Shown: piece after piece, positions 1 to 64,000 of the stretch
Layout of the letters: the number at the start of each line of letters is the position of its first letter
How positions within the stretch are numbered: the first letter of the stretch is position 1
Source of the DNA: a virus
DNA length: 64,000 nt
Strand: one strand, 5' to 3'
Virus record (IMG/VR): IMGVR_UViG_3300025015_000001
Notes under the pieces: model-generated
The model's database searches: none
Told to the model about the DNA's origin: nothing
Seen by the model: the letters and a program-made list of their open reading frames with translations, nothing else
Made by a program: the position numbers and the translations under genes

Positions 1-2
1 CT

Positions 3-518
3 GCTGATATTGATTTTTTTTCAAAAAGACAAGATGAATTAATTAGCCTAATATCTGAATTAGAAGACAATATAACTGTACTAGCTGAAAGATATGGCAA
101 AACAAGTTTTCAAGTGGCCGAAGCAGATAGACAATTACAAGAATATAAGATTGAGTTAAATACTGCGCAAACAACTATAAACTCAAGAGCTATAGATATG
201 GGAACACCATTACCATTTGTGGGGGAAAATTTTTTAAGCCAATCAGTTTTTGCAAATACGTCTCACACCGATGTTTTAAAACTATCACCAAAATATCAGT
301 TATTTAAAAAACTTCAAAAATTTTATGAAAACTCTCGTGCTAGTAGTAACTTAATCCAAGTAGTATACCGTCATTATATATTTGATGGGTATTTTGAATC
401 TTTTGGATTTACTGATTCTGCTAAGGACCCCTGGAATTGGAAATATAGTATAAACTTTACAATACTATCATGGGAGGAGATGGCATCTACTGCGCAGATG
501 GAACAGATGCTTATCTAA
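3..518 (+). CDS. Tail/baseplate-associated protein (5'-partial; possible tube-initiator-like)
   Basis: Frame is open from base 3, upstream of the ORF-track start at 114. The C-terminal FDGYFESFGFT...WNWKYSINFTI resembles myovirus tail-initiation proteins, and the gene sits directly before the hub gene. Confidence 0.45.
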   Translation, partial: ADIDFFSKRQDELISLISELEDNITVLAERYGKTSFQVAEADRQLQEYKIELNTAQTTINSRAIDMGTPLPFVGENFLSQSVFANTSHTDVLKLSPKYQLFKKLQKFYENSRASSNLIQVVYRHYIFDGYFESFGFTDSAKDPWNWKYSINFTILSWEEMASTAQMEQMLI

Positions 519-2344
519 GAATAATGAGCAAGATTGATCAGCCGGGAGCAGACGAATTACATTATGCCCCATCTAACTATATTATTGTTAATGATGATGT
601 CGATCATGGGTTACGTGGTAACTCTTTTTTGATATTATTTGATTGGGAGCAGTTCCACACACTAATATTGAGTAATAATAAAAACTTAGAGGAGCAATTT
701 AAGAAGGCTGTTTGGGGGGCCCTAGACAAGATTTATCCAGGGGCTTATCAGGGTGGTAGTGGTTATGGAGCGCTGCTAAATAAAGCGATAAATGAGTCTA
801 TAACAAATTTTACTGTAACATTACGTACTACTCTGGGTGGGAACTCTTGTACGTTTACTGTGGAAAATATTAATTATCAATGGATAGTTACTAACCTAGA
901 CAATTACTTTTATGGGCAGTCTATCTTCCAAGAGGGATTACGTTTTACAATCGATGCTAGAGGTCGTATAGATACTGATAACTTATACAGAATATGGACA
1001 GGGTACATTACAGGTACTAATGAAGTTGATAATCCGACTGAAAAAAATATCTCTATATCGTCATCAGATGCTAGTAGATGGTTGTCTTACACTAGGTATA
1101 ATGTACATCCTGCTGTTTTTGAAGCTAATTTAGCTAGTATACCTAAAGGCTATACAACATATTCTAATGTGTTAGCTGGAAAACCGGGAGACGAAATAGT
1201 AAGGCTAATGACGGATTTAAACCCAAAGAATTTAGTAGAAAAAGAGTTAAGAAAATTAGAGGATTTAACCGTTCAGTGGACAGAAGCGTTGCCTGATGAT
1301 GTTGACGACAATAATGGGGATATTAAAGATGATTACAACTATAACTATCATATTGTAATTCCAGTGGCGTCAGCTAATGATTACAGTTTTAGAGCTAACA
1401 TTTATCCCAAAAGATTGATTTGGGGAAATACTGGAGTAGTGTATCAACAGTTATTCAAGTTTTCTAATTTATATAATAGCGAATGGAAGACAAGAAAAGA
1501 TATAATAACTGATACTGCCAATTTAACACACTACCTATCCTATATAGACGGGGCGGGAAATATACATTATCACCCTGCTAAGTATAATGAGAAAGTATAC
1601 CTACAAGTTAAAAATGGAACTGATTTAACTAGTAAAAACCTGGAGCATCCGTATACGCATTTTTTAGCCCCAGACGAAGTTTCTCAGCAATCCTACAGCC
1701 AGAATGAGCAGGAGATAGTAACAGTAGCCATAGGCAACGCACAAGGTCATTTTGGAATAATTGAAAAAACCGGAGAAAAATTGCCTAATAGTTATACAGC
1801 CACAATAGTGTGGCCGGATGGAATACGTAGATTTGGCTACAGAGAAGCCACCATAGACACAGCATCTACAACCGATAACTTTGTCCTGGATGTGTACACG
1901 GCAGCTTTTCTTTTAAAGAGAAATCAAGAAAGATTTCAAATGTCAGCTACTATTCCTCTGCGCCCCGAACTACAAATAGATAGACCTATTTGGGATTATG
2001 GTAAGCGTAAGTTTTACCAGATAAGGCAAGTAACGCACACGTATATATCAGGGTCTGTCAACAGTGGTGGGCAATGGCAGACATCTATTGATTGCTTTGC
2101 TGGCAGACGTGAGGGGGAAGACATCAGTGGTAATGTATTTGCTATAGCGCATAAGTATAAAAACGTAAAAGAAATGCTTGCTGATTTAAGAACCAAGAGT
2201 ATTATATCATTAGATTTAGAGGATTTACGTAGTACTGGAGTTAAGGAACTTACAAACAGGAACAGCGAGGATAAGACAAAAGAGGTAGCAACAACAGCAA
2301 CTCAAAACTCTAATGTCAGAAAAGGCAACGACTATGTTCGGTAG
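470..2344 (+). CDS. Baseplate hub / late-control gpD (gp27-like) protein
   Basis: 624 aa. Contains IWTGYIT..., SSSDASRWL and RRFGYRE...RPELQIDRPI...QIRQVTHTY, typical of hub proteins, and precedes the spike gene. Confidence 0.7.
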   Translation: MGGDGIYCADGTDAYLRIMSKIDQPGADELHYAPSNYIIVNDDVDHGLRGNSFLILFDWEQFHTLILSNNKNLEEQFKKAVWGALDKIYPGAYQGGSGYGALLNKAINESITNFTVTLRTTLGGNSCTFTVENINYQWIVTNLDNYFYGQSIFQEGLRFTIDARGRIDTDNLYRIWTGYITGTNEVDNPTEKNISISSSDASRWLSYTRYNVHPAVFEANLASIPKGYTTYSNVLAGKPGDEIVRLMTDLNPKNLVEKELRKLEDLTVQWTEALPDDVDDNNGDIKDDYNYNYHIVIPVASANDYSFRANIYPKRLIWGNTGVVYQQLFKFSNLYNSEWKTRKDIITDTANLTHYLSYIDGAGNIHYHPAKYNEKVYLQVKNGTDLTSKNLEHPYTHFLAPDEVSQQSYSQNEQEIVTVAIGNAQGHFGIIEKTGEKLPNSYTATIVWPDGIRRFGYREATIDTASTTDNFVLDVYTAAFLLKRNQERFQMSATIPLRPELQIDRPIWDYGKRKFYQIRQVTHTYISGSVNSGGQWQTSIDCFAGRREGEDISGNVFAIAHKYKNVKEMLADLRTKSIISLDLEDLRSTGVKELTNRNSEDKTKEVATTATQNSNVRKGNDYVR

Positions 2345-3539
2345 TAGAAGTTCGATGGGATTTATTCCCTCATATTATTTAGCTGAGATAAAGGCAGTTA
2401 ATACAAATAATCATACTTGTAGTGTGCAACTCTTACGAGGTACAGAACAGTATCATGACGTATTATTGATACGCGATCCAGGAAATTTTAATTTACCTAA
2501 GATTGGCGATATATGTGTTGTTATTTGGGATAATAAAAGTACTCCGTGTGTAATTGGTTTTTACCCAGCGTACTATAAGGATCAGCTAGATGAAAATAGA
2601 TTTTATAATGTACAAGAGGGAGAGGTTGTCACACAGTCGAGATACGGACAAAAATTACTCTTCAACAAACGTGGAGAAATTTTTCTAACAAATTGGCTGT
2701 CCCAAGGGCTTGAGATTTTTCAAAATGATGGCCTAGCTGTGTTACGGTCAAACACACTTGAACAAGATACTGCAGGGATAGATAGGGCTACTGGGTATGC
2801 TAAACGGTATTCTTTTTTACTACACAAAGATACCAATATATCAACTGTTACTGGTTTAGGTGGTGTAGCTGATGCTACAACTACTACGGGGTTAAAAACT
2901 ATTGTAGAAGATTCTACTAAAATAACTGAAGTTGGTTTGACTGGGCAAACTATATATACAAAAAAAATTGGAAACTATGTAGTAGCAGATACACAGACCA
3001 CTGCAGAAACCTACGAAGTTAAGGTGCACCCTTCCACACTTGTCCCCCTTATATCCGAAACTATTCACTATGTGAATGGTAGTATTGGTGTAGAGCAATT
3101 GGTAGATAATCTAGGTAATACATACCTAAAGTTACCAACAACTGCAACTAACCCCATAAATCCCACTAGCAAACTTACTGGTGGATTAGAGATAATCGGG
3201 GATAATAGTAATATAACTATAAAATTTGAAGTAGCTAATATAGTAAGTAATGAAGTAAACTTAGGTAATTTTACCGATGCTACATTAGCGAACCTAAAAG
3301 CTTTAGTTAAAGCAGAGGTTTTGGCTGAGATAGAGACTAAATTTAATAATCATCTGCACGGGTATGTCGATGTTACCCAGGCCACAACTGACAAGCGATT
3401 CACTACAGTTCCTATAGTTGCTGTTGGGACTGGCACACCCGTACCTATAACAGCGATACCTGCTGTGGAACCAGTATACCCCGGAAGCATAACTATAAAT
3501 ATTGGTGACTACAAAACACAGAATGTAAAGGCGACATAA
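2313..3539 (+). CDS. Baseplate spike (gpV/gp5-like)
   Basis: N-terminal OB-fold-like AEIKAVN...LPKIGDICVV...VIGF, and a C-terminal FNNHLHGY (HxH) tip motif. Confidence 0.7.
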   Translation: MSEKATTMFGSRSSMGFIPSYYLAEIKAVNTNNHTCSVQLLRGTEQYHDVLLIRDPGNFNLPKIGDICVVIWDNKSTPCVIGFYPAYYKDQLDENRFYNVQEGEVVTQSRYGQKLLFNKRGEIFLTNWLSQGLEIFQNDGLAVLRSNTLEQDTAGIDRATGYAKRYSFLLHKDTNISTVTGLGGVADATTTTGLKTIVEDSTKITEVGLTGQTIYTKKIGNYVVADTQTTAETYEVKVHPSTLVPLISETIHYVNGSIGVEQLVDNLGNTYLKLPTTATNPINPTSKLTGGLEIIGDNSNITIKFEVANIVSNEVNLGNFTDATLANLKALVKAEVLAEIETKFNNHLHGYVDVTQATTDKRFTTVPIVAVGTGTPVPITAIPAVEPVYPGSITINIGDYKTQNVKAT

Positions 3540-4189
3540 TGTCAGCATTAGCGGAGTGTACAAAAGGATTTATTAATGCACTAACAGCCAGACCACGGCA
3601 GCAATTAAGAGTACTGCTGTCTACAGTAAAGACACTTACTCAAATTGAATTGGCTAGAATTCAAGCTATGCTAGCACAACAGGATGTGTTAGCTAATACG
3701 TTTACCACAGTTATCAGTGGGTTTGAAGAAACACTAAAACCTTTGGAAGAGGCTCTTAATCAAATACCCTTTAAAGAATTTAAAGCATGTGAGTCGGTTT
3801 CTAAATTAGACTTGGATATACAGAACATATATTTTGATAGAAAAAATGAACTAAGGTCTCTTACGTATAAGTATACACAATTTGGGTTTGCAAATACTTA
3901 CTTTGGAGATTACCGTAGCAAGTTAGAAAATCAGCTAGATCAGGTCACAGCCATGCTTAACTATTTAGATAATTTAGCAACCTTTAATTTAGAGCGCGGA
4001 GATGTGGTGCGTGTATACACACAGAATGAAGATTCTAAAGGCAATAAATATCCTGTAACGTTATCGGGACACATTCCTACTGTTGGAGAATACCCAAGTG
4101 CTGTTATTGTCGGGATTAATATTGTTGTGAAATTAGATGATACCGGGGACATAAAACAATTTAAAGGTACTGAGGTACAAAAAACTTAA
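3539..4189 (+). CDS. Hypothetical baseplate-region protein
   Basis: 216-aa helical ORF, translationally coupled to both neighbours. Confidence 0.5.
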   Translation: MSALAECTKGFINALTARPRQQLRVLLSTVKTLTQIELARIQAMLAQQDVLANTFTTVISGFEETLKPLEEALNQIPFKEFKACESVSKLDLDIQNIYFDRKNELRSLTYKYTQFGFANTYFGDYRSKLENQLDQVTAMLNYLDNLATFNLERGDVVRVYTQNEDSKGNKYPVTLSGHIPTVGEYPSAVIVGINIVVKLDDTGDIKQFKGTEVQKT

Positions 4190-4962
4190 TGGCGATATAT
4201 TATACAAATAATAGTAAATTAATTCCGGATGGTACACAACTATTTGATTCTAAGTCTATTAAGACTGGGTATGGCTATGATATAGATATTAACTCATCGG
4301 GCGCGATAAGCCGACTTATCGGGCTAGATAAACTTGAGCAACAAGTTCAAAAAGCTGTTATAGTAAAAAAAGGCAGTTATCCGACCGCCAAATCTTTGGG
4401 ATCTAATATTATTAATGCTACTATTAAGGATAAAATTTTTCTGAATGCTGAGATTAGGGAGACACTAGCTACCTACGCTAAACTACAACAACAAACTAGC
4501 ACTTCTTTTTTAAAAGTACTAGGTAAAAATATATACAGGACAATGGATATAACAGACGCCTCTTCTTGGAGAAAAATAAATTCTCATATTATCTCTTCTA
4601 ATACTTATACAGATAGTAATCTAATACCTAGCATATTTTATTATTATGCAGTAACTACTGTGTACAGGGATACTCTTGGGAACACATCAGAAACTAATAT
4701 AGATAAGTACGAGAACATTATTGCTAGCACCGTCAACTCTCTTCAGGCTAAAGTTAATGATACTTTTGTACTAGTTAGTGGAAATAAGTCAGCTATTTTG
4801 TATTGGAGCATCCCAGTGAAGTTAAATGAGGAAGAGCAATTAAGGAGTATTATAGACATTATACTTACACAATTTGGGGATCCTAGGGGATTAAACATAA
4901 AAATAAAAGTCACAAATAAAAGTATGACACAATCACAAATTAACTTATTGAAAACAAGATAA
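4189..4962 (+). CDS. gp25-like baseplate wedge protein with an inserted Fn3-like domain
   Basis: DIDINSSGAISRLIGLDKLEQQVQKAV...YPT...LGS is gp25-like. The internal SNTYTDSNL...YYYAVTTV is Fn3-like. Confidence 0.6.
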   Translation: MAIYYTNNSKLIPDGTQLFDSKSIKTGYGYDIDINSSGAISRLIGLDKLEQQVQKAVIVKKGSYPTAKSLGSNIINATIKDKIFLNAEIRETLATYAKLQQQTSTSFLKVLGKNIYRTMDITDASSWRKINSHIISSNTYTDSNLIPSIFYYYAVTTVYRDTLGNTSETNIDKYENIIASTVNSLQAKVNDTFVLVSGNKSAILYWSIPVKLNEEEQLRSIIDIILTQFGDPRGLNIKIKVTNKSMTQSQINLLKTR

Positions 4963-4975
4963 TACTGAGGTATCC

Positions 4976-6676
4976 ATGGCAACTAACATACTAACTACTA
5001 GTGATATACTTAACTACATAAAATCTTTCATTAAAGCTAAAAATCCTCAGATAGATGTGCAAACTGGGACTGACATTTATGATCTGATTTTTGGAGGTAA
5101 TGCACAGACCTCTGCTAGAATCTTTGAATCTATACAAGAGGTGGAAAATCTACAAAGTGTTTTTACTACATTTGGCAGCAGTTTGGATACAGTATCTAGG
5201 AACTATAGTCTAGTAAGAAAACCAGCCACAGTAAGTTTAGGATATGTTATATTTTACACCACAACTTGGACAACTGATATAATTATACCAGAGGGTACTG
5301 TACTTAGCACTAAGAATACTGTAGGACTTCCGAACGTCACTTTCAGAACTATAGGAGACATTTCTCTATTATTCAGCAATAAATCTGCATATTTTAATTC
5401 TACTACCGGACGATATGAGTCTACAGCTATCCCCATAGCATGTACCATTCCGGGTAAGGTGGGTAACGTAGATATGGGAACTGTTACCACTCTCCAGACG
5501 AATATTCCACAAATAGAAGGTATTACAAATAATGATGCTATAAGTGGTGGAACTGATGAGGAGACAGATGTCGATTTGCAACAAAGGTGTGCTCTATCCT
5601 TAGTAGTGTCTTCTGTAGGAACACAAGATGGTTATAAAAAGTTAATACTAGATAACGAAGTAGTTAAAGACGTATATGCTGTTGGGCCTTTTGATACGGA
5701 ATCAGTAAGGTCCGGGGTTGATATATATGCGCTCACGGTTTCAGCCCCTGTAACGTACACGCAAACCAATACATATGGGGGGGCTAATTTTACAGAGTTA
5801 ATCAACCAGCCAGTACTAGATATTAATAGTGTAATAGCATATGGTACATGGAGTATGTTAGAAAATGTTTCTTATCAATTTAATAAGCAAGCACAATCGG
5901 CTTATGCAAACTCGACTATATCAGATTCCACAGTAGCTAGAATAGATTGGGTTCCTTCATGGGCTGGGGTAACTTTAATAGGCTCTATAGGAGGTGACAC
6001 ATTTACCTATGCTGTATCTGGTGGGGAAATTAGTGTAACTTCTGCTGATGCATATGTAAACACACGAGTAACTATGACTCTTGGGAGCAACAATCCGGGG
6101 GAGACGCAGACTGTTTTAACTTATAGCTATAATACTACATCTAATATTGTGACTTTTACAACTACCCCCTTCACTAACGCAATTAATGCAGGAGACCCAT
6201 TTACGTTAGACCCAAGACCAAATATAGGAGATTCAGTAAGTATAAATTATAATTATAATCCAGACATTGCAGTATTACAGGATTTTGTAGAACAATCACA
6301 ATATAATGTTGTAGGGGCTAATACATTAGTTAAAAATGGACTACGTGGAAAGTTGGCACTAACCCTATCTATTAAAGTATTTAGTGGCTATGATTTCGTA
6401 GCTGCTAAAACAAAAGTAGAGGGGGCGGTGTCACAGTACATAAATAACTTAAAATTTGGAGATGATATACAGACATCAGATATTATTGTTACCGCACAGA
6501 CTGGAATAGGTACTGATTATGTTATAACAGAAGTAGACTACGTGTCCGTAGACACTTTATCAAGTAGTACTTTTTTTGAACATTGGGATGAGACTATAGA
6601 TGATTTTTCTGCTGTTGACATAATAACACTCTCTAATAGAGAGTATGCGATTTTAAAAACTTTAACTATTAATTAA
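4976..6676 (+). CDS. Baseplate J-like protein
   Basis: GSSLD, G.VGNVDMGTVT, ISGGTDEETDVDLQQR and GTQDGY are Baseplate_J hallmarks. Confidence 0.9.
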   Translation: MATNILTTSDILNYIKSFIKAKNPQIDVQTGTDIYDLIFGGNAQTSARIFESIQEVENLQSVFTTFGSSLDTVSRNYSLVRKPATVSLGYVIFYTTTWTTDIIIPEGTVLSTKNTVGLPNVTFRTIGDISLLFSNKSAYFNSTTGRYESTAIPIACTIPGKVGNVDMGTVTTLQTNIPQIEGITNNDAISGGTDEETDVDLQQRCALSLVVSSVGTQDGYKKLILDNEVVKDVYAVGPFDTESVRSGVDIYALTVSAPVTYTQTNTYGGANFTELINQPVLDINSVIAYGTWSMLENVSYQFNKQAQSAYANSTISDSTVARIDWVPSWAGVTLIGSIGGDTFTYAVSGGEISVTSADAYVNTRVTMTLGSNNPGETQTVLTYSYNTTSNIVTFTTTPFTNAINAGDPFTLDPRPNIGDSVSINYNYNPDIAVLQDFVEQSQYNVVGANTLVKNGLRGKLALTLSIKVFSGYDFVAAKTKVEGAVSQYINNLKFGDDIQTSDIIVTAQTGIGTDYVITEVDYVSVDTLSSSTFFEHWDETIDDFSAVDIITLSNREYAILKTLTIN

Positions 6677-6689
6677 TTTGGGGGATGGC

Positions 6690-7811
6690 ATGGCAGATTT
6701 ACCTGCAGTAGGAGGAAGTAATAACACATGGGGACAAGAGCTTAACGATTTTATGTCTATTGCACACGAATCAGCCGGTGCCAATGGCGGTAAACTTAAA
6801 ACATCTGCATTAAATGGAATATCTTTTACAGGCACTATTAACCTAAATAGCGCTACAGCAGCCAACCTCCCAGCTAACACCAATGTTGGGACTGTTTTAG
6901 CAGCCGAATTAAGTTATCTATCTGGGGTTACATCTGGTATACAAGGACAACTAAGTGGTAAGTCAAGTACTACACATACACATGCTGTATCTGCTGGAGC
7001 TATTGATGTGACTGCAACAGCCGCAGAATTAAACATTTTGGATGGTGTAATAGCCACCACTGCAGAAATAAATTATTCTTCTGGGGTTACATCTGGTATA
7101 CAAGGACAATTAAGTGGTAAGGCGAGTACCACACATACACACGCTGTATCCGCCGGAGCTACTGATGTGACTGCAACAGCTGCAGAGTTAAACATTTTGG
7201 ATGGTGTAACAGCTACCACTGCAGAAATAAATTATTCTTCTGGGGTTACATCTGGTATACAAGGACAATTAAGCAGTAAGATAGCTATATCAGGGACAGT
7301 TACACAAGCTAACCTTACAACATTAACTGCCGGAAGTGGTAGCATTGCAGATAGCTTACACGGGCATTCTATATCTATAACTAATGCCGATACAGTGGAC
7401 AGTTACCATGCCTCGGATTTACTTGCAAGAGGCAACCATACAGGAACCCAGAATGGGTCAACTATATCAGGAGGGACGTTAGGGAGTACAGTCGTGCCTC
7501 TGGCGAGGATGGGGACTGCGGTGGCGAGTGGGAGCCAGACAGTTAATGCAGATACAGCATATGGGATAACTATTAGCGGTAGTAGTGGGGCGGCGCATGA
7601 GTTCTATCATTATTCTGCATATTTAAGTAGTTCCCCTACGTCTGACATCATAACGTATGGTGCTAGAGTCACAGAAACAGAAACTGTTAATGCTTCTGTG
7701 CATTTTACTCTAACAAGGCGGGCAGATGTAGGAACGATAATTGACATTATCAACGGCTATGGGGCGAGTAAAACTATAGAATATAAAGTCTACAAACTCA
7801 CAGAATCTTAA
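6690..7811 (+). CDS. Tail fibre-like protein with 53-aa repeats
   Basis: N-terminal LPAVGGSNNTWGQELNDF anchor, repeats of TAAELNILDGVTATTAEINY...SGIQGQL, and a distinct C-terminal domain. The ATG at 6690 is preferred to the TTG at 6678. Confidence 0.7.
   Translation: MADLPAVGGSNNTWGQELNDFMSIAHESAGANGGKLKTSALNGISFTGTINLNSATAANLPANTNVGTVLAAELSYLSGVTSGIQGQLSGKSSTTHTHAVSAGAIDVTATAAELNILDGVIATTAEINYSSGVTSGIQGQLSGKASTTHTHAVSAGATDVTATAAELNILDGVTATTAEINYSSGVTSGIQGQLSSKIAISGTVTQANLTTLTAGSGSIADSLHGHSISITNADTVDSYHASDLLARGNHTGTQNGSTISGGTLGSTVVPLARMGTAVASGSQTVNADTAYGITISGSSGAAHEFYHYSAYLSSSPTSDIITYGARVTETETVNASVHFTLTRRADVGTIIDIINGYGASKTIEYKVYKLTES
6921..7275 (+). repeat. 159-bp tandem coding repeat (~2.2 copies)
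   Basis: TCTGGGGTTACATCTGGTATACAAGGACAA starts at 6921, 7080 and 7239. Confidence 0.9.
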
Positions 7812-7822
7812 AGGAGAGCTCA

Positions 7823-8257
7823 ATGGCACATAAATGGATTGATTCACAAGCAGGAAAGTTAAAGATTGACGAAGCAGGAAGCATCATAGATAAACATCCT
7901 TACAAATATTATAGCGTGGCAAACAAGACTATCAAGGTTACATTAAACCCTGACGGGACAGAAGGAGATGCAGAGTTTTTTGTCCCTCGGAATATCCTTA
8001 TGGTTCATCCCATAACGGGGGAAGTGATGGGACTTAATCAAGGTTTTGTTGAGGCCGTAGAACTTGAGGGGATTCAGTCAATCAAGGCTAAAGGACCAGA
8101 CGGGATGGAGAGCATGTCTGTGGAGGTTCGGGCCTCCGATATCCCCGCAGACTTTATAGTAGACGTAACTCTGCCAGATGGAAAACAGATTAAGAAGATT
8201 GCTTACAAATGGGATGGGGCAAAACTTAAGAAGAAGACTAAGTCTGAGATGAATTAG
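7823..8257 (+). CDS. Hypothetical protein (possible fibre chaperone)
   Basis: 144-aa ORF with RBS AGGAG directly after the fibre gene. The function is inferred from position only. Confidence 0.4.
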   Translation: MAHKWIDSQAGKLKIDEAGSIIDKHPYKYYSVANKTIKVTLNPDGTEGDAEFFVPRNILMVHPITGEVMGLNQGFVEAVELEGIQSIKAKGPDGMESMSVEVRASDIPADFIVDVTLPDGKQIKKIAYKWDGAKLKKKTKSEMN

Positions 8258-8296
8258 TATTAAGTATTTTCCACTTTATTAAAAATAGGATAAATA

Positions 8297-9361
8297 ATGC
8301 CCTTAGATCTAACATTCGACCCCAGTGCCAGTGCAGCCATACTAGGAATAGCAACACAAAGTGATGGGAAGATTTTAGTTTGTGGAGGTTTTTCTACCAT
8401 AGGTGGGCACACTAAGAATGGCCTAGCTCGTTTAAATTTAGATGGTACAGTTGATACTGGATTCACGGCTACATTGCCGGATTTTACTTCGGGAATAGTC
8501 ATCCAGCCAGACAACAAAATTATTGTACGTATTGCTAATGCTAGCATACAAAAATTAAATTACAATGGCACTTCTGATAGTACTTTTTCTATTCCTACCA
8601 TGAATGATTATATATTATCCTTAAACCTACAAAGTGATGGGGCATTATTTGTTGGTGGGGCTTTCACCACTGTTAATGGTAATCCGCAAAGTAGAGTAGT
8701 TAAGTTAAATATAGATGGCACAGTAGACACGTCCTTCAATGTTTCTATAAATTCTTGGGTAAGAAATACTATTACACAATCGGATGGAAATATACTAATA
8801 GGGGGTTCATTCAGTACCGTAAATGGAATAACAAGAAATGGCATGGCCAGGGTATATCCAGACGGAAGTTTGGATATGACATTTGATCCTAACATATTAG
8901 GCACAGTTTATTCAATAATCGTAGAACCAAACGGTGATATGATAGTAGGGGGTAATTTTGCTTCTGTGGGTAATGAGAGCAGAAATAATATGGCTAAACT
9001 TACTTCTATGGGGACATTAGACATGTCATTTAACCCAAATGTTTCAGGTGATATATTAGTTATAACTAAGCAAGTGGATGAAAAAATTTTAATGGGTGGG
9101 TTAATACAGTCAGTTAATACTGTACCACGTAACTATATTGCTAGGATACATTCAAATGGTACATTAGATACATCTTTCAATCCAAACGCTAATAATCAAG
9201 TATACTCTATAGGTGTTCAATCAAATAATGATATCCTTATAGGTGGAAATTTTACTGTAATTAACAGTGTATTACGTAATTATATAGCAAGATGGACAGA
9301 GACAATTAACCTAATTGCGCCAACTAATTTAGTCGCACAATGCGGGATTTACGCTGTTTAA
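8297..9361 (+). CDS. Delta-60 repeat beta-propeller protein
   Basis: About six repeats of QSDGKILIGGxFTTVNG...ARLNxDGSLDTSFNP. Confidence 0.9.
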   Translation: MPLDLTFDPSASAAILGIATQSDGKILVCGGFSTIGGHTKNGLARLNLDGTVDTGFTATLPDFTSGIVIQPDNKIIVRIANASIQKLNYNGTSDSTFSIPTMNDYILSLNLQSDGALFVGGAFTTVNGNPQSRVVKLNIDGTVDTSFNVSINSWVRNTITQSDGNILIGGSFSTVNGITRNGMARVYPDGSLDMTFDPNILGTVYSIIVEPNGDMIVGGNFASVGNESRNNMAKLTSMGTLDMSFNPNVSGDILVITKQVDEKILMGGLIQSVNTVPRNYIARIHSNGTLDTSFNPNANNQVYSIGVQSNNDILIGGNFTVINSVLRNYIARWTETINLIAPTNLVAQCGIYAV

Positions 9362-9374
9362 AATAGGGGAATAA

Positions 9375-10724
9375 ATGAGTTTAGATGCAACCTTTATACC
9401 AGATGTAAACAGTTACACTCAGGCAATAGCAGTACAAACAGATGGTAAAATATTAATAGCCGGTGAGTTTACTGTTGTAAATTCTGTTTCTAAAGTGTGT
9501 ATAGCAAGGTTAAATTCAGATGGGTCATTAGATACTTCTTTTTCTGCGTTGCTTTCTTACGGAGTTAATTCTATAGTGATACAGTCAGATGGTAGAATTC
9601 TGGTAGGGGGGAGGTTCACGACCGTTAATGGAGTAACTAGGTATTATCTTGCCAGGCTTACCTCTACAGGTGCAACGGATAATACATTTACTGGTTATAC
9701 TAATGGGTATGTGCACTCAATAATAGTTCAACCAGACAATAAAATATTAATTGGCGGAGAATTTACCACAGTTAACGGTGTAGTAAAAAATCATATAGCA
9801 AGACTAACCTCAACAGGTAGTTTAGACACGTCTTTCACTGCGGACGCAGATAGATCTGTGCATGCTATGTATATACAGTCGGACGGGAAGTTACTAATCG
9901 GAGGAAAATTTAACACAGTAAATGGTACTACTAAGCACTACATAGCTAGACTTACTTCTAATGGTGGGTTAGATAATTCTTTTGCTGTAACATCGATTAA
10001 TGGGTATGTTTATACTATTGAAGCATACCCAAATAATAGATTTATACTAGGTGGTACTTTTACACAAGTGGATAATACTGCACAGCAATGTGTTACTAGA
10101 GTACACTCAAATGGTAACTTAGACACAGAATTTAATAATGTTGGTGTGGGGGCCCTTTTTGGGTATGCGTGGCCAACAGCTGTATATGATGCTGTAGTTC
10201 AGCTCAGTGGTAAAGTTATATTTGTTGGTAGTTTTAATTCAATAGGAACAACACGAAGAAACTATATTGCTAGAATCACCCCCGATGGTATTTTAGACCC
10301 TGATTTTAATCCAGATTTAAATTGGCCAGGGAGCGTACTGCTTACACAGACAGACGGTAAATTACTAATTGGCGGAAAATTTAATATCGTTAATGGGGAG
10401 ACGAGAACTTATATAGCAAGATGGGTGGATAGTGAGACAGCTTCTGGTCCTAATACAATTGTTCTTACTTGGCAGGATAACAATATAGGAGAGGATGGTT
10501 CTAGGATAGAGCAAAGTATTAATGGTATTGATTTTACTCAGATAGCCACTGTAGGGCCAGGTACAACTTCTTATGTCATCACTGGGGTTGGCAGTGGGCA
10601 AGAACGGTGGTTTAGGGTAAGAGCCTACCAGGGGGAGGATAATAGCAGCTATAGCAACATAGTTTATATACAGTGTAGCTGGATCGTCAGCCCGACTGGC
10701 TTAAAACTCATCCGGGGAAGCTAA
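9375..10724 (+). CDS. Delta-60 repeat beta-propeller with C-terminal Fn3 domain
   Basis: Same repeat as 8297, followed by LTWQDNNIGEDGSRIEQS...WFRVRAY (Fn3). Confidence 0.9.
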   Translation: MSLDATFIPDVNSYTQAIAVQTDGKILIAGEFTVVNSVSKVCIARLNSDGSLDTSFSALLSYGVNSIVIQSDGRILVGGRFTTVNGVTRYYLARLTSTGATDNTFTGYTNGYVHSIIVQPDNKILIGGEFTTVNGVVKNHIARLTSTGSLDTSFTADADRSVHAMYIQSDGKLLIGGKFNTVNGTTKHYIARLTSNGGLDNSFAVTSINGYVYTIEAYPNNRFILGGTFTQVDNTAQQCVTRVHSNGNLDTEFNNVGVGALFGYAWPTAVYDAVVQLSGKVIFVGSFNSIGTTRRNYIARITPDGILDPDFNPDLNWPGSVLLTQTDGKLLIGGKFNIVNGETRTYIARWVDSETASGPNTIVLTWQDNNIGEDGSRIEQSINGIDFTQIATVGPGTTSYVITGVGSGQERWFRVRAYQGEDNSSYSNIVYIQCSWIVSPTGLKLIRGS

Positions 10725-10772
10725 ATTAAGGTTAATATGATATATCTAGTAACTATTAAAGGAATATATTAA

Positions 10773-11780
10773 ATGTCTACTTATGGATCAGGTGTATATG
10801 GAAGTGGTACGTATAGCTTAGGAGAATCTATTGCTATAAGTAGAATCCGGATATTTAAATCTATTAATGATAAAGTAACCAACTTTCAAGTACTAGCAGA
10901 TAAGGAAAGAATATTATTATATTGGGATCCTATTAGTAGAAGTATACCATTCAAAGCTTTAGCTGTGGATGGTAATGACATACACCTATCTACTATAGTA
11001 GATGTGGGTGATAGTACATATCCGTATGATACGTTTACTGTAGCGGCTTCTGCTGGAGTAAGTAGTATAGACGACATATACAATAATAGTAATATTATAT
11101 TTTTTACTGGTATGAATTTTGGGTCTCCACCAAAGAAAATAAAAGATTACGCAGGAAGTAGTAGAACATTTACTACTGATAAATTAGAGTTCCCTATTGC
11201 TACCGGAGACAGGTTTGGTTTGGTGGAGAGCATGGGGTTAATTGATGACTCTTTGATGTATGTCGGTAGTACTATAACTTATACAGATAGTGAGCATACT
11301 CTTACTAACTATGATAGCAGCACAAAAACCTTTACTGTATCTGGTGGGTTAACACTACTCCCCGGAGAAAATTTCGTATTAACAAATGCATACTATCCTA
11401 AACTATATATTAGCAAGAATAAAGGTGAGACCTTTGATGTTAGTGCACATTTAACTTATATGGTGTCTGCGCTCCCAACGGGAACTTTACTAGAGAGTAA
11501 CTATTATTACAATTCTTTTAGAGACGAAAATTCTACATTGCTAAATATTACTGATCCTGTATTTTATATAGGGTCAGTAATAACATTTATTACTGGGGTT
11601 AACAAAGGCTTGTCAAGGACAGTAAGAAATTTTGATATGAATACAAGAGAATTCACCACGGATTATTTTCCTAATATCATAGAAATAGGAGATGTCTTTT
11701 CGGTAAACACATTCAGTTTGCCTTTGGTTAGTGATATTGAGAATTACTTGTTTAAAATGATACTTACTAACGGAATTTAA
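10773..11780 (+). CDS. Baseplate/tail appendage protein with repeated beta-sandwich module
   Basis: Two clear copies of FxTGxNxG...I.DY...FTTD.F...I..GD.F. Confidence 0.5.
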   Translation: MSTYGSGVYGSGTYSLGESIAISRIRIFKSINDKVTNFQVLADKERILLYWDPISRSIPFKALAVDGNDIHLSTIVDVGDSTYPYDTFTVAASAGVSSIDDIYNNSNIIFFTGMNFGSPPKKIKDYAGSSRTFTTDKLEFPIATGDRFGLVESMGLIDDSLMYVGSTITYTDSEHTLTNYDSSTKTFTVSGGLTLLPGENFVLTNAYYPKLYISKNKGETFDVSAHLTYMVSALPTGTLLESNYYYNSFRDENSTLLNITDPVFYIGSVITFITGVNKGLSRTVRNFDMNTREFTTDYFPNIIEIGDVFSVNTFSLPLVSDIENYLFKMILTNGI

Positions 11781-11807
11781 CTACTACTAAACGTAGTGCA
11801 GCAGGGG

Positions 11808-13841
11808 GATATGGCGACTCACAGTGTTATACTAGTATGGCAAGATAATTCTCTCGATGAGGATGGATTTAAAATTGAGAAGAGCTCTGATGGTGTATCA
11901 TGGGTGCAAATAGACACAGTAGCCCCCAGTGTAAATACATATACCGCTACCGGTATAATAGATGGGGAACCTATTTATTTTAGAGTAAAAGCATTTAATA
12001 CGGGAGGAGATTCTGGTTATTCTAATGTTGCGTCCGCCACTTTTACATGGCAACCTATACTTGGCACTGAGACTGTAACCTACCCAGCAGTAAGCACACA
12101 GAATTATCTTACTACACTTAATAATGGTTATTGGGATACTAATCTAAATACAAATGTGTACAGTTTGGTGCATAGTGTTACAAAAGAAGGGCATGCTAGA
12201 GCTGAGATAGAGGTAAAAGATCAAGTTTCTGATTTTGGGATAGAGACAGTTAGAGATATAAAACTTTATAATAACTTTGGTATAAACTTTGGTTTTGAAA
12301 AAAATACAAATACTTCTTATATACGATACAGAAAAAGTATTATGGATTTAATTTCTGGATTTAGAAACACAGGAACCACAGAGGGATTATATAATATTGT
12401 AAGAGCATTTTATAGGATTACCCCACAAATTGAATCGTTAGCACAAACTGGGTGGAGGTACGGGAGAAATAGGTTAGGTTACGCACAATCAGCGCAGTCA
12501 TTAACTGTTACTGCGGTACCGATTGGGCCAGAGAGATATTATACTTTTACTACATCTTCATCTGGGTTGGATGTGGATCACACTGGTGATTATATAGCAT
12601 TTGTATCTGTTCCAACTGGGGTTGTGTTTAATCAATCATTGTATGGTGAGATGTTTTCTGTTATAAACTATAGTACTAGTGGTGGTAATGCAACATTTAC
12701 TATTGAATCTATTGACTATGAAATACCTGTAGGTGCAGTAGTACAATTATTTAATACAGATACATCTACCAATTTTAATACATCACCACACAGCACATTA
12801 TCATATACATTTGGGGCTAGAGTAACAGTGCACGGGCCATACTTAGATGATACTGATAAAACATCATTTGAAACATTGTTACGTAAGTTTATGCCACTTC
12901 ATGTAGACTATATAACAACCTATCAACCTATTGTCTTAGGAGAATCTTCATGGGATAAGTGGATGGGGGATAAGACTAATCTGGAGGTCAATTATGAGAC
13001 TAACACTTTAGTACCAGTAGTTGATAGCTTATTAGAATATAGTAGACTTTCAGATAATTTTAACAGTACAGTAACCACTGTAGTTAGTGGTGACTATGTT
13101 TTTACTGGGGATAATATCACTACTAAGTACAATTATTATAAGAATAAAGATATCCTATTTTTAACAGGAAATAACGCCGGAATAAGCAAGAGAGTACTGA
13201 GCTACTTGGGTGGAGAAAAACAGTTCACAACTGACTCATTCCCATATACAATAATGCCAGGAGATATATTTAGGGTAGAACATATAGCGTATCAAACAAA
13301 GTATGTCACACCATTAATTAATATACAACCAGTTGAATTAGGGATAAATTTGACTAATTCTCTATACACTTTTGGGTGGTTTACTAGAAAGTTGGATCCT
13401 GCTATAGAGGAATATCTATATATAGAATCTAGTGATGATGGAGTCATATACACACTTCCCAGAAGAGTACAGCAGAATGAAAGGTTGAACACGACAGTAG
13501 ATGGTACTGTAACTGTAGGAATTGGTTCCTACCCATATAATACATTTACTATTTCTGCAAGTGGTTTAAATCACTTAAGTAATATTGATGATTATTATGC
13601 GGGAAGTTATTTAAAATTTACTACTGGAGTAAATGCAAGTTATTACGAAAAAATATTATCATATGATGCGACTACTAAGGTAGTAGTAACAGATACGTTT
13701 AGTTCTCTTATAGATACTGGAGATAATTTTACAATTATAACAACAGATATTAAGCAATATGTTCGAGTAACTGCATATCACAATAAATTAAAAAATAAAA
13801 ATGATATAGAGATAGAGAGTATTGTTATTAAAGTTATTTAA
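11808..13841 (+). CDS. Fn3 plus baseplate wedge (gpI/gp7-like) protein
   Basis: N-terminal Fn3, then YRKSIMDLISGFRNTGTTEGLYNIVRAF and LLRKFMPLHV, typical of tail-protein-I-like wedge proteins. Confidence 0.6.
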   Translation, partial: DMATHSVILVWQDNSLDEDGFKIEKSSDGVSWVQIDTVAPSVNTYTATGIIDGEPIYFRVKAFNTGGDSGYSNVASATFTWQPILGTETVTYPAVSTQNYLTTLNNGYWDTNLNTNVYSLVHSVTKEGHARAEIEVKDQVSDFGIETVRDIKLYNNFGINFGFEKNTNTSYIRYRKSIMDLISGFRNTGTTEGLYNIVRAFYRITPQIESLAQTGWRYGRNRLGYAQSAQSLTVTAVPIGPERYYTFTTSSSGLDVDHTGDYIAFVSVPTGVVFNQSLYGEMFSVINYSTSGGNATFTIESIDYEIPVGAVVQLFNTDTSTNFNTSPHSTLSYTFGARVTVHGPYLDDTDKTSFETLLRKFMPLHVDYITTYQPIVLGESSWDKWMGDKTNLEVNYETNTLVPVVDSLLEYSRLSDNFNSTVTTVVSGDYVFTGDNITTKYNYYKNKDILFLTGNNAGISKRVLSYLGGEKQFTTDSFPYTIMPGDIFRVEHIAYQTKYVTPLINIQPVELGINLTNSLYTFGWFTRKLDPAIEEYLYIESSDDGVIYTLPRRVQQNERLNTTVDGTVTVGIGSYPYNTFTISASGLNHLSNIDDYYAGSYLKFTTGVNASYYEKILSYDATTKVVVTDTFSSLIDTGDNFTIITTDIKQYVRVTAYHNKLKNKNDIEIESIVIKVI

Positions 13842-13855
13842 TCGGGGGGGTATGT

Positions 13856-16444
13856 ATGAAAGGTACACGTTATTTAAATGGTGTTCTTGCTACACAAGAA
13901 CATTTACAAACTTCAGATAATTCTAAAACAGCTGGAATTAAAGAACGCTTTGGGACAGTCGCAGGTAAAGGCATTGTTAATGAGGACGGTGTTAGTGGTC
14001 CTTTATACCTCTACCCAGCCCCAACCGCCTCTGTCATCAATGTAACTGCTGGGGAGGCATATACTGATTTTAATATTGATAGTGCTGATGAGATGTACAC
14101 TGGAAGTGGGGAACGTATTTATGTCCCCTCTGCATTGACAAATATTAGTAGACGGTTAACAGCAGAGGACACCTATGTGTACCTTGTATACATAGAAATA
14201 CATAAAAATAGAGAGGCGGATGAGGCTGGGGTTAACTACTATACTAAAAAAGAGGATGGGTATGTTATAGCCCAATTATCTACTGGGGAGCATAATCAGG
14301 TAGCTACTACTGGTATAGAATCTGACTGGACGGCGGTTAATCACTCCGCGATAACATCATTAACTCAAGAGGAACTTGGGGATACATTCGGTGCTGGTAA
14401 GTACACAGACGTACCATCCCCAAGAGTTAGGGTGTCTGTTACAAAATATAATTCTGTATTTTTAGGAAGAATTTTAGTCAGTCCAGCAAATACTGTAGAT
14501 GGTAGTGGCCGCACTAAGTTTACATTAGATAATGATGTTATAGATGTAAGCAGTATATTACAGAGTGCACAAACTGCACATGTTAGGGAAGAACATTCTA
14601 CTGGAATTATAGGTAGTCATAGTGCATACCAATGTTTTATAGACGCCAGTGTAACTACAGATAAGATAGTTATTATAGATTTATTATCAGATGAATATGC
14701 TTTTATTAAGGGAAATAGAGTTGGTATAAATGATCTTCCTCTGGCAGAGAGAGAAATTTTAATGGCTGATTTTGCAACCACTAATACATATTATATCTAT
14801 TTAAAATATAATGAGACAACTAATGAGTTAACTTCTGAAATCAGTATCGCATACCCAACAGATGGTACTGGGTATGGAGTTTTGATTTTGGGGTCTGTGT
14901 ATGCAGATACTACTACCCCAAAGATTTCTGCGTTTAATGGAGACAAAAGATACGATGCTAGTATCTCTACAAATCCTATAACTGATTTAAGAGTTTTCGG
15001 TACGATGGGGGCGGATAGACTTAGTGATGATGGCAAGAATAGTTTTAATGGAGATAGCCTAATAGTCAATGGGGACTTTGAGGAAGGTACTATTGGGGGG
15101 CTTCCTACTGGATGGATTGGTACAGGTACTTTAGATAGTTCTTTAGATGCTGGGCGTAAAGTCCTTAAATTAACTCCAGGACAATATGTTATTTCTGCTC
15201 CTATCCCTTTTAATAGTAACAATATTTATCAAATAAAAGCAGTAGTAAAAGGGGCTACTAGTGAATCATTTTTTTCTTCCTATATTAGAGGCTATCCAAG
15301 TAAAGATTATATAGCCGCAGAAGTTAATGCTGATGCAACATACCCGATTAACATAGGGTATAACTATGCGTTCTATAATGGGGCAGTAACTACTTCTTGG
15401 GCATCATTAGCGGGGGATATTTTATTAGCTAACTGGACGTATACCACACCAGCTTATGGTGGGAATCACACTTCAGCAGATCTGCCTAATATAAAATATG
15501 CCAGAGTAGTACTTAGAAATGAATCCGGGGCGGCGCAAGCTATTTATATAGACAATATAAAACTTATAGATAAAAACGGAGTAACTGCTACTGCTGCTGA
15601 GTTGAATTTAACTGCATCTGCTACATCCTCTAATACAGCGAATACTTTAGTTAAACGTGATGGTAGTGGCAATTTTTCTGCTGGAACTATTACCGGTAAT
15701 ATCACGGGTAATGCAGCTACCGTAACTACCAATGCTAATTTGACTGGTCATGTTACTTCTGTGGGTAACGCTACAGCACTTGGAAGTTTTACTCTTGCAC
15801 AATTGAATACAGCAATATCTGACGCTGATATTGCTGTCTCATCTAATTTCCATAAAATGAGAGTTTTTACAAGCAGTACATCCTGGGATGCCGCTACTGA
15901 TGCTCCTGGGATTGTGAGTTTTGTGGTAATAGGTATAGGGGGTGGTGGTGGTGGGGGTTACTCTGGACAGACCAGTGGCTATGCTGGTGGGGGTGGTGGC
16001 GGAGCCTATTGGCACGGGACTGTTACCACTGCGGGGGCGTCACCCATTAGTGTTGTTATTGGAGCTGGTGGGCCTGGCGGAATCTTCGGTACTCCCAATG
16101 GAACAAGTGGCGGAACAACTTCTTTTAATGGGAATGACTTAGCTTACGGTGGGGTTGGCTGTGGGCAGGCTTCTGATAGAGATTATGGTGGGGATGGGGG
16201 GACCGTAGGAGCTATCATTCCGGGATGGTCGCTCGGTAGCTCAGGGACAACTGGTGGTAACGCTAACCCTGGTGTAGCTCATGGAGCTGGTGGGAACGCT
16301 GCCAGAGACTTCCCAGCAACTTTTGCTGGATTTGGTGGTGTTGCTGTTGGTGCCGATGGAAAGCTTTATGGTGGGGGCGGAGCTGGTGGGGTCACTAGTG
16401 ATGGTGGGGATGGAAAACAGGGTATTGTTATAGTCATGTGGTAA
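13856..16444 (+). CDS. Long tail fibre / receptor-binding protein
   Basis: 862 aa with a CBM-like LIVNGDFEEG...GW domain, an NTANTLVKRDGSGNFSAG fibre motif and a glycine-rich C-terminal domain. Confidence 0.8.
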   Translation: MKGTRYLNGVLATQEHLQTSDNSKTAGIKERFGTVAGKGIVNEDGVSGPLYLYPAPTASVINVTAGEAYTDFNIDSADEMYTGSGERIYVPSALTNISRRLTAEDTYVYLVYIEIHKNREADEAGVNYYTKKEDGYVIAQLSTGEHNQVATTGIESDWTAVNHSAITSLTQEELGDTFGAGKYTDVPSPRVRVSVTKYNSVFLGRILVSPANTVDGSGRTKFTLDNDVIDVSSILQSAQTAHVREEHSTGIIGSHSAYQCFIDASVTTDKIVIIDLLSDEYAFIKGNRVGINDLPLAEREILMADFATTNTYYIYLKYNETTNELTSEISIAYPTDGTGYGVLILGSVYADTTTPKISAFNGDKRYDASISTNPITDLRVFGTMGADRLSDDGKNSFNGDSLIVNGDFEEGTIGGLPTGWIGTGTLDSSLDAGRKVLKLTPGQYVISAPIPFNSNNIYQIKAVVKGATSESFFSSYIRGYPSKDYIAAEVNADATYPINIGYNYAFYNGAVTTSWASLAGDILLANWTYTTPAYGGNHTSADLPNIKYARVVLRNESGAAQAIYIDNIKLIDKNGVTATAAELNLTASATSSNTANTLVKRDGSGNFSAGTITGNITGNAATVTTNANLTGHVTSVGNATALGSFTLAQLNTAISDADIAVSSNFHKMRVFTSSTSWDAATDAPGIVSFVVIGIGGGGGGGYSGQTSGYAGGGGGGAYWHGTVTTAGASPISVVIGAGGPGGIFGTPNGTSGGTTSFNGNDLAYGGVGCGQASDRDYGGDGGTVGAIIPGWSLGSSGTTGGNANPGVAHGAGGNAARDFPATFAGFGGVAVGADGKLYGGGGAGGVTSDGGDGKQGIVIVMW

Positions 16445-16463
16445 TTATAAAAAGTGGATTTAA

Positions 16464-16946
16464 ATGAAAACTTTTGCTATCATACAAAATAATTGTGTTA
16501 TTAATTTTACCCACGTAGAAGATAAGCCAAAATACACCAGATGGTATTTACGCGGTAGAAGTAACAAATAAAAATATTTTATTAGGGACTATTTATAATG
16601 AAACTTCAAATTCTTTTGGTGATATTGACTCTACGTATTTAGCTAATACAAAAATTGGTAAAAAACACAGGTAAAAATATTTGCGGCTGATAAGATTTCA
16701 ACACTATGTCCAGAATATAAGCAGCGCAATCTCTTAGCACGTTCTACAGAATTGTTAGGTAAAAAGGTGGCACTTTCACTGACTGTAATTGAAGAACAGG
16801 AATTACGAGATAATCAGTCACTGTGGAATAAAATAGAAGCTATGAGAGAAGCCTCAAATTTAATAGAAGCTAGGATAAATAGTCTTCAAACAGTAGAAGA
16901 GATACAGAACTATGATATAGCTAATAATCCGCTATGGCCTGAATAA
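16464..16946 (+). pseudogene. Tail fibre assembly chaperone-like gene with two compensating frameshifts
   Basis: MKTFAIIQNNCVINF... shifts at the A4 run (16529-16532) into TPDGIYAVEV..., then at the A6 run (16660-16665) into KTQVKIFAA...NNPLWPE. May be sequencing error. Confidence 0.6.
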
Positions 16947-16958
16947 TTTTTTTTGTAC

Positions 16959-16987
16959 TTGCATTTTATAAAAAATTTGTGTATACT
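16959..16987 (+). promoter_or_regulatory. sigma70-type promoter
   Basis: TTGCAT-17 nt-TATACT with TG immediately upstream of the -10. Confidence 0.7.
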
Positions 16988-17024
16988 ATTGTTAGTAGTA
17001 TATCTCATTTTAAGGAGCACGAAA

Positions 17025-18260
17025 TTGGCTAACCGTGGTACTGATGGCTTTTATAGCAGTGAAGAAATGGAGTTGATTAAAGAGTTACTTAATAAAGAAT
17101 ATGCCTATAGAGAGGTGGCCGAAGAGGTATCTATGCGGCTAAGTGTGGCGAGGACTAGGAATGGGATTAGAAAACATGTGAATAGAAATAGAAATTACTA
17201 TGATAAACCGTTTAAGAAAACGGAGAAGAAAGTAGTTTCTGTAGAAGAAAAAATAGATTTTGAAAAAGAAGTAGAAGACGATATCATACAAAGGCGCTTG
17301 CGAGATGATAAAAAGAACACTGATCAGAAGTACAAAATACTTTTGAGTAGAATAGATAAGGTAGAAAAAGAACGAGATGCTTTACTACAACTAGGGCAAA
17401 ACTTTAAAACCTATTCAATAGAGCATGATACAATGCTAAAATCAGAGGCCACTGCATTTATGCTGGCATCAGATTGGCACATAGCAGAAAGAATTGATTC
17501 CCATAAGGTAAATGGACTTAACGAATATAATCTAACAATTGCCAAGAAACGTGCTGAAACATTCTTTAGAAATGGCCTTAGATTACTTAAACTACAACAA
17601 AGAGACGTTACGATAAACACTCTTGTCTTAGCTTTGCTGGGGGATTTCATTTCAAATAATATCCATCCGGAGTTGATGGAAAGCAACTATCTTCTTCCCA
17701 TTGAAGAGGCTATATTTGTACAAAATTTGTTAGCTTCTGGTATAGAGTTTCTATTAGAAGATAAATCATTAGAACATATAATTGTCCCATGCCACTCAGG
17801 TAATCATGGCCGTCAAACAATTGACAGAAGAATATCTACTGAAGCTGGTAATAGTTTAGAGTATTTTATATACCATCAGATAGCCAACCATTTTAGAAAT
17901 GAACCGCGTGTTACTTTCCTTATTGCAGAAGGTTACCATTCCTATATAGACGTGTATTCATACAAAGTTCGTATGCATCATGGTCACTGTATTCAATACA
18001 GCGGTGGGATTTTAGGACTATCTGTACCTGTTAATAAAGCAGTTAGTCAGTGGGATAAATTACAAAGGGCGGACCTTGATTGCTTTGGGCATTATCATAG
18101 CTTCTTAGACGGCGGTAAATTTATATCTAATGGAAGTTTAATAGGCTACTCACCTTTTGCTCTTTCAATTAAAGCAAATTTTGAGCCACCAAAACAAGCA
18201 TTTTTTCTAATAGATAAAAAAAGATTTAAAACAATTGTAGCCCCAATACTTTTTGTATAG
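17025..18260 (+). CDS. HTH plus calcineurin-like metallophosphoesterase
   Basis: SDWH, LGD, GNHG, HGH and GHYH motifs. The probable start is TTG 17025 after AAGGAG; the track start at 16953 overlaps the promoter. Confidence 0.85.
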   Translation: MANRGTDGFYSSEEMELIKELLNKEYAYREVAEEVSMRLSVARTRNGIRKHVNRNRNYYDKPFKKTEKKVVSVEEKIDFEKEVEDDIIQRRLRDDKKNTDQKYKILLSRIDKVEKERDALLQLGQNFKTYSIEHDTMLKSEATAFMLASDWHIAERIDSHKVNGLNEYNLTIAKKRAETFFRNGLRLLKLQQRDVTINTLVLALLGDFISNNIHPELMESNYLLPIEEAIFVQNLLASGIEFLLEDKSLEHIIVPCHSGNHGRQTIDRRISTEAGNSLEYFIYHQIANHFRNEPRVTFLIAEGYHSYIDVYSYKVRMHHGHCIQYSGGILGLSVPVNKAVSQWDKLQRADLDCFGHYHSFLDGGKFISNGSLIGYSPFALSIKANFEPPKQAFFLIDKKRFKTIVAPILFV

Positions 18261-18265
18261 GAGGT

Positions 18266-18580
18266 GTGATGGATAAACCTGATGGTGGTCTTGATATAGT
18301 TAGCACAGAGATTAACCAGAAAAAGAATGACTTTACTATTAAAATTTTATTTAAAGATAATAAAAATAATTTATGGGTGCTGCCCACATGGTTTACTTAT
18401 GGGCATTTAACACCATTTAGTTATGAGTTATGGGAGCAAGAGGTGCATAGTATTTTAGAAAAGAGAAAGTTTAAACTTACATTAGATACAGAACAGCTTA
18501 AACTTTGTTACGCTATGCAGCCAATACCTAAAATTGCTGTAGAAGAACTTATCACCATAAACACTAAGGTCTATTATTAA
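18266..18580 (+). CDS. Hypothetical protein
   Basis: ORF with GGAGG RBS in an operon context. Confidence 0.5.
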   Translation: MMDKPDGGLDIVSTEINQKKNDFTIKILFKDNKNNLWVLPTWFTYGHLTPFSYELWEQEVHSILEKRKFKLTLDTEQLKLCYAMQPIPKIAVEELITINTKVYY

Positions 18581-18599
18581 ATAGATGTAGGAGGATAAA

Positions 18600-19001
18600 A
18601 TGAATAAATTATTACTTATATTTATGCTATTATTTATTCCTGTTACTGGATTTTGTAAGGAAATAAAAGCGCCTGAAAAGGTGGTTAAAGAATTTTATGC
18701 TAGTATAAGACAGCAAGATGATGCTTCTTTAGAAAAAGCATATGCAATGTTAGCTAAGAATCATACGGTATTAGATATAGATACATTTAAACATGTTGTA
18801 TTATCTTTTAGTAAAGATATGACCGTGACTATAGTAAGCAAGAAAATAGTAAGTTCCTACGCGATAGTCACTATTAAGTGTACAGTACCATCATATGTTG
18901 GTGGGGCACTTGAAGTATTATCGGATGTTCATCTGATTCTTGATAAGGATACTGACTCATGGGGGATACGATTAGATGCTGATGCGGAGAGTGATATTTA
19001 A
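18600..19001 (+). CDS. Exported NTF2-like/DUF4878-like protein
   Basis: Signal peptide followed by PEKVVKEFYASI...AYAML. Confidence 0.5.
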   Translation: MNKLLLIFMLLFIPVTGFCKEIKAPEKVVKEFYASIRQQDDASLEKAYAMLAKNHTVLDIDTFKHVVLSFSKDMTVTIVSKKIVSSYAIVTIKCTVPSYVGGALEVLSDVHLILDKDTDSWGIRLDADAESDI

Positions 19002-19443
19002 TTATATAATAGTTGCTTGCCTGCAATTCAATACATCGATAGCTTCTATCCCCAAATACTCACAGCTATCTGATGTTAGTGAAAAACTTTCTATAGAACA
19101 TCATAATAAGGCACTGTACTACGATGAAGAGGGAATTTTTGATAGAGCTTCAGTAGAATACAAAAAAGCATTACTACACAATCCAGATAATATTAATAGT
19201 CTTTTTAACTTGGGATTAATTTATTTAAAAGTAAATAACCCAGCAGAAGCGGTAGTTATTTTAAAAAGATTAATATTATTGGCACCATACGACTATGAAG
19301 CATATAATTTACTGGGTATCGCTTATAGTGGTGTTGGAGATAAATCTGCTGCTATAGACATATGGAATAAATCTTTACTGATAAATAAAGAGCAACCTGA
19401 TGTATTGAATATGCTTAATGAATTTACTAAACTTAGTAAGTAA
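18976..19443 (+). CDS. TPR-repeat protein
   Basis: About three TPR units (LFNLGLIY, AYNLLGIAY). Confidence 0.85.
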   Translation: MLMRRVIFNYIIVACLQFNTSIASIPKYSQLSDVSEKLSIEHHNKALYYDEEGIFDRASVEYKKALLHNPDNINSLFNLGLIYLKVNNPAEAVVILKRLILLAPYDYEAYNLLGIAYSGVGDKSAAIDIWNKSLLINKEQPDVLNMLNEFTKLSK

Positions 19444-19449
19444 AGGTGA

Positions 19450-20022
19450 ATGATGGGGTATACAGAAGATGTAGCAGAAGAGACTATAGAGTATAGTACA
19501 GACAAAATTCAGGTGGAGCTATTTGAGGATAGAAAAATAATACTCAACGGTGATGTAACAAACGATATCATATATACTATTTTTCACAATATGGAGCTAA
19601 TGAAAAAGGATAGTAAGAAGAGTCCAATTCACCTTTATATCAATTCTTCTGGTGGGGATATTACTACTGCATTTTTTGTCATTTCATATATCTTGTCTTC
19701 TACAACCCCTGTGTATACTTACTGTATGGGTATGGCTGGAAGTGCCGCTGCTTTTCTATTAGTTAGTGGGCATAAAAGATTCGCTTATAAGTACTCAAAC
19801 GTCATGCTTCATTTGGTTCGTATGGAAGGGGAAGTTTCAACTAAAAGAAAAGATCTTATGGCCCAAGGGCATGGATTAAAATTACTAGACGATAGCATCT
19901 ATGATTTACTTGTTAGTAAAACCAACATGACTAAACACAAGCTTAGAAATAAAATGGAGACAGATTGGTATATCAGTGCTAAAGAAGCCCTTAAGTATGG
20001 TATAATAGATGATATTCTTTAA
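19450..20022 (+). CDS. clpP: ClpP-like protease subunit
   Basis: IHLYINSSGG, GMAGSAAA (Ser), MLH (His) and DWYISAKEALKYGIID. Confidence 0.9.
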   Translation: MMGYTEDVAEETIEYSTDKIQVELFEDRKIILNGDVTNDIIYTIFHNMELMKKDSKKSPIHLYINSSGGDITTAFFVISYILSSTTPVYTYCMGMAGSAAAFLLVSGHKRFAYKYSNVMLHLVRMEGEVSTKRKDLMAQGHGLKLLDDSIYDLLVSKTNMTKHKLRNKMETDWYISAKEALKYGIIDDIL

Positions 20023-20899
20023 TAATATCTATTATTAGTTTCCCAATATTTACCTTCTTTTCCGCATGAGGTTGGGGAAAGTCTTTGTGTAGAACAATAG
20101 TATTTAGGAGCACCCATAGAATTTAATTCTTTACTGCATTTAGCAAATCTAGAATCTTTATCATAGGGCACATAATATTTACAGTTTCTACATCTTCTGA
20201 TCTCAGTCAATGATTTCTCCTTAAATATTTGTATTATACTCCTGGTTTTATCTCTTCAGTTGATCTTTTAAATTCACTTTTTTGTTCTTCGCTTCTTAGA
20301 AATACCCCACACTCTTCACAGTAATAATTAAAATATGTTTTGTACTGTCTACCGCCGTCTTCTAGTACTATAGGAATAACGGATGAGGACTCAGTGCTAT
20401 TTTTTAGACAATTACAAACTGGACAATATAACTGCATATCTACACTCCTATTTATGTTTTTTTGATTTAAAAAATATTTTATTATGTGTAACACAATCTA
20501 TGTAAGGAGCTAGATCTCCTATAGATAAAAAAGATTTAACTAATAGATTTGTTAGTGCCCTCATTTCTATCCCATGATCAGGAGACTTAGTTACTTGACG
20601 TATTATCTTATTGAGATGATACTGTTTTATTGGCATTTATTCCTTCCTATTAAGTTTATTTACTTATACAAAGATAGCTAAAGTATGCCGCTTTTCTTTA
20701 GCTTTTCCACTAGGCTATCCTTATCTGTTTTAATATAGTCATCAAACAGTAAATCAGTTATAAGTTTTTTATTTTTAGTAAATTCTAACAACATATAGCG
20801 TTTACCCAAACCAACTCCTATTTTTATTCCGTAGTACATACCAACCAATAATGCTAAAGTAAGTATTAGCATCTCAAATATTATTGTATACCAATTCAT
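20019..20899 (-). CDS. Cluster of four small hypothetical ORFs (20019-20210, 20234-20494, 20448-20636, 20678-20899)
   Basis: Abutting minus-strand ORFs; two are Cys-rich and one has a TM segment. Confidence 0.55.
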
Positions 20900-20917
20900 A
20901 CAAACCCCCCTAATAAT

Positions 20918-22009
20918 TTATAGTCGAGGATCTATTTCTCTTGCACCGTAGTCTACCGCCATGCAGGCTATTATGAATTTATGATAAGCTTCAAATTTAT
21001 CGGGATTATTTAGATAAACTTTAAGAGCATTATCACTTAGTATAGTCTCATAATAAGCAATTTTCATTTTTCTATCTAGTCTTCTATTATGTTTTAATTT
21101 TTCTAATATTTCAGGTTCTTGATAATTAGCTCCATATATTATTTTGAGGTAGTCGCTACTTCGTACTTTTAGTTGTTGCTGTGGATATTTTGTGTTAGAG
21201 TATTGATGTACATTATTATATTTCAATACGAATCCTTCATATTTAAATTTATCTGTAATAGTATACCATAAAGAATTTAATATGTCAAGTTGATCTTTAC
21301 TAATAACTTCTGAAAATACGTATTGATAATAATTTTTGTTTTCAAAAATACTGCCCAAAGCTACCAGGTGTTCTTTATGAGTTTTATATACATTTTTGCC
21401 CATTCTATTTCCTATAGCTAATATAAAGAATGGAGCTATTCTAATATTATCTATGTTAACATCCCAACAATATCTTTTAATCACTTCGATATAGTCTTTT
21501 AAATTGCTGATATCATTATTTAAGTTAGCATCATTTAGATAGTTGTTTAGTTCTTTTTTAGTGACTAGACCGCTGTATCCTGCTAGTAAAAAATCTTCTT
21601 CTACTAATCCTGCGGCTTTAAAATTCCAAGGAAGTACTTCCGCATCTATACATATAAAATCCTCCTCTATCTTTTCAAATATATCTTTATTCATTTGATC
21701 TAGTAATGGTTCATATTCTTTACCAAAAAAAGTAAATCCATTTCTAGACCACGCCACAGACTCACCGTCCCTCCAAAATGCAAATGTACATCGACTACCC
21801 ATGTGCTTTACTTCAGCAATCAACTCAGTACTAGGCTCATCTGAATTATTAAACATCCATTCCGCAGTAGTAATAGGATCCTCCATATATTGAGGGAGGT
21901 CTGATACTGGACCTGGACACATTGTCGGTGACAACCATATAAGTTTATTTGGTGGTATTGTTTTTGTTGATAGCTTATTTATAATGTCTTGTACTATTTC
22001 AATTTTCAT
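20918..22009 (-). CDS. Pnkp-type RNA ligase domain (stand-alone)
   Basis: LIWLSPTM, EVKHMGSR, IDAEVLPW, APF, EGFVLK and LKVRSSDYLKIIYGANY match the C-terminal ligase of bacterial Pnkp. Confidence 0.9.
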   Translation of the reverse strand: MKIEIVQDIINKLSTKTIPPNKLIWLSPTMCPGPVSDLPQYMEDPITTAEWMFNNSDEPSTELIAEVKHMGSRCTFAFWRDGESVAWSRNGFTFFGKEYEPLLDQMNKDIFEKIEEDFICIDAEVLPWNFKAAGLVEEDFLLAGYSGLVTKKELNNYLNDANLNNDISNLKDYIEVIKRYCWDVNIDNIRIAPFFILAIGNRMGKNVYKTHKEHLVALGSIFENKNYYQYVFSEVISKDQLDILNSLWYTITDKFKYEGFVLKYNNVHQYSNTKYPQQQLKVRSSDYLKIIYGANYQEPEILEKLKHNRRLDRKMKIAYYETILSDNALKVYLNNPDKFEAYHKFIIACMAVDYGAREIDPRL

Positions 22010-22145
22010 TAGTAAGCTCCTTTACTTCTTGTCTAAGTTTTCCTTTTAATTTATTACGGTTCTGCTTATCATATTTACTATCCATAACTCCAGCCGAGTT
22101 TCTAAATTTAGCAGCTTCTACTAGTGGATTTCTAATTTTTATTTT

Positions 22146-22481
22146 TTATTCTTCATTTAATATCAACTCTTTTTTTGGAAATTCTTTTATAATATCATTA
22201 TAGAATTTATTAGCGAAATTATTTATTATGGTATCCAGTTGCGATGGTTTATACATACTAATGTTTTTTTCTACTATGTCTAACCAGCAGTCAAATTTAA
22301 AATCCCATTTATTTTCTATTGTAATAAAATTTAGCTTATGTATACTCTCGTACTCTGTCAATTCTTTATTCACCCCAAAAGAGGATAAAGCTGATGTTAG
22401 AGCGGGACTATGCGACCTATGTGTACGTAAAGTCTCTCTTTTTAGATTGTACCATTTGTGCATAAGATTTTCTGTTAACAT
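22146..22481 (-). CDS. Hypothetical protein
   Basis: 111-aa ORF within the operon. Confidence 0.45.
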   Translation of the reverse strand: MLTENLMHKWYNLKRETLRTHRSHSPALTSALSSFGVNKELTEYESIHKLNFITIENKWDFKFDCWLDIVEKNISMYKPSQLDTIINNFANKFYNDIIKEFPKKELILNEE

Positions 22482-22838
22482 TTACTCTCCTTTGTCTACC
22501 ATAAATTTTAGTTGCTTATTTCTTAGGTTGGTAATTTTAATTGCGTCTTCTAATTGTAATTCCTTAAAATCATTTAATATATAAGTAAATATTAATAATA
22601 AACTCTTATTTTCATAAATAACTGGCCCACTCAACCTAGGCGAAATAGAATGTCCTATAATACTGCTGCTGGCCATACACATCGTATCAATATTAAAATT
22701 TACACCATCAACTAAAAATCTAAATTCACTATCTAAAGGAACATAGTCCACATCTGTATTGTCATGAACATTTTTACATATCTCTTTTATGCACCTTTTG
22801 CAAACTTCCCATTTCTCTAAATAAGATTCACTATTCAT
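22482..22838 (-). CDS. LSLE-tag family protein with CxxC N-terminus
   Basis: KWEVCKRC...C at the N-terminus and LQLEDAIKITNL at the C-terminus. Confidence 0.6.
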   Translation of the reverse strand: MNSESYLEKWEVCKRCIKEICKNVHDNTDVDYVPLDSEFRFLVDGVNFNIDTMCMASSSIIGHSISPRLSGPVIYENKSLLLIFTYILNDFKELQLEDAIKITNLRNKQLKFMVDKGE

Positions 22839-23209
22839 ATATATTCCTCCACATAATTAGGGTAGTAAGAGGTAGTATATATTATTTTTTTAATATTCTT
22901 TTCCCTTATAAGTATTTGACAAAATATACAAGGTTTACATATAGCCAATTCGCCATTCTTATTTTCTCTATAAACATATAAAGTTCCTCCGGCGGAGTTA
23001 CCTGCTTTTAACAAACAATCTATTTCAGCGTGAACAGAGTTTTGCCATCTACTGTATTGTCTATGTCTGTTGTGTCTAAGTTTATTAAAACCAGTACTTA
23101 CTACCTTTCCTTTATTCACAAGTATTGCTCCTATCTTAACTTTGTAATGATTTGATTTTTTGCTTTCTATTTTTGCTTTGTTAAGATAGTATAATATAGG
23201 GGTTTTCAT
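22835..23209 (-). CDS. Deoxycytidylate deaminase-like protein
   Basis: HAE and PCxxC zinc motifs. Confidence 0.9.
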   Translation of the reverse strand: MKTPILYYLNKAKIESKKSNHYKVKIGAILVNKGKVVSTGFNKLRHNRHRQYSRWQNSVHAEIDCLLKAGNSAGGTLYVYRENKNGELAICKPCIFCQILIREKNIKKIIYTTSYYPNYVEEYI

Positions 23210-23844
23210 GATTTAAAATCTCTACATTTTATTTTAGTTATAATACGATGGCCTCCGCGTGTAAAAAGTTCTATGACAGGACGTGCTACTATTCCCTCTG
23301 CTTTAAAATTTCCATATGTAGATTGCATACCAGTTTTAGCTAAAGTTACTGCATCATCTAAAGTTCCTGCTCCTATAATAGGGACTATTTCTAAGTTTAG
23401 TTTATTAGCAATATTTTCTACATCTTTACGCTGAAGCCACCACTCACCAATTTTAATATCGAATAAAACAAACTTTTGAACAGTAGAATAGCCTCCCCCA
23501 GATTGGATACCTGCGCCTATTCCTTCTCCATACAGACATATGTTGCATGGAGCGCCTTCTTCTATTCTAAATATTTCTTTGAATTTATTTTCCAATGGAA
23601 GAAAGAATGAATTAAGGTTATTTAATAATTTGGCGGGGATACTAGCATTATCTGTCTTCCCACCAAATGTTATACGATTACCATCATATAGAGTTCTTAT
23701 GCACATTCCATCAAGCTTCTCACTAAAAGACCACATGTTATTTTTAAGATATTCAAATTCAGGAATAGAATAATATCCCTCTAGTATTTTCTTAGTATGC
23801 TCATCCCTTTTGTATATTGTATTAATTTTATGGTATTCTCTCAT
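23206..23844 (-). CDS. RNA ligase (Rnl2-like nucleotidyltransferase)
   Basis: EKLDG, LYGE, FDIK, EGIVARP and TKIK motifs. Confidence 0.8.
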   Translation of the reverse strand: MREYHKINTIYKRDEHTKKILEGYYSIPEFEYLKNNMWSFSEKLDGMCIRTLYDGNRITFGGKTDNASIPAKLLNNLNSFFLPLENKFKEIFRIEEGAPCNICLYGEGIGAGIQSGGGYSTVQKFVLFDIKIGEWWLQRKDVENIANKLNLEIVPIIGAGTLDDAVTLAKTGMQSTYGNFKAEGIVARPVIELFTRGGHRIITKIKCRDFKS

Positions 23845-24155
23845 CCCAACCTCCCATGTAGTTTGTTATGGCAATCATCACATACTATTATTCCTATATT
23901 ATTATCATGCTGATATTTTAATACATCTACTATAACATTTTTAATAAAATCTCTATTGCGCAAACCTAAGTTTGTAAACTTTAATTTAGCATTTTTTATT
24001 AACATGTTTAATTCTATCATATGGTGTACTTGTTTTTCTTCGAGGAGTAAATAGGCACCGCACTCCCTGCAAGTATCGTTACTAATTTTTAATTCGTTTT
24101 TCCAATTTTTGTAAGCACTATTATCTTTAATTTTTTGTCTGATAGATGCACTCAT
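23841..24155 (-). CDS. HNH endonuclease
   Basis: CxxC...VHH...CDDCHNKLH. Confidence 0.75.
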   Translation of the reverse strand: MSASIRQKIKDNSAYKNWKNELKISNDTCRECGAYLLLEEKQVHHMIELNMLIKNAKLKFTNLGLRNRDFIKNVIVDVLKYQHDNNIGIIVCDDCHNKLHGRLG

Positions 24156-24603
24156 ATTTTATTATATTCTCTAGTAAGTTTTATCATAGATTCTAATGAC
24201 AATTCAAGTTCATTATTAAGAGTCATATTATATACGTAACAGATTGCATCTTCATACGTATTGAATTTATTCCGGTTCTCATGAGTCTCTTTATCGTACC
24301 ATACTCTAAAGTACTGCTGGAAGCTGTTTGGGCATACGGTGCTTATTTCTACTTCTGGTAGATTAAAATATGGTCCCATTATTACGCCGCCTTTAATTTA
24401 TTATATTCCTTAGTAAGTTTTATCATAGATTCTAACGATAGTTCTAGGGCATTATTATACACCATATTATAGATGTAACAAATTGCATCTTCATACGTAT
24501 TAAACTGCCTGTACTGTGCAGATACGAGATACAACATATAGTTATTAGCTACTGTGTCCCACGCTAGCGTAAGTTCAGGCACTATAAATGCTTTCCACAT
24601 CAT
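24152..24603 (-). CDS. Two tandem paralogous small ORFs (24152-24379, 24382-24603), LSLE-tag family
   Basis: Both end FNTYEDAICY.YNM..NN.LELSLESMIKLT.EYNK and are near-identical at the DNA level. Confidence 0.75.
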
Positions 24604-25973
24604 AGCCTCAAATTAATAATTTCGCCTCTATGATTTTCTACTTCTATCATAGAAGTATTTATCATATCCTGAATTGTTAAATCTGTATTCTCCTGTATCT
24701 CAAACAACTCAGGTTTACTACCATCATAAATTTGCTTAGATTTTACTTGTACTATTTCTTTCGCAGGAAAAGAATAAGAACTTAGCATTCCCCCGAAAAC
24801 CGCGCCAGTGTCGATGTTGATTGCGTTCTTATACTTTTTGGGGGATACCCCGCATACCGCATGACCAAAGACTACAAACGGACCAGTATAGGACCTCGCC
24901 CAATCAATTCTTATTGGGTGACCATTATCATCTTCTCCTTGGGTAGGACCATACATACAATAATCTGATATGTCTCTATGATATTTTCCTATAAATTTTT
25001 TATTAAACGCACCATGAGTTACTACTATCTCTTCTCCATTAGTATGCTTAAAATGATAATAAGATTTTAAATTCTTATACATAAACTCTCTTAAAGATTC
25101 TTTAGCTTCTTCCGGAATTTGATCTATTGTTTTCTGTAGGCCGTCCGCTATCCTAACTTTTCTTCCTGATAGCCATCTCATAAGTTTATTATCATGATTG
25201 CTCATGACCCACCATCCGGTGTTATTTTCCATCATATGTCTAGCCAGTTCTAAACACCGCCAATTATCCGGGCCACGATCTGCAATGTCCCCAACAAATA
25301 CTATCTTACGCCCACTAGGGTGCCATATTTTTTGCCCACCTATTATGTACCCTAACTTACCGAGTAATTCATTAAGCTCTGAGAACGTTCCATGAACATC
25401 TCCTATTATGTCTATTCCGTGGTCTATATTAATTATATTATTTGTATCTAATAATTCTACAGTAATTTCATCTTCTGGGTTTACTATGAAAACATTATTT
25501 TGTTTTTCGAGGAAAGAATATGCAGACTTAAATCTTGTTGCGTGTTTTTTGACCACGCTTTCCCCTACTTTAGCAAACTCATCCCTAAGATTGTCTCTTT
25601 CAATACAAGTTTCTAGTGGAGTATTCATTACTATATAATATATAGGAACATGACTAGCCTTAGCTATTTCCTCTAGTTTGTGTCTAGACTCAGGGCTAAG
25701 ATTAGTAGCATTAGCTACTGTAAGTTGATTATGCTTTAACTTAGCTTCTATCATTGCGTGGAAAATAGTGAAAGCGCCATCGTTAAATTTTTGTAATTCT
25801 TGTTGTGTGAGATTATTATATTCTGTATGTAACATTATTCTACACTTATCTGATGATACTATTGCATTAATATTTCTTACAGATTTAAAATATTTATTAG
25901 CAAAGTAGTCTTTACCGCTACCAGAAATACCTACCATTGCTATTAAAGAATTATTTGGTATTTTTATTAGCAT
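24600..25973 (-). CDS. pnkp: Pnkp kinase-phosphatase (lacks ligase domain)
   Basis: P-loop GISGSGK, DATN-like NATN, and metallophosphatase GDVHG, GDIADRG, SNHD, HG, GH. Confidence 0.9.
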   Translation of the reverse strand: MLIKIPNNSLIAMVGISGSGKDYFANKYFKSVRNINAIVSSDKCRIMLHTEYNNLTQQELQKFNDGAFTIFHAMIEAKLKHNQLTVANATNLSPESRHKLEEIAKASHVPIYYIVMNTPLETCIERDNLRDEFAKVGESVVKKHATRFKSAYSFLEKQNNVFIVNPEDEITVELLDTNNIINIDHGIDIIGDVHGTFSELNELLGKLGYIIGGQKIWHPSGRKIVFVGDIADRGPDNWRCLELARHMMENNTGWWVMSNHDNKLMRWLSGRKVRIADGLQKTIDQIPEEAKESLREFMYKNLKSYYHFKHTNGEEIVVTHGAFNKKFIGKYHRDISDYCMYGPTQGEDDNGHPIRIDWARSYTGPFVVFGHAVCGVSPKKYKNAINIDTGAVFGGMLSSYSFPAKEIVQVKSKQIYDGSKPELFEIQENTDLTIQDMINTSMIEVENHRGEIINLRL

Positions 25974-26283
25974 TCTTTATCCCCTGTTTAATTTTAGTTA
26001 ACTGTAGCGCACTTTCAAAATCTAATTCTTTCTTAAATTTTTTGTCTATGTAATCAATACATTCTTTTAATGTATCAAAATTTTTATGCGGGACATAACG
26101 AAGTGCGTCAGCTGTTTTTAAATATAGTCTAAATTTGTTTGCCATAACACCCCATTCACATTTCGGGAATACTAAGATGTTAGTTATCCAAATAAGCCAA
26201 GTAGGACTGTTAATATCTTTGGTCTTATCTTTATACTCATCACATAAATATTTAGGACATTTTTTACAAGTTTCCCATTTCAT
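25951..26283 (-). CDS. LSLE-tag family protein
   Basis: KWETCKKCPKYLC...FDTLKECIDY...LDFESALQLTKI. Confidence 0.6.
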   Translation of the reverse strand: MKWETCKKCPKYLCDEYKDKTKDINSPTWLIWITNILVFPKCEWGVMANKFRLYLKTADALRYVPHKNFDTLKECIDYIDKKFKKELDFESALQLTKIKQGIKNANKNTK

Positions 26284-26866
26284 TTTTCACCTTTGTAATT
26301 GTGATTGCATCTTCTAAGCTAAGATTTTTCATCTGAAATAATAACATACTTAAGTTATCATTGATATCTATTTCATAACTCCTTCCAAATTCATATAGCA
26401 TAAATTTATTATCTACTGTAGATTTACATGGAGGTAACATTTTCCATTCATCGCTTGCTAATTCATTTGTTTTAAATATTGTACATAGTTCTTTGTTACA
26501 ATTAGTCCACCCACATGGGGCAGAATCCAGCCTACTGGCTAGACTAGATATAGTTGTGTAACTCTGATGGGCTGTTGTAAAACCGGCTGGAGGCAGCTTT
26601 ACGCTTAGTTCCCGGCCCAATGCAAGTGTTATCTTCAGCAACGTCTCGGTGGTCAGATTAGGCGTCCCGTTCAGCAATTTGGAAATAAAAGCGCGAGATA
26701 CGCCCAGTTTGTCAGCCAGCTCCGCCCTGTCGATACCCTTTTCCTCCATCGCGTTGCATATCTGTTCGGTGATACCCAATACCAACTCTTCGTGCTTGAA
26801 ATCAAAGGAGTCTTCATATTTTGCTATTTTTTCTTTCATCCATTCTGCGGCAGTTTTATTTGTCAT
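26264..26866 (-). CDS. XRE/HigA-like HTH fused to an LSLE-tag domain
   Basis: IDRAELADKLGVSRAFISKLLNG HTH encoded in GC-rich DNA, followed by an AT-rich tail ending LSLEDAITITKV. Start at ATG 26866 with AGGAG RBS. Confidence 0.75.
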   Translation of the reverse strand: MTNKTAAEWMKEKIAKYEDSFDFKHEELVLGITEQICNAMEEKGIDRAELADKLGVSRAFISKLLNGTPNLTTETLLKITLALGRELSVKLPPAGFTTAHQSYTTISSLASRLDSAPCGWTNCNKELCTIFKTNELASDEWKMLPPCKSTVDNKFMLYEFGRSYEIDINDNLSMLLFQMKNLSLEDAITITKVKNEMGNL

Positions 26867-26901
26867 TTCATTTCTCCTGATAGAAGGCAATTCTCAGTTC
26901 T

Positions 26902-27162
26902 TTAGCCCTCTCGATTTCTTTCTTCGGCAACTTCTGTGTCTCTATCTATACTAAATGGGTGGTTTGCTTTTAGTGCGGCATTAGCTTTGACTATTAATTG
27001 TTGATTAAATTCGTACCTAAAGTTTTGTAAACTACTAATGGCTGTATCGAGTATTTTAATATTCTCCATTACTAATACAAAAATCCTACTAGTAGAATCG
27101 TTTTTCACAGTTACTCTTGACACATGCATATCCTTATCAAAATTTCTAATCACATGTTCCAT
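26902..27162 (-). CDS. Hypothetical protein
   Basis: 86-aa ORF with GAGG RBS. Confidence 0.45.
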   Translation of the reverse strand: MEHVIRNFDKDMHVSRVTVKNDSTSRIFVLVMENIKILDTAISSLQNFRYEFNQQLIVKANAALKANHPFSIDRDTEVAEERNREG

Positions 27163-27230
27163 ATGTTAACACCTCGGAAAGCACTTAGGACAATTTACAC
27201 TATAGCTGTCACAAACATTTAATACTACTT

Positions 27231-28589
27231 TCATACCGCCCTCCTCTTAAGCACAACTCCAAACGTAGGATAATCTAAGACTCCTTTTTGTGTTACTTCT
27301 TTACCTTCTCCTATAGGGGAGGGTACTTCTAGTACTTGATATTGTTTATATTTATCTTGTACACCGAAAGCCCAGTTAGTCACCTCTGTATCTGTAAACT
27401 CAAACTTATGATCTTTATGCCGCAGCCCAGTAATCCCGAAGATACTATTATATAACGTATTAGGTGTAGTTATAAGAACGTATTTAGGCTTATAATAACC
27501 AAATATATTATCTATACTTTTACTTAATTGAAATTCTTCCATATGCTCGATAACCTCTTGCAGCACAAAGCAATCTTTGTTTAATAATTTTTCATCTTTA
27601 TATAGTAAAGAACTAAACCATATGTTATCCTGTAGTTTTCTATTATGTCTCTTAGCATGTATTATTGACGTTGGATTACAATCTACTCCATATAATTCTA
27701 AATTTTTATTAGGACTTAGTCTTTCTAATAATCTTCCGCTCCCACAGCCACAATCAACCACTGAAGTTACGTTAAGATTTTTTATCTGTTCTTCTATCCA
27801 CCTCAGTCTGTGTTCTCCTAAGTTTACTTTTTCTTCTAAGTTTACTTTTTCTTCTAAGGAAGTTTCTGTTTCCTGGTTCTCTGTAGTATTGGCAAAGTAC
27901 TTTTCTACTAACTTCTTTTTATACCTCATAAATCTATTTAGTATCAATGTCTGTAGTGGATGCTTCTTCACCCAGCCCTGCCCATGTTTTTCAAACTGGT
28001 TTGATAACAGTTCAGCATCTGGATTGAAATGAATGTAGTTATCTACAGTAGGAATCAGTATCATCAGCTTACTAAACAAATCTGAGATGGTTCCTATAGA
28101 TTTATATTCTATAGAATATACTTTAAATTTATTCCGCAGATACTCTATATCTTCTGATAGCTGTGTAACCACCACACCAGTATAGCCACAACCAGTAAAT
28201 AACTGTTCTATTATATCTGTTGGTAACGACGTGGTAAAAGGTAATAATTTTATTTCAAAATTAAAAACTATATCTTTATATTCTATAATGTCTTCTGCAT
28301 AGCTGTTGTTAATTGCTGTATTGAATGAGATCTTCAATTCTTTTAAAAATAAGGAGGACAATGCATACTCCCGATCTGTTACGTAGCCGTCTATATCATA
28401 TGCATTAGATTCTTTCCATAGTTTGTATTCTGGAAACTTGCAAGATATTACTACTTCACATTCATCTTGTAAATATTTAGGAAAGAAACATGTAAGATTA
28501 TCTTTAGTAAATATTTTAGCTGGGTGCTTCATTAGTGCGTAAGATAACTTATCAGCATTTGTCCCTTTAGTTTTTATTGATAGAAACAT
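27231..28589 (-). CDS. hen1: Hen1 3'-terminal RNA 2'-O-methyltransferase
   Basis: N-terminal LSYALMKHP and YVTDREYALSS (ligase-activating domain); MTase VVDCGCGSG, EVIEH, TTPN and RHKDHKFEF. Confidence 0.92.
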   Translation of the reverse strand: MFLSIKTKGTNADKLSYALMKHPAKIFTKDNLTCFFPKYLQDECEVVISCKFPEYKLWKESNAYDIDGYVTDREYALSSLFLKELKISFNTAINNSYAEDIIEYKDIVFNFEIKLLPFTTSLPTDIIEQLFTGCGYTGVVVTQLSEDIEYLRNKFKVYSIEYKSIGTISDLFSKLMILIPTVDNYIHFNPDAELLSNQFEKHGQGWVKKHPLQTLILNRFMRYKKKLVEKYFANTTENQETETSLEEKVNLEEKVNLGEHRLRWIEEQIKNLNVTSVVDCGCGSGRLLERLSPNKNLELYGVDCNPTSIIHAKRHNRKLQDNIWFSSLLYKDEKLLNKDCFVLQEVIEHMEEFQLSKSIDNIFGYYKPKYVLITTPNTLYNSIFGITGLRHKDHKFEFTDTEVTNWAFGVQDKYKQYQVLEVPSPIGEGKEVTQKGVLDYPTFGVVLKRRAV

Positions 28590-28599
28590 TTCCCCCCCT

Positions 28600-28938
28600 T
28601 TAATTTATTTGTTCCCCCAATTTAGGCAGCCTTGTAGTATACAAAATCTCTATGGGGTCTGTATAATAAGGAACTTCAGTAGTAATAGAAACTATATAAA
28701 TTTGATCATTAGAATTGGCTATTGATATTGATGATATATATTTGGGGCTGGTCTGAATCAATATTTGTCTATGATGATGCACTCCTATTATTACACCAAG
28801 AAGTAGCAATGCACATATGAATTTTATTATCCCTTTCTTATAGTAATCATAGTCTACGATATTTACTATCCCAAACGTACACAGAACTACTATTCCAATT
28901 ACCACAAAAATTGTTATAGGTATTTCCATTTTAACCAC
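28600..28938 (-). CDS. Membrane protein
   Basis: Two hydrophobic segments. Confidence 0.5.
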   Translation of the reverse strand: MVKMEIPITIFVVIGIVVLCTFGIVNIVDYDYYKKGIIKFICALLLLGVIIGVHHHRQILIQTSPKYISSISIANSNDQIYIVSITTEVPYYTDPIEILYTTRLPKLGEQIN

Positions 28939-29566
28939 CTCCTTTTAATAAATATTCAATATTTAATTTTTTACTTTTCTTGTGCCCAGATAGGATGCAG
29001 TATAAATAACTCATAGAGTAACCAGTTGCCTCTGAATATTCTTTAGGTGAAGCATATTGTTTTCCTGTAATTTTATCTATTAAAGGTTTATATGAGCCTT
29101 TAATTATTTTATCTCTATATTTTAACCAAAATTCTTTACCTAGTTTATGATTTTTGTTTCCTTTTAATTTTACTGAAATTTTAGAGATAGATTCTTTGCT
29201 ATGCTTTTTTCCATACATCGGGTGATTGCCACCCGTTAAGGCCTTAGAAATTTTTTGTTTAGCGTCTTCTCGGTGCTTATAACCAATCCTAGTAGCCCCA
29301 CCATCTCCACCACAGGTTATATTATAGACTGGTTTTAATTCTCTAATCAATCTAATCTCAGTATTATTTAGTTCCTCTACGGAAGAACATACTACTAATA
29401 TTTCTACTAAAAAATTTTCTTTTCCATATTTGGCTACGGCTGCTTTAAATTTAACACACCCACTACTGTTAGAGAAATGTCTTTGAATTCTGTGGGAAAG
29501 TTTTTTGGTAGTTTTACCTATATAAAAATCACCATTCACACAATTAACAATTTTATATACTATCAT
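28931..29566 (-). mobile_element. Free-standing GIY-YIG homing endonuclease (NUMOD3 repeats)
   Basis: IVYKI...FYIGKT and HREDAKQKIS / HSKESISKIS. Confidence 0.9.
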
Positions 29567-30693
29567 ACATCTTCCCTAATACGCAAACCGATTGGGAATC
29601 TTGGTATGCCATAAGATGTGTAATCTTGAAATTGCACCGTAAGCAGCTTGTCTTTCCATAAGCTATGATTTTCAAAATACTCTTTTAACTTAGCAGTACC
29701 CCCCGACATCTTAGTTTTGAATATTTCATTTCCTATAGCACAAACAAAAGCCCCAACATGCCCTGCGAGCTTTCCTCTGCCCTCCTCTATCCCCACAATT
29801 TTAAATTCGGAGTCCTGCATTTCTTTCACCTTTATTAAGTCCGAAGAACGTTTGTTTACATAGAGGCCTTTAGCATTACGCAGCATTGCTCCTTCTTTTC
29901 CTTCTGCTTTAAATTTAGTGTAGAAGTCTGTTACTTGTTCCTCATTGTCTACTATAAATGTTTCTACTAATTTTAGATATTTAAATTTAGAAGTATTCTC
30001 AAAATGTTTAAGTAAACTTTTATATCTATTCTCAAATGTATCTTTATTAACTACGTCATAGACATGATAAGATATTTCTGTACAATCTTTATCCGGCTCT
30101 TCTTGCTTAACTAAATGAACTATGTGTTCAAAATTATTACTTAATTTATCGGAGTAGCCCTCACCGTCTAGTATAATATCTTCTTTAAAATTTCTTTCTA
30201 TCTCAGCAATGACATGTGGAAGTGAGAAAATCTGTTTCCTGGTGCGGCTCCACAGAGTAGCCTTACCATCCTTTAAAATACAGATAATTCTTAATCCATC
30301 AAGTTTGGGCTGAGAGAAGCATGGGTACTTAATTTTACTCCCTTGCTTCTCGAATGTAAAGGCTAGCATAGGAAGTACACCACCTTCTACTATGCTATCT
30401 ACTTTTCCACTAGTAGCTTCTTCTTCTGATTTTACATAACCACTTTTTAATTTTTTATTCCATGTTGCTTCTGCTTCTTTAATAGCCTGTTCATATGGTG
30501 TAGTCTCATTAGTTTTACCATTATTCTTTCCTACAGAAATAATATCAGTAGTTATCTGAGGCTTATCCGTCCTCAGTTGGCCATACTCTGTGATGATTTT
30601 ACCATAGTTACATATGAACTCTTCAACAGATATTTTCCAATATTGTATGGCATTAGTGGATGTGAGTTTAAAAAGTGTAGGAAATTTTTTCAT
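29563..30693 (-). CDS. lig: ATP-dependent DNA ligase
   Basis: PMLA, QPKLDGLR, LDGE, YDV, EGAMLR, LIKVK and the OB-fold GIPRFP. Confidence 0.95.
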   Translation of the reverse strand: MKKFPTLFKLTSTNAIQYWKISVEEFICNYGKIITEYGQLRTDKPQITTDIISVGKNNGKTNETTPYEQAIKEAEATWNKKLKSGYVKSEEEATSGKVDSIVEGGVLPMLAFTFEKQGSKIKYPCFSQPKLDGLRIICILKDGKATLWSRTRKQIFSLPHVIAEIERNFKEDIILDGEGYSDKLSNNFEHIVHLVKQEEPDKDCTEISYHVYDVVNKDTFENRYKSLLKHFENTSKFKYLKLVETFIVDNEEQVTDFYTKFKAEGKEGAMLRNAKGLYVNKRSSDLIKVKEMQDSEFKIVGIEEGRGKLAGHVGAFVCAIGNEIFKTKMSGGTAKLKEYFENHSLWKDKLLTVQFQDYTSYGIPRFPIGLRIREDV

Positions 30694-30968
30694 ATTTTAT
30701 TCTCCTTTATAAATTTAGTCCACATTAATGTATCTTCTAATGTTAGTTCTTCACAATTCTCTATCATGTCTTGTAATGAATTATATAATCTGGGTTCTTT
30801 AGTTGGTTGTCTAGTTTCTACTCGGATCACCCCTTTATCAGATTTTTTCACCCTACACAGTAGTTTTATTTGTAAACTAGATTTGTTCTTGGTATCAATA
30901 TATTTGTTTGTAGCGCAGTATACTGCATGTGTACATCCTCTACAGATTGACACATAAGAGGGTATCAT
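30690..30968 (-). CDS. LSLE-tag family protein
   Basis: CRGC...C at the N-terminus and LTLEDTLMWTKF at the C-terminus. Confidence 0.55.
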   Translation of the reverse strand: MIPSYVSICRGCTHAVYCATNKYIDTKNKSSLQIKLLCRVKKSDKGVIRVETRQPTKEPRLYNSLQDMIENCEELTLEDTLMWTKFIKENKI

Positions 30969-32200
30969 TTCCCAAACCCCACACTACTAGCCTCTCCTGC
31001 TACACTAAAGTTATTTAATACTATGTTAACAGAATCTTCAAATACATCTAAAATTTCTTTTTGTCTTTTCTTAGATAATAACATAGAAGTCCTTTGTATT
31101 TCTTTGATATGTGATCCTGTTAGTTTTTTGTTATGACATAATTTTTTAAGATCATAATCTACAATATCACTACCAAAGAACATATCAATCATTTTATTTA
31201 TCTCATCATTAGTGGGTAATTTAAATTCATACTTTCTATTAAATCTACAAGGTCTATTTGCGATAGCAGAGTCTAAATGTTCAATATAATTGGTAGTGGC
31301 TATTACAATTATTGCATCATCTCTTTCATATAGTCCTGACATAAATTGTAGGAAATCAGCTAAGCCTCCACCATGATCCCGTACTACATCTCTGCTTTGC
31401 CCAAAGGAATCTATATCCTCAAATATTAATATACATGGTGCAAGGAAGTTATTTATAAATTCTGACAATGCTGTATAATATACTTGTGATATAACAAAAC
31501 AAGTAGAATATTTCTTTTCTAATGCTTTATTAATTATAGCTTGACATATTGCAGATTTACCCACACCAGGATTTCCATAAAATATTATTCCATTATTATC
31601 ATTTAGATTTTCTAAATGAAATATAGTATTATCATATATGTCCTCCTTAATTTTTTCATCCATTATTATATCATCAAATGTAGTTGACGGCGGATTTTTA
31701 AATATATAATTGACGCCATCACTACCATTAGTTATTTGAATATGTTTATTTCTTATTGGATTATTATACTTTATTTCATATTTTATTTTTTCTATAATCT
31801 CAGATATATCGTTGTTACTATTTATTGTAACTGTACCACAGTTGCTGTTAATGTCTATTACATACAATTTATTTTCATAATTAAATACCTGCTGACCGTG
31901 AACATTAATTATATCTTGCTTCTTATAGTCATATTCAAATTCCTGTGTAGCCTCTACATTGTAGGACAATACTTCTCCAGCAATTGATTTAACATAGTTC
32001 TGTATTACATAAGCATTAATTAAAAATGTAGCTCTGCTATGAGAGGACCAGGTGTACATATTGTATGTTTTATCTATTGATCTATTTAGAGGCTGTGGTG
32101 GCTTCACTTCGGTTTCTGTATTGGTCTTGTTTTTTACAGGGTCAATCAATCTACTAATTTCTTTGTTTAATCTTTCACTATTTATTGCGTGTCTGTGCAT
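30965..32200 (-). CDS. AAA+ ATPase
   Basis: Walker A GNPGVGKS, Walker B IFEDID, ATTN sensor and NRPCRF arginine finger. Confidence 0.9.
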   Translation of the reverse strand: MHRHAINSERLNKEISRLIDPVKNKTNTETEVKPPQPLNRSIDKTYNMYTWSSHSRATFLINAYVIQNYVKSIAGEVLSYNVEATQEFEYDYKKQDIINVHGQQVFNYENKLYVIDINSNCGTVTINSNNDISEIIEKIKYEIKYNNPIRNKHIQITNGSDGVNYIFKNPPSTTFDDIIMDEKIKEDIYDNTIFHLENLNDNNGIIFYGNPGVGKSAICQAIINKALEKKYSTCFVISQVYYTALSEFINNFLAPCILIFEDIDSFGQSRDVVRDHGGGLADFLQFMSGLYERDDAIIVIATTNYIEHLDSAIANRPCRFNRKYEFKLPTNDEINKMIDMFFGSDIVDYDLKKLCHNKKLTGSHIKEIQRTSMLLSKKRQKEILDVFEDSVNIVLNNFSVAGEASSVGFGK

Positions 32201-32235
32201 GCTGTGCTCCTTTACAAAGTAGTTAACTTAGAATG

Positions 32236-33858
32236 TTATTTTTCTAAAATAGTTTCCACAACTTCTACTACCTCTTTAATACCCTCTATATCAAAACTTG
32301 TGCCAATGTTAAATTCAAAATCTTTTTTGTCTCTGACATTCTCAAATTTATTATATAGTATATCTACCATACCCTTAATTTGTTTTAAACTAAACTTACG
32401 AGTAACTGTATTTATATTAATTGTATTATATGGAGTAATTTCTAGTATACCGTTTTCTAGCATTTTCTTTTCTTCTGACAGCGTTATTCTTGTGTTCTTG
32501 AAACTAACAAACTTACTATCATTATCTTTATAATTTTTTATATTCCGGAACTCATTTTTTATATTTTTTATTTTTTCTCCTTTTTCGCGCGCCCTATTAT
32601 ATTCTGCTGTTATGTCATCCGACATTTTTGCTAGCATATCATCGCATTTTTTATGTAGTGTTTTAGCTATATCTTTCGCATCAAAATCCTTCTTTAATCT
32701 AGCAGCTTCACATTTCCGTGAATTAGTAGATATTCTTAGAGCGTACTTATTTAGTGTACTACTACCATTACTGTGTGTAATACCATACATAATCTGTCTA
32801 TATATTTTTACATATGTCTCATCAAATGGGTTTTCTCTGAGCACACCTATCACCTCTTCAGGGTACATACTAGAATATATTAGTTTGTAATGTTGATTAA
32901 ATTGCTTTATTTCAGAAAAGAACTTTTTCCATTTTACATTTCTAGTGGTGTAGCTTTCTTTTGCCGCGCAATCATTGCAGATAACTTGATATGATTTTTT
33001 TTCTGTACCACACGCACAGTGTACAGCTTCTTCCGAGCTCATTTTTTTACCCTCCTAAGCTAGCATATTTTCTATAGTAGATACTATAATTTTTGTATCA
33101 TCTAAATTAAATTCTTTACATAATATAAGTGAGCAGCATTTCTCTGTATGTAAGTCACCAAACATATTATATAATTTATCTATCAATTCTTTGCATTCTT
33201 TTAAACTAAAATTTCTGCTATAGTTCATAGTTACCGTGCCAATAAATTTTTCTTCTGTCGTACCATCCCCTAGCGTAGTAGTATTGATATTAGTATAGAT
33301 TTTAGTATGCTTAAGATTAATAATGGTGTCAGTATTGTTTGAGTAATTTTTGATAGTAGAGAACTCATTTTTTAATTTTTCTGATGTTTCTTTTCTCTTG
33401 CGTTCCCTTGCTTGCTGCAGAGTAATCTCATCAGTCATTTTACCTAGTATATCACTACATCTTTTGTGTAGTGTTTTAGCTATATCTTTCGCATCAAAAT
33501 CCTTCTTTAGCCTGTTAGCTTTATGCCACGCATTAGTAGTTATTCTTAAAGCATATTTACCACTACCATAGATGTTACGCCTATATATTTTTGCATATAC
33601 GTTATCAAATGGGTTTTCTCTAATTATTCCTATTATTTCTTCTTTTCTGTATTCTAGCCTATAGTGTGGGTTGAATTGGCGCATGTCAGATATAAGTTTT
33701 TCCCATTTTACATTTATAGGAATATACCTTTCTTTAGCAAGGCAATTACTACATTTTATGTCATACTGGCTTATTGTCGCCCCACATACACAGACTTTTG
33801 GTTGCTGTGCACTAACGACTGGTATGTTCGTCTTATCTGGAGAAGCGGTTATATACAT
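32236..33858 (-). CDS. Two tandem paralogous hypothetical proteins (32236-33042, 33055-33858)
   Basis: Both have C.CG...C..C at the N-terminus and share ENPFD..Y.KIYR and RLKKDFDAKDIAKTLHK.C. Confidence 0.8.
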
Positions 33859-34516
33859 TATCCCCTCCTACTATTTTATTAGTTTTTTTCTTTCCTGCAC
33901 CGTGACTTGGAAATGCTATTATTGATTTTCTATTAGCCTTAGCACACAACCTACATTTGTCACATGTTATGTCTACCTTAGTAATAGCCGGGCAAATTAT
34001 GACATTATTTCCTTCCTTGGTTTTAAAATTTTTAATTACATTTGAGTTTACCACTACTGTTACAGGAGCTATTTTTAGTTTTACTAATTCGTCCGCATGC
34101 TTAATATTATTGGCGGATAAGTTTATTGTAAATCCATTCTTATTGGCATTCATTATAGCATCTTTCTCGGCTTTGGTGTGTAGTGGGTAATGCGTATAAG
34201 TATACCCTATACTTCCTTTATTAGCCGCTACTAATATGTTTAGTTTTTTAATATCTATTTTATTGTTCCTGCCCTGTAGATCCCCAGCAATATTGGACCT
34301 CCAGAATGTTTTCTTGGGTAGCTTTTTTATTTCTTCTATAAATTCATTATAAGATAATCTTTGTGAATATTTCTTCCACACTAATGATGTTGGCCCGTAT
34401 TTAGCATAGCACCCATGGTATTTTAGTTTACAAGTAGCTGGGCAGGTATCTTCAGGTGAGTATGATACTGGTATTGCTCCTGTTTTCTTATTTGATGTTT
34501 TTGGTATAAATAGCAT
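33833..34516 (-). CDS. Cys-rich conserved phage protein (gp88/DUF7227-like)
   Basis: KTGAIP...TCPATC...CYA, AGD, YTYTH, CPA and C..C.LC. The family name is from recall. Confidence 0.6.
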   Translation of the reverse strand: MLFIPKTSNKKTGAIPVSYSPEDTCPATCKLKYHGCYAKYGPTSLVWKKYSQRLSYNEFIEEIKKLPKKTFWRSNIAGDLQGRNNKIDIKKLNILVAANKGSIGYTYTHYPLHTKAEKDAIMNANKNGFTINLSANNIKHADELVKLKIAPVTVVVNSNVIKNFKTKEGNNVIICPAITKVDITCDKCRLCAKANRKSIIAFPSHGAGKKKTNKIVGGDNVYNRFSR

Positions 34517-35157
34517 TTAAACCTCCTTTATCATCCATATATTTTTGCATTTTGGGCATTCGTAGCCCACAACCTCTTCTCCTTCTTTAATTCTTTTTAA
34601 TTGATATAAGGGAGTAGCAGAACATTTCATACAATGTAAGTATAATCCTACTCTATCTTCCGATAAGTCTCTTGCTAATGCGTATAATAAATTACGTTCA
34701 TACTTTGTTATCATACACCCCCCAATTAGGTAGCGCTCCAAAATTCATGCGCATTTTTTGCTACGGCTCTTTTGGTTTTACACACAGTGCACAGATGCTT
34801 TATCCAACCAAAATTAGTGCGTTCTACATTTTCCATACTACCACACTTCTCGCAAGTTTGCGTTGACAGGTCTTCAGCTCTATCTACTATGGCAGTTATT
34901 TCAGATGTATCGATATCTAGGTCTTTATCATTATCTACATTGGTGTAGATTCTAATCGCCCCAAATTTTTCTTTTATTTGTCGGATAGTTATCTGTGCTG
35001 TAGTTGTATCACTCCATTCTTGTAGTTCTTTACATGCAGTATAAATTAGATTATACCATCCATTTTCCGTTTCAAAATAAAATTCATATTGAGTATCTCT
35101 ACACTTAAATAGTTTAGGAAAATCATTTATAATCTTATCTTGCAATTCTTTTTTCAT
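34517..35157 (-). CDS. Two small hypothetical ORFs (34517-34720 region; 34726-35157)
   Basis: Zn-ribbon-like ORF, plus the common phage QIKEKFGAIRIY...TCEKCG protein. Confidence 0.6.
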
Positions 35158-35166
35158 AATTTCTCC

Positions 35167-35811
35167 TTAGTTATTTATCATCTTCTCATATGTTTCTGTT
35201 AAGCGAGTAATAAGTATATTTTGGTCGGATGAGCTACTCATATCTAAAGTCTTAGTAAATTCAATAAGATAATCGTTATCTTCCCTACCATCCCACATTT
35301 TAATATAATGCCCTTTATCATATCCATATTTTTGTCTAAATATATTTAATATATTTTTTCCTATATAAAGATTATATAATTTATCGATATCTATATTTAA
35401 ACACCTACATAGTGATAAAAAATTACTCACGTTAAAACTTCTACTTAATAAAGTTCCCTCTACCAGACCCTCTATCAAAAATGGTAAGTCCTGTTTCTGA
35501 GTAGTCTCTTCATAGGGCACATCGCATAACTTACTTATGATTGCAGCCGTCTTATCTATTTCTTTAAAATTGATAAGCATGTCACTTATACCAAAGTGCC
35601 ATATATCAACAAGCTCCATTACGATATGATTGATATTCTCATCTTTATGTTTCCACCATTTCCAATCTGTCTGCTCAAGCATCTCAGCAGCCTCTAACCA
35701 TATCGCCCTGTACCAAGGAGTATTAGTAACTTTCCAATTTTCTCCTATCACTGCTATATTAAATTCATCCTGAAGTCTAAGCATGTCTTTAATTTTTTCT
35801 AGCTGTGTCAT
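35167..35811 (-). CDS. dut: Dimeric dUTPase
   Basis: E..EML...WKWWK, ELVDIWHF and YIGKNILNIFRQKYGY...W.GREDN. Confidence 0.92.
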   Translation of the reverse strand: MTQLEKIKDMLRLQDEFNIAVIGENWKVTNTPWYRAIWLEAAEMLEQTDWKWWKHKDENINHIVMELVDIWHFGISDMLINFKEIDKTAAIISKLCDVPYEETTQKQDLPFLIEGLVEGTLLSRSFNVSNFLSLCRCLNIDIDKLYNLYIGKNILNIFRQKYGYDKGHYIKMWDGREDNDYLIEFTKTLDMSSSSDQNILITRLTETYEKMINN

Positions 35812-35840
35812 TATGCCTCCTTATTATTTTAATAAATTTT

Positions 35841-35882
35841 TTTCATTTTTTGAAAATTTTTTAAAAAATTATGTGCTATACT
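35841..35882 (+). promoter_or_regulatory. Extended -10 promoter upstream of tnpB
   Basis: TGTG-C-TATACT. The 35 bp at 35841-35875 are identical to 59292-59326. Confidence 0.65.
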
Positions 35883-35920
35883 ATACATATCTACAAAATA
35901 ATTAATTAAATTATAAATCA

Positions 35921-37126
35921 ATGAAGATAAATAAAGCATACACATTTAGACTTTACCCTAACGACAACCAAAAGGATTTGCTTGCACAGCATTTTGGTGC
36001 GTGCAGATTCGTCTATAATTATTTCCTCCGTCAAAGAATAGACTACTACGCTGCAAATAAAGGTAATGCTAAAAAAGGATTAACATATTCTGATACATCG
36101 AAGATGTTAACCACACTCAAGAATCAACCTGAGTATGTGTGGTTGAAAGCTATTAATGCGCAATCATTACAGCAGTCACTACGTCATCTCGATGTTGCCT
36201 ATAATAATTTCTTTAATAATAAAACTAAATTTCCTAAGTTTAAAAACAAACACTCAAAACAATCTTTCCTTGCTCCTCAACATTTTTCTATTGATGTGCA
36301 GAGTAAGTTATTATATCTCCCGAAATTTAACTCCATACCTATTGTTATTCACAGGGATATAGATGGGGTAATGAAAAGCATTACCATATCTAAGTCCTCA
36401 TCAGGAAAGTACTTCGCATCTATATTATGTGAATTAGATATTGATGTCAAGCAAAAACAACAAGGAGATACTATAGGTATTGATTTAGGAATTAAATCAT
36501 TTATAGTTACATCTACTGGAGAAACAATAGATGCTCCTAAGTTCCTAAGAAAATCTGAACTTAAACTGAAACGGCTACAAAGATTACTCTCTCGTAAACA
36601 AAAAGGAAGTAATAGAAGAAACAAAGCAAAAATCAAAGTTGCATGTGTACACGATAAAATAACTAATCAAAGAAAAGATTTCCTACACAAGTTAAGTCAT
36701 AAATTAGTTAGCGAGAGCCAAGCTATATTTGTTGAAGACTTAAATGTGAAAGGTATGCTGGCAAACCATAAGTTGGCTAAGTCTATTGCCGATAGTGGTT
36801 GGTCAGAATTTATCCAGCAACTTAAATACAAATCAAATTGGAACGGAGTATATTTTGGTCAGGTTGATCGTTTCTTTCCTTCATCTAAAAGATGTAACAA
36901 CTGTGGTTGGATTAATACATCTCTTAGTTTAAAGGACAGAGAATGGACTTGTCGAGAATGTAATACTATAATTGATAGAGACAACAATGCAGCCAAGAAT
37001 ATACTCCAATTCGGATTATTACAGAGTACCGAGGGACACTCGGAAACTAAACGCCCAGGGAGACCACGTGCTGTCAGACGGGTCGTTGAACTAGGAAGCT
37101 ACTGGGCTTTAGCCCCAGTAGAGTAG
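35921..37126 (+). mobile_element. tnpB: IS200/IS605-family TnpB RNA-guided nuclease, no TnpA
   Basis: HTH_OrfB N-terminus; RuvC GIDLG, VEDL and DRDNNAAKNI intact; CxxC...CxxC zinc finger. Confidence 0.95.
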
Positions 37127-37150
37127 TCACATAAGATGCTATTCTAATTT
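37020..37150 (+). ncRNA. Predicted omega-RNA (right-end scaffold plus guide)
   Basis: Right-end hairpin CTACTGGG/CCCAGTAG (37099-37121), TCAC end at 37127-37130, guide ATAAGATGCTATTCTAATTT following. The scaffold 5' limit is approximate. Confidence 0.65.
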
Positions 37151-37436
37151 GTATGTCTGCTATCTCTTCTAAGAAATCATTTAGATTTTCTAAATTAGAA
37201 TTATCTTCATGACTGATAGTTTCATCCTTTCTATACTTCTCGTATACATCTGATATGGTTCTTAGTGTTTCAATAAACATTTTAGTTTCATATCCACAGG
37301 ATGCTGTACTTACATGCTCTAATGCTTCTGCAATTTCTGTTGCTATGAGACATATCTGTGTGGCATGTTGACTAGTATTAAAGCCCTTACTTGTAGTAAT
37401 ATCTCCACATGTTTTATACAATGCTTTTAAATTCAT
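37131..37436 (-). pseudogene. MazG-like NTP pyrophosphohydrolase truncated by the TnpB element
   Basis: IATEIAEALE...EEIADIQIRIASY runs straight into the transposon right end. Confidence 0.7.
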
Positions 37437-37516
37437 TTGTTTCTCCTTTCATTTTTAGCCACAAAATATTCCTAAAGCTACTCATGCCAAGATCACTAAT
37501 ATAATACAAAATGGAA

Positions 37517-37774
37517 TCATATTTCTTCCCATTTAAGCTCAGGAAATTTAATTCCATGTTGATACGCCAACATGCCCTGTCCATTTACTGCCTCTGCCCA
37601 CTTAGTGGCTTCCTCACCAGCCAAACGTATTGCATATCTGTTGCCTTCTTTATCTTCTTTTGTGAGTGTTACCATGACTGTTTTCATTCTCATTATAATG
37701 TTAATCATTGGTTGCTCATTAAACTCTACCTCTGCTGTGTCACGCACTCCTTCAGATATTCTTTGTTGCTCCAT
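37517..37774 (-). CDS. Hypothetical protein
   Basis: 85-aa ORF with GGAG RBS. Confidence 0.5.
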   Translation of the reverse strand: MEQQRISEGVRDTAEVEFNEQPMINIIMRMKTVMVTLTKEDKEGNRYAIRLAGEEATKWAEAVNGQGMLAYQHGIKFPELKWEEI

Positions 37775-37804
37775 ATTTGTCTCCTTTAATTATTTGGTGA
37801 TCTA

Positions 37805-38680
37805 CTACATATGTAGTGCCGCACAATTCCTCTTATTAAGTAATGTCATTAATCTTTTTCTAATAGTATTTTCTATCTGTCTTACTCTTTCTCTACTTAT
37901 ACCATACTTAATACCTATTTCTTGCATAGACATATCTTCCTCTATTAATCTATGCTGTATAATATATAGTTCTCTTTCATTAAATTTATCTTTTAAAATT
38001 TTGTTTAGTATGCTACTTCTGTTGTTATTCTCTAGTTTATGCCCCACTATATCTTCCGGTGTGTTATAGTCTACTAACAGATCTCTACTATGAAGATCCT
38101 CATCAACGTCACCTTCATAAGTTATATCCACAGATATTTCTTTATAGTTTAACTTAGATAAGTGCATATCTATATTTTTTTTAGGGATATCTAAATTAGT
38201 TATAATATCACTTCTACTCATACCATCCTGTAGAGCTGTTCGTATTTTGTCTATAGTAGAACTTCCACTATATATTTTTTTGCCATCTACTACCTTGGTT
38301 TGGCCGCCCCCGAAACATGGTCTCTCTACAATTGTATTATATTTGGTTAGATATTTATTAATCATAGATTTAACCCACCAACCAGCATATTGAATAAATC
38401 TAACCCCCTTAGTTGGGTCAAATTTATCTAAAGCTTTTATTAACCCTATGACGCCCTCTTGTATAAGATCTAATGCTATATGCGTATACTTATTGTATGT
38501 AGTCATCACTATAATATACACCTGTCTTATATTATGTAGGACTATTTTATTAGCAGATTCTTTGTTTTTATTAGTGTAGTAATCAGTAGTTAATAGTAGT
38601 TCTTCTTCATATGTTAGTATTGGAATGCTGTATATTTTAGCTTTTATAGAATGCAATGATGTGGCTTTTAATATATCCAT
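37805..38680 (-). CDS. Phage sigma70-family (RpoH/RpoD-like) sigma factor
   Basis: DLIQEGVIGLIKALDKFDP.KG.RF..YA.WW (region 2) and QEIG...GISRERVRQIE (region 4). Confidence 0.95.
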   Translation of the reverse strand: MDILKATSLHSIKAKIYSIPILTYEEELLLTTDYYTNKNKESANKIVLHNIRQVYIIVMTTYNKYTHIALDLIQEGVIGLIKALDKFDPTKGVRFIQYAGWWVKSMINKYLTKYNTIVERPCFGGGQTKVVDGKKIYSGSSTIDKIRTALQDGMSRSDIITNLDIPKKNIDMHLSKLNYKEISVDITYEGDVDEDLHSRDLLVDYNTPEDIVGHKLENNNRSSILNKILKDKFNERELYIIQHRLIEEDMSMQEIGIKYGISRERVRQIENTIRKRLMTLLNKRNCAALHM

Positions 38681-38694
38681 TCTGATCGCTCCGC

Positions 38695-39222
38695 CTATTC
38701 TAATTCTTGTAGGAAATTTTTATATGTACCAAATAATCTATTAAGCCTAACATATAAACTATTACCTGCATTTGTTTTTCGTAAGTCTGTTATGGTACAC
38801 GGTATATGGCCTATATCAACACATAATTTTTTAAAATCTGATTTAATTCTATTTTTTGTTTGTATTGTTTTTATTTCTTTTAATTTATCTTTATCCAGAC
38901 ATTTTTTAAATGTACATTCTTGTATCGGGTAATTTATATATTTTATGTATTCTGCTATGCTACTACTACTACTGATGATAGCTTCTTCAAATTTTGCATG
39001 ACTGTTTTTAATGACAGAGATAATAGTACTCTTCTTAATGTAATCTGAATGGTATTTGTTGTAGTTAAGAAGTCTTTGTCGTACACCTTCTCTTGATATA
39101 TTTAAAAGTTTAGCCACCTTAGCCATATTATAATTGTTACTATCATATAATTTTTTAGTTTCTTCTAACATAGAAATATCTTGTTTAGGTCCACGTAATC
39201 CCATTAGGTTCTCCTTTTTCAC
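38695..39222 (-). CDS. HTH DNA-binding protein
   Basis: NMAKVAKLLNISREGVRQRL. Confidence 0.7.
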   Translation of the reverse strand: MKKENLMGLRGPKQDISMLEETKKLYDSNNYNMAKVAKLLNISREGVRQRLLNYNKYHSDYIKKSTIISVIKNSHAKFEEAIISSSSSIAEYIKYINYPIQECTFKKCLDKDKLKEIKTIQTKNRIKSDFKKLCVDIGHIPCTITDLRKTNAGNSLYVRLNRLFGTYKNFLQELE

Positions 39223-39386
39223 AAATTATCTTTTATATATTTTTTACTGTGTCTATAAAGCTATTCGGTTTTAAGCCGCAGGGTATTATCCGTAGGCCCC
39301 AAACCGAATAGCCTATCAGTAACTCTAAAGATATTACTAGTTATAGCGATACACTATATCCCCACTTAGGGTTGACACACAGTAAT

Positions 39387-39840
39387 CTACTTACGGTTTA
39401 TTGAAAATAGTAGCACAGTTCCTAAGAGTAAAAATAGTAACTGTATCGGGGCAACAATTATAAATGTGAGAATTAGTACAAATTTTTGATAAAATGTTTC
39501 TGGTTTAAGCCCACCCCAAATAAAAATGTTTATATATGTTGGTACAAACATTACTATTAAGGTTGACATACTACCCAATAACTGTATTACTTTATTCATT
39601 AGTTAGCCCCCTCTAGCACATATATTCTTATTATGGTTTAGTTTTAATTTCATATACAATATTATTATGGATAAAGCCCTGGAGTAGTACAGCCTCATTC
39701 ATACGATAATTAAAATATATTTCTGCAATTTTAAACCCAAGTGTAATTCCTATCAACATAGCTATTGCAAATAAATTAAGATGTTTAATCATACCATGAT
39801 ATACTTTGGCTATCTGTTCCCTGCTAATAATGTTTGTCAT
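39387..39840 (-). CDS. Two small membrane proteins (39387-39599, 39631-39840)
   Basis: Hydrophobic segments; adjacent to the transglycosylase. Confidence 0.5.
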
Positions 39841-40367
39841 TGTGCCTCCTTTTTATTTTTATCATATTTAGATTTTAGTTTTGTATATAGACTGTAGACT
39901 TCTTCCGCTTGTTGTGCGGCTTGTCGTCTAGCAGCTGGACCACCCCCACCCCCTTTGTACAATATAAGAGCTTCCATTAAATCATTATTACAATATTTTA
40001 ATTTCTCTTCTAGTATCCTAGCTCCATATAAAGTATCAACATCATGAAATTGCATAGTAGCAGTCGGAGTTTGCATTAGTCCTTCATATCCTTTTGGTGA
40101 TATCACATTGGTTCTGAAATTAGATTCAGTTTTCATTACCGCAATTATCAACATTGGGGACGCATTTATTGTGTCTGCTGATAGTAGTATGGCGTCGGAT
40201 AGTTTGTTCCTTTCCTTAGTATTATATATACCTAAATCCTTTAGTATAACAGATATTAACTCTTTTCTATTATCTTTTTTTATATGCACAGGAAGAGGTA
40301 TTTTATCCACCAATAAAATAAAATTAGATATAGATAGTAAGAATAAAAATAGTATTATGTACTTCAT
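39837..40367 (-). CDS. SLT-domain lytic transglycosylase with N-terminal hydrophobic anchor
   Basis: IIAVMKTESNF, GLMQ and ALILYKG. Confidence 0.9.
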   Translation of the reverse strand: MKYIILFLFLLSISNFILLVDKIPLPVHIKKDNRKELISVILKDLGIYNTKERNKLSDAILLSADTINASPMLIIAVMKTESNFRTNVISPKGYEGLMQTPTATMQFHDVDTLYGARILEEKLKYCNNDLMEALILYKGGGGGPAARRQAAQQAEEVYSLYTKLKSKYDKNKKEAQ

Positions 40368-42849
40368 TTAACAGCCTTGGTATAAGTATTATTAATAGAC
40401 CCCATCGCTGATGCAATATAGTCAATACGAGACTTATCATGACAGTATTTTAGGCGTGTAAATGTAGTCTCCAATATTTTTACTTGGTCTTCTTTAGATA
40501 AAGCATTAAATAGATTATTGATATCCTCACTAGTAAATAAGGCATCTGTAGCATCTATCTCCTGCCCGTCTACAATAAATACTGTAGCAACAGAATTGAG
40601 ATCGCGTTGTATTTCTAATGCTATCTTAGCAGCCTCAATCTCACTATTTGCATCAATTTCAATTTCCCATTTTACATTAAATGTTTTCATTTGTTCCTCT
40701 TTTAATTTTTTAAAGTCCAAACTATTACTGAAATAAATACCCCAAAAATTCCGCCGCAAAGTAGGCCTATGAAAAAGCTTCCAAATTCAATGTCTTTAAT
40801 CCTCATTCAATTTCCTCCTCAAATGCATCACTATCCCATCTATATTTTATTTTTGGTAGTATTGTATTATATACCCCCTGTAATATTTCGTTGTCTGGCA
40901 TAGGTAGTTCATGTATTATAGATTCTATTATTTCTTCTCTACTAATCATATTTAATTTCTCCTACCAATTTAATCTCTATCTCCAAAATTATCTCGTTCC
41001 TATGAGGTATGCCAAGAGCCGTCTCTGTCTTCCTTTTTATTTTCATCGAAGCAATCTTTGCATCTTTTTTTGTAACCTACGTCAGTATGCTTATAGCAGG
41101 TTTTTAATTTTGGTTTAAGGAATTTATAGTCCATTATTCCCTCCACAATACTCATTATATTTAGCTTAATTAATTGCTGCATCTTCTAGTCTTTGGATTC
41201 TTTCGAGACAGTCTCCAATCATAGAGTCGCCATTCCGCCCTTTCAGCCTTTTGTTCAATATCCCTAATCTTCCATTCTACTACTAGCATACTCCTCCATT
41301 TAGCAATTCATTATGTAACTTAGTTAATTGCAGCATAGTTTCTAGAGATAACTTATCAATATGATTTTCATATAGGAAATCTATAGTCTCTTTAAATGTT
41401 TTAAAATTTGCAGTGTGTTGCTTTTTATTAAAAATAATGGATACAAAGATATGCCGCGTAGAAATCTTTTGTATAGCTATCTCATTATTACAAATAAAGT
41501 ACATATTAATTTCTCCTAAATGGTGTACTATCCCAAACATTGTTTAATTTCTTTTTAAACGTAACAAAATGCCCTTGCTTTGGCTCTTCTTGTGGAGCAG
41601 CTATCGGAGTATCATTTTTAATTTCAACAGCCTTCTTTGGTCTACTTCGCCTCACAATAGGTACTTCTTTAGTATCTTTCATACCGTAATCTTTAATAAG
41701 TAATCCGGCGCTAAAAAATAAGAACGACGGAGCAAATGCAGTGACTAACGATATTAATATTGTGAAAATCATTATAGCATGTTCTTGTGATGTTGTCAAG
41801 ATGTTTGCTAGTATTGTTGCAATGACCACTAATTCAGTAGTTGTGATTTGTGTAGTAATAACTTGCTCTTGCTTCTGTAGTCTATCCACTAATGCTAGTG
41901 TCGATCTGGATGATATTCCCCTATTAGATAATGTTGCTAAGCTGTCTTGAATCAACTTCTGTGTCTGTTTGCTACTGTCAATTATTTGACTATTAGCTTG
42001 CATAGTGTGTAGCTCTTTCTGCACATTTTGAATATACATTGAGGATATTGTTAGTAATGATACTGTAGTAATTGCTACAATAAATATAACAGATACTACT
42101 TGGTGCGTTTTAGAAATCCTAAAACCAATTAGAAATGATACTATAATTAGTAATGGTTCTATTGCAATCGCACCTAACTTACTTACACCTATTGTAGATA
42201 AGAAATTACTTTGCATTATCGTTGTCCATATTGCAATCGCAATCCCCATTGTGATGCAAGCTATAGATATAAATAGTTTCATTATTTGCTCCCTGCTCTT
42301 CCATTTATAGTTTCATATTCTTCATCTGTAAGTGGAGTGTGATCTAAGCACCTACCATCCCTAGCTATGTCAATTTGGTCATGTGCGCTGCAGTACCCTT
42401 CTAAATTATATAGGCAGGCTAATGCCTCACATTTTATTGTTGGCATTATATTCTCCTTGCGATAAAAAGAAATTATACATATTGGTTATTAATAAAGTAG
42501 TTTCAAGTGATAAGTTATTTAGATAAAGTAAGTTATCGTATATTACTTTTATAGCCTCTTGTATTGTTAAATATAGCTCGTATCCGTCTTTAATTTTTAA
42601 GGTGTGCCCAGGTAGACCAATTGAGCATCCCGATTCAAAATTTAAATCTTTATCTATAATTGTGAACGGTGTTTTTCCGGAAGGAAGTCTACAGTTGCGT
42701 TGTGTGCATCCTGGGCATTTATATGTCTTAACTATTTTGTATGTGTTACAGTATCTACTTAAATATTTTTTACTTATGCCACCATCTCTATCATACACTA
42801 CATAACCACTTTTATTTACTATATATGATTTTCTTCTAAGCATCATCAT
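40364..42849 (-). CDS. Cluster of hypothetical ORFs (40364, 41000, 41283, 41506 multi-TM, 42427)
   Basis: ORF track. 41283 and 42427 carry the LSLE tag; 41506 is a multi-pass membrane protein. Confidence 0.55.
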
Positions 42850-42873
42850 AACCTCAATTGTTTTCTAATCTTA

Positions 42874-44653
42874 GTTATACATCTACAGCTCAGCTTGCCA
42901 GTAATAGCGCCGCTTCGGTTTACCATCCACACCCTCAGGCGGCAGCGGAAACTCCTCATGTTCACCAAGAGCCCAAAGAATCGCCATCCGAAAGCGCGTA
43001 TTCTCTTCTTCCAGTTTCTCAAGAAGGTCGGACAATTCCTCATGTGTTGCTGCCTTCGCGCAAAGTCTTGCCGGTCCCATATCAACCCCCATGTATTTAA
43101 CAACGCCATCAAATCCGACTCGCTACCGCTCGCGGCTTAGCTCCGCGTTAGCTGCTCAGCCAGTTTAATGCTCTATTTTGTCGCCGTTCTTCTTCGTCGC
43201 ACTGCACACAGAGACATTTGCCACACCGAGATGATGCCTCCCTTATCACAACCATATGGGCTTCGGTTTTTCCGCAAGAAAGGCAAGCTAACAAATTGCT
43301 GGAATCAGATTTCGCTTTGCTCAACTGTTCACCTCCACGGTATACTAAAACCCGTTTACAGCATGGACATTTGTCCGTAACGGTCGTGACTCTCCTAACT
43401 CCTGCGCCGATATTGTAGATTGCGAATGGGACACCTTTGCGAGACAGTGCTTCAATGAGCCACTGCATTCCCGCAAGAAATCCAGAGGTTATATCTATTT
43501 CCTGCCCTGTGTCTATTTTCTCTATCATCCGTTTTTTCCAATCAATGCTTATTGTTTTTGCCATACATCCTCCCAACCAATAGCTGAACGGGACAGGCCC
43601 GTTATCTCTGTGTTAAATTGAGACGAGGAATGGAGTCGAACCATCTGAATAGGCCGCCTGATGGTGCAGCCTATTCACTATTCCCTTGTCAATTTTCCAG
43701 TCAGTCATCCCCGACAGGAGGTTTCCCGCAACGCTCGCCTCGCCATAATATTTTTTAACCAATCGCTGAACGGGGCAAGCCCGTTAGCTTGCTTTGCTTA
43801 CATCTACCTGGTTGCCCCATTTCCCGCCCATATCCAAGCCGATACTTTCTCCGGCTTCTATTATGGACTTCATGGCGTGATCTGGAAGTTCCAATACCGC
43901 TGTATCTCTCTCATATGAAGTTAAAGGCAACCCTGACATTTCTCGGATACATTTAATAGCATGTCGTAACGCATAGTAGGTTGATTCCAGATTATCAATA
44001 TTAATCTGGATGGTTTTGTTTACTGGATTTATTTTCAAATTTATCTCCTTTTAGCTAACCAGCGGATGGAGCCGACGTTACGGCTCATCCTGGGTGTTAT
44101 GTGTGTTTTGTAAGGATGCACATCCCCCTTTAATGCGCCTGTGCAGCTGCATCAGCTTCCACGTCACATCACCTGCCTTTCACATAACCAATAGCTGAAC
44201 GGGACAGGCCCGTTATCTCAGCATTATCACTTTAAAACTATCGGTGCCCCGTCTTTGTAGAGGCGCGGAGTAATATCTCCGAATAGTCCGGCTTTGACAT
44301 ACTGAATGCCCGTCGCGTGATCGGTATAGACCGACAGGCCGGAACGCTTCCCGAACAGCTTTCCCGGTCTGTAGTCGTCAGTGACGTCATAGGCCCAGCG
44401 AAAATAGTCTCCCGCGAAAGATATGGCAATCAATGCTGCAATGAAAATTAAGAACTTCATGTGGTCCTCCATAAAAAAGTGATAACAAGGCTGGTGGTGT
44501 GGGGCACACCTGAACAACCTTTGCGCGAGTCAACATATCACCACCTCTGCATTGCATGGTAGCGGTGCATGGTGCAATCCGGCACTGTAGTCGCACACCC
44601 GGCGGCCAAGAGGGATTGCCCAAAATAGGGCGACCCTCACCTTTACGTTATAC
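42874..44653 (-). mobile_element. Integron cassette array 1 (six attC-like sites, no integrase)
   Basis: attC-like imperfect palindromes at 43095-43153, 43571-43618, 43753-43800, 44053-44102, 44182-44229 and 44480-44653. GC-rich. Cassette genes (42883-43092, ~43148-43564, 43784-44038, ~44227-44460) end at attC sites. Confidence 0.8.
43618..43744 (-). ncRNA. tRNA-like structured RNA forming a whole cassette
   Basis: 7-bp acceptor GGCGAGG/CCUCGUC, T-arm GAUGG-UUCGACU-CCAUU abutting it, and a 12-bp long arm; lies between two attC sites. Confidence 0.55.
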
Positions 44654-44728
44654 AAATAGCTCCTTCTAAATCTTTGTGCTAATTAGTAAATAATCAAATG
44701 CTGATTGTAGCACCATACAAAAGTAGAG

Positions 44729-46764
44729 TCATTTCTTCGCATTAAGTTCCATATCAAATTTTAACTCTACATATTTAGGCTTAAGTTCAGTAAGCAACCC
44801 AGCATCATTTTTAAAATATTTATCTATAGCTTTTCTTACATTCTCCGCACAGTTAAAATTAGTACACTTAACTATATAGTCTTTTATAGCATTTTTAATA
44901 TTTATGATATCAGTATCATTAGTCTTTAGATCAAGCAAAACAATTAATGTCATTTCCGAGAAGGGGCTCCTCTCCTTAGATAGATGACCACATAATATTT
45001 CTTTTTTTCTATTCATAGTATCGTCTGGAACTTTAATATCGAAATGCTTAATACATTGAACAATTTTATCTATATTATAAATATTTCTAGCAAATTTAAA
45101 TTTATCTATTACATACTTATACTCTATTTTATTTTTTATCTTATTAGTCTTCCTATCCAAGACTAAAGGAAAATCAAATATCATAGACCTATATGTGTAC
45201 TCCCAACCTTTATTACTTATAAAAGGGTATTCGCTTCTCCAATGAGACTTTACTATTTTTCTATCTGTTAAATATTTTCTTAATAACATTGCGGCATATG
45301 CCCCATTAAAAGTACCTTTTGGCCACGCCTTTTTGTTAGGATTAATTATAAACTTAGTTTTAGTAATCTTTGCTAGTAAATATTCACAATAATAATACTC
45401 ACCATTCTCTGTTTTATGCCGTCCCGATGCGGCAGTTTGGTGCTTAAAAAATGCAGTCATTACATCACTCATTCTTACTTTTTGCTTTGCCATTTTACCC
45501 CCAGCTTATTTTTAGCTTCTTCATTCGTTCCTAAGAAAAACTTAGTTTTAGGATTTCTAAAATTATATATTTTATGTCGTAATTTTGTTAACTGGAGGGT
45601 TGTCTCTAAATCTAGGTTCCATTTTGTTGGCAGCTTACTTATGGCATAGTTAAGTATTGCGGACAAGTCTGTTCCATAACACACATGTCTATCGGAACAT
45701 AGTGTAAAGCTATTACCCCCAACGCTCACCAAAGTTAACTTACCAATTTTTATACGCTTTGCTAGATAAGTGACCTCTTCCCACTCTCCTATAGCCTCTA
45801 TACAATTCATAGATTACCTCTAATTTATAATGACACATCTAATATGAGCAGTTACCTTTTTACTCCAGTCATAGACGTATCTAATGAATGCTTTAGCTAG
45901 TTTTTTATCACCGTTAAATTTAGCAGCCAGGTCATCATGTTTACACCAGTTACCCCCTAAACCAAGAAATGACGCAACTAATATTTTGTTATCACCAGTA
46001 ACAAAACTATCTATATGAATAGATATTTCTTTATAGTTCTTGTTAGTGGCCAACTCTAATGTTCGCGCTAATTTAAATGATGGTTCAGTTTCGCACAGAG
46101 GTAAACAGAGAGTATACATAACTCTGCATGGGATAGGATACGTATTTGGCTGGTAGTCTTTTTCCCTAGTTATCCATACATGCACACCATCAATAATATC
46201 TGGAAACAGATGAAACTCTGTTGGTAATGAATTAATCTTGGCTAGTAATGCTTGTTTAATAGCTTCTTCTTTTTCTGTCTTTATTCTTGCATTTTCCTTG
46301 TACTCTAATACTGCTGGTGATGCCGAGATACTATCGTAGTTCCAATAGTCATTATCTTTAAGTTTAATTATATCCCAATGCTTAAATTTACATATCTTTA
46401 TTAATTTTTCAACATCAGATAATTTTGTGAATCTCAAGTCGCCTCTGTCCATAGTATGATCTATATCTGTAAAATCACAAATCCTATATAAGAACCCATA
46501 TGCACCCTTTGCATCAAACATATTATTCTCCTATTTTTCACAATATTCTTTATGTAATTTTTGTAATTGTATTTCTATTTCTAAAGAAATATCCCATCTA
46601 TAACGGTTGTCATATGCAAATTGTATTGCATCTGCTAAAGTACTATAAGTGTTATGTTGTACACCATTAATCATAGGGTGGCCGACTATCATGTTAAATG
46701 CCGAATATGGTGTGCTGAGACTTTCTATAGCTAGTCCAGTAGTCATATCATATAAGTAAATCAT
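44729..46764 (-). CDS. Hypothetical ORFs downstream of RT (44729-45493, 45475-45810, 45820-46521, 46531-46764)
   Basis: Tightly packed ORFs; 45475 and 46531 carry the LSLE-like tag. Confidence 0.6.
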
Positions 46765-47663
46765 ATCTGCACCCTTAACTCACTGTCCATACGCTTAGTA
46801 AATAAGATACTTCTAACCACACTATAACTACTCCAAGTATCTTTCTTATTTTTTAATACCATATCTTGGAATGCCATCTTACCTTTAGTATCATTACGCA
46901 GTTCTTCTCCTCTTAAGTTCTGCTGATGGATCTCTGCTCTAAGATTCTTTCTATACTTACGTGGTATATTTAATTTTTCATTTACTACTATACCACATAC
47001 TAATTGTCTCTTAGATCTATGCATTATTTTGGTTTTCTTATGATTAACTTTTAACCCAATCCCAGTAAGTAATTTTTCAGCGTACTTCAAACTGTTAACT
47101 ACATCCTGCTTACTACTACCAGATACAACCAAATCATCTGCATATCTTGTGTAGTCACACTGATAAGTAAAACATTTCCATGCCATTTTCCAATCAATAC
47201 TATACATAATTATATTAGATATAAGAGGAGAAGTGGGGGCTCCTTGTGGTAACCTTTGGTATTTATTATCCTCGAAATCATTAAAACATGTATTCAAAAT
47301 ATTATAATTCTCATTAAATTCTTTTCTAGTCTTTTCGTTTCCTTCGTGGTATAATTTAAAGTTTTTATTTTTACTAAAACTATTGGTTTTGCAAGAAGAC
47401 ACCTCCATAAATATTCTATATTGTATTGACGGAAAGAAGTCCTCAATATCTATGCAACCCACCCATTTCTTCCCTACATGCGGTATTGCCATTGTAACTA
47501 TATTTTTATATGGCTGAAATGCGTGGGCAAATGGTGACACTTTAAATGTCTTTTGTAGTATAGGAATTAAAGCTTGCTGCTTAGCTTTTAGTATTGCATC
47601 TGGGGCTTCTATGATTCTCTCTCCGCCCTTCCTTTTAGGAATTCTGAAAATTGTATAAGACAT
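46761..47663 (-). CDS. Retron-type reverse transcriptase
   Basis: IPKRKGGERII.AP, AHAF...IVTMAIPH (region X, NAxxH variant), IDIEDFFPSI, LPQGAPTSP.ISN, YTRYADD, KKTKI and QLVCGIVVN (region Y, VTG variant). Start at ATG 47663 with GGAGG RBS. Confidence 0.93.
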   Translation of the reverse strand: MSYTIFRIPKRKGGERIIEAPDAILKAKQQALIPILQKTFKVSPFAHAFQPYKNIVTMAIPHVGKKWVGCIDIEDFFPSIQYRIFMEVSSCKTNSFSKNKNFKLYHEGNEKTRKEFNENYNILNTCFNDFEDNKYQRLPQGAPTSPLISNIIMYSIDWKMAWKCFTYQCDYTRYADDLVVSGSSKQDVVNSLKYAEKLLTGIGLKVNHKKTKIMHRSKRQLVCGIVVNEKLNIPRKYRKNLRAEIHQQNLRGEELRNDTKGKMAFQDMVLKNKKDTWSSYSVVRSILFTKRMDSELRVQI

Positions 47664-47664
47664 T

Positions 47665-47895
47665 TTAGCCCTCCTTACTACTGACATCTATTATGTTAAT
47701 TGCATCCCGAGCTATACGTAACAATTTCAATTCATGTTCTCTACTATATATTTTATCTAGTATAACTCTTTTACATTGTCTAATATTGTCTTCATCCATC
47801 CAATCCACATCAGCGCACTTATTTCTTTTAAGATGCCAGCTATGTTTCCACTCATCTATATCTATTGCATGGAGTACATCATCATGTATTTTCAT
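47665..47895 (-). CDS. 76-aa hypothetical protein between the ncRNA array and RT
   Basis: GGAGG RBS; its stop is coupled to the RT start. Confidence 0.7.
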   Translation of the reverse strand: MKIHDDVLHAIDIDEWKHSWHLKRNKCADVDWMDEDNIRQCKRVILDKIYSREHELKLLRIARDAINIIDVSSKEG

Positions 47896-47916
47896 TTTTA
47901 GCCTCCTTTTTTTAAT

Positions 47917-48017
47917 ATACTATGCTTACCTAATGTGGTAGATGTTAACTACTAATTTTACTAATACTTATCGAATCAATAAGTAGTGCTATAATTAAAG
48001 CACACGTACCATAGCAT
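47917..48017 (-). ncRNA. Retron-like msr-msd unit 6
   Basis: a1 AUGCUAUG / a2 CAUAGUAU (one G.U), G-U after a1, SL GUGCU/AGCAC, SL UACUUAU-UGAUUCG-AUAAGUA and a short msd hairpin (TACC/GGTA). Confidence 0.6.
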
Positions 48018-48071
48018 TTTATATCTGTCCTGCGCCGAGAACGACTCCGATCGTGTTGTTATCTTTTAATT

Positions 48072-48168
48072 TATTTTCGAGTAGATGAAACATCTACCTC
48101 CAGCACCTTTATAACCATTCTATACTTTTATAGAATTGGCAAGGTTTATTGCATAGACGAGCAAAATA
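48072..48168 (-). ncRNA. Retron-like msr-msd unit 5 (degenerate)
   Basis: UAUUUUGCUC-GUCUAUG start homologous to unit 2, two stem-loops and msd hairpin GTAGATG-AAA-CATCTAC. a1/a2 pair only partially and the UGNUNCG loop is absent. Confidence 0.5.
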
Positions 48169-48175
48169 CTTGTTA

Positions 48176-48278
48176 ATTGAGCCAAAGAAATCCAGGCGTG
48201 TCGCCTGGATAAATTGTAGTAAATTTTTACATAATATAGCGAACCACTATAGTTGTCACTCAGACAGAGACGCTCAAT
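48176..48278 (-). ncRNA. Retron-like msr-msd unit 4
   Basis: a1 AUUGAGC / a2 GCUCAAU, GUCU, SL UGUC/GACA, SL UAUAG-UGGUUCG-CUAUA and msd ATCCAGGCG-TGT-CGCCTGGAT. Confidence 0.75.
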
Positions 48279-48313
48279 AATTATTTAATTTGGTATCCCT
48301 TTTCCCAGCTAAT

Positions 48314-48439
48314 TTAGTCTGGGTTTAGAACTTCTAAGTCAAATCCTAGTCTTATTAGTATCTGTTCTAGATACCATTGCTTATGGTGTCCATCATCTGT
48401 GCACAGACCAGCTATTACAATGCCCTTAATAGTCTCCAT
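48314..48439 (-). CDS. 41-aa small protein inside the ncRNA array
   Basis: GGAGGG RBS; METIKGIVIAGLCTDDGHHKQWYLEQILIRLGFDLEVLNPD. Absent from the ORF track. Confidence 0.7.
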   Translation of the reverse strand: METIKGIVIAGLCTDDGHHKQWYLEQILIRLGFDLEVLNPD

Positions 48440-48461
48440 ATTTTCCCTCCATTTATTTTCT

Positions 48462-48603
48462 AGTTATGCCTATTGACTAATTTTAATGATTCGTAAGCGA
48501 AGCTTTTTGCGGTAGTATCGCAAAACATTAAAATTGTATGTGTTTTCACAAAACTTTTTTGTGTAAAGATAGCGCAGCACTATCCAATTTGAGACGCATA
48601 ACT
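48462..48603 (-). ncRNA. Retron-like msr-msd unit 3
   Basis: a1 AGUUAUGC / a2 GCAUAACU, GUCU, SL GAUAG-UGCUGCG-CUAUC, and msd AATTTTAATG...TTTTGCG-GTAGTAT-CGCAAAA-CATTAAAATT. Confidence 0.75.
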
Positions 48604-48613
48604 TACTATTATT

Positions 48614-48761
48614 TTATTGCACCCACTTTTGATCCTAAGCTTTTAACGAAACGTAGTGTAGTTAAAAGAAGCGGATCAAACAATTAGTAGTATTAAAAGT
48701 ACTTCTCTAATCAGACGAAGCATCTGACCTGTCAATTTTATTGACCATAGACGTGCAATAA
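48614..48761 (-). ncRNA. Retron-like msr-msd unit 2
   Basis: a1 UUAUUGCAC / a2 GUGCAAUAA, GUCU, SL GUCAA/UUGAC, SL UCAGA-UGCUUCG-UCUGA, and msd TTTGATCC...TTTTAAC...GTTAAAA...GGATCAAA. Confidence 0.8.
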
Positions 48762-48806
48762 TATTTCTTACGAAATAAGCAATACAATTAATTAATTTAT
48801 AATTTC

Positions 48807-48998
48807 TAAAACATCATGACTAAAGAATTTGATCTAATTATTATTATAAGTATCTGAATGTGACAAATTGGAAGTTGTAATTTTTCACAAGAAGATCTTA
48901 TAATAATAATTAGGTTAATATGTTTGTAGTAATTAAATCTTTGCACTTGTTGGCGAAGCACCAACTGCAATTGTTATTGCGAGACTCATGACAGTTTA
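48807..48998 (-). ncRNA. Retron-like msr-msd unit 1
   Basis: Closing stem core UCAUGA/UCAUGA (48986-48991 with 48814-48819), GUCU, SL GCAAU/AUUGC, SL GUUGG-UGCUUCG-CCAAC, and an 80-nt msd hairpin with a 17-bp perfect base (48834-48850/48897-48913). Confidence 0.75.
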
Positions 48999-49067
48999 AT
49001 TTCTGAACTTATTTAAATCAACCCTCGTACCTCTTATATATAAATCGTTATCACAATGATTTGGCAT

Positions 49068-49417
49068 TTAGTTCTCCTGTCTACGTTGTAGCATGTCTTC
49101 TGCTTTATTTATAATTTTAGTATAATATAAATCTTTCTCTAACGATGGTGCGCGCTCCCTGATAAGTATATTTCTGATATGATATAATTGGTTTCTTAGA
49201 TAGATATGCTCTTTCAGAATTACTTCATACTTGTTTAATAGACCATCAATCCTGTTTATCATAATTTTTCATTTTACATTGCGTTTAATATTTTTGTATA
49301 TGCTATAGCTTGTTCTAGCGAGAGATTGGGAATAATCGACTGTAAATTGTGTAGCCAGTATACTTGCCCCATAGTTATATTTTTAGTCTTTAATAACCTA
49401 TCTATAGTTTCTAGCAT
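49068..49417 (-). CDS. Two small ORFs (49068-49262; 49274-49417, LSLE-tag)
   Basis: The second ORF (47 aa, ends NLSLEQAIAYTKILNAM) is below the track cutoff. Confidence 0.55.
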
Positions 49418-49620
49418 ATGCCACTCCTTTGTAAACATCCTCACATTGTTTTACTAATTTCATAACTATTTTTTACCTCTTAAATTAATTGTATAATAAA
49501 TTAACATCCAGAATAGTAGAGCTGCACACCACCCTACAGCAAATGTATCTAGCCTAATTATTATATAATTAATAGCCTCCATTTTAGCACACTGCTCCTT
49601 ATATTTTAGAAATTCTAAAA

Positions 49621-50913
49621 TCAATCTTCATACATAACCTTCTGCCCGAATGGTATTTCAATATTAGGAGTCTTAGTCAGCCACATGACAGGATACTCCG
49701 GGGCGTCTTCTGGGAATGTTCCGAATAGATCTGTAAAATAAATAAGCGCATCTATTTTAATATCATGCTCTGAGAAGAACATCCCGACTGGTCGGAAATC
49801 CGTTCCTCCCCCTCCCTTAGCTAACCCCTTAAAATCTATCTCATCCCCAGGCAGTACTTCCTGATAGTGGTGCACCGCAGCATCACAAGCTATAAGATGT
49901 AATCTATATGAGGAGAATGAATTACATATAGCATTTACTTCTGAGAATGCTTCTCTTAATTCTTTTTCTCCCATTGAGCCGGAGGTATCAACAGCGAAGC
50001 CTACATTGATAGCCTCACTGTATAATGCTGGACTGAACACCCCTCTATTTAAATTTCTCTTATTAAGTTTTCTCCAACTATAATCATCCTTGGTTTTAGT
50101 TAAAAGAAATTCTGCTAACATCTGCCGCCAATTAATTTTGCTTTCTAATAAATCTCCAACCATTCTTTCTATACCAGCGGGAAGTTTACCCTGACGTTGT
50201 GCACTCTGGGCTGCTTGTGCTACCCATATTTTCCAATCACCATCTAAGCTTCCATCAGATTCATCCTTACCTCCGCCCTCCCCTTGCCCATTCTCTTTGG
50301 TCTTGCCCCTACCCCCACCTTTTCCTTCTTTATCTTTTCCCCATTTAGAATGGTCGTCTGCTATTTTACCTAGTACATTTCCGTCTTGGTCTGTAACATT
50401 ACCATCAGCATCTACGCTACAGAACTTAACCTTATCGCTCTTCATTAAATCATCATAGATATTTTCTGTAGTCCAGTTACCATCTGAATATTTCTTATCA
50501 TAATAATATTTACCAGCCGCTATCTTAGACGGCCTAAAAGTTCCATTCTGCCCTATTTGTGTACAACACATATCAACAACAAAATGATTAACTGTAAACT
50601 CACAGGCTATTCTCCATACTGGTTCTATCTTATGCCTCGACCTTTCTACTCCTCTTTTTCCTGTATGACCCATGAGATTGTGCCCAACTTCGTGAGCAAT
50701 TATTTCTTCTAACAAATCATCATCAATTTTCTCTTCTTGTATTTTTTCTGCATTAAAATATAACGATCTACCATCTGTTGCCATTACTGCTGGTAATGTC
50801 TTGTCTTCCTTTGTAACTAACCTACAGGCCAGCTCCCCAAGGAATGGGTGCCTTAGAAGAAAATTAAACTTGCACTTTCCTATTCTATCCTTTACTGATA
50901 ACTCATTTGCCAT
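49621..50913 (-). CDS. DUF2201-type metallopeptidase plus VWA domain protein
   Basis: ATDG, HEVGH (HExxH), DDHSKW, VDTSGSM and GGGGTDF. Confidence 0.9.
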   Translation of the reverse strand: MANELSVKDRIGKCKFNFLLRHPFLGELACRLVTKEDKTLPAVMATDGRSLYFNAEKIQEEKIDDDLLEEIIAHEVGHNLMGHTGKRGVERSRHKIEPVWRIACEFTVNHFVVDMCCTQIGQNGTFRPSKIAAGKYYYDKKYSDGNWTTENIYDDLMKSDKVKFCSVDADGNVTDQDGNVLGKIADDHSKWGKDKEGKGGGRGKTKENGQGEGGGKDESDGSLDGDWKIWVAQAAQSAQRQGKLPAGIERMVGDLLESKINWRQMLAEFLLTKTKDDYSWRKLNKRNLNRGVFSPALYSEAINVGFAVDTSGSMGEKELREAFSEVNAICNSFSSYRLHLIACDAAVHHYQEVLPGDEIDFKGLAKGGGGTDFRPVGMFFSEHDIKIDALIYFTDLFGTFPEDAPEYPVMWLTKTPNIEIPFGQKVMYED

Positions 50914-50925
50914 GATTGTTCTCCT

Positions 50926-52093
50926 TTATTTTAGAAATTCTAAATCTTTTTTAAACCTACTAAGCATTAGCGCATCTTCAAACGTAAGGTAGGGCCACTT
51001 CAATAATCCAAGGATGACAGATTTTAAATTTTGTTTGTGCATAGGAAATTCTGTATCTAGCTCAACTGAGCAGCGATATCTATGCAATCTCTTACCTGTA
51101 CATTTTGCATCGAATGTAAAATTTTCACCTATTATTAAATAATTATAGTAGTGTAAATTCCTACAAAGTTCTCTTGGGCAGTACCTACAATTCTTCCATT
51201 TCTTAATATAGGTTTTCATTCTGCACTCTCAGGTTTTAGATTTTCTAAATAATTATTTATAAACTCACCTATGCTTTTTCCTTCTATAGATGCTCTATAT
51301 TCTATATCAAATATTTGCCACTTGCCAAGCGAAATATCAAATACATTGCTATGAAATATTACATAGCCCCATTTACACCCATCGTCCCCAGTAAACTCTA
51401 CCGTAGTAGAAGTATTAGGCAGCATTACAGACGACACGAATTGTGCTAGTTCTTTTTCTTCATAATGCTTAGCATAGTACTCTCCCCCGTCAGGATACAT
51501 AGCAAAGCTATCACCATCTTGTCGTACTTCATAATAACTATTTATAGGAGATGAGTTTATTTTATTTTGTAATTCTTCTAAGGAGTATCTACTTTTAAAC
51601 ACTATATCATTTTCCATCGTCGAACAGTATCCCATGCCTACCCTCCCACTCTATATTACTCCTAGTTTAGTTGCTAATAATGTCTGCTCGAATGACAGTG
51701 GAGAAAGACAATCGGACGGGTACTCTTTCAGCATTCCCACAGACTTTCCAGCCATGCATATTATTTCTACGTCATAGCACCCGTCAGCATAGCTATATAG
51801 AATTCTATTAAAATTAAAACCACCTGTATCTTTATTAAATGCTACTATATCTCCTACTTTAAATTTATTCATATTAATCCTAGTTTAGTTAATAGTATTG
51901 TTTGTTCTATGCTTGGTATGATAGCAGGCCTGTGGGTATAATTTAAAGTAGTTTCTAAATAAAATGATTTACGTGGGCCTGACAATGGAATACACTCTAC
52001 TATATACCATTCAGGTTTACATTCTAGTATTTTATATAACCTATCAGGATTTTTACTTGTGGATACTATATCCCCCACTTTAAATTTACGCAT
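50926..52093 (-). CDS. Four small ORFs (50926, 51216, 51651, 51869)
   Basis: 51651 and 51869 are KFKVGD paralogues; three of the four carry the tag. Confidence 0.6.
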
Positions 52094-52118
52094 TGTAATC
52101 CTTTACTTTTAGATTTTC

Positions 52119-52161
52119 TAAAATTAAAATAGCCCCTATAGTAATCGAACCTACAGGAGCT
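52119..52161 (-). terminator. Intrinsic terminator after the MoxR gene
   Basis: 11-bp stem AGCUCCUGUAG/CUAUAGGGGCU with two G.U pairs on the minus strand, followed by AUUUUAAUUUU. Confidence 0.7.
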
Positions 52162-52177
52162 AAGTACTTGAAATTAC

Positions 52178-53248
52178 TCAGAAATAGCGCGGGGCAATTT
52201 TCTCATTCCAATATTTGGATTTGATAATATTTTCCCTATATTTTGCCGTATTATAGGCATACAGGTCTTTCACAAGCAACCCACCATATTCTGCATCCAT
52301 ACCAAGGCTATACTCTAGTATTCTGTCCATTGCCTTTTGTACACCCATCTTATCTGCCTTTTCGACAAATCTTGATATCAGCATGCTGCACAACGCGAAC
52401 AATACAGATGGTTCTTTAGGAACTTTGTTATCACCAGCGTATATTTTATCTATATCAGGAAGTTCTCTAAACCATTTCTTATACGCAATTATTTCACTAG
52501 CAATACCAGTTCCAGCATAGCCAGCTATCTCATGCATAACAAGCTCGTCTGACATCCCATTAGCATTTGCGTCCACCAACGCCTCAGATATCATTTCCCA
52601 TGTTCTTGCTGTAACAAAATCCTTATAGGCATGACTCTTGTTTCTCTTATCGAATGTATTAAATTTTGATTCTTTAAATTCATTTAGGTAGCTCATAACA
52701 AGAGGATGAAACTCTCTTGCTAATGCAAAGTCTTCTTTCCAATCTTGGAATGGGAGCATGACATTAAGCATCATTACTCTATCCTTCATAGCTTCAGAGT
52801 CTGACGTAGCCCCACTTCCATCTGTAAGCAAGTTACCTGTAGCTATCGGGATAACATTATCAGGAAGCCTGTGCTCTCCAACCCTCCTATCATCTGGGTG
52901 AAAAACCGGCTGTAGTGCTACCTTAGTGGAAGGCATAGCACTACCTAGCTCATCAATAAGAATTATCATACCATCTTTTCCTTCTAAGTCTGCTGATGTA
53001 GGGAGGAGAGGAGATACAGAAAAGAATGAGCGCTGCGTCTTTGTGTCATACCCCATTACCCCACGGACATCTGTGGGGTCTAATGACGACCCCTCAAATA
53101 TTTTTATCCCATAATTCATTTCTTTAGCTACCTGTTTTACTATTGCAGACTTTCCTATACCTGGGCTACCCTTCAAGTATACAGACCTCTTCCTACGAAT
53201 ACATGCCTTCACTATCTCTCTTGCTTGTCTTAGTGTAATTGATTCCAT
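52178..53248 (-). CDS. MoxR-like AAA+ ATPase
   Basis: GSPGIGKS, LDPTDVRG, LIDEL and ATGN. Confidence 0.9.
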   Translation of the reverse strand: MESITLRQAREIVKACIRRKRSVYLKGSPGIGKSAIVKQVAKEMNYGIKIFEGSSLDPTDVRGVMGYDTKTQRSFFSVSPLLPTSADLEGKDGMIILIDELGSAMPSTKVALQPVFHPDDRRVGEHRLPDNVIPIATGNLLTDGSGATSDSEAMKDRVMMLNVMLPFQDWKEDFALAREFHPLVMSYLNEFKESKFNTFDKRNKSHAYKDFVTARTWEMISEALVDANANGMSDELVMHEIAGYAGTGIASEIIAYKKWFRELPDIDKIYAGDNKVPKEPSVLFALCSMLISRFVEKADKMGVQKAMDRILEYSLGMDAEYGGLLVKDLYAYNTAKYRENIIKSKYWNEKIAPRYF

Positions 53249-53332
53249 TTTCCTTCCTCCTTTTACGTAGTAAATTCTCTAGGCTGTGCCTAGAGCTTTT
53301 TTTCTTAATTGTTATTTTTAGAATTTCTAAAA

Positions 53333-55284
53333 TTATTCACTTTTGTTTATCTCTTTCTGGCACTCCTCATATTCTTTTTCAATTTCATCCCATCGTTCTT
53401 TATCCCCCTTATAAAATACTTTTTTGCATTCATCCCATCCTATCTCAATATGTTTAGTATCAATCCTATTCCAACAAAATCTAGTAATTGGAAGACATAT
53501 CATACAATGAAATATTTGATTAATCGTATCTCCATAATATTCTGCCACATCATATACTTCATTGTCTCTTGTAATCTTAATCTTGTTTAAGAAAGGAATT
53601 TTAATATGCGGCGTCTTATCACATATCCACCTTATACTATTTGCTAGTATGAATATATAAGCTGGTGCTTCATCTAATGATATAGAAGCTGTTTTATAAT
53701 AACTATTAGTTGCATAGCGCCATTTTTTCATAGTACCCCCTTTTACCCACGTAGTAAAACCATTTTTAAATTCTTAATAACAGCAAGATGAAAGTTTGTC
53801 TTTTCGTATTTTTTTTCTTTAATTATACTTTTTAGTTTACTAACTACAAATTGAGGTTCTCCTTTAGATATTATTTTGATAATCTCTTCATACTGTTGCT
53901 TATAATTATAATACAGCACAGACCAATTATTTTTTAAATGTTTTGAATTCATAGTAAAACATTTACTATTTTTACGTTGGATGTTTGGGTTATCTGGCAA
54001 GGATGATATGCAATCATTTAACTGCATAACTATAAAATTAAGTTGCTTTTGTATATCATATATAGATTCTTGCACTTTTGCTAGTTTCATATTTACTCCT
54101 TTATCCTAAATTGCTAATTTTAATTGGTACTTTATGTTCCAATAGTTAAATATACTCTTTTTAATACTATCGTCTATCGCGTCATCCTCATATAACTCTA
54201 CTAAATTATTAGCATCAAAACAATCAAAGTTTTTATTATCCCATTCACATTCTAAATTATATCTTCTGAAACTGCATTGATGATTCCATTCCTGTGTGGC
54301 ATTAAACTTATCTAAACTGTCACAGAATATTTTTAGTTTCTCTAAAAGATCTATGCTGTTATTGTTTTCTGTCTCGTCTAATAATTCATCTGCTAAGTCT
54401 AGGTTTCCATCGGCTTCGTGTGTTTCTAATCTGTCAATAAAAGATTCTATGTTATCTTTTAACTCGCTTATCTCTACCCCATCAAATGTGCTCAGTATTA
54501 ACCAGCCGCCACTTCTTCCTGCTTGCGCTAAGTCATAATCTATAGCTTCTATCTCCGGTATACCAGCATTCCAATCATACTGTCTATATTTAGCATCACC
54601 AACAAACCCAAGACCGTCTTCACAGCATTCGTCGAAAAAACATTCATACCCTTTTAAATATCTCTCCCACAGCTTATCATACTTACTATTTATTTTCTCG
54701 CTTCCAGAATGGCCTGTCTCATCATTATTATGCACTTTAATATTCCAGGCTAAGCCTTGAGTTCTATCATGGTCATAGCTTCTATAATCTCTACTTTCAA
54801 ACCACTTTTTTAGTGAAATAAATTTAGATAGGATTTTGGTCTTTCTTAAATCATATTCCAGTGTTAGCATTTGATTACCCCCTAAAATTTTTTATTACCC
54901 ATGAAGAGCTTTAATAAAATCTTCTACAGCATTTACTCTATTATCTATTACAGGATTTGGCATATTTGTATTCAATTGACTATTATCTAGGCCTGTCTGT
55001 TTAATGGGTGTGTATGTAAAATAGTCATAGTCCCTACCTTCTCTTTTTAGATAGAGTTGTCCGCATCCACATTCTATTATAGTAGCTTCCATACTGTCCA
55101 TTTTATTTAAAAAATCTTTATCATACTGCATGCCTCTGTACGGAGACATCACTATCTTTTGTCTTGAAATATCTAAACCACAAGAACATATCGGAGTTCC
55201 ATTACTACCTATCTTTATAGTTTTCATATTCCTACAACGTTCATATATTTTACCATCTACTGAAAATGTGGTGATTGTTCTCAT
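53333..55284 (-). CDS. Hypothetical ORFs (53333, 53743, 54106, 54895)
   Basis: ORF track; RBSs present. Confidence 0.55.
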
Positions 55285-55343
55285 TATTTTCTCCCTTTAC
55301 GTAGTAAATTCTCTAGGCTGTGCCTAGCTTTGCTTCTCCTGAG

Positions 55344-57299
55344 TTCCAACATTTGCGTCAACGCGGACGCTTCGCCTTCGGCTCCGCGCCGGTTACGCCA
55401 GCGTTAGAGCGCATCATGAAACTGTCTGGGTACTTTCCATTTTCAAAGGTCGCGCGCCCTTTGTCGTGGCTCGATTCTTTCCGCTTCTGGCTGCTGCAAG
55501 CCCGCCAGAACATGAGCTTACCGACTCAGCTTGCAACTTCCGGTATAGCGCGGCCAACCTACTTTCGTCAAACAGCTTCATGATGCCCTCTAACCTGTCG
55601 TTCAACCCGGACTCCGCAAAAGCGCGGAGCCGGTTAACTTTACGTTATGCATCATCTAGCTTGTTCGCCCAATCCAGAAGTTCCTTCTTGCTCTTAAAGA
55701 CATTGTGCCGTTTCATGATGATTGAAATCTTGGCAAACGTGAAAAGCAAAAACAACAACCCGGTAACGAATGTCCAAAATGTGCTGCCTTGGCTTATGTA
55801 GATGCAAAACGCCAGCAAAGAGAACGTCACAAAATCTTTGTAAAAAGACTCCAGAACGCTTTCTCTTTTGTCGATCACTACAATCTTTTCTTCGCTCATT
55901 CAAACCTCCAAAGATGCATAACAAGTCATTCCAGCCGATCCTCGCTACGCTCGGACGGCTGAATTCCGGCGTTATCCCAAATCGTCGTAACAGTTTTTAC
56001 AGTGCATGTCTGGTTCAAGTCCCATGTTGTACCAAACTACACCATACGGGTGTCCTCTTGCTCTGCACCAAAACGCAGTCCATCGGCTTATTCCGTCGGC
56101 TGGTTTTCCGAGAAGAAATTTCCACCAATCCAAAGTGAGCCAGTGCATTTTCTAACCTCCCGTTCGACCCCATACGGGGTCAACTAATTGTTGTGCGTCA
56201 CTCGTCGCTGAACGGTGATCCGCCGCCAAATACGATTGCGACAGAGCATCCGTCCGGCTCTACTCGCAGGATGTTGTCCCACCCGCAGTGTTCGTCTCTG
56301 CAAACAACAACCGCATCATCGTCATATCCATCTAGTGCTCTAAGTAATTCTCCCTTTGTCATGCTCATCTCCTTTCTTCGTTGGTGCCGGCGATCCGGTG
56401 ACTTTTACGTTATGCCTACAACTCAAGTAGGCGCTCTGGTATGCCAACAACATAATCAAATCCAAGTTCAACACAAAAATGAGAATCGTCCCCAGATAAA
56501 TGACTATAATCATCAGTAATCACGCCGACCATCTCATCAATATCGTGATCTATGTAATCATCCCAATGATCTCGACTTTTAAGCCACCTTGTTGCCCCGT
56601 GCTTAACTTTAACTTTGTCTCCGATAGTCATAAGTCTCTCCTTTGCATAACAAGTCAGTCCAGCGGGCGAAAAGACCCGCCGCTGACTTCATCGTTAGCA
56701 CCCAAGATTTTTCATCCGCTCGTACAGCTTCGGGGCTTTGCCGGTCGGGAATTCTTCGCGGAACATCGATTCGAGTTCGTCCCAATGCTCAACCAACTTC
56801 GCCCACGTCTTGCTGAGTTTTGCTACCTCGCCAAGGTGCTGCCGCGCCTCTGGTACGGCGTCCAAAAACTTGATGCACCGTTTCAGGTCGTCGGGGTCGC
56901 TCGGGTGGTTTCCGAACCGCGCCCACGATTCGTTTGGCTTCACGCCACCGACAGCACAGGCCATCGCCTCGGAACTGATTCCGCGCTCGCCATGTGCAAA
57001 CCAGTCAAGAATTTTGTCTTTCATTTTTCCTCCGTAATTGTGTGCTAACCCTGCGCTCCAGCGCGACGGCGGAAAAGCACCGCCGCGCCTGAGCTATGCG
57101 TTGGGCGTCAATATCTCCACGCCGATTAAATCGGTTCGGTCGAACCCAGACTCACCGAATCCACCTGCTGATAATTTCTCCTCAATGACTGGAATATCCA
57201 TGTCAACGGTTTCAAAACTTTCGCTCCTAGAGCCGCTAATATTGTCCTGCCATGTACGCTTAAAAATTAGTCTGACCATATCATCTCCCTATGTCTAAC
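55344..57299 (-). mobile_element. Integron cassette array 2 (six attC sites plus one degenerate, no integrase)
   Basis: attC at 55344-55409, 55588-55650, 55916-55977, 56150-56196, 56645-56700 and 57043-57106; half-site at 56409-56415; entry core GTTAGAC at 57293-57299. Cassette ORFs: 57094-57279, 56695-57024, 56416-56631, 56198-56362, 55972-56148, 55645-55899. Confidence 0.85.
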
Positions 57300-57357
57300 C
57301 ACTCGTAGTTCTCTAGGCTATGCCTAGAGCTTTATTTTTATTTTAGAATTTCTAAAA

Positions 57358-58185
57358 CTATTTTTTACTATTCGTGTGTAACTCAAAGTCTAAGAGCTTT
57401 CCTTTTATCTCATTTGTCAATTCTACTTTTTCTTTTATATAATTGAATTGAGTATAATCTTTTATACGGGCACCATATTCTAAGAGGAGTTTAACTGTAG
57501 CTGGAGAGTGTGCCCATATTGCGTTACATAGGGTCAAGTTTGTGATTTTCGCTCCGTTGTCTAATAATAACTTTGTTGTACCAACATAGCCTCCTACTGC
57601 CCTATTCAGAGCATCCCCATTTTTAGCATTGACATTTACTCCGGCTTTTATACAAGCTGCCACTTCTTCCACATTATCATCTCTTACTGCAAACAAGAAT
57701 TTATCTATCAGCGCATACTTAGCTATCTTAGCTTTTATTTTATCATTAAATACAAATGATTTAAACATCTTATCTATTTTAGAATTTCTAAATTCGAATC
57801 TTACTTTGCACTCATTCCAATAATTTTCATAACCACTAAGAATACCAATATAATGAGATATATAAGACTTAGCAGTTTGAATCTTATTAAATGTTTCTGT
57901 ACTATTTTCTTTTATGTACTCTGGTATATTGTTGCTGTCACAATTAGGACAATCCCATGTTATTTTATTTCTTAGTGCAGAGCTCACCCTACTCATATGC
58001 TTCGCAGTAGATACACTATAACTATTTGAATTAATTAAGTATTCATTATGGGATAATCTTTTTGCGATAGGGAAGTGCTTACCATAAGAATATATAGTAT
58101 CATCCTCAATAAACATATTAGATGCTTGCCCTTTAGTCGCACCACTTGCAAATTGTTCTGCTAATGAACTATGGTTGTTTCCCAT
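57358..58185 (-). CDS. Ankyrin-repeat protein with phage N-terminal domain
   Basis: AVRDDNVEEVAACIKAGVNVNA and TKLLLDNGAKI repeats. Confidence 0.8.
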   Translation of the reverse strand: MGNNHSSLAEQFASGATKGQASNMFIEDDTIYSYGKHFPIAKRLSHNEYLINSNSYSVSTAKHMSRVSSALRNKITWDCPNCDSNNIPEYIKENSTETFNKIQTAKSYISHYIGILSGYENYWNECKVRFEFRNSKIDKMFKSFVFNDKIKAKIAKYALIDKFLFAVRDDNVEEVAACIKAGVNVNAKNGDALNRAVGGYVGTTKLLLDNGAKITNLTLCNAIWAHSPATVKLLLEYGARIKDYTQFNYIKEKVELTNEIKGKLLDFELHTNSKK

Positions 58186-58186
58186 G

Positions 58187-58600
58187 TTATTCTCCTCTAT
58201 CGTCCGGAACTTCTATCATACTTTTAATCTTAGATAAAGCAAGTGCAGTCTCTAAGTCAACTGGTTCGGATAATTCAAAATCGATAGCCTGCTCTAATGT
58301 GTCAAAATATTCTTTATCTGGGTGTGCCACATTGTCAACTATGAATTTTTCACATTCTGTTGCAGCAAGCTTCTTATGATCGCATGGCATGAATAAGTAA
58401 AAGTATGCGTTATCAACAGTTACCATGACTTCTTTTGATAAGGACGTACGATAATTATCACATATTTGTTTAGGACATTTTTTACAATATTCCCAATCGA
58501 TAGCCTGCTCTAATGTGTCAAAATATTCTTTATCTAGGTGTGCCACATTGTCAACATGTATTTCACCATTGGCATTTTTCTTAAATGACATTCCATTCAT
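58187..58600 (-). CDS. Chimeric LSLE-tag family protein with an internal duplication
   Basis: VDNVAH.DKEYFDTLEQAID occurs twice, and the N-terminus is shared with 61010. Confidence 0.65.
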   Translation of the reverse strand: MNGMSFKKNANGEIHVDNVAHLDKEYFDTLEQAIDWEYCKKCPKQICDNYRTSLSKEVMVTVDNAYFYLFMPCDHKKLAATECEKFIVDNVAHPDKEYFDTLEQAIDFELSEPVDLETALALSKIKSMIEVPDDRGE

Positions 58601-58629
58601 GTTAGTCTCCTCCATTTTAATAGTAAATT

Positions 58630-59246
58630 TTAAATACCAAGTTTTGTAATTGTTTCTATATGTATACCGTTTTTCCATCTATCTTCTAAGTCCGCCCAAT
58701 TAATATTTTTAGTATATAACATATCATGTATGTCTTTTATTTTCTTATTATGTAATTCATTATGAGAAAAATATTTACGGGCCAGCATCTGTATAGAATT
58801 TCTAATCCAATCTTTCTGTCGCCATATAAAATAATTACATACTTCTTCTTTAGGAATATTAAATACCCTACAATCAAATATACCCTCTTTTTATACGCAT
58901 CAGAAAAAGCTAACGAAGCAACAGAGGCTGCAACTGACGTCATTTTTTGAACATTATAGTCAAACCATGCTTCTGTTTCCAACGTTTCGTAGTCAGTTAT
59001 TAATATAGATATTTCATCGGACTGTGTATAAGCGCACTCAGCACCCTGTATTTCTTTAAGTAATTTATGGCCGGCGTATATCATAGCGCTAGAAAATTCT
59101 ATATCAAATGGTTTATTACAATTACGCGTGAGAGTATGAAATGCTTTACCATCTAGTCTCATTATAACTGGAGTTCGTCTGAGGAGATAGCTTCTGTTTC
59201 TATTCTCATAGTTATGCTTAATTCTATCGCCTAGACTATCTTTCAT
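58630..59246 (-). CDS. thg1: tRNA-His guanylyltransferase (Thg1-like), -1 frameshift at 58888-58892
   Basis: RLDGKAFH and QSDEIS, then FDCRVFNIP...YFIWRQKD.IRNS in the next frame. Adding one A to the A5 run restores a 205-aa protein. Confidence 0.85.
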
Positions 59247-59291
59247 ATAATTCTCCTAACTATATTTTAGAATTTCTAAATTATAAATTTA

Positions 59292-59333
59292 TTTCATTTT
59301 TTGAAAATTTTTTAAAAAATTATGTGTTATAAT
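59292..59333 (+). promoter_or_regulatory. Extended -10 promoter
   Basis: TGTG-T-TATAAT. Shares 35 identical bp with the tnpB promoter. Confidence 0.7.
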
Positions 59334-59366
59334 AGTAGATAAATAAATTTAAGTAAAGAGGTTACT

Positions 59367-59732
59367 ATGAAAAATATTAAGCAGGCATATCTCAAAGACA
59401 AGACACTAGCGACTAAGACTGGCCACAAAGTATCTAATGAACTTGATGACTTTTTTATGTGGTGCGCAGCTAATAAGATTAAGATTGAAGCTGTTACTGA
59501 AGATGAAAAAATAAATATGCTACTAGATAAAACCTCCGTAATTGGTAAACTAAATCTTCAGCTTACAAGAGCCATAGAGAATTACCCTATACATAATAAT
59601 GTGATAATAGAAACTATTAATAATATTATAGAATCTGCTAATGAATTAAAAAATATATATATAAAAGTAAAGGTGGGGTTCCCTACTTATGAGGAAGAAT
59701 TAGCACATGAGAAGGCCATTTTTTCGTTATAA
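59367..59732 (+). CDS. Hypothetical protein, antisense to the surrounding operons
   Basis: 121 aa with GAGG RBS and its own promoter. Confidence 0.7.
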   Translation: MKNIKQAYLKDKTLATKTGHKVSNELDDFFMWCAANKIKIEAVTEDEKINMLLDKTSVIGKLNLQLTRAIENYPIHNNVIIETINNIIESANELKNIYIKVKVGFPTYEEELAHEKAIFSL

Positions 59733-59762
59733 ATGTAGAGGACTGGAGTAGGCATTACCATT

Positions 59763-62700
59763 CTACAAAGCAGCAAGAGCTGATGTTTTACGTAAAAGTT
59801 CATCGTATATCTCTTCCGCTGTCATTGCATCCAATCTGACAAGATTGCCTAGATCGTAATCTGTATCTCCGATAGTTGCTGTAAGAAGTTTAGTAACTAC
59901 CCCAAACATTTTTGGCCAGACTTTGTGCCTGTATTCCACTACTTTGACATCATCATATATAGCATGGTCTTTATTTTTTAAAATTTCTACTTGCTCAGCA
60001 ACTGATAGTTCGTTTAGAAAGTCAAGTGTTTTTGGGCGAAATTCACGCCTATAACATTTAGGGTCATCTAATATTTTTTCTACCTCCCTCCGCCTAGCAT
60101 GCATCAGTCGTGCAGGAATACCTTCCTTTATTATGTCTTCCATCTTACATCCTCCTTTTATATTTTCTAAAAATACTTATTAGCTCTTTTTTATTATAGA
60201 GAGAATTACTCTAGCCTCCGCTAAACATTCGTCTGCTGGCATGTTATTCTTTCCTACAAATGTTGAAGTTAAATAACTGTTTATTGCCTTCTCTGCATCG
60301 TTGTCGCCGGCCATCTCCTGCCACCTACTTACCTTCTCCACTAACTTGATATCGGTTGGTTCGTCTTCCTCAGTAGGTATGGCGAACACCCCCCTCAAAG
60401 ACAGTCCTTAGATTACTATTTAACTCATTAATAATTTTAATCTTGTATTCTTCTGTCAGTGTCTCTGCTTTTATGTTCTTCATAAGCACCGTGCAATTTC
60501 CGGCACAGATTGATAGACTCTTCAATACTCCGTCTAAAGCATTATACAATTCATCATTAGTCATTTTGTTTCTCCTTTTAATTTTAGATTTTCTAAAAGC
60601 ACTTCTCCCAACAATCTTCATCATCATCCCAATGCCTTGTATCTGATATTGTGAATGATATAAATAATCCCATTAGTCGTAAGTTAAAATAGAATCCTGC
60701 GTGGTCTTGCTCTTTAGTCCACTCAATATCTACTGTAAATAAATCTCCCAATATAGTATGTATAATAGATATGTAATGACCACATCTATATATGTTCAGG
60801 CTTAGCTCCATAACGCAATACATAAACGTAGGCTCAAATAATGTTATCTGAACACCTAGTCGTTTAAACTTTGTTAAATATTTATTAATACACAATAAAT
60901 CTTTTTGCCAAGCAAAGCTGAGTATTTGATTACTTTGAAAATTTGCATCTTTCCATTTTAACATATTAGCCTCCTCTTACAAAGTTAAGTAACTAACACA
61001 ACCTAAAAATTATTCTTTTACATACTTCTTCGTAAGTTCATCAAATATTTTGGTAGCTTCTGCCATAGCTTCATCAGTAGTTTCAGAATATGCCTTTACT
61101 GTGAAGCGTACCTCATTCTTCGCTCCCAATGTTATCTCGACACTATTGGGATTAAGTGCCTTTGTAGCGTCCACATTGTCAACATGTATCTCCCCATTCG
61201 CATTTCTTTTAAATGACATTCCTTCCATTTTAGTATCCTCCATTTTAATAGTAAATTTTAAATACCAAGTTTTGTAATTGTTTCTATATGCTGCCTAGCT
61301 AAGCTTCTTAATGCTTCGCGCCGTTCTGCTACAGAAAGTATTTGTTTTATATCTGTAGATAACTCCGCCGCTATATGATTTACTATTCTATCTGCGAGCT
61401 CGTTCTCAAGACGAGTAGCCATAGCTTGCTGTAACTTTTTAGTATCAACAAGCTTCCATACGCCTGCCATAAAGTCAGCTGGAATTTTTACTCTACTGCT
61501 GTAGTCAGGTATTACCCACCCGCCATCCGATATAAATCTAAGCACAGCTTTTTCTGCTAAGTTCTTAACTTCTCTTTCAAAGTCACTCATGTTAGTTTCC
61601 TCCTCTATGTAGTTCTCTAGGCGGAGCCTAGAGCTTTTTCAAATTTATTTTTAAGTCTATTATATTCTATTAATTCTCTCGTATCTATATCCTTTTGTTT
61701 TTTCTTCTCCTCCTGTAGTAGTATACTCTTATGGTGCTCCGCTGCTATTACTCCTAATTTATATAATTCATCTATATCATATTTGTTATTTTCATCTAAT
61801 TTTATTAATTCTAATTCTGGTTCGTCATCGTGTATTGCTGCGATTATTATACAGTAAGAATCATCGGAGAATACTATACCTAAGTTCCCATTAAATTCAT
61901 TGAGCCTAATCTTACTGATTGTTTTTCCTACTAATTCATTCTCATTTATTATACATTTCATAATTATTCGCCTCCTAATTTTCTTTTTAATTTCTCGTAC
62001 CTAAGCATAGTCTCAAATGTAGGTATTTGACTACTCTTGAATAATACGTACCACTTCATGGTGCTACTATGTGAGCCAGCGCTGTCCCAATCAAGTAAAC
62101 ATTCTACATAATATCTACTGTCCTCTTCCGATACTCTAGTTATCACATATAAAGAGCTAGCATAACTGGAAGATATCAAATCACCTACTTTAAATTTATT
62201 CATGATGCAAACCAGTTATGGCATGTTTCACAGTAGAGTAACCCACTATGTACTTCATCTAAACCACTCTCACACACAGGACATATTTCATCGTCATTCA
62301 CAGTTAGCTCCTATCATAACAAATCAAATCAAATAGTAATCAGCTACTATCCGGTCTGCGCATCTAAAATACTATTAATAGATTCCTCTTTAATAGCTAT
62401 TCCCTCCACCAAAAGTTCAATTTCTCTTTTTAATTTTTCTATTAGAATCGGAGGCTTCTCGGAAATATAATACCATTGCTCACCTTCCCCAGTTATAATC
62501 ATATGATTACCAAATGTTTCAACCTTATAATTATAAACTTTACCATTCTGATTGGTGAGAGTCAGTTCTCCTTTGCTAGAGTAAGACATAAGTTCTTCTC
62601 CTATTTTAGAATTTCTAAAATTATATTTCTATATACTCATCGTAGCATTCTGTAGAATTAGGACTTAATTTTAGTTTACACTGATACATGATAAACCCAT

Positions 62701-63999
62701 TATCTTCTAACTTGATTGCATTATAGCAACTATCACATAATATTTTATGTTTCATAGTCAACCCCTCAACATTTTGTTGATATCATTCTGGAAACGTCCC
62801 ACTCATCTGCCTCGTCTACCAATACTATATAGTCTTCTTTTAATGCAGCAAGAACATTATTTACTATAGCCTGCTCGTCTCCTAAATTAGAATTAAAATA
62901 ATTAATAAGAAGTTGTTCAAATGTAAACTCATTCATAAGGTCATCACCTTTCTTATAAGTATTCATGTTAGCCTCCAATTAATCATTTTAGAAATTCTAA
63001 AATTATTTCCACGTATAAAAATTACGAACTTCTGTTGAGTATTTAATAATTTTTATTAGTTCTTTAGCTGTATCATGGTTGCAGTCTGGCCTGTCTTCAT
63101 AGATTTCATCAAGATATTCAGTTACCTTTAGTTCTAACTCAGTAGCTTTTGCCATAATCACTCCATACTAATTTATTATGTTACTTTCTTCCATCTGAAT
63201 CATTAGTGAGTTAATCATATTATTGCTTGAGTTATATAAAGCATTACTACAGTATGAATATGCTAGCATATCAATTTGCTCCTCTGTTAAATTAAAATCA
63301 CTAAATGATTTGGGATTTTTTACCACGGTCTCTTTTACTACATCAAGGTGTTTCTTCTGCACAGTCCTTTCTAGCTTGTAAAATGCCACCATCATTGCAC
63401 CTCCGTCAAGAAATTAAAATATCAGCATTCAGATTCCATATCTCCCATTTACAGGAGAGTGGGCTCTATTAGAGATATTACAGCTATCACAGAGTCTGTA
63501 TTTGTTTATTATAATATTTTCTGATTGCCTTGACATGGTTACTTTATTATAGTCAGGAAGTTCTGTATTACATTTTAAACATTTATGAATTTTTATTTTT
63601 TTATTTTTGACTATGCTTCTATATATTTGATAATTTGTGTTAGACAGGACTAGCATGCGTTCCCCTTTACATTATTTTTTAGAATTTCTAAATACCCTTC
63701 TAGCTTTTGTATCTTTAAAACCATTTCTGACCTATGTTTACCCTAGGGCACTACTTTTCAAATTTATCCTTAAGTTCCATATACTTAAAATAGTCTGCTA
63801 TTTCTTTTCTCTTATTCTCAATTTTTTCATTCTCAGCTTTCTTTTTTTCATATTCTTCCTTAGTTATAATACCAAGCTTAAATTCAGTATCTATGCCATA
63901 GTTAGTAGCATTGTAGGCTAGCAAACGTACACTAGATGACCCATCAATATAATCAGATTTTGAATTAATTATACAGTATGTGTCATCTATAAATACCAA
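59763..63999 (-). CDS. Array of small early hypothetical ORFs (59763, 60180, 60593, 61010, 61258, 61617, 61964, 62347, 62766, 63168, 63429, 63751 partial)
   Basis: ORF track; strong GGAGG RBSs; typical early host-takeover region. Confidence 0.55.
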
Positions 64000-64000
64000 C

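Follow-up and report, generated by a model that had tools for sequence, protein, structure and literature searches.

Characterised retrons comprise one non-coding RNA (ncRNA) per reverse transcriptase (RT) together with an effector, and their role is host defence. For Retron-Ec86, methylation of CCTGG in the msDNA stem by a phage Dcm was described to trigger the effector (bioRxiv 10.1101/2023.08.16.553469). Arrays of retron ncRNAs have been engineered as 'multitrons' (bioRxiv 10.1101/2023.07.17.549397).

The closest known system to the locus described here is that of the UG27 ncRNA arrays, reported in September 2026 (bioRxiv 10.64898/2026.09.22.753630). Canonical UG27 RTs have a length of 380-450 aa, carry a YSDD motif and belong to the class 2 UG/Abi RTs (PMC9226505; bioRxiv 10.64898/2026.09.22.753630). 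The system consists of an sORF, a bORF and an ncRNA array with units of about 135-167 nt, in which the motifs AUC-N7-UANAG and UUYA bracket a central stem. Experiments revealed the production of short cDNA hairpins without complementarity to the phage genome (bioRxiv 10.64898/2026.09.22.753630).

The window analyzed here covers 64,000 nt of a complete phage genome of 194 kb with baseplate and tail-fibre genes (IMG/VR record IMGVR_UViG_3300025015_000001). In this genome, a retron-type RT is preceded by six tandem RNA units, and a seventh unit (G) is dispersed, separate from the array. Judged from sequence comparisons, the locus is likely to be a natural array of retron-type msr-msd units which serves the phage-encoded RT, with the short sites in its payloads being incidental or part of the scaffold.

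Organization of the Locus

The units and the RT are both encoded on the − strand. The array is located upstream of the 300-aa RT, in the 5′ leader of an operon that holds a 76-aa ORF and the RT (Table 1). The units span 101-182 nt. All have a basal stem as well as a central hairpin that varies, and the order of their elements is a1, G-U(C/U)U, a small hairpin, a hairpin with the loop UGNNUCG, the variable central hairpin, (A)G and a2. Units A-D, F and G have a1/a2 stems of 7-9 bp; the stem of unit E is weak. The central hairpins of units E and F are weak. Unit G lies in an intergenic gap about 7.4 kb downstream of the RT. Units F and G had been missed in the first-pass annotation.

Table 1. 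Features of the array, the RT and the neighbouring genes (positions of the window).
Feature	Position	Strand	Description
Unit G (dispersed)	39244-39385	−	a1 UUACUGUGU, G-UCA, small hairpin, scaffold loop UGUAUCG, 12-bp central stem, UAUAG, a2 ACACAGUAA
Retron-type reverse transcriptase	46761-47663	−	300 aa from ATG behind AAGGAGG ribosome-binding site
76-aa ORF	47665-47895	−	between array and RT; no family
Unit F	47917-48017	−	a1 AUGCUAUG, G-UAC, hairpin, scaffold loop UGAUUCG, short central region, a2 CAUAGUAU
Unit E (degenerate)	48030-48166	−	weak a1/a2; 5-bp central hairpin containing CGATCG
Unit D	48176-48278	−	a1 AUUGAGC, G-UCU, scaffold loop UGGUUCG, central 9-bp hairpin 48190-48210 (CCWGG duplex), a2 GCUCAAU
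41-aa ORF	48314-48439	−	own ribosome-binding site; splits array
Unit C	48462-48603	−	a1 AGUUAUGC, G-UCU, scaffold loop UGCUGCG, branched central domain 48479-48535, a2 GCAUAACU
Unit B	48614-48761	−	a1 UUAUUGCAC, G-UCU, two scaffold hairpins (second loop UGCUUCG), central hairpin 48628-48680, a2 GUGCAAUAA
Unit A	48812-48993	−	a1 UGUCAUGA, G-UCU, two scaffold hairpins, central hairpin 48834-48913, a2 UCAUGAUG
DUF2201 metallopeptidase/VWA-like gene	49621-50913	−	upstream neighbour
MoxR-like AAA ATPase	52178-53248	−	upstream neighbour

A tblastn search of the related loci (E ≤ 1e-3) gave no relative of the 76-aa ORF; L002 and L003 carry 74- and 76-aa ORFs at its position. The 41-aa ORF is absent from L002 and has a homologue in L005. 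The neighbouring ORFs of 76, 77 and 233 aa belong to no family and are conserved no further than close relatives: the 77-aa ORF is the only small RT-flanking ORF with homologues in near relatives, and a homologue of the 233-aa ORF was found in L002 only. Of the 14 related loci, 9 carry a DUF2201 homologue upstream of the RT or of the array, which is an association only. Among the neighbours in the related loci, neither an effector nor a partner protein was seen to be conserved, so the neighbouring genes give no reading of function.

Within the window no match to Rfam was obtained at the gathering thresholds, and a blastn comparison of the locus with phage records gave no match. Scans of viral contigs with scaffold DNA words resulted in none or chance-level matches only. 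With the RT alignment, scans of metagenomes and genomes yielded generic retron RTs of ≤40% identity as the only kind among the matches listed, which is uninformative on arrays. The payloads have no meaningful matches in the rest of the phage genome. Positions 48089-48098 and 47937-47946 are complementary over 10 bp; L002 does not conserve this pairing, which was treated as chance.

Unit Architecture and Its Occurrence in Related Loci

The unit searches were scripted and run with shuffled controls. A search for a1-G-UCU/a2 recovered four units. An a1/a2 pairing of ≥8 bp in which a1 is followed by GU was identified at 64% of the 44 scaffold-hairpin anchors vs. 11% of the shuffled controls. The 3′ linker of the units ends in (A)G directly before a2; a G immediately 5′ of a2 is present in 31 of 34 units, which the search did not require. 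The G after a1 occurs in all curated units, but was required by that search; in an unconstrained search, G after a1 was found at 18, GU at 14 and AG before a2 at 13 of 41 anchors.

The same architecture was detected beside RTs of 46-83% identity in L002, L004, L005, L253, L254, L086, L088, L089 and L092, in AT-rich as well as GC-rich phages. These relatives have single units or arrays reaching seven or more, always on the RT strand. L251 adds no variation, since it is the identical phage.

The ncRNA is flanked by a1/a2 inverted repeats, as in retrons. Retrons such as Retron-Eco1/Ec86 are furthermore similar in RT clade and motifs, in the putative branching G directly after a1, in the msr-like hairpins followed by a long msd-like hairpin, and in the position of the ncRNA, which adjoins the RT on the same strand. 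Unlike in retrons, there are 6 + 1 units with different payloads, no conserved effector and a location in a phage genome, so that the arrangement of one ncRNA per RT with a cognate effector is replaced by six tandem units and one dispersed unit. To our knowledge, no characterised retron has seven units of different stems. The locus resembles multitrons in having several tandem msr-msd units per transcript, each of which would yield its own RT-DNA from a common RT. Multitrons, however, are synthetic, repeat one scaffold and provide editing donors, whereas the units found here are natural, each with its own a1/a2.

The Reverse Transcriptase and the Relation to UG27

The open frame of the RT reaches position 47687, corresponding to 308 aa; the gene products called for members of its clade have lengths of 248-301 aa. 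The RT carries the motif YADD, VCG where retrons have VTG, and MAIPH where retrons have NAxxH; VCG and MAIPH are conserved across the clade. It matches RVT_1 in Pfam (8e-26), and the best 25 of 79 matches in PADLOC are all to retron RT models (1e-64 to 1e-40). Among PDB entries the top 12 matches are retron RTs (1e-19 to 4e-28), with Drt2 at 2e-4. In NCBIfam the score was 186 bits for retron_St85 compared to 57 bits for Drt2. The RT stays under the curated cut-offs of all specific NCBIfam retron models (186 vs. 235 bits) and therefore belongs to no named retron type. By its sequence, it is assigned to the retron RT clade, whose motifs it carries with the VCG and MAIPH variants.

These data bear on the possibility that the locus is a divergent form of the UG27 system as published and not a retron-type variant. 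The two share a phage-borne RT, a long intergenic tandem array whose structure is conserved and whose sequence is diverse, units of similar size (100-180 nt) in which a basal stem is combined with a variable central hairpin, the gain and loss of units, some of them dispersed, and small ORFs beside the RT. In addition, the covariance model is described to miss units in some clades, and UG27 RTs match a retron-type CDD domain (bioRxiv 10.64898/2026.09.22.753630). On the other hand, the RT is set apart from UG27 by its length (300 aa), its YADD in place of YSDD and its score, far higher for a retron model than for Drt2, which is the outgroup of the UG27 tree, and it groups with retron RTs. The unit motifs differ as well (a1-G-U(C/U)U, the UGNNUCG loop and (A)G-a2): an exact AUC-N7-UANAG had no match on the − strand of 47917-48993. 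A conserved sORF/bORF pair was not found beside the RT, where ORF homologues occur only in near relatives. A bona fide UG27 locus for comparison was not found with a motif regex over 165 loci, among the YSDD RTs of the fetched loci or in three faecal-phage records. Taken together, membership in UG27 is considered unlikely.

Conservation of Scaffold and Payloads

The relative L002 (83% identity) served as reference for the comparison of scaffold and payloads. The scaffolds are 78-94% identical, compared to 50-74% for the central regions and 53% for neutral 4-fold sites. With the pairing structure taken from the window sequence and two sequences compared, so that the counts lean towards that structure, 91% of cells were paired and 23 pairs were changed on both sides. 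For these compensatory pairs, slid controls gave 2-7, and none of 500 shuffles was as high. The 23 compensatory base pairs indicate that shape is kept and sequence is not.

Among the individual units, the lower stem of the 80-nt central hairpin of unit A has 6 compensatory changes, and its apex AAATTGG..AATTT is conserved in L002 and L005. In unit B, which has GATC at the stem base of the central hairpin, the stem base TTTGATC and the stem top CTTTTAAC are conserved in L002 and the middle varies. The central domain of unit C consists of TTTTGCG/CGCAAAA plus AGCGAAGCT; its element AGCUUCGCU is conserved in L002. The stem of unit D is replaced by AT-rich stems in L002 and L004, with 5 compensatory pair changes. 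The scaffold hairpin of unit E at 48080-48098 (RNA GGUAGA-UGUUUCA-UCUACU) is conserved in L002. For unit F, 2 compensatory changes plus one G-U to G-C change were found in a1/a2, and 2 compensatory changes in the scaffold hairpin. Selection thus appears to keep the scaffold, the hairpin shape of the payloads and a few apical or basal segments, and not the stem sequence.

Sites in the Central Hairpins

The first-pass annotation had proposed that the hairpins are different payloads with protein-binding-like sites and might form a decoy library. All five hairpins that it listed on the + strand are present. Folded as single-stranded DNA they reach z values of −4.0 to −7.7, and 0 of 200 dinucleotide shuffles folded as well. 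Its strand assignment, with the RNA on the − strand and the predicted cDNA as + strand sequence, is correct. Likewise, the comparison between close relatives agrees with payloads that change on a scaffold that does not. The hairpins are indeed different and the scaffold conserved; one listed payload and the GCGAAGC element, however, are parts of the RNA scaffold. GTAGATG/CATCTAC (48081-48097) forms the scaffold hairpin in unit E and shares its type with the UGNNUCG-loop hairpins of the other units. GCGAAGC, taken for a payload mini-hairpin, complements the RNA loop motif (U)GCUUCG(C) and recurs on the + strand at 48953-48959 in the scaffold of unit A, where it corresponds to the second loop UGCUUCG; the simplest reading is therefore a further copy of this RNA motif.

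The CCWGG duplex ATCCAGGCG/CGCCTGGAT of unit D (48190-48210) and the GATC duplex TTTGATCC/GGATCAAA of unit B (48628-48680) are perfect Watson-Crick stems. In unit A, AGATCT faces GATAC across a bulge, so that no true GATC duplex is formed, and TGTGA/TCACA reads ATGTTA/TAACAT in L002.

Such sites were counted over the payload stems (656 bp in total) of 34 units, which include those of relatives. Palindromes of 4 bp were found 33 times (31.1 expected) and of 6 bp 6 times (4.9 expected). GATC occurs 3 times (0.87 expected, P = 0.05), and two of the three are orthologues. CCWGG is present in 3 of 34 payloads (0.51 expected; P = 0.014, post hoc; 0.03-0.08 for independent units). At the array level, the counts were 16 for GATC (12.0 expected) and 9 for CCWGG (8.2 expected). 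In the whole arrays of seven array-type lineages, palindromes are at or below expectation, and no words common to the payloads of different lineages were found. An excess of 5-bp quasi-palindromes in the stems (40 vs. 22) was due to AAATT/TTAAA/ATAAT runs; those containing G/C amount to 12 vs. 9.4 (P = 0.15).

According to these results, it is quite unlikely that the hairpin DNAs act as sequence-specific decoys which titrate EcoRII/Dcm, MboI/Dam, transcription factors or DNA sensors. The two perfect duplexes and the number of CCWGG payloads are in line with such a role, as are the avoidance of GATC, the most avoided 4-bp palindrome of the phage (observed/expected 0.52), and the phage genome, in which no DNA methyltransferase of its own could be recognised. 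The single long template of the sister lineage L088 has 14 G/C-containing 6-bp palindromes vs. 5.7 expected, with the same words depleted in the flanks, and L087 has 6 vs. 1.5. Against this, the palindromes of the array are not those which the phage avoids (pooled observed/expected 0.98 vs. 0.88 genome-wide), neither L002 nor L004 retains the CCWGG stem, and the RNA scaffold accounts for two of the five features on the list. In homologous payloads the sites are essentially no more common than expected by chance. Since the palindromes are at chance level and CCWGG and GATC are neither conserved nor enriched at the array level, the decoy argument based on Dcm/EcoRII, Dam/MboI, transcription-factor and mini-hairpin sites fails the check that was proposed with it. 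In view of CCWGG in 3 of 34 payloads and the avoidance of GATC, there may be a minor site-specific component. Short sites in payloads of this kind should be judged against the stem composition before they are called binding sites.

RNA Function or Template for Reverse Transcription

The units could also act as RNA only, as a structured leader, as processing or termination signals or as RNA decoys, without reverse transcription. Conservation concerns motifs at the RNA level (the UGNNUCG loops), the array is placed in the 5′ leader of the operon, and the hairpin of unit D matches the pattern of an intrinsic terminator on the − strand (48210-48190). The U-rich tail of this hairpin is, however, the linker to a2, and no such hairpin with a tail is present in L002 and L004. 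In every related locus with enough flank, the RT clade is accompanied by units. These are encoded on the RT strand and lie either upstream or downstream of the gene, in one case 7.4 kb away, and a1/a2 plus G would correspond to the priming geometry of retrons. An RNA-only role is thus very unlikely. A phage-borne defence retron with CCWGG/GATC in the msDNA stem as methylation sensor is extremely improbable: the RT is of the retron type and a functional CCWGG in an msDNA stem has a direct precedent in Retron-Ec86 (bioRxiv 10.1101/2023.08.16.553469), but the RT lacks a conserved effector gene, the sites are neither conserved nor enriched, and no characterised retron is known to have seven units with different stems.

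For the retron-type array, the following course is suggested by analogy with retrons and the UG27 experiments. Each unit would be closed by the a1/a2 stem, and the G directly after a1 would act as the nucleotide for branching or priming. Next come one or two conserved hairpins, of which the second, with the loop UGNNUCG, is the putative RT recognition site; the variable central hairpin, (A)G and a2 complete the unit. The RT would bind each unit and copy the central hairpin, so the units probably template different small DNA hairpins. Infected cells would then contain five or more distinct small single-stranded DNA hairpins, and the CCWGG, GATC, TGTGA and GCGAAGC sites would be incidental or part of the RNA scaffold.

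Possible Role and Significance

As a best guess, hairpin DNAs or complexes of RT and DNA would serve, in a manner that depends on structure, as ligands of or competitors for proteins of the host or of rival phages which handle structured or single-stranded DNA. The guessed role would be anti-defence and not that of a library of specific restriction-enzyme or transcription-factor sites. A generic ligand role for such proteins has some plausibility, which it gains from the single long template of the sister lineage, packed with 6-bp palindromes. A more far-reaching proposal, which we regard as doubtful, is that large phages make a set of hairpin DNAs by a retron-type RT and a natural array and thereby disarm DNA-sensing defences of hosts or rivals, with payloads turning over on a fixed scaffold and the payload of the sister lineage being a bait of restriction-type palindromes. 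If true, this would be an RT-made nucleic-acid counter-defence, distinct from protein DNA mimics.

With this locus, retron-type RTs without a conserved effector are seen in large phages, and the concept of ncRNA arrays, recently introduced with UG27, is extended to the RTs of the retron branch. Should the RT copy the units as proposed, the array would be the natural counterpart of an engineered multitron, and since each template has its own a1/a2 address, it would provide ready-made orthogonal scaffolds for multiplexed RT-DNA production. With an array in the retron branch, the role of phage-made hairpin DNAs becomes testable in a second, independent RT lineage.

Retron-type reverse transcriptase and tandem unit array

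The phage genome holding the window is complete (194,269 bp, direct terminal repeats) and carries baseplate and tail-fibre genes. The minus strand is the coding strand of the genes surrounding the array. Judged by its sequence, the reverse transcriptase (RT) encoded beside the array is of the retron type. All 25 matches listed (of 79) in PADLOC were retron RT models (down to 1e-64), and in NCBIfam the retron_St85 model scored 186 bits compared to 57 bits for Drt2. The best twelve matches among the solved structures were all retron RTs, with Ec86 in first place (4e-28; Drt2 2e-4). The RT contains YADD, VCG for the retron VTG and MAIPH for the retron NAxxH, and the latter two variants are kept throughout its clade.

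With the exception of a 41-aa gene, the 1.1 kb between 47917 and 48993 contain no long ORF. This region holds six tandem units (A to F), and a seventh, dispersed unit (G) has the same architecture. Each of these retron-like msr-msd RNA units starts with a first inverted repeat (a1) and G-U(C/U)U, followed by a small hairpin and a second one with a UGNNUCG loop. A spacer, the central hairpin and a short linker that ends in (A)G lead to the second repeat (a2), which pairs with a1. Of 44 scaffold-hairpin anchors in the window and the related loci, 64% are enclosed by an a1/a2 stem of 8 bp or longer with a1 followed by GU, compared to 11% with shuffled flanks; for at least 9 bp the values were 32% and 2.6%. 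The base 5′ of a2, which was not a search criterion, is a G in 31 out of 34 curated units. In an unconstrained search, GU after a1 was detected in 14 and AG before a2 in 13 of 41 anchors.

The 41-aa gene, equipped with a ribosome-binding site of its own, interrupts the array. It is missing from L002, the locus of a close relative, and a 54%-identical homologue is located upstream of the array of the related locus L005 (1162-1284).

Features of the array locus, other window genes and single units of the sister lineage
Feature	Position	Strand	Location
RT	46761-47663	-	directly downstream of array
Unit A	48993-48812	-	tandem array
Unit B	48761-48614	-	tandem array
Unit C	48603-48462	-	tandem array
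41-aa gene	48314-48439	-	between units C and D
Unit D	48278-48176	-	tandem array
Unit E	48166-48030	-	tandem array
Unit F	48017-47917	-	tandem array
Unit G	39385-39244	-	intergenic gap, about 7.4 kb downstream of RT
DUF2201 gene and MoxR-like AAA ATPase	49621-53248	-	upstream of array
457-aa protein	24600-25973	-	
401-aa transposase	35921-37126	+	within minus-strand phage gene block
Single unit of L088	3633-4012		upstream of RT
Single unit of L087	3790-3945		upstream of RT

Comparison to described systems

The closest described system is UG27, whose RT gene adjoins a structured intergenic region in phages of the gut (Mestre et al., 2022, PMC9226505). This region is a variable array of units of about 150 nt, the central hairpins of which are copied into cDNAs of 50–100 nt; both accessory proteins are required and the function is unknown (bioRxiv 10.64898/2026.09.22.753630). 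The array concept is shared with the window locus, whereas the defining features of UG27 are missing, namely an RT of 380–450 aa with YSDD, rooted with DRT2, and the unit motif AUC-N7-UANAG, for which no match was found in the window array. The locus is therefore rather unlikely to be a plain UG27 member.

The RT sequence and the a1/a2-plus-G geometry are of the retron type, but the locus departs from retrons by its 6+1 units and by the lack of an effector. Engineered retron arrays exist (bioRxiv 10.1101/2023.07.17.549397), and no report of natural ones was found in the literature searched; the locus of this large phage is a natural retron-type array with several units.

Related loci and neighboring genes

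Homologues of the RT with 46–83% identity were found on contigs from Logan, ENA, NCBI and IMG/VR. Units of the window's type adjoin the related RTs on the RT strand. L002 and L253 have six each and L254 has five, L253 and L254 being GC-rich; L089 has at least seven, L005 at least two, L086 two or three, and L004, L088 and L092 one each. Hence, the architecture characterises the RT clade rather than the window phage alone.

The only syntenic neighbor staying conserved is the DUF2201 (metallopeptidase/VWA-like) gene, which 9 out of 14 related loci carry upstream of their RT or array, down to an RT identity of 36%. It was seen in L253, L254, L086, L089, L092, L093 and L090, and the MoxR-like AAA ATPase gene lies upstream of it in the window and in L254. 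This association may be due to phage-lineage synteny or a functional link. Small ORFs beside the RT showed no conservation past close relatives in the loci compared.

Elsewhere in the window, the 457-aa protein has matches to RNA-ligase and polynucleotide kinase/phosphatase PHROGs, like phage tRNA-repair enzymes, and might serve to counteract anticodon nucleases. The transposase (phrog_506, 2e-134) is encoded on the strand opposite to its surroundings.

Conservation of scaffold and payload

The array of L002 (83% RT protein identity) aligns unit by unit with the window array. For units A to D, the 5′ scaffolds are 78–94% identical and the central regions 50–74%, with D lowest, compared to 53% at the 4-fold degenerate sites of three flanking genes. 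Consequently, the scaffold is under strong and the central parts of A to C under moderate constraint, while the D payload has drifted neutrally or was replaced. When the window-derived structure was placed on this alignment, 91% of the cells were paired, although such a structure is biased towards the sequence from which it was derived. Pairs with compensatory changes on both sides numbered 23, compared to 2–7 in slid controls, and none of 500 shuffles was as high. Six of them lie in the long stem of A, five in the D stem and two in the F a1/a2 stem. In this pattern, the hairpin shape is kept and the stem sequence is not. Some segments do retain their sequence, at the apex of A (AAATTGG..AATTT, shared with L005) and at the B stem's base and top.

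Site content of the predicted cDNAs

The first-pass annotation had described five hairpins with protein-binding-like sites and read them as a possible decoy library. All five were located as named; as single-stranded DNA (plus strand), they reach z-scores between −4.0 and −7.7 when compared to 200 dinucleotide shuffles, not one of which folded as stably. The duplexes ATCCAGGCG/CGCCTGGAT (CCWGG) and TTTGATCC/GGATCAAA (GATC) pair perfectly. GTAGATG/CATCTAC, taken for payload, turned out to belong to the scaffold: it is the UGNNUCG-type hairpin of unit E, with UGUUUCA as its RNA loop, and is kept in L002. GCGAAGC, proposed as a payload mini-hairpin, has two copies in the array, the second inside the unit A scaffold hairpin; because this word is complementary to the loop motif (U)GCUUCG(C) found throughout the family, the unit C copy is most readily explained as an RNA motif. 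No conservation was found for TGTGA/TCACA. The AGATCT of unit A lies opposite GATAC across a bulge.

For the site statistics, the predicted cDNAs of the 34 curated units (window, L002, L004, L005, L253, L254, L086, L089 and L092) were folded with DNA parameters, resulting in 104 Watson-Crick helices (656 bp). These payload stems contain 33 4-bp (31.1 expected) and 6 6-bp palindromes (4.9 expected). An excess of 5-bp quasi-palindromes came from AAATT/TTAAA-type runs and was rejected (G/C-containing words: 12, 9.4 expected). CCWGG was found in three payloads (window D, L005 and L089; 0.51 expected), a post hoc excess with P = 0.014 for all and 0.03–0.08 for independent units. GATC was also found in three (0.87 expected), two of the three being orthologues. 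In whole arrays, GATC occurs 16 times (12.0 expected) and CCWGG 9 times (8.2 expected), and 6-bp palindromes are at or under expectation in all 7 array-type lineages. No 8- or 9-mers are common to payloads of different lineages beyond chance.

The sites in homologous payloads are thus at chance level, so the site-based argument fails by the criterion given with the annotation itself, and it is unlikely that the hairpin DNAs are site-specific decoys. The part of the proposal that envisaged interchangeable payloads on a common scaffold is borne out. Overall, the observation is partly confirmed and its interpretation partly supported, and the decoy library as such is not established.

Among the 4-bp palindromes, GATC is avoided most strongly in the phage genome (observed/expected 0.52), and no Pfam-recognisable DNA methyltransferase was found (PF00145, PF02086, PF01555). 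The 6-bp palindromes that the array contains are not those avoided by the phage (pooled observed/expected 0.98 compared to 0.88 genome-wide), and the payloads have no matches elsewhere in this genome. GGCGCC, CTCGAG and GTCGAC are nearly absent from it (0.12–0.19). CGATCG occurs once in the 194 kb (3.1 expected), at 48048-48053 in the small central hairpin of unit E.

Unlike the window array, the single units of a sister lineage (RTs 46–47% identical to that of the window) look bait-like, resembling a "natural polylinker". L088 (RT of 248 aa, 46% identity) has the scaffold type of the window array. Its template of about 330 nt contains 14 G/C-containing 6-bp palindromes (5.7 expected, P < 0.002); in the 8.4-kb flanks, the same words are rarer than expected (14 compared to 26.7). 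L087 has 6 (1.5 expected), with no depletion in its flanks. These palindromes keep alive the general idea that products of the RT family engage DNA-cutting defences.

Proposed mechanism

We infer that the RT recognises and binds the hairpin with the UGNNUCG loop, is primed at the G following a1 and uses the central hairpin as the template for small hairpin DNAs; that the units function as RNA only appears quite improbable. A methylation-sensing, retron-style exclusion system has a precedent in Retron-Ec86, where a functional CCTGG in the msDNA stem is a sensor of phage Dcm (bioRxiv 10.1101/2023.08.16.553469), but is very unlikely here because effector and site conservation are both absent. The small hairpin DNAs might, as a guess, act through their shape as ligands of host or rival-phage proteins. 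The dispersed position of unit G implies that the RT is able to act in trans.

Follow-up and report, generated by a model that had tools for sequence, protein, structure and literature searches.

Integrons are the textbook gene-capture device of bacteria. Here, we ask whether a 2-kb block of small genes and palindromes in the genome of a phage is a genuine array of integron cassettes, how its genes are oriented relative to its recombination sites, and which enzyme would act on it.

A GC-rich block of small genes in a phage genome

The block, which we refer to as array 2, lies at positions 55344-57299 of a 64-kb window. By the window we mean the whole stretch of DNA that was analysed (64,000 nucleotides), which is the reverse strand of bases 98270-162269 of an IMG/VR record. 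The record is a phage genome of 194,269 bp with direct terminal repeats and an estimated completeness of 100%, and its tail genes, a baseplate wedge protein among them, are of myovirus type. No close kin of the phage was found among isolated phages, and a megablast search with the array 2 locus returned no match. The 275-aa and 129-aa genes flanking the block had no relatives in viral contigs and only partial, distant matches in GenBank phages. Public runs containing the stretch were all labelled as groundwater metagenomes, except one that was labelled as soil.

The genome is AT-rich, with a GC content of 34.5% (34.8% in the 64-kb window). Array 2 reaches 49.8%, compared with 31.6% and 32.2% in its 2-kb flanks, as expected from the original prediction, which had described a GC-rich 2-kb block in AT-rich DNA. 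Three multi-kilobase GC-rich islands with attC sites occur in the genome, two of them in the window (at approximately 42.9-44.7 kb and 55.3-57.3 kb) and one outside it. The features of array 2 are listed below; strands are those of the window, the coding order runs from high to low coordinates, and R1 and R2 are the covariance models described in the next section.

55313..55327, minus strand: phage stem-loop CTAGGC-N3-GCCTAG, directly after the array as read in the sense direction; one of four genome copies
55344..55409, plus strand: attC-a, 66 nt, boxes TTCCAAC / GTTAGAG; found by motif; R2 29.9 bits, E 3.9e-5; last site in the direction of transcription
55414..55581, minus strand: ORF7, 55 aa from ATG, low-complexity sequence; doubtful gene
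55588..55650, plus strand: attC-b, 63 nt, boxes CTCTAAC / GTTATGC; found by motif; R2 33.2 bits, E 5.6e-6
55645..55899, minus strand: ORF6, 84 aa, small hydrophobic; stop TAA in the attC-b box; SD GGAGG; 189 representatives at E <= 1e-3
55916..55977, plus strand: attC-c, 62 nt, boxes GCATAAC / GTTATCC; aadA1 bulge spacing; R2 42.8 bits, E 1.8e-8, the top R2 match overall
55972..56148, minus strand: ORF5, 58 aa, Cys- and Trp-rich; SD inside attC-d; 12 homologues at 57-91% identity
56150..56196, plus strand: attC-d, 47 nt, unusually short, boxes TTCTAAC / GTTGTGC; found by motif and R1, missed by R2
56198..56368, minus strand: ORF4, 54-56 aa; weak match to phrog_19687
56366..56415, plus strand: decayed attC (half-site), short stem and R' GTTATGC, no R'' AAC box; no R1 or R2 match
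56416..56631, minus strand: ORF3, 71 aa, orphan; SD AAGGAG; search returned only itself
56645..56700, plus strand: attC-f, 56 nt, boxes GCATAAC / GTTAGCA; found by motif; R2 37.7 bits, E 3.8e-7
56695..57024, minus strand: ORF2, 109 aa, of the widespread phage family phrog_1229; stop TAA in the attC-f box
57043..57106, plus strand: attC-g, 64 nt, boxes TGCTAAC / GTTGGGC; found by motif; R2 28.2 bits, E 1.1e-4
57094..57279, minus strand: ORF1, 61 aa; C-terminal PNA encoded by the attC box; its paralogue is the first gene of array 3
57293..57299, plus strand: isolated box GTCTAAC, coding-strand reading GTTAGAC, no attC body; upstream end of the array
57311..57329, minus strand: upstream phage stem-loop with the palindrome TTTTAGAAATTCTAAAA before it; probable entry of transcription into the array

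The minus strand carries seven ORFs of 55-109 aa, each with an ATG start and a Shine-Dalgarno (SD) sequence, and imperfect palindromes separate them. Three of the seven ORFs end in a TAA that is itself part of an attC box, and the remaining stop codons are 1-12 nt away from a box. This pattern agrees with the original prediction of about seven small genes stopping at or within an attC, and the C-termini given there for ORF1 (...TPNA*) and ORF6 (...LDDA*) read as written. The ribosome-binding sites of ORF5 and ORF7 fall within the preceding attC. The genes had also been described as promoterless, and consistent with this, no sigma-70-like promoter was found on the minus strand inside the block, although this is weak evidence.

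ORF2 matched the phrog_1229 family and had 74 homologues, including one (P0001) with 94% identity, as well as relatives at 487 loci in viral contigs. Its AF2 model had a pLDDT of 95; no Pfam family matched the protein, and a Foldseek search against the PDB gave no match below an E value of 2. The paralogue of ORF1 in array 3 shows 33% identity (E 4e-10). ORF3 and ORF4 probably form one unit because the half-site between them lacks the R'' AAC box. On sequence evidence, four of the seven ORFs are real genes.

Both ends of array 2 were bridged without mismatch by contigs from other groundwater samples, the left end over 55298-55627 and 55238-55417 and the right end over 57067-57700, 57053-57534, and 57034-57553. 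The bridging contigs (runs X5, X7, and X9) had the same depth as the flanking phage contigs. Because both junctions were bridged at equal depth, a chimera was ruled out, and the locus is correctly assembled. Parts of the array were without cover in X9 and X11, where the depth of 2-4x makes this uninformative. The shuffling of cassettes proposed in the original prediction was not reflected in the data: contigs from four further runs carried identical array content, with no joint at any attC, and the comparison with an empty site suggested there yielded no relative or contig with such a site.

A joint from 55327 to 57341, seen in three runs, was considered as an empty site or a 2-kb deletion. 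It starts from the stem-loop of the 129-aa gene, and its 22 inserted letters and its continuation correspond to the flank of the stem-loop at 53279-53293; it therefore does not represent a deletion of the array. An exact repeat of 32 nt lies within the joint, which may have arisen by recombination between stem-loops or as a de Bruijn artefact.

Identity of the attC sites and absence of an integrase

We searched for attC sites using a strict core motif consisting of AAC, 5 nt, 3 paired positions, 1 bulged base, 3 paired positions, a loop, the 6 partners, 5-6 nt, and GTT. The motif was checked on bona fide integrons, namely the aadA1 cassette of plasmid R100, three plasmid class 1 arrays, and Shewanella prophage M16-3, where intI is accompanied by approximately 13 cassettes in an array. 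Every checkable attC in these integrons was recovered, each on the strand of the cassette gene, with three stray matches in about 130 kb. In array 2, the motif identified six sites, all on the plus strand, and it gave 0 matches on the minus strand of any GC island in the genome. The background estimated by block shuffling was approximately 6 matches per strand per 194 kb, equivalent to about 0.06 per 2 kb.

All six sites contain both inverse core boxes (R'' ..AAC and R' GTT..), and the seventh is without the AAC box. In all six, one arm of the L''/L' stem holds an extrahelical base and the unpaired spacers measure 5 and 5-6 nt, which is the geometry of bona fide attCs. The strict motif and the folds thus returned the count of the original prediction, six complete attC-like palindromes and one half-site. 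At 47 nt, attC-d is shorter than all attCs used for comparison.

A covariance model built from the six phage sites read on the plus strand (R1) gave the aadA1 attC 39.9 bits (E 4e-8) for the coding strand and 16.2 bits for the other strand, and it also matched the arr-3, aacA4, cmlA5, and Shewanella attCs on their coding strands. A second model (R2) was built from bacterial sites only (aadA1, arr-3, aacA4, cmlA5, and one Shewanella attC), with the sites aligned via R1. A covariance-model check of this kind had been proposed with the original prediction, for which an absence of hits would have been damaging; R2 matched five of the six sites, all on the plus strand, with E values from 1.8e-8 to 1.1e-4. 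The sole further match in the 64-kb window was a weak one in array 1 (E 0.54). Shewanella attCs that were absent from the training of R2 were also matched, each on the gene strand, indicating that the model generalises. Because R2 represents bacterial attCs only and still matches the sites of array 2, we conclude that these are genuine attC sites.

No match to PF00589 or TIGR02249 was found in the complete 194,269-bp genome, that is, neither an IntI nor any tyrosine recombinase. The original prediction had reported no intI in the window, and its absence extends to the complete genome. Array 2 has no adjoining intI, as a complete integron would, and so no integrase gene to which an attI could be anchored. 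Since an attC array is present and an integron integrase is absent from the genome, array 2 is a CALIN, a cluster of at least two attC sites with no integron integrase nearby.

Polarity of the array, its ends, and related sites in other genomes

To our knowledge, the orientation of genes along the attC top strand is treated as a near-absolute rule of integrons. In all bona fide attCs that were read (aadA1, arr-3, cmlA5, aacA4, and Shewanella), it is the coding strand's 5' arm that holds the extra base. The sites of array 2 carry the bulge in the 5' arm of the plus strand and align column for column with aadA1 when read on that strand, and when their minus strands are folded, the bulges fall in the 3' arm, as in the bottom strand of aadA1. 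Based on the bulge position and the aadA1 alignment, the attC top strand therefore corresponds to the plus strand of the window. The genes lie on the minus strand, an assignment supported by homologues of ORF2, ORF6, and ORF5, by the ORF1 paralogue, and by the SD sequence before every minus-strand ORF.

For a systematic scoring of strands, ORFs were required to have an SD sequence; this replaced a tally of the longest ORFs, which was noisy in GC-rich DNA. Among the five intervals of array 2, four were scored as inverted, none as canonical, and one as unclear. The fifth interval comprises two genes and the half-site and has no candidate ORF on the plus strand. The same scoring applied to IntI-bearing bacterial arrays gave 10 canonical intervals and 1 inverted interval. 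The original prediction had treated the cassettes as canonical, that is, with each gene on the attC top strand, and had not seen that the bulge polarity is opposite to the genes; every gene in array 2 sits on the attC bottom strand. By the strict motif, the three separate arrays of the phage share one polarity.

The integrase cleaves within the 5'-AAC-3' of the bound strand, and the extrahelical bases sit on the arm opposite that AAC triplet and determine strand choice (Nivina 2016, PMC5027507). Applied to the polarity of array 2, these rules imply that IntI would fold the coding (minus) strand and cut it at the 5' box. This bears on the ends of the array. The end boxes reported in the original prediction, GTCTAAC at 57293-57299 and TTCCAAC at 55344-55350, are both present. 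Their reading as crossovers, with entry at G|TTAGAC and exit at G|TTGGAA, is unsupported rather than disproved: both are 3' boxes on the coding strand and correspond to R'' by structural polarity, where no IntI cut is expected.

At its upstream end, the array has a single box that lacks an attC body and stands a few bases past a phage stem-loop. At its downstream end there is a complete attC, beyond which come 16 nt containing AGGAG and then another stem-loop copy. Neither outer end fits a canonical IntI insertion for the polarity of array 2, which counts against the explanation that we favour below. Array 1 is bounded at both ends by GTTATAC on the plus strand (42874 and 44647), as the canonical rule predicts. 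Each of the four copies of the stem-loop in the genome precedes a gene, and array 2 occupies one slot between copies. An A-rich, AT-rich stretch lies just upstream of three of the four, two of which also have the palindrome TTTTAGAAATTCTAAAA; the copy just downstream of array 2 is without this stretch.

The attC cores of array 2 are common to other genomes. The first 20 nt of attC-c and attC-f were found exactly at 33 loci in bacterial genomes, with approximately 4 expected by chance. The carriers were mostly freshwater or groundwater Betaproteobacteria, together with Shewanella. Four of the five carrier genomes tested had an IntI above the NCBIfam cut-off, and their arrays were canonical. The GC content of bacteria with this attC type is far above that of the phage, which also counts against the favoured explanation, as do the unvarying content of the four further runs, the shortness of attC-d and its absence from the R2 matches, and the weak standing of ORF3, ORF4, and ORF7.

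The 44-nt core of attC-g was present at about 270x in run X5, where the phage itself was at about 6x, and it occurred in 12 metagenome contigs with arrays, several of them long. Under SD-conditioned scoring, these arrays contained mostly inverted genes, and one array mixed both orientations. Two of the longer contigs looked phage-like, one carrying a YqaJ-type recombinase and the other a DNA methylase as an inverted cassette. Four metagenome runs also contained attC-d, there with other flanking sequence on each side. Members of the ORF2 family were located between reversed-polarity attCs in viral contigs L002, L006, and L007; in L001, an ORF2 copy with 82% identity was found among ordinary phage genes with no complete attC adjoining. 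These sequence comparisons support the view that the cassettes of array 2 belong to a pool common to other genomes.

Origin of the array and comparison with known systems

Taken together, we consider it probable that array 2 is a genuine CALIN in which the attCs are reversed relative to the genes, the coding strand is recombinogenic, and a host IntI acts in trans. Six functional-looking attCs and one decayed site separate seven small genes, which under this explanation are read on the minus strand, most likely by read-through from the promoter and stem-loop module at 57311-57360; we infer that array 2 is expressed from this phage promoter. The coding strand carries the 'bottom-strand' form of each site, in which the AAC box is 5' and the 3' arm holds the extra bases, and a host-supplied IntI would fold this strand and cut it at the 5' box. 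The mobile unit would then be a hairpin together with the gene behind it, in line with the position of the ribosome-binding sites of ORF5 and ORF7 inside the preceding attC. Capture or exchange of array 2 by a host IntI acting in trans is a plausible reading of the sequence.

Three other explanations need to be weighed against this one. The array may have been made in a bacterium or another phage and have arrived by homologous or illegitimate recombination, for example between stem-loops, so that it would now be an inactive island. The location of the block exactly between two copies of a four-copy stem-loop module suggests such an arrival, and the identical content in all runs examined, the decayed attC, and outer ends that are both atypical for IntI products also speak for this history. 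The contigs in three runs in which the 55327 stem-loop continues into sequence flanking the 53286 stem-loop may likewise reflect recombination between stem-loops, but this joint spans the exact repeat described above and may be an assembly artefact. We regard this history as unlikely because it accounts for the location of the array and not for the reversal of all genes, and because the structural features of active attCs are all retained in six of the seven sites, the three separate arrays of the phage agree in polarity, and these attC cores are present in other contexts in the same samples. Another alternative, that the sites are ordinary intergenic hairpins (terminators or REP-like palindromes) in an acquired GC-rich island or that the locus is an assembly chimera, is highly improbable. 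Intergenic hairpins are common in phages, and a search of the window at the Rfam gathering thresholds matched no family. However, R2 matched five of six sites with no other match of comparable strength in the 64 kb, the boxes, the 5 and 5-6 nt spacers, and the bulge position are all canonical, and no T-run follows any array 2 site on the coding strand; against a chimera stand the junction-bridging contigs at equal depth in three runs.

A further possibility is that the sites function as mirror images, with the crossover at G|TT of the coding-strand 3' box and a cassette consisting of a gene and the attC behind it, so that only the side of the bulge is mirrored. The coding strand indeed reads as a series of such cassettes, beginning with G|TTAGAC, a leader, and ORF1 and ending with a complete attC and G|TTGGAA, and the upstream GTTAGAC is a closer partner for CTCTAAC, the 5' box of the last attC, than is the 3' box now found in that attC. 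This would require recombination of the top strand or a recombinase with the opposite strand preference, whereas strand choice by extrahelical bases and AAC cleavage of the bound strand place the cut at the other box (PMC5027507). In different phages, GTTAGCAC precedes each of three ORF2 homologues whose upstream attC bodies differ, as a breakpoint at that position would produce; however, these homologues are only 46-58% identical, and the shared GTTAGCAC may therefore reflect constraint. The ends of array 1 fit the canonical rule, and other copies of attC-d lose homology exactly at the plus-strand GTT while keeping 8 nt past the other box. Mirror-functional sites are thus quite unlikely in our view, and we retain the CALIN with reversed attCs and a recombinogenic coding strand as the preferred explanation.

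A broader proposal, which we put forward tentatively and rate as possible rather than probable, is that phages keep a mirrored cassette pool of their own, in which the hairpin travels with the gene behind it and often supplies its ribosome-binding site, and that host integrases shuffle these cassettes from phage to phage and between phages and bacterial arrays. The reversed orientation may be kept because the strand that folds is then the non-template or lagging-template strand of a phage genome that is rapidly transcribed and replicated. If the proposal is true, phages would use the integron machinery to obtain accessory genes, among them probably anti-defence genes; in a related contig, a reversed cassette holds a DNA methylase. 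The reversal would also change which gene travels with which hairpin, and it would offer a direct test of how strand choice and the direction of replication or transcription shape cassette traffic.

In its general layout, array 2 resembles two kinds of known systems. Arbiol et al., in 2010, reportedly found promoter-stem-loop modules flanking mobile gene modules in T4-type phages. As in those phages, repeated stem-loop and leader modules bracket small accessory genes, and array 2 lies between two copies; the likeness is one of layout, and unlike the T4-type modules, the stem-loop of the array 2 phage has only four copies. With class 1 cassettes and those of the Shewanella chromosomal-type integron, the sites of array 2 share inverse boxes, a 3-bp stem with a one-base bulge after it, a variable loop, and spacers of 5 and 5-6 nt. 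As in canonical cassettes, the small genes are tightly packed and their stops lie in or beside a box. In contrast to canonical integrons, array 2 is without intI, its genes are on the attC bottom strand, and its upstream end is a phage stem-loop module.

The closest counterparts are attC arrays without intI in virulent phages, known since 2023. The available text of Qi et al. (PMC9892861) describes such arrays in Tetrasphaera phage TJE1 and Pseudoalteromonas phage PH101, and it states that, of six phage attCs, five were recombined with attI1 by IntI1 (Qi, Rajabal, Ghaly, Tetu, Gillings 2023, PMC9892861). In our literature searches, no publication describing reversed gene polarity came up, and the available text of Qi et al. 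does not bring it up either. Like array 2, the TJE1 and PH101 arrays combine attC sites with small genes in a phage without intI. When TJE1 was scored with the bacterial attC model, attCs were detected at 244-293 and 1462-1519, both on the plus strand, and orf1-3 are also on the plus strand. The polarity of TJE1 is therefore canonical, whereas the genes of array 2 are all on the strand opposite to that of its sites. The phage studied here further differs from TJE1 and PH101 in carrying three arrays, of which array 2 alone has seven sites.

Small proteins encoded in array 2

ORF1, a small - strand gene of array 2 (window 57094-57279), has a paralogue in array 3, at L082:671-862 (genome 76470-76661), with 33% identity and E 4e-10. 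Both are the first gene of their array, and both proteins end in ...PNA, which is encoded by the attC box. The motif GTTAG(A/G)C lies upstream of each. The position of one small protein family at the head of two arrays may not be due to chance. The ORF2 family (window 56695-57024) corresponds to phrog_1229, with 487 viral loci. Its AlphaFold model is all-helical and very confident (pLDDT 95.3, pTM 0.88), and a Foldseek search of this model against the PDB returned no match below E 2. As judged from the model, the family is a common phage protein whose fold is apparently unsolved.

Array boundaries and a repeated stem-loop

The heptamer GTTATAC marks both boundaries of the GC-rich array 1.

42874-44653: array 1; identical heptamers on the + strand at 42874 and 44647

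An array inserted by IntI in the canonical way, with the + strand as its top strand, would be expected to show this pattern. The majority of the attCs in array 1 are short and divergent; the strict motif, a structural attC core pattern, was satisfied only at 44053-44102, and the site at 43095-43153 was a weak match to the attC model.

The stem-loop CTAGGC-N3-GCCTAG occurs in four copies, each ahead of a gene:

53279-53293: stem-loop copy
55313-55327: stem-loop copy
57313-57327: stem-loop copy
61617-61631: stem-loop copy

The palindrome TTTTAGAAATTCTAAAA lies upstream of two of the four. Three copies look like intrinsic terminators on the + strand, that is, directed against antisense transcription. 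In contigs of three metagenome sequencing runs (X5, X9 and X11), the stem-loop at 55327 was joined to the flank of that at 53293. This join would arise if the intervening 2,034-bp module (window 53294-55327) formed a circle or were duplicated in tandem; because the join spans a 32-nt exact repeat, it may be an assembly artefact.

Cassette orientation in other arrays

The core of attC-g, the array 2 site at 57043-57106, recurs in metagenome contigs. In one of 36 kb (L131), a DNA methylase gene (N6_N4_Mtase; 3088-4092) lies between two attCs on the strand opposite to them, making it a reversed cassette, plausibly with a role in anti-restriction. Contigs L133 and L135 represent one metagenome array in both reading directions (5.7 kb, ten attCs, 45% GC), which appears to combine canonical and reversed cassettes; reversed cassettes may therefore be present in non-phage arrays as well. 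In Tetrasphaera phage TJE1, by the bacterial attC model, the published attCs (244-293 and 1462-1519) share the strand of orf1-orf3, unlike the reversed layout of array 2; phage CALINs are not all reversed.
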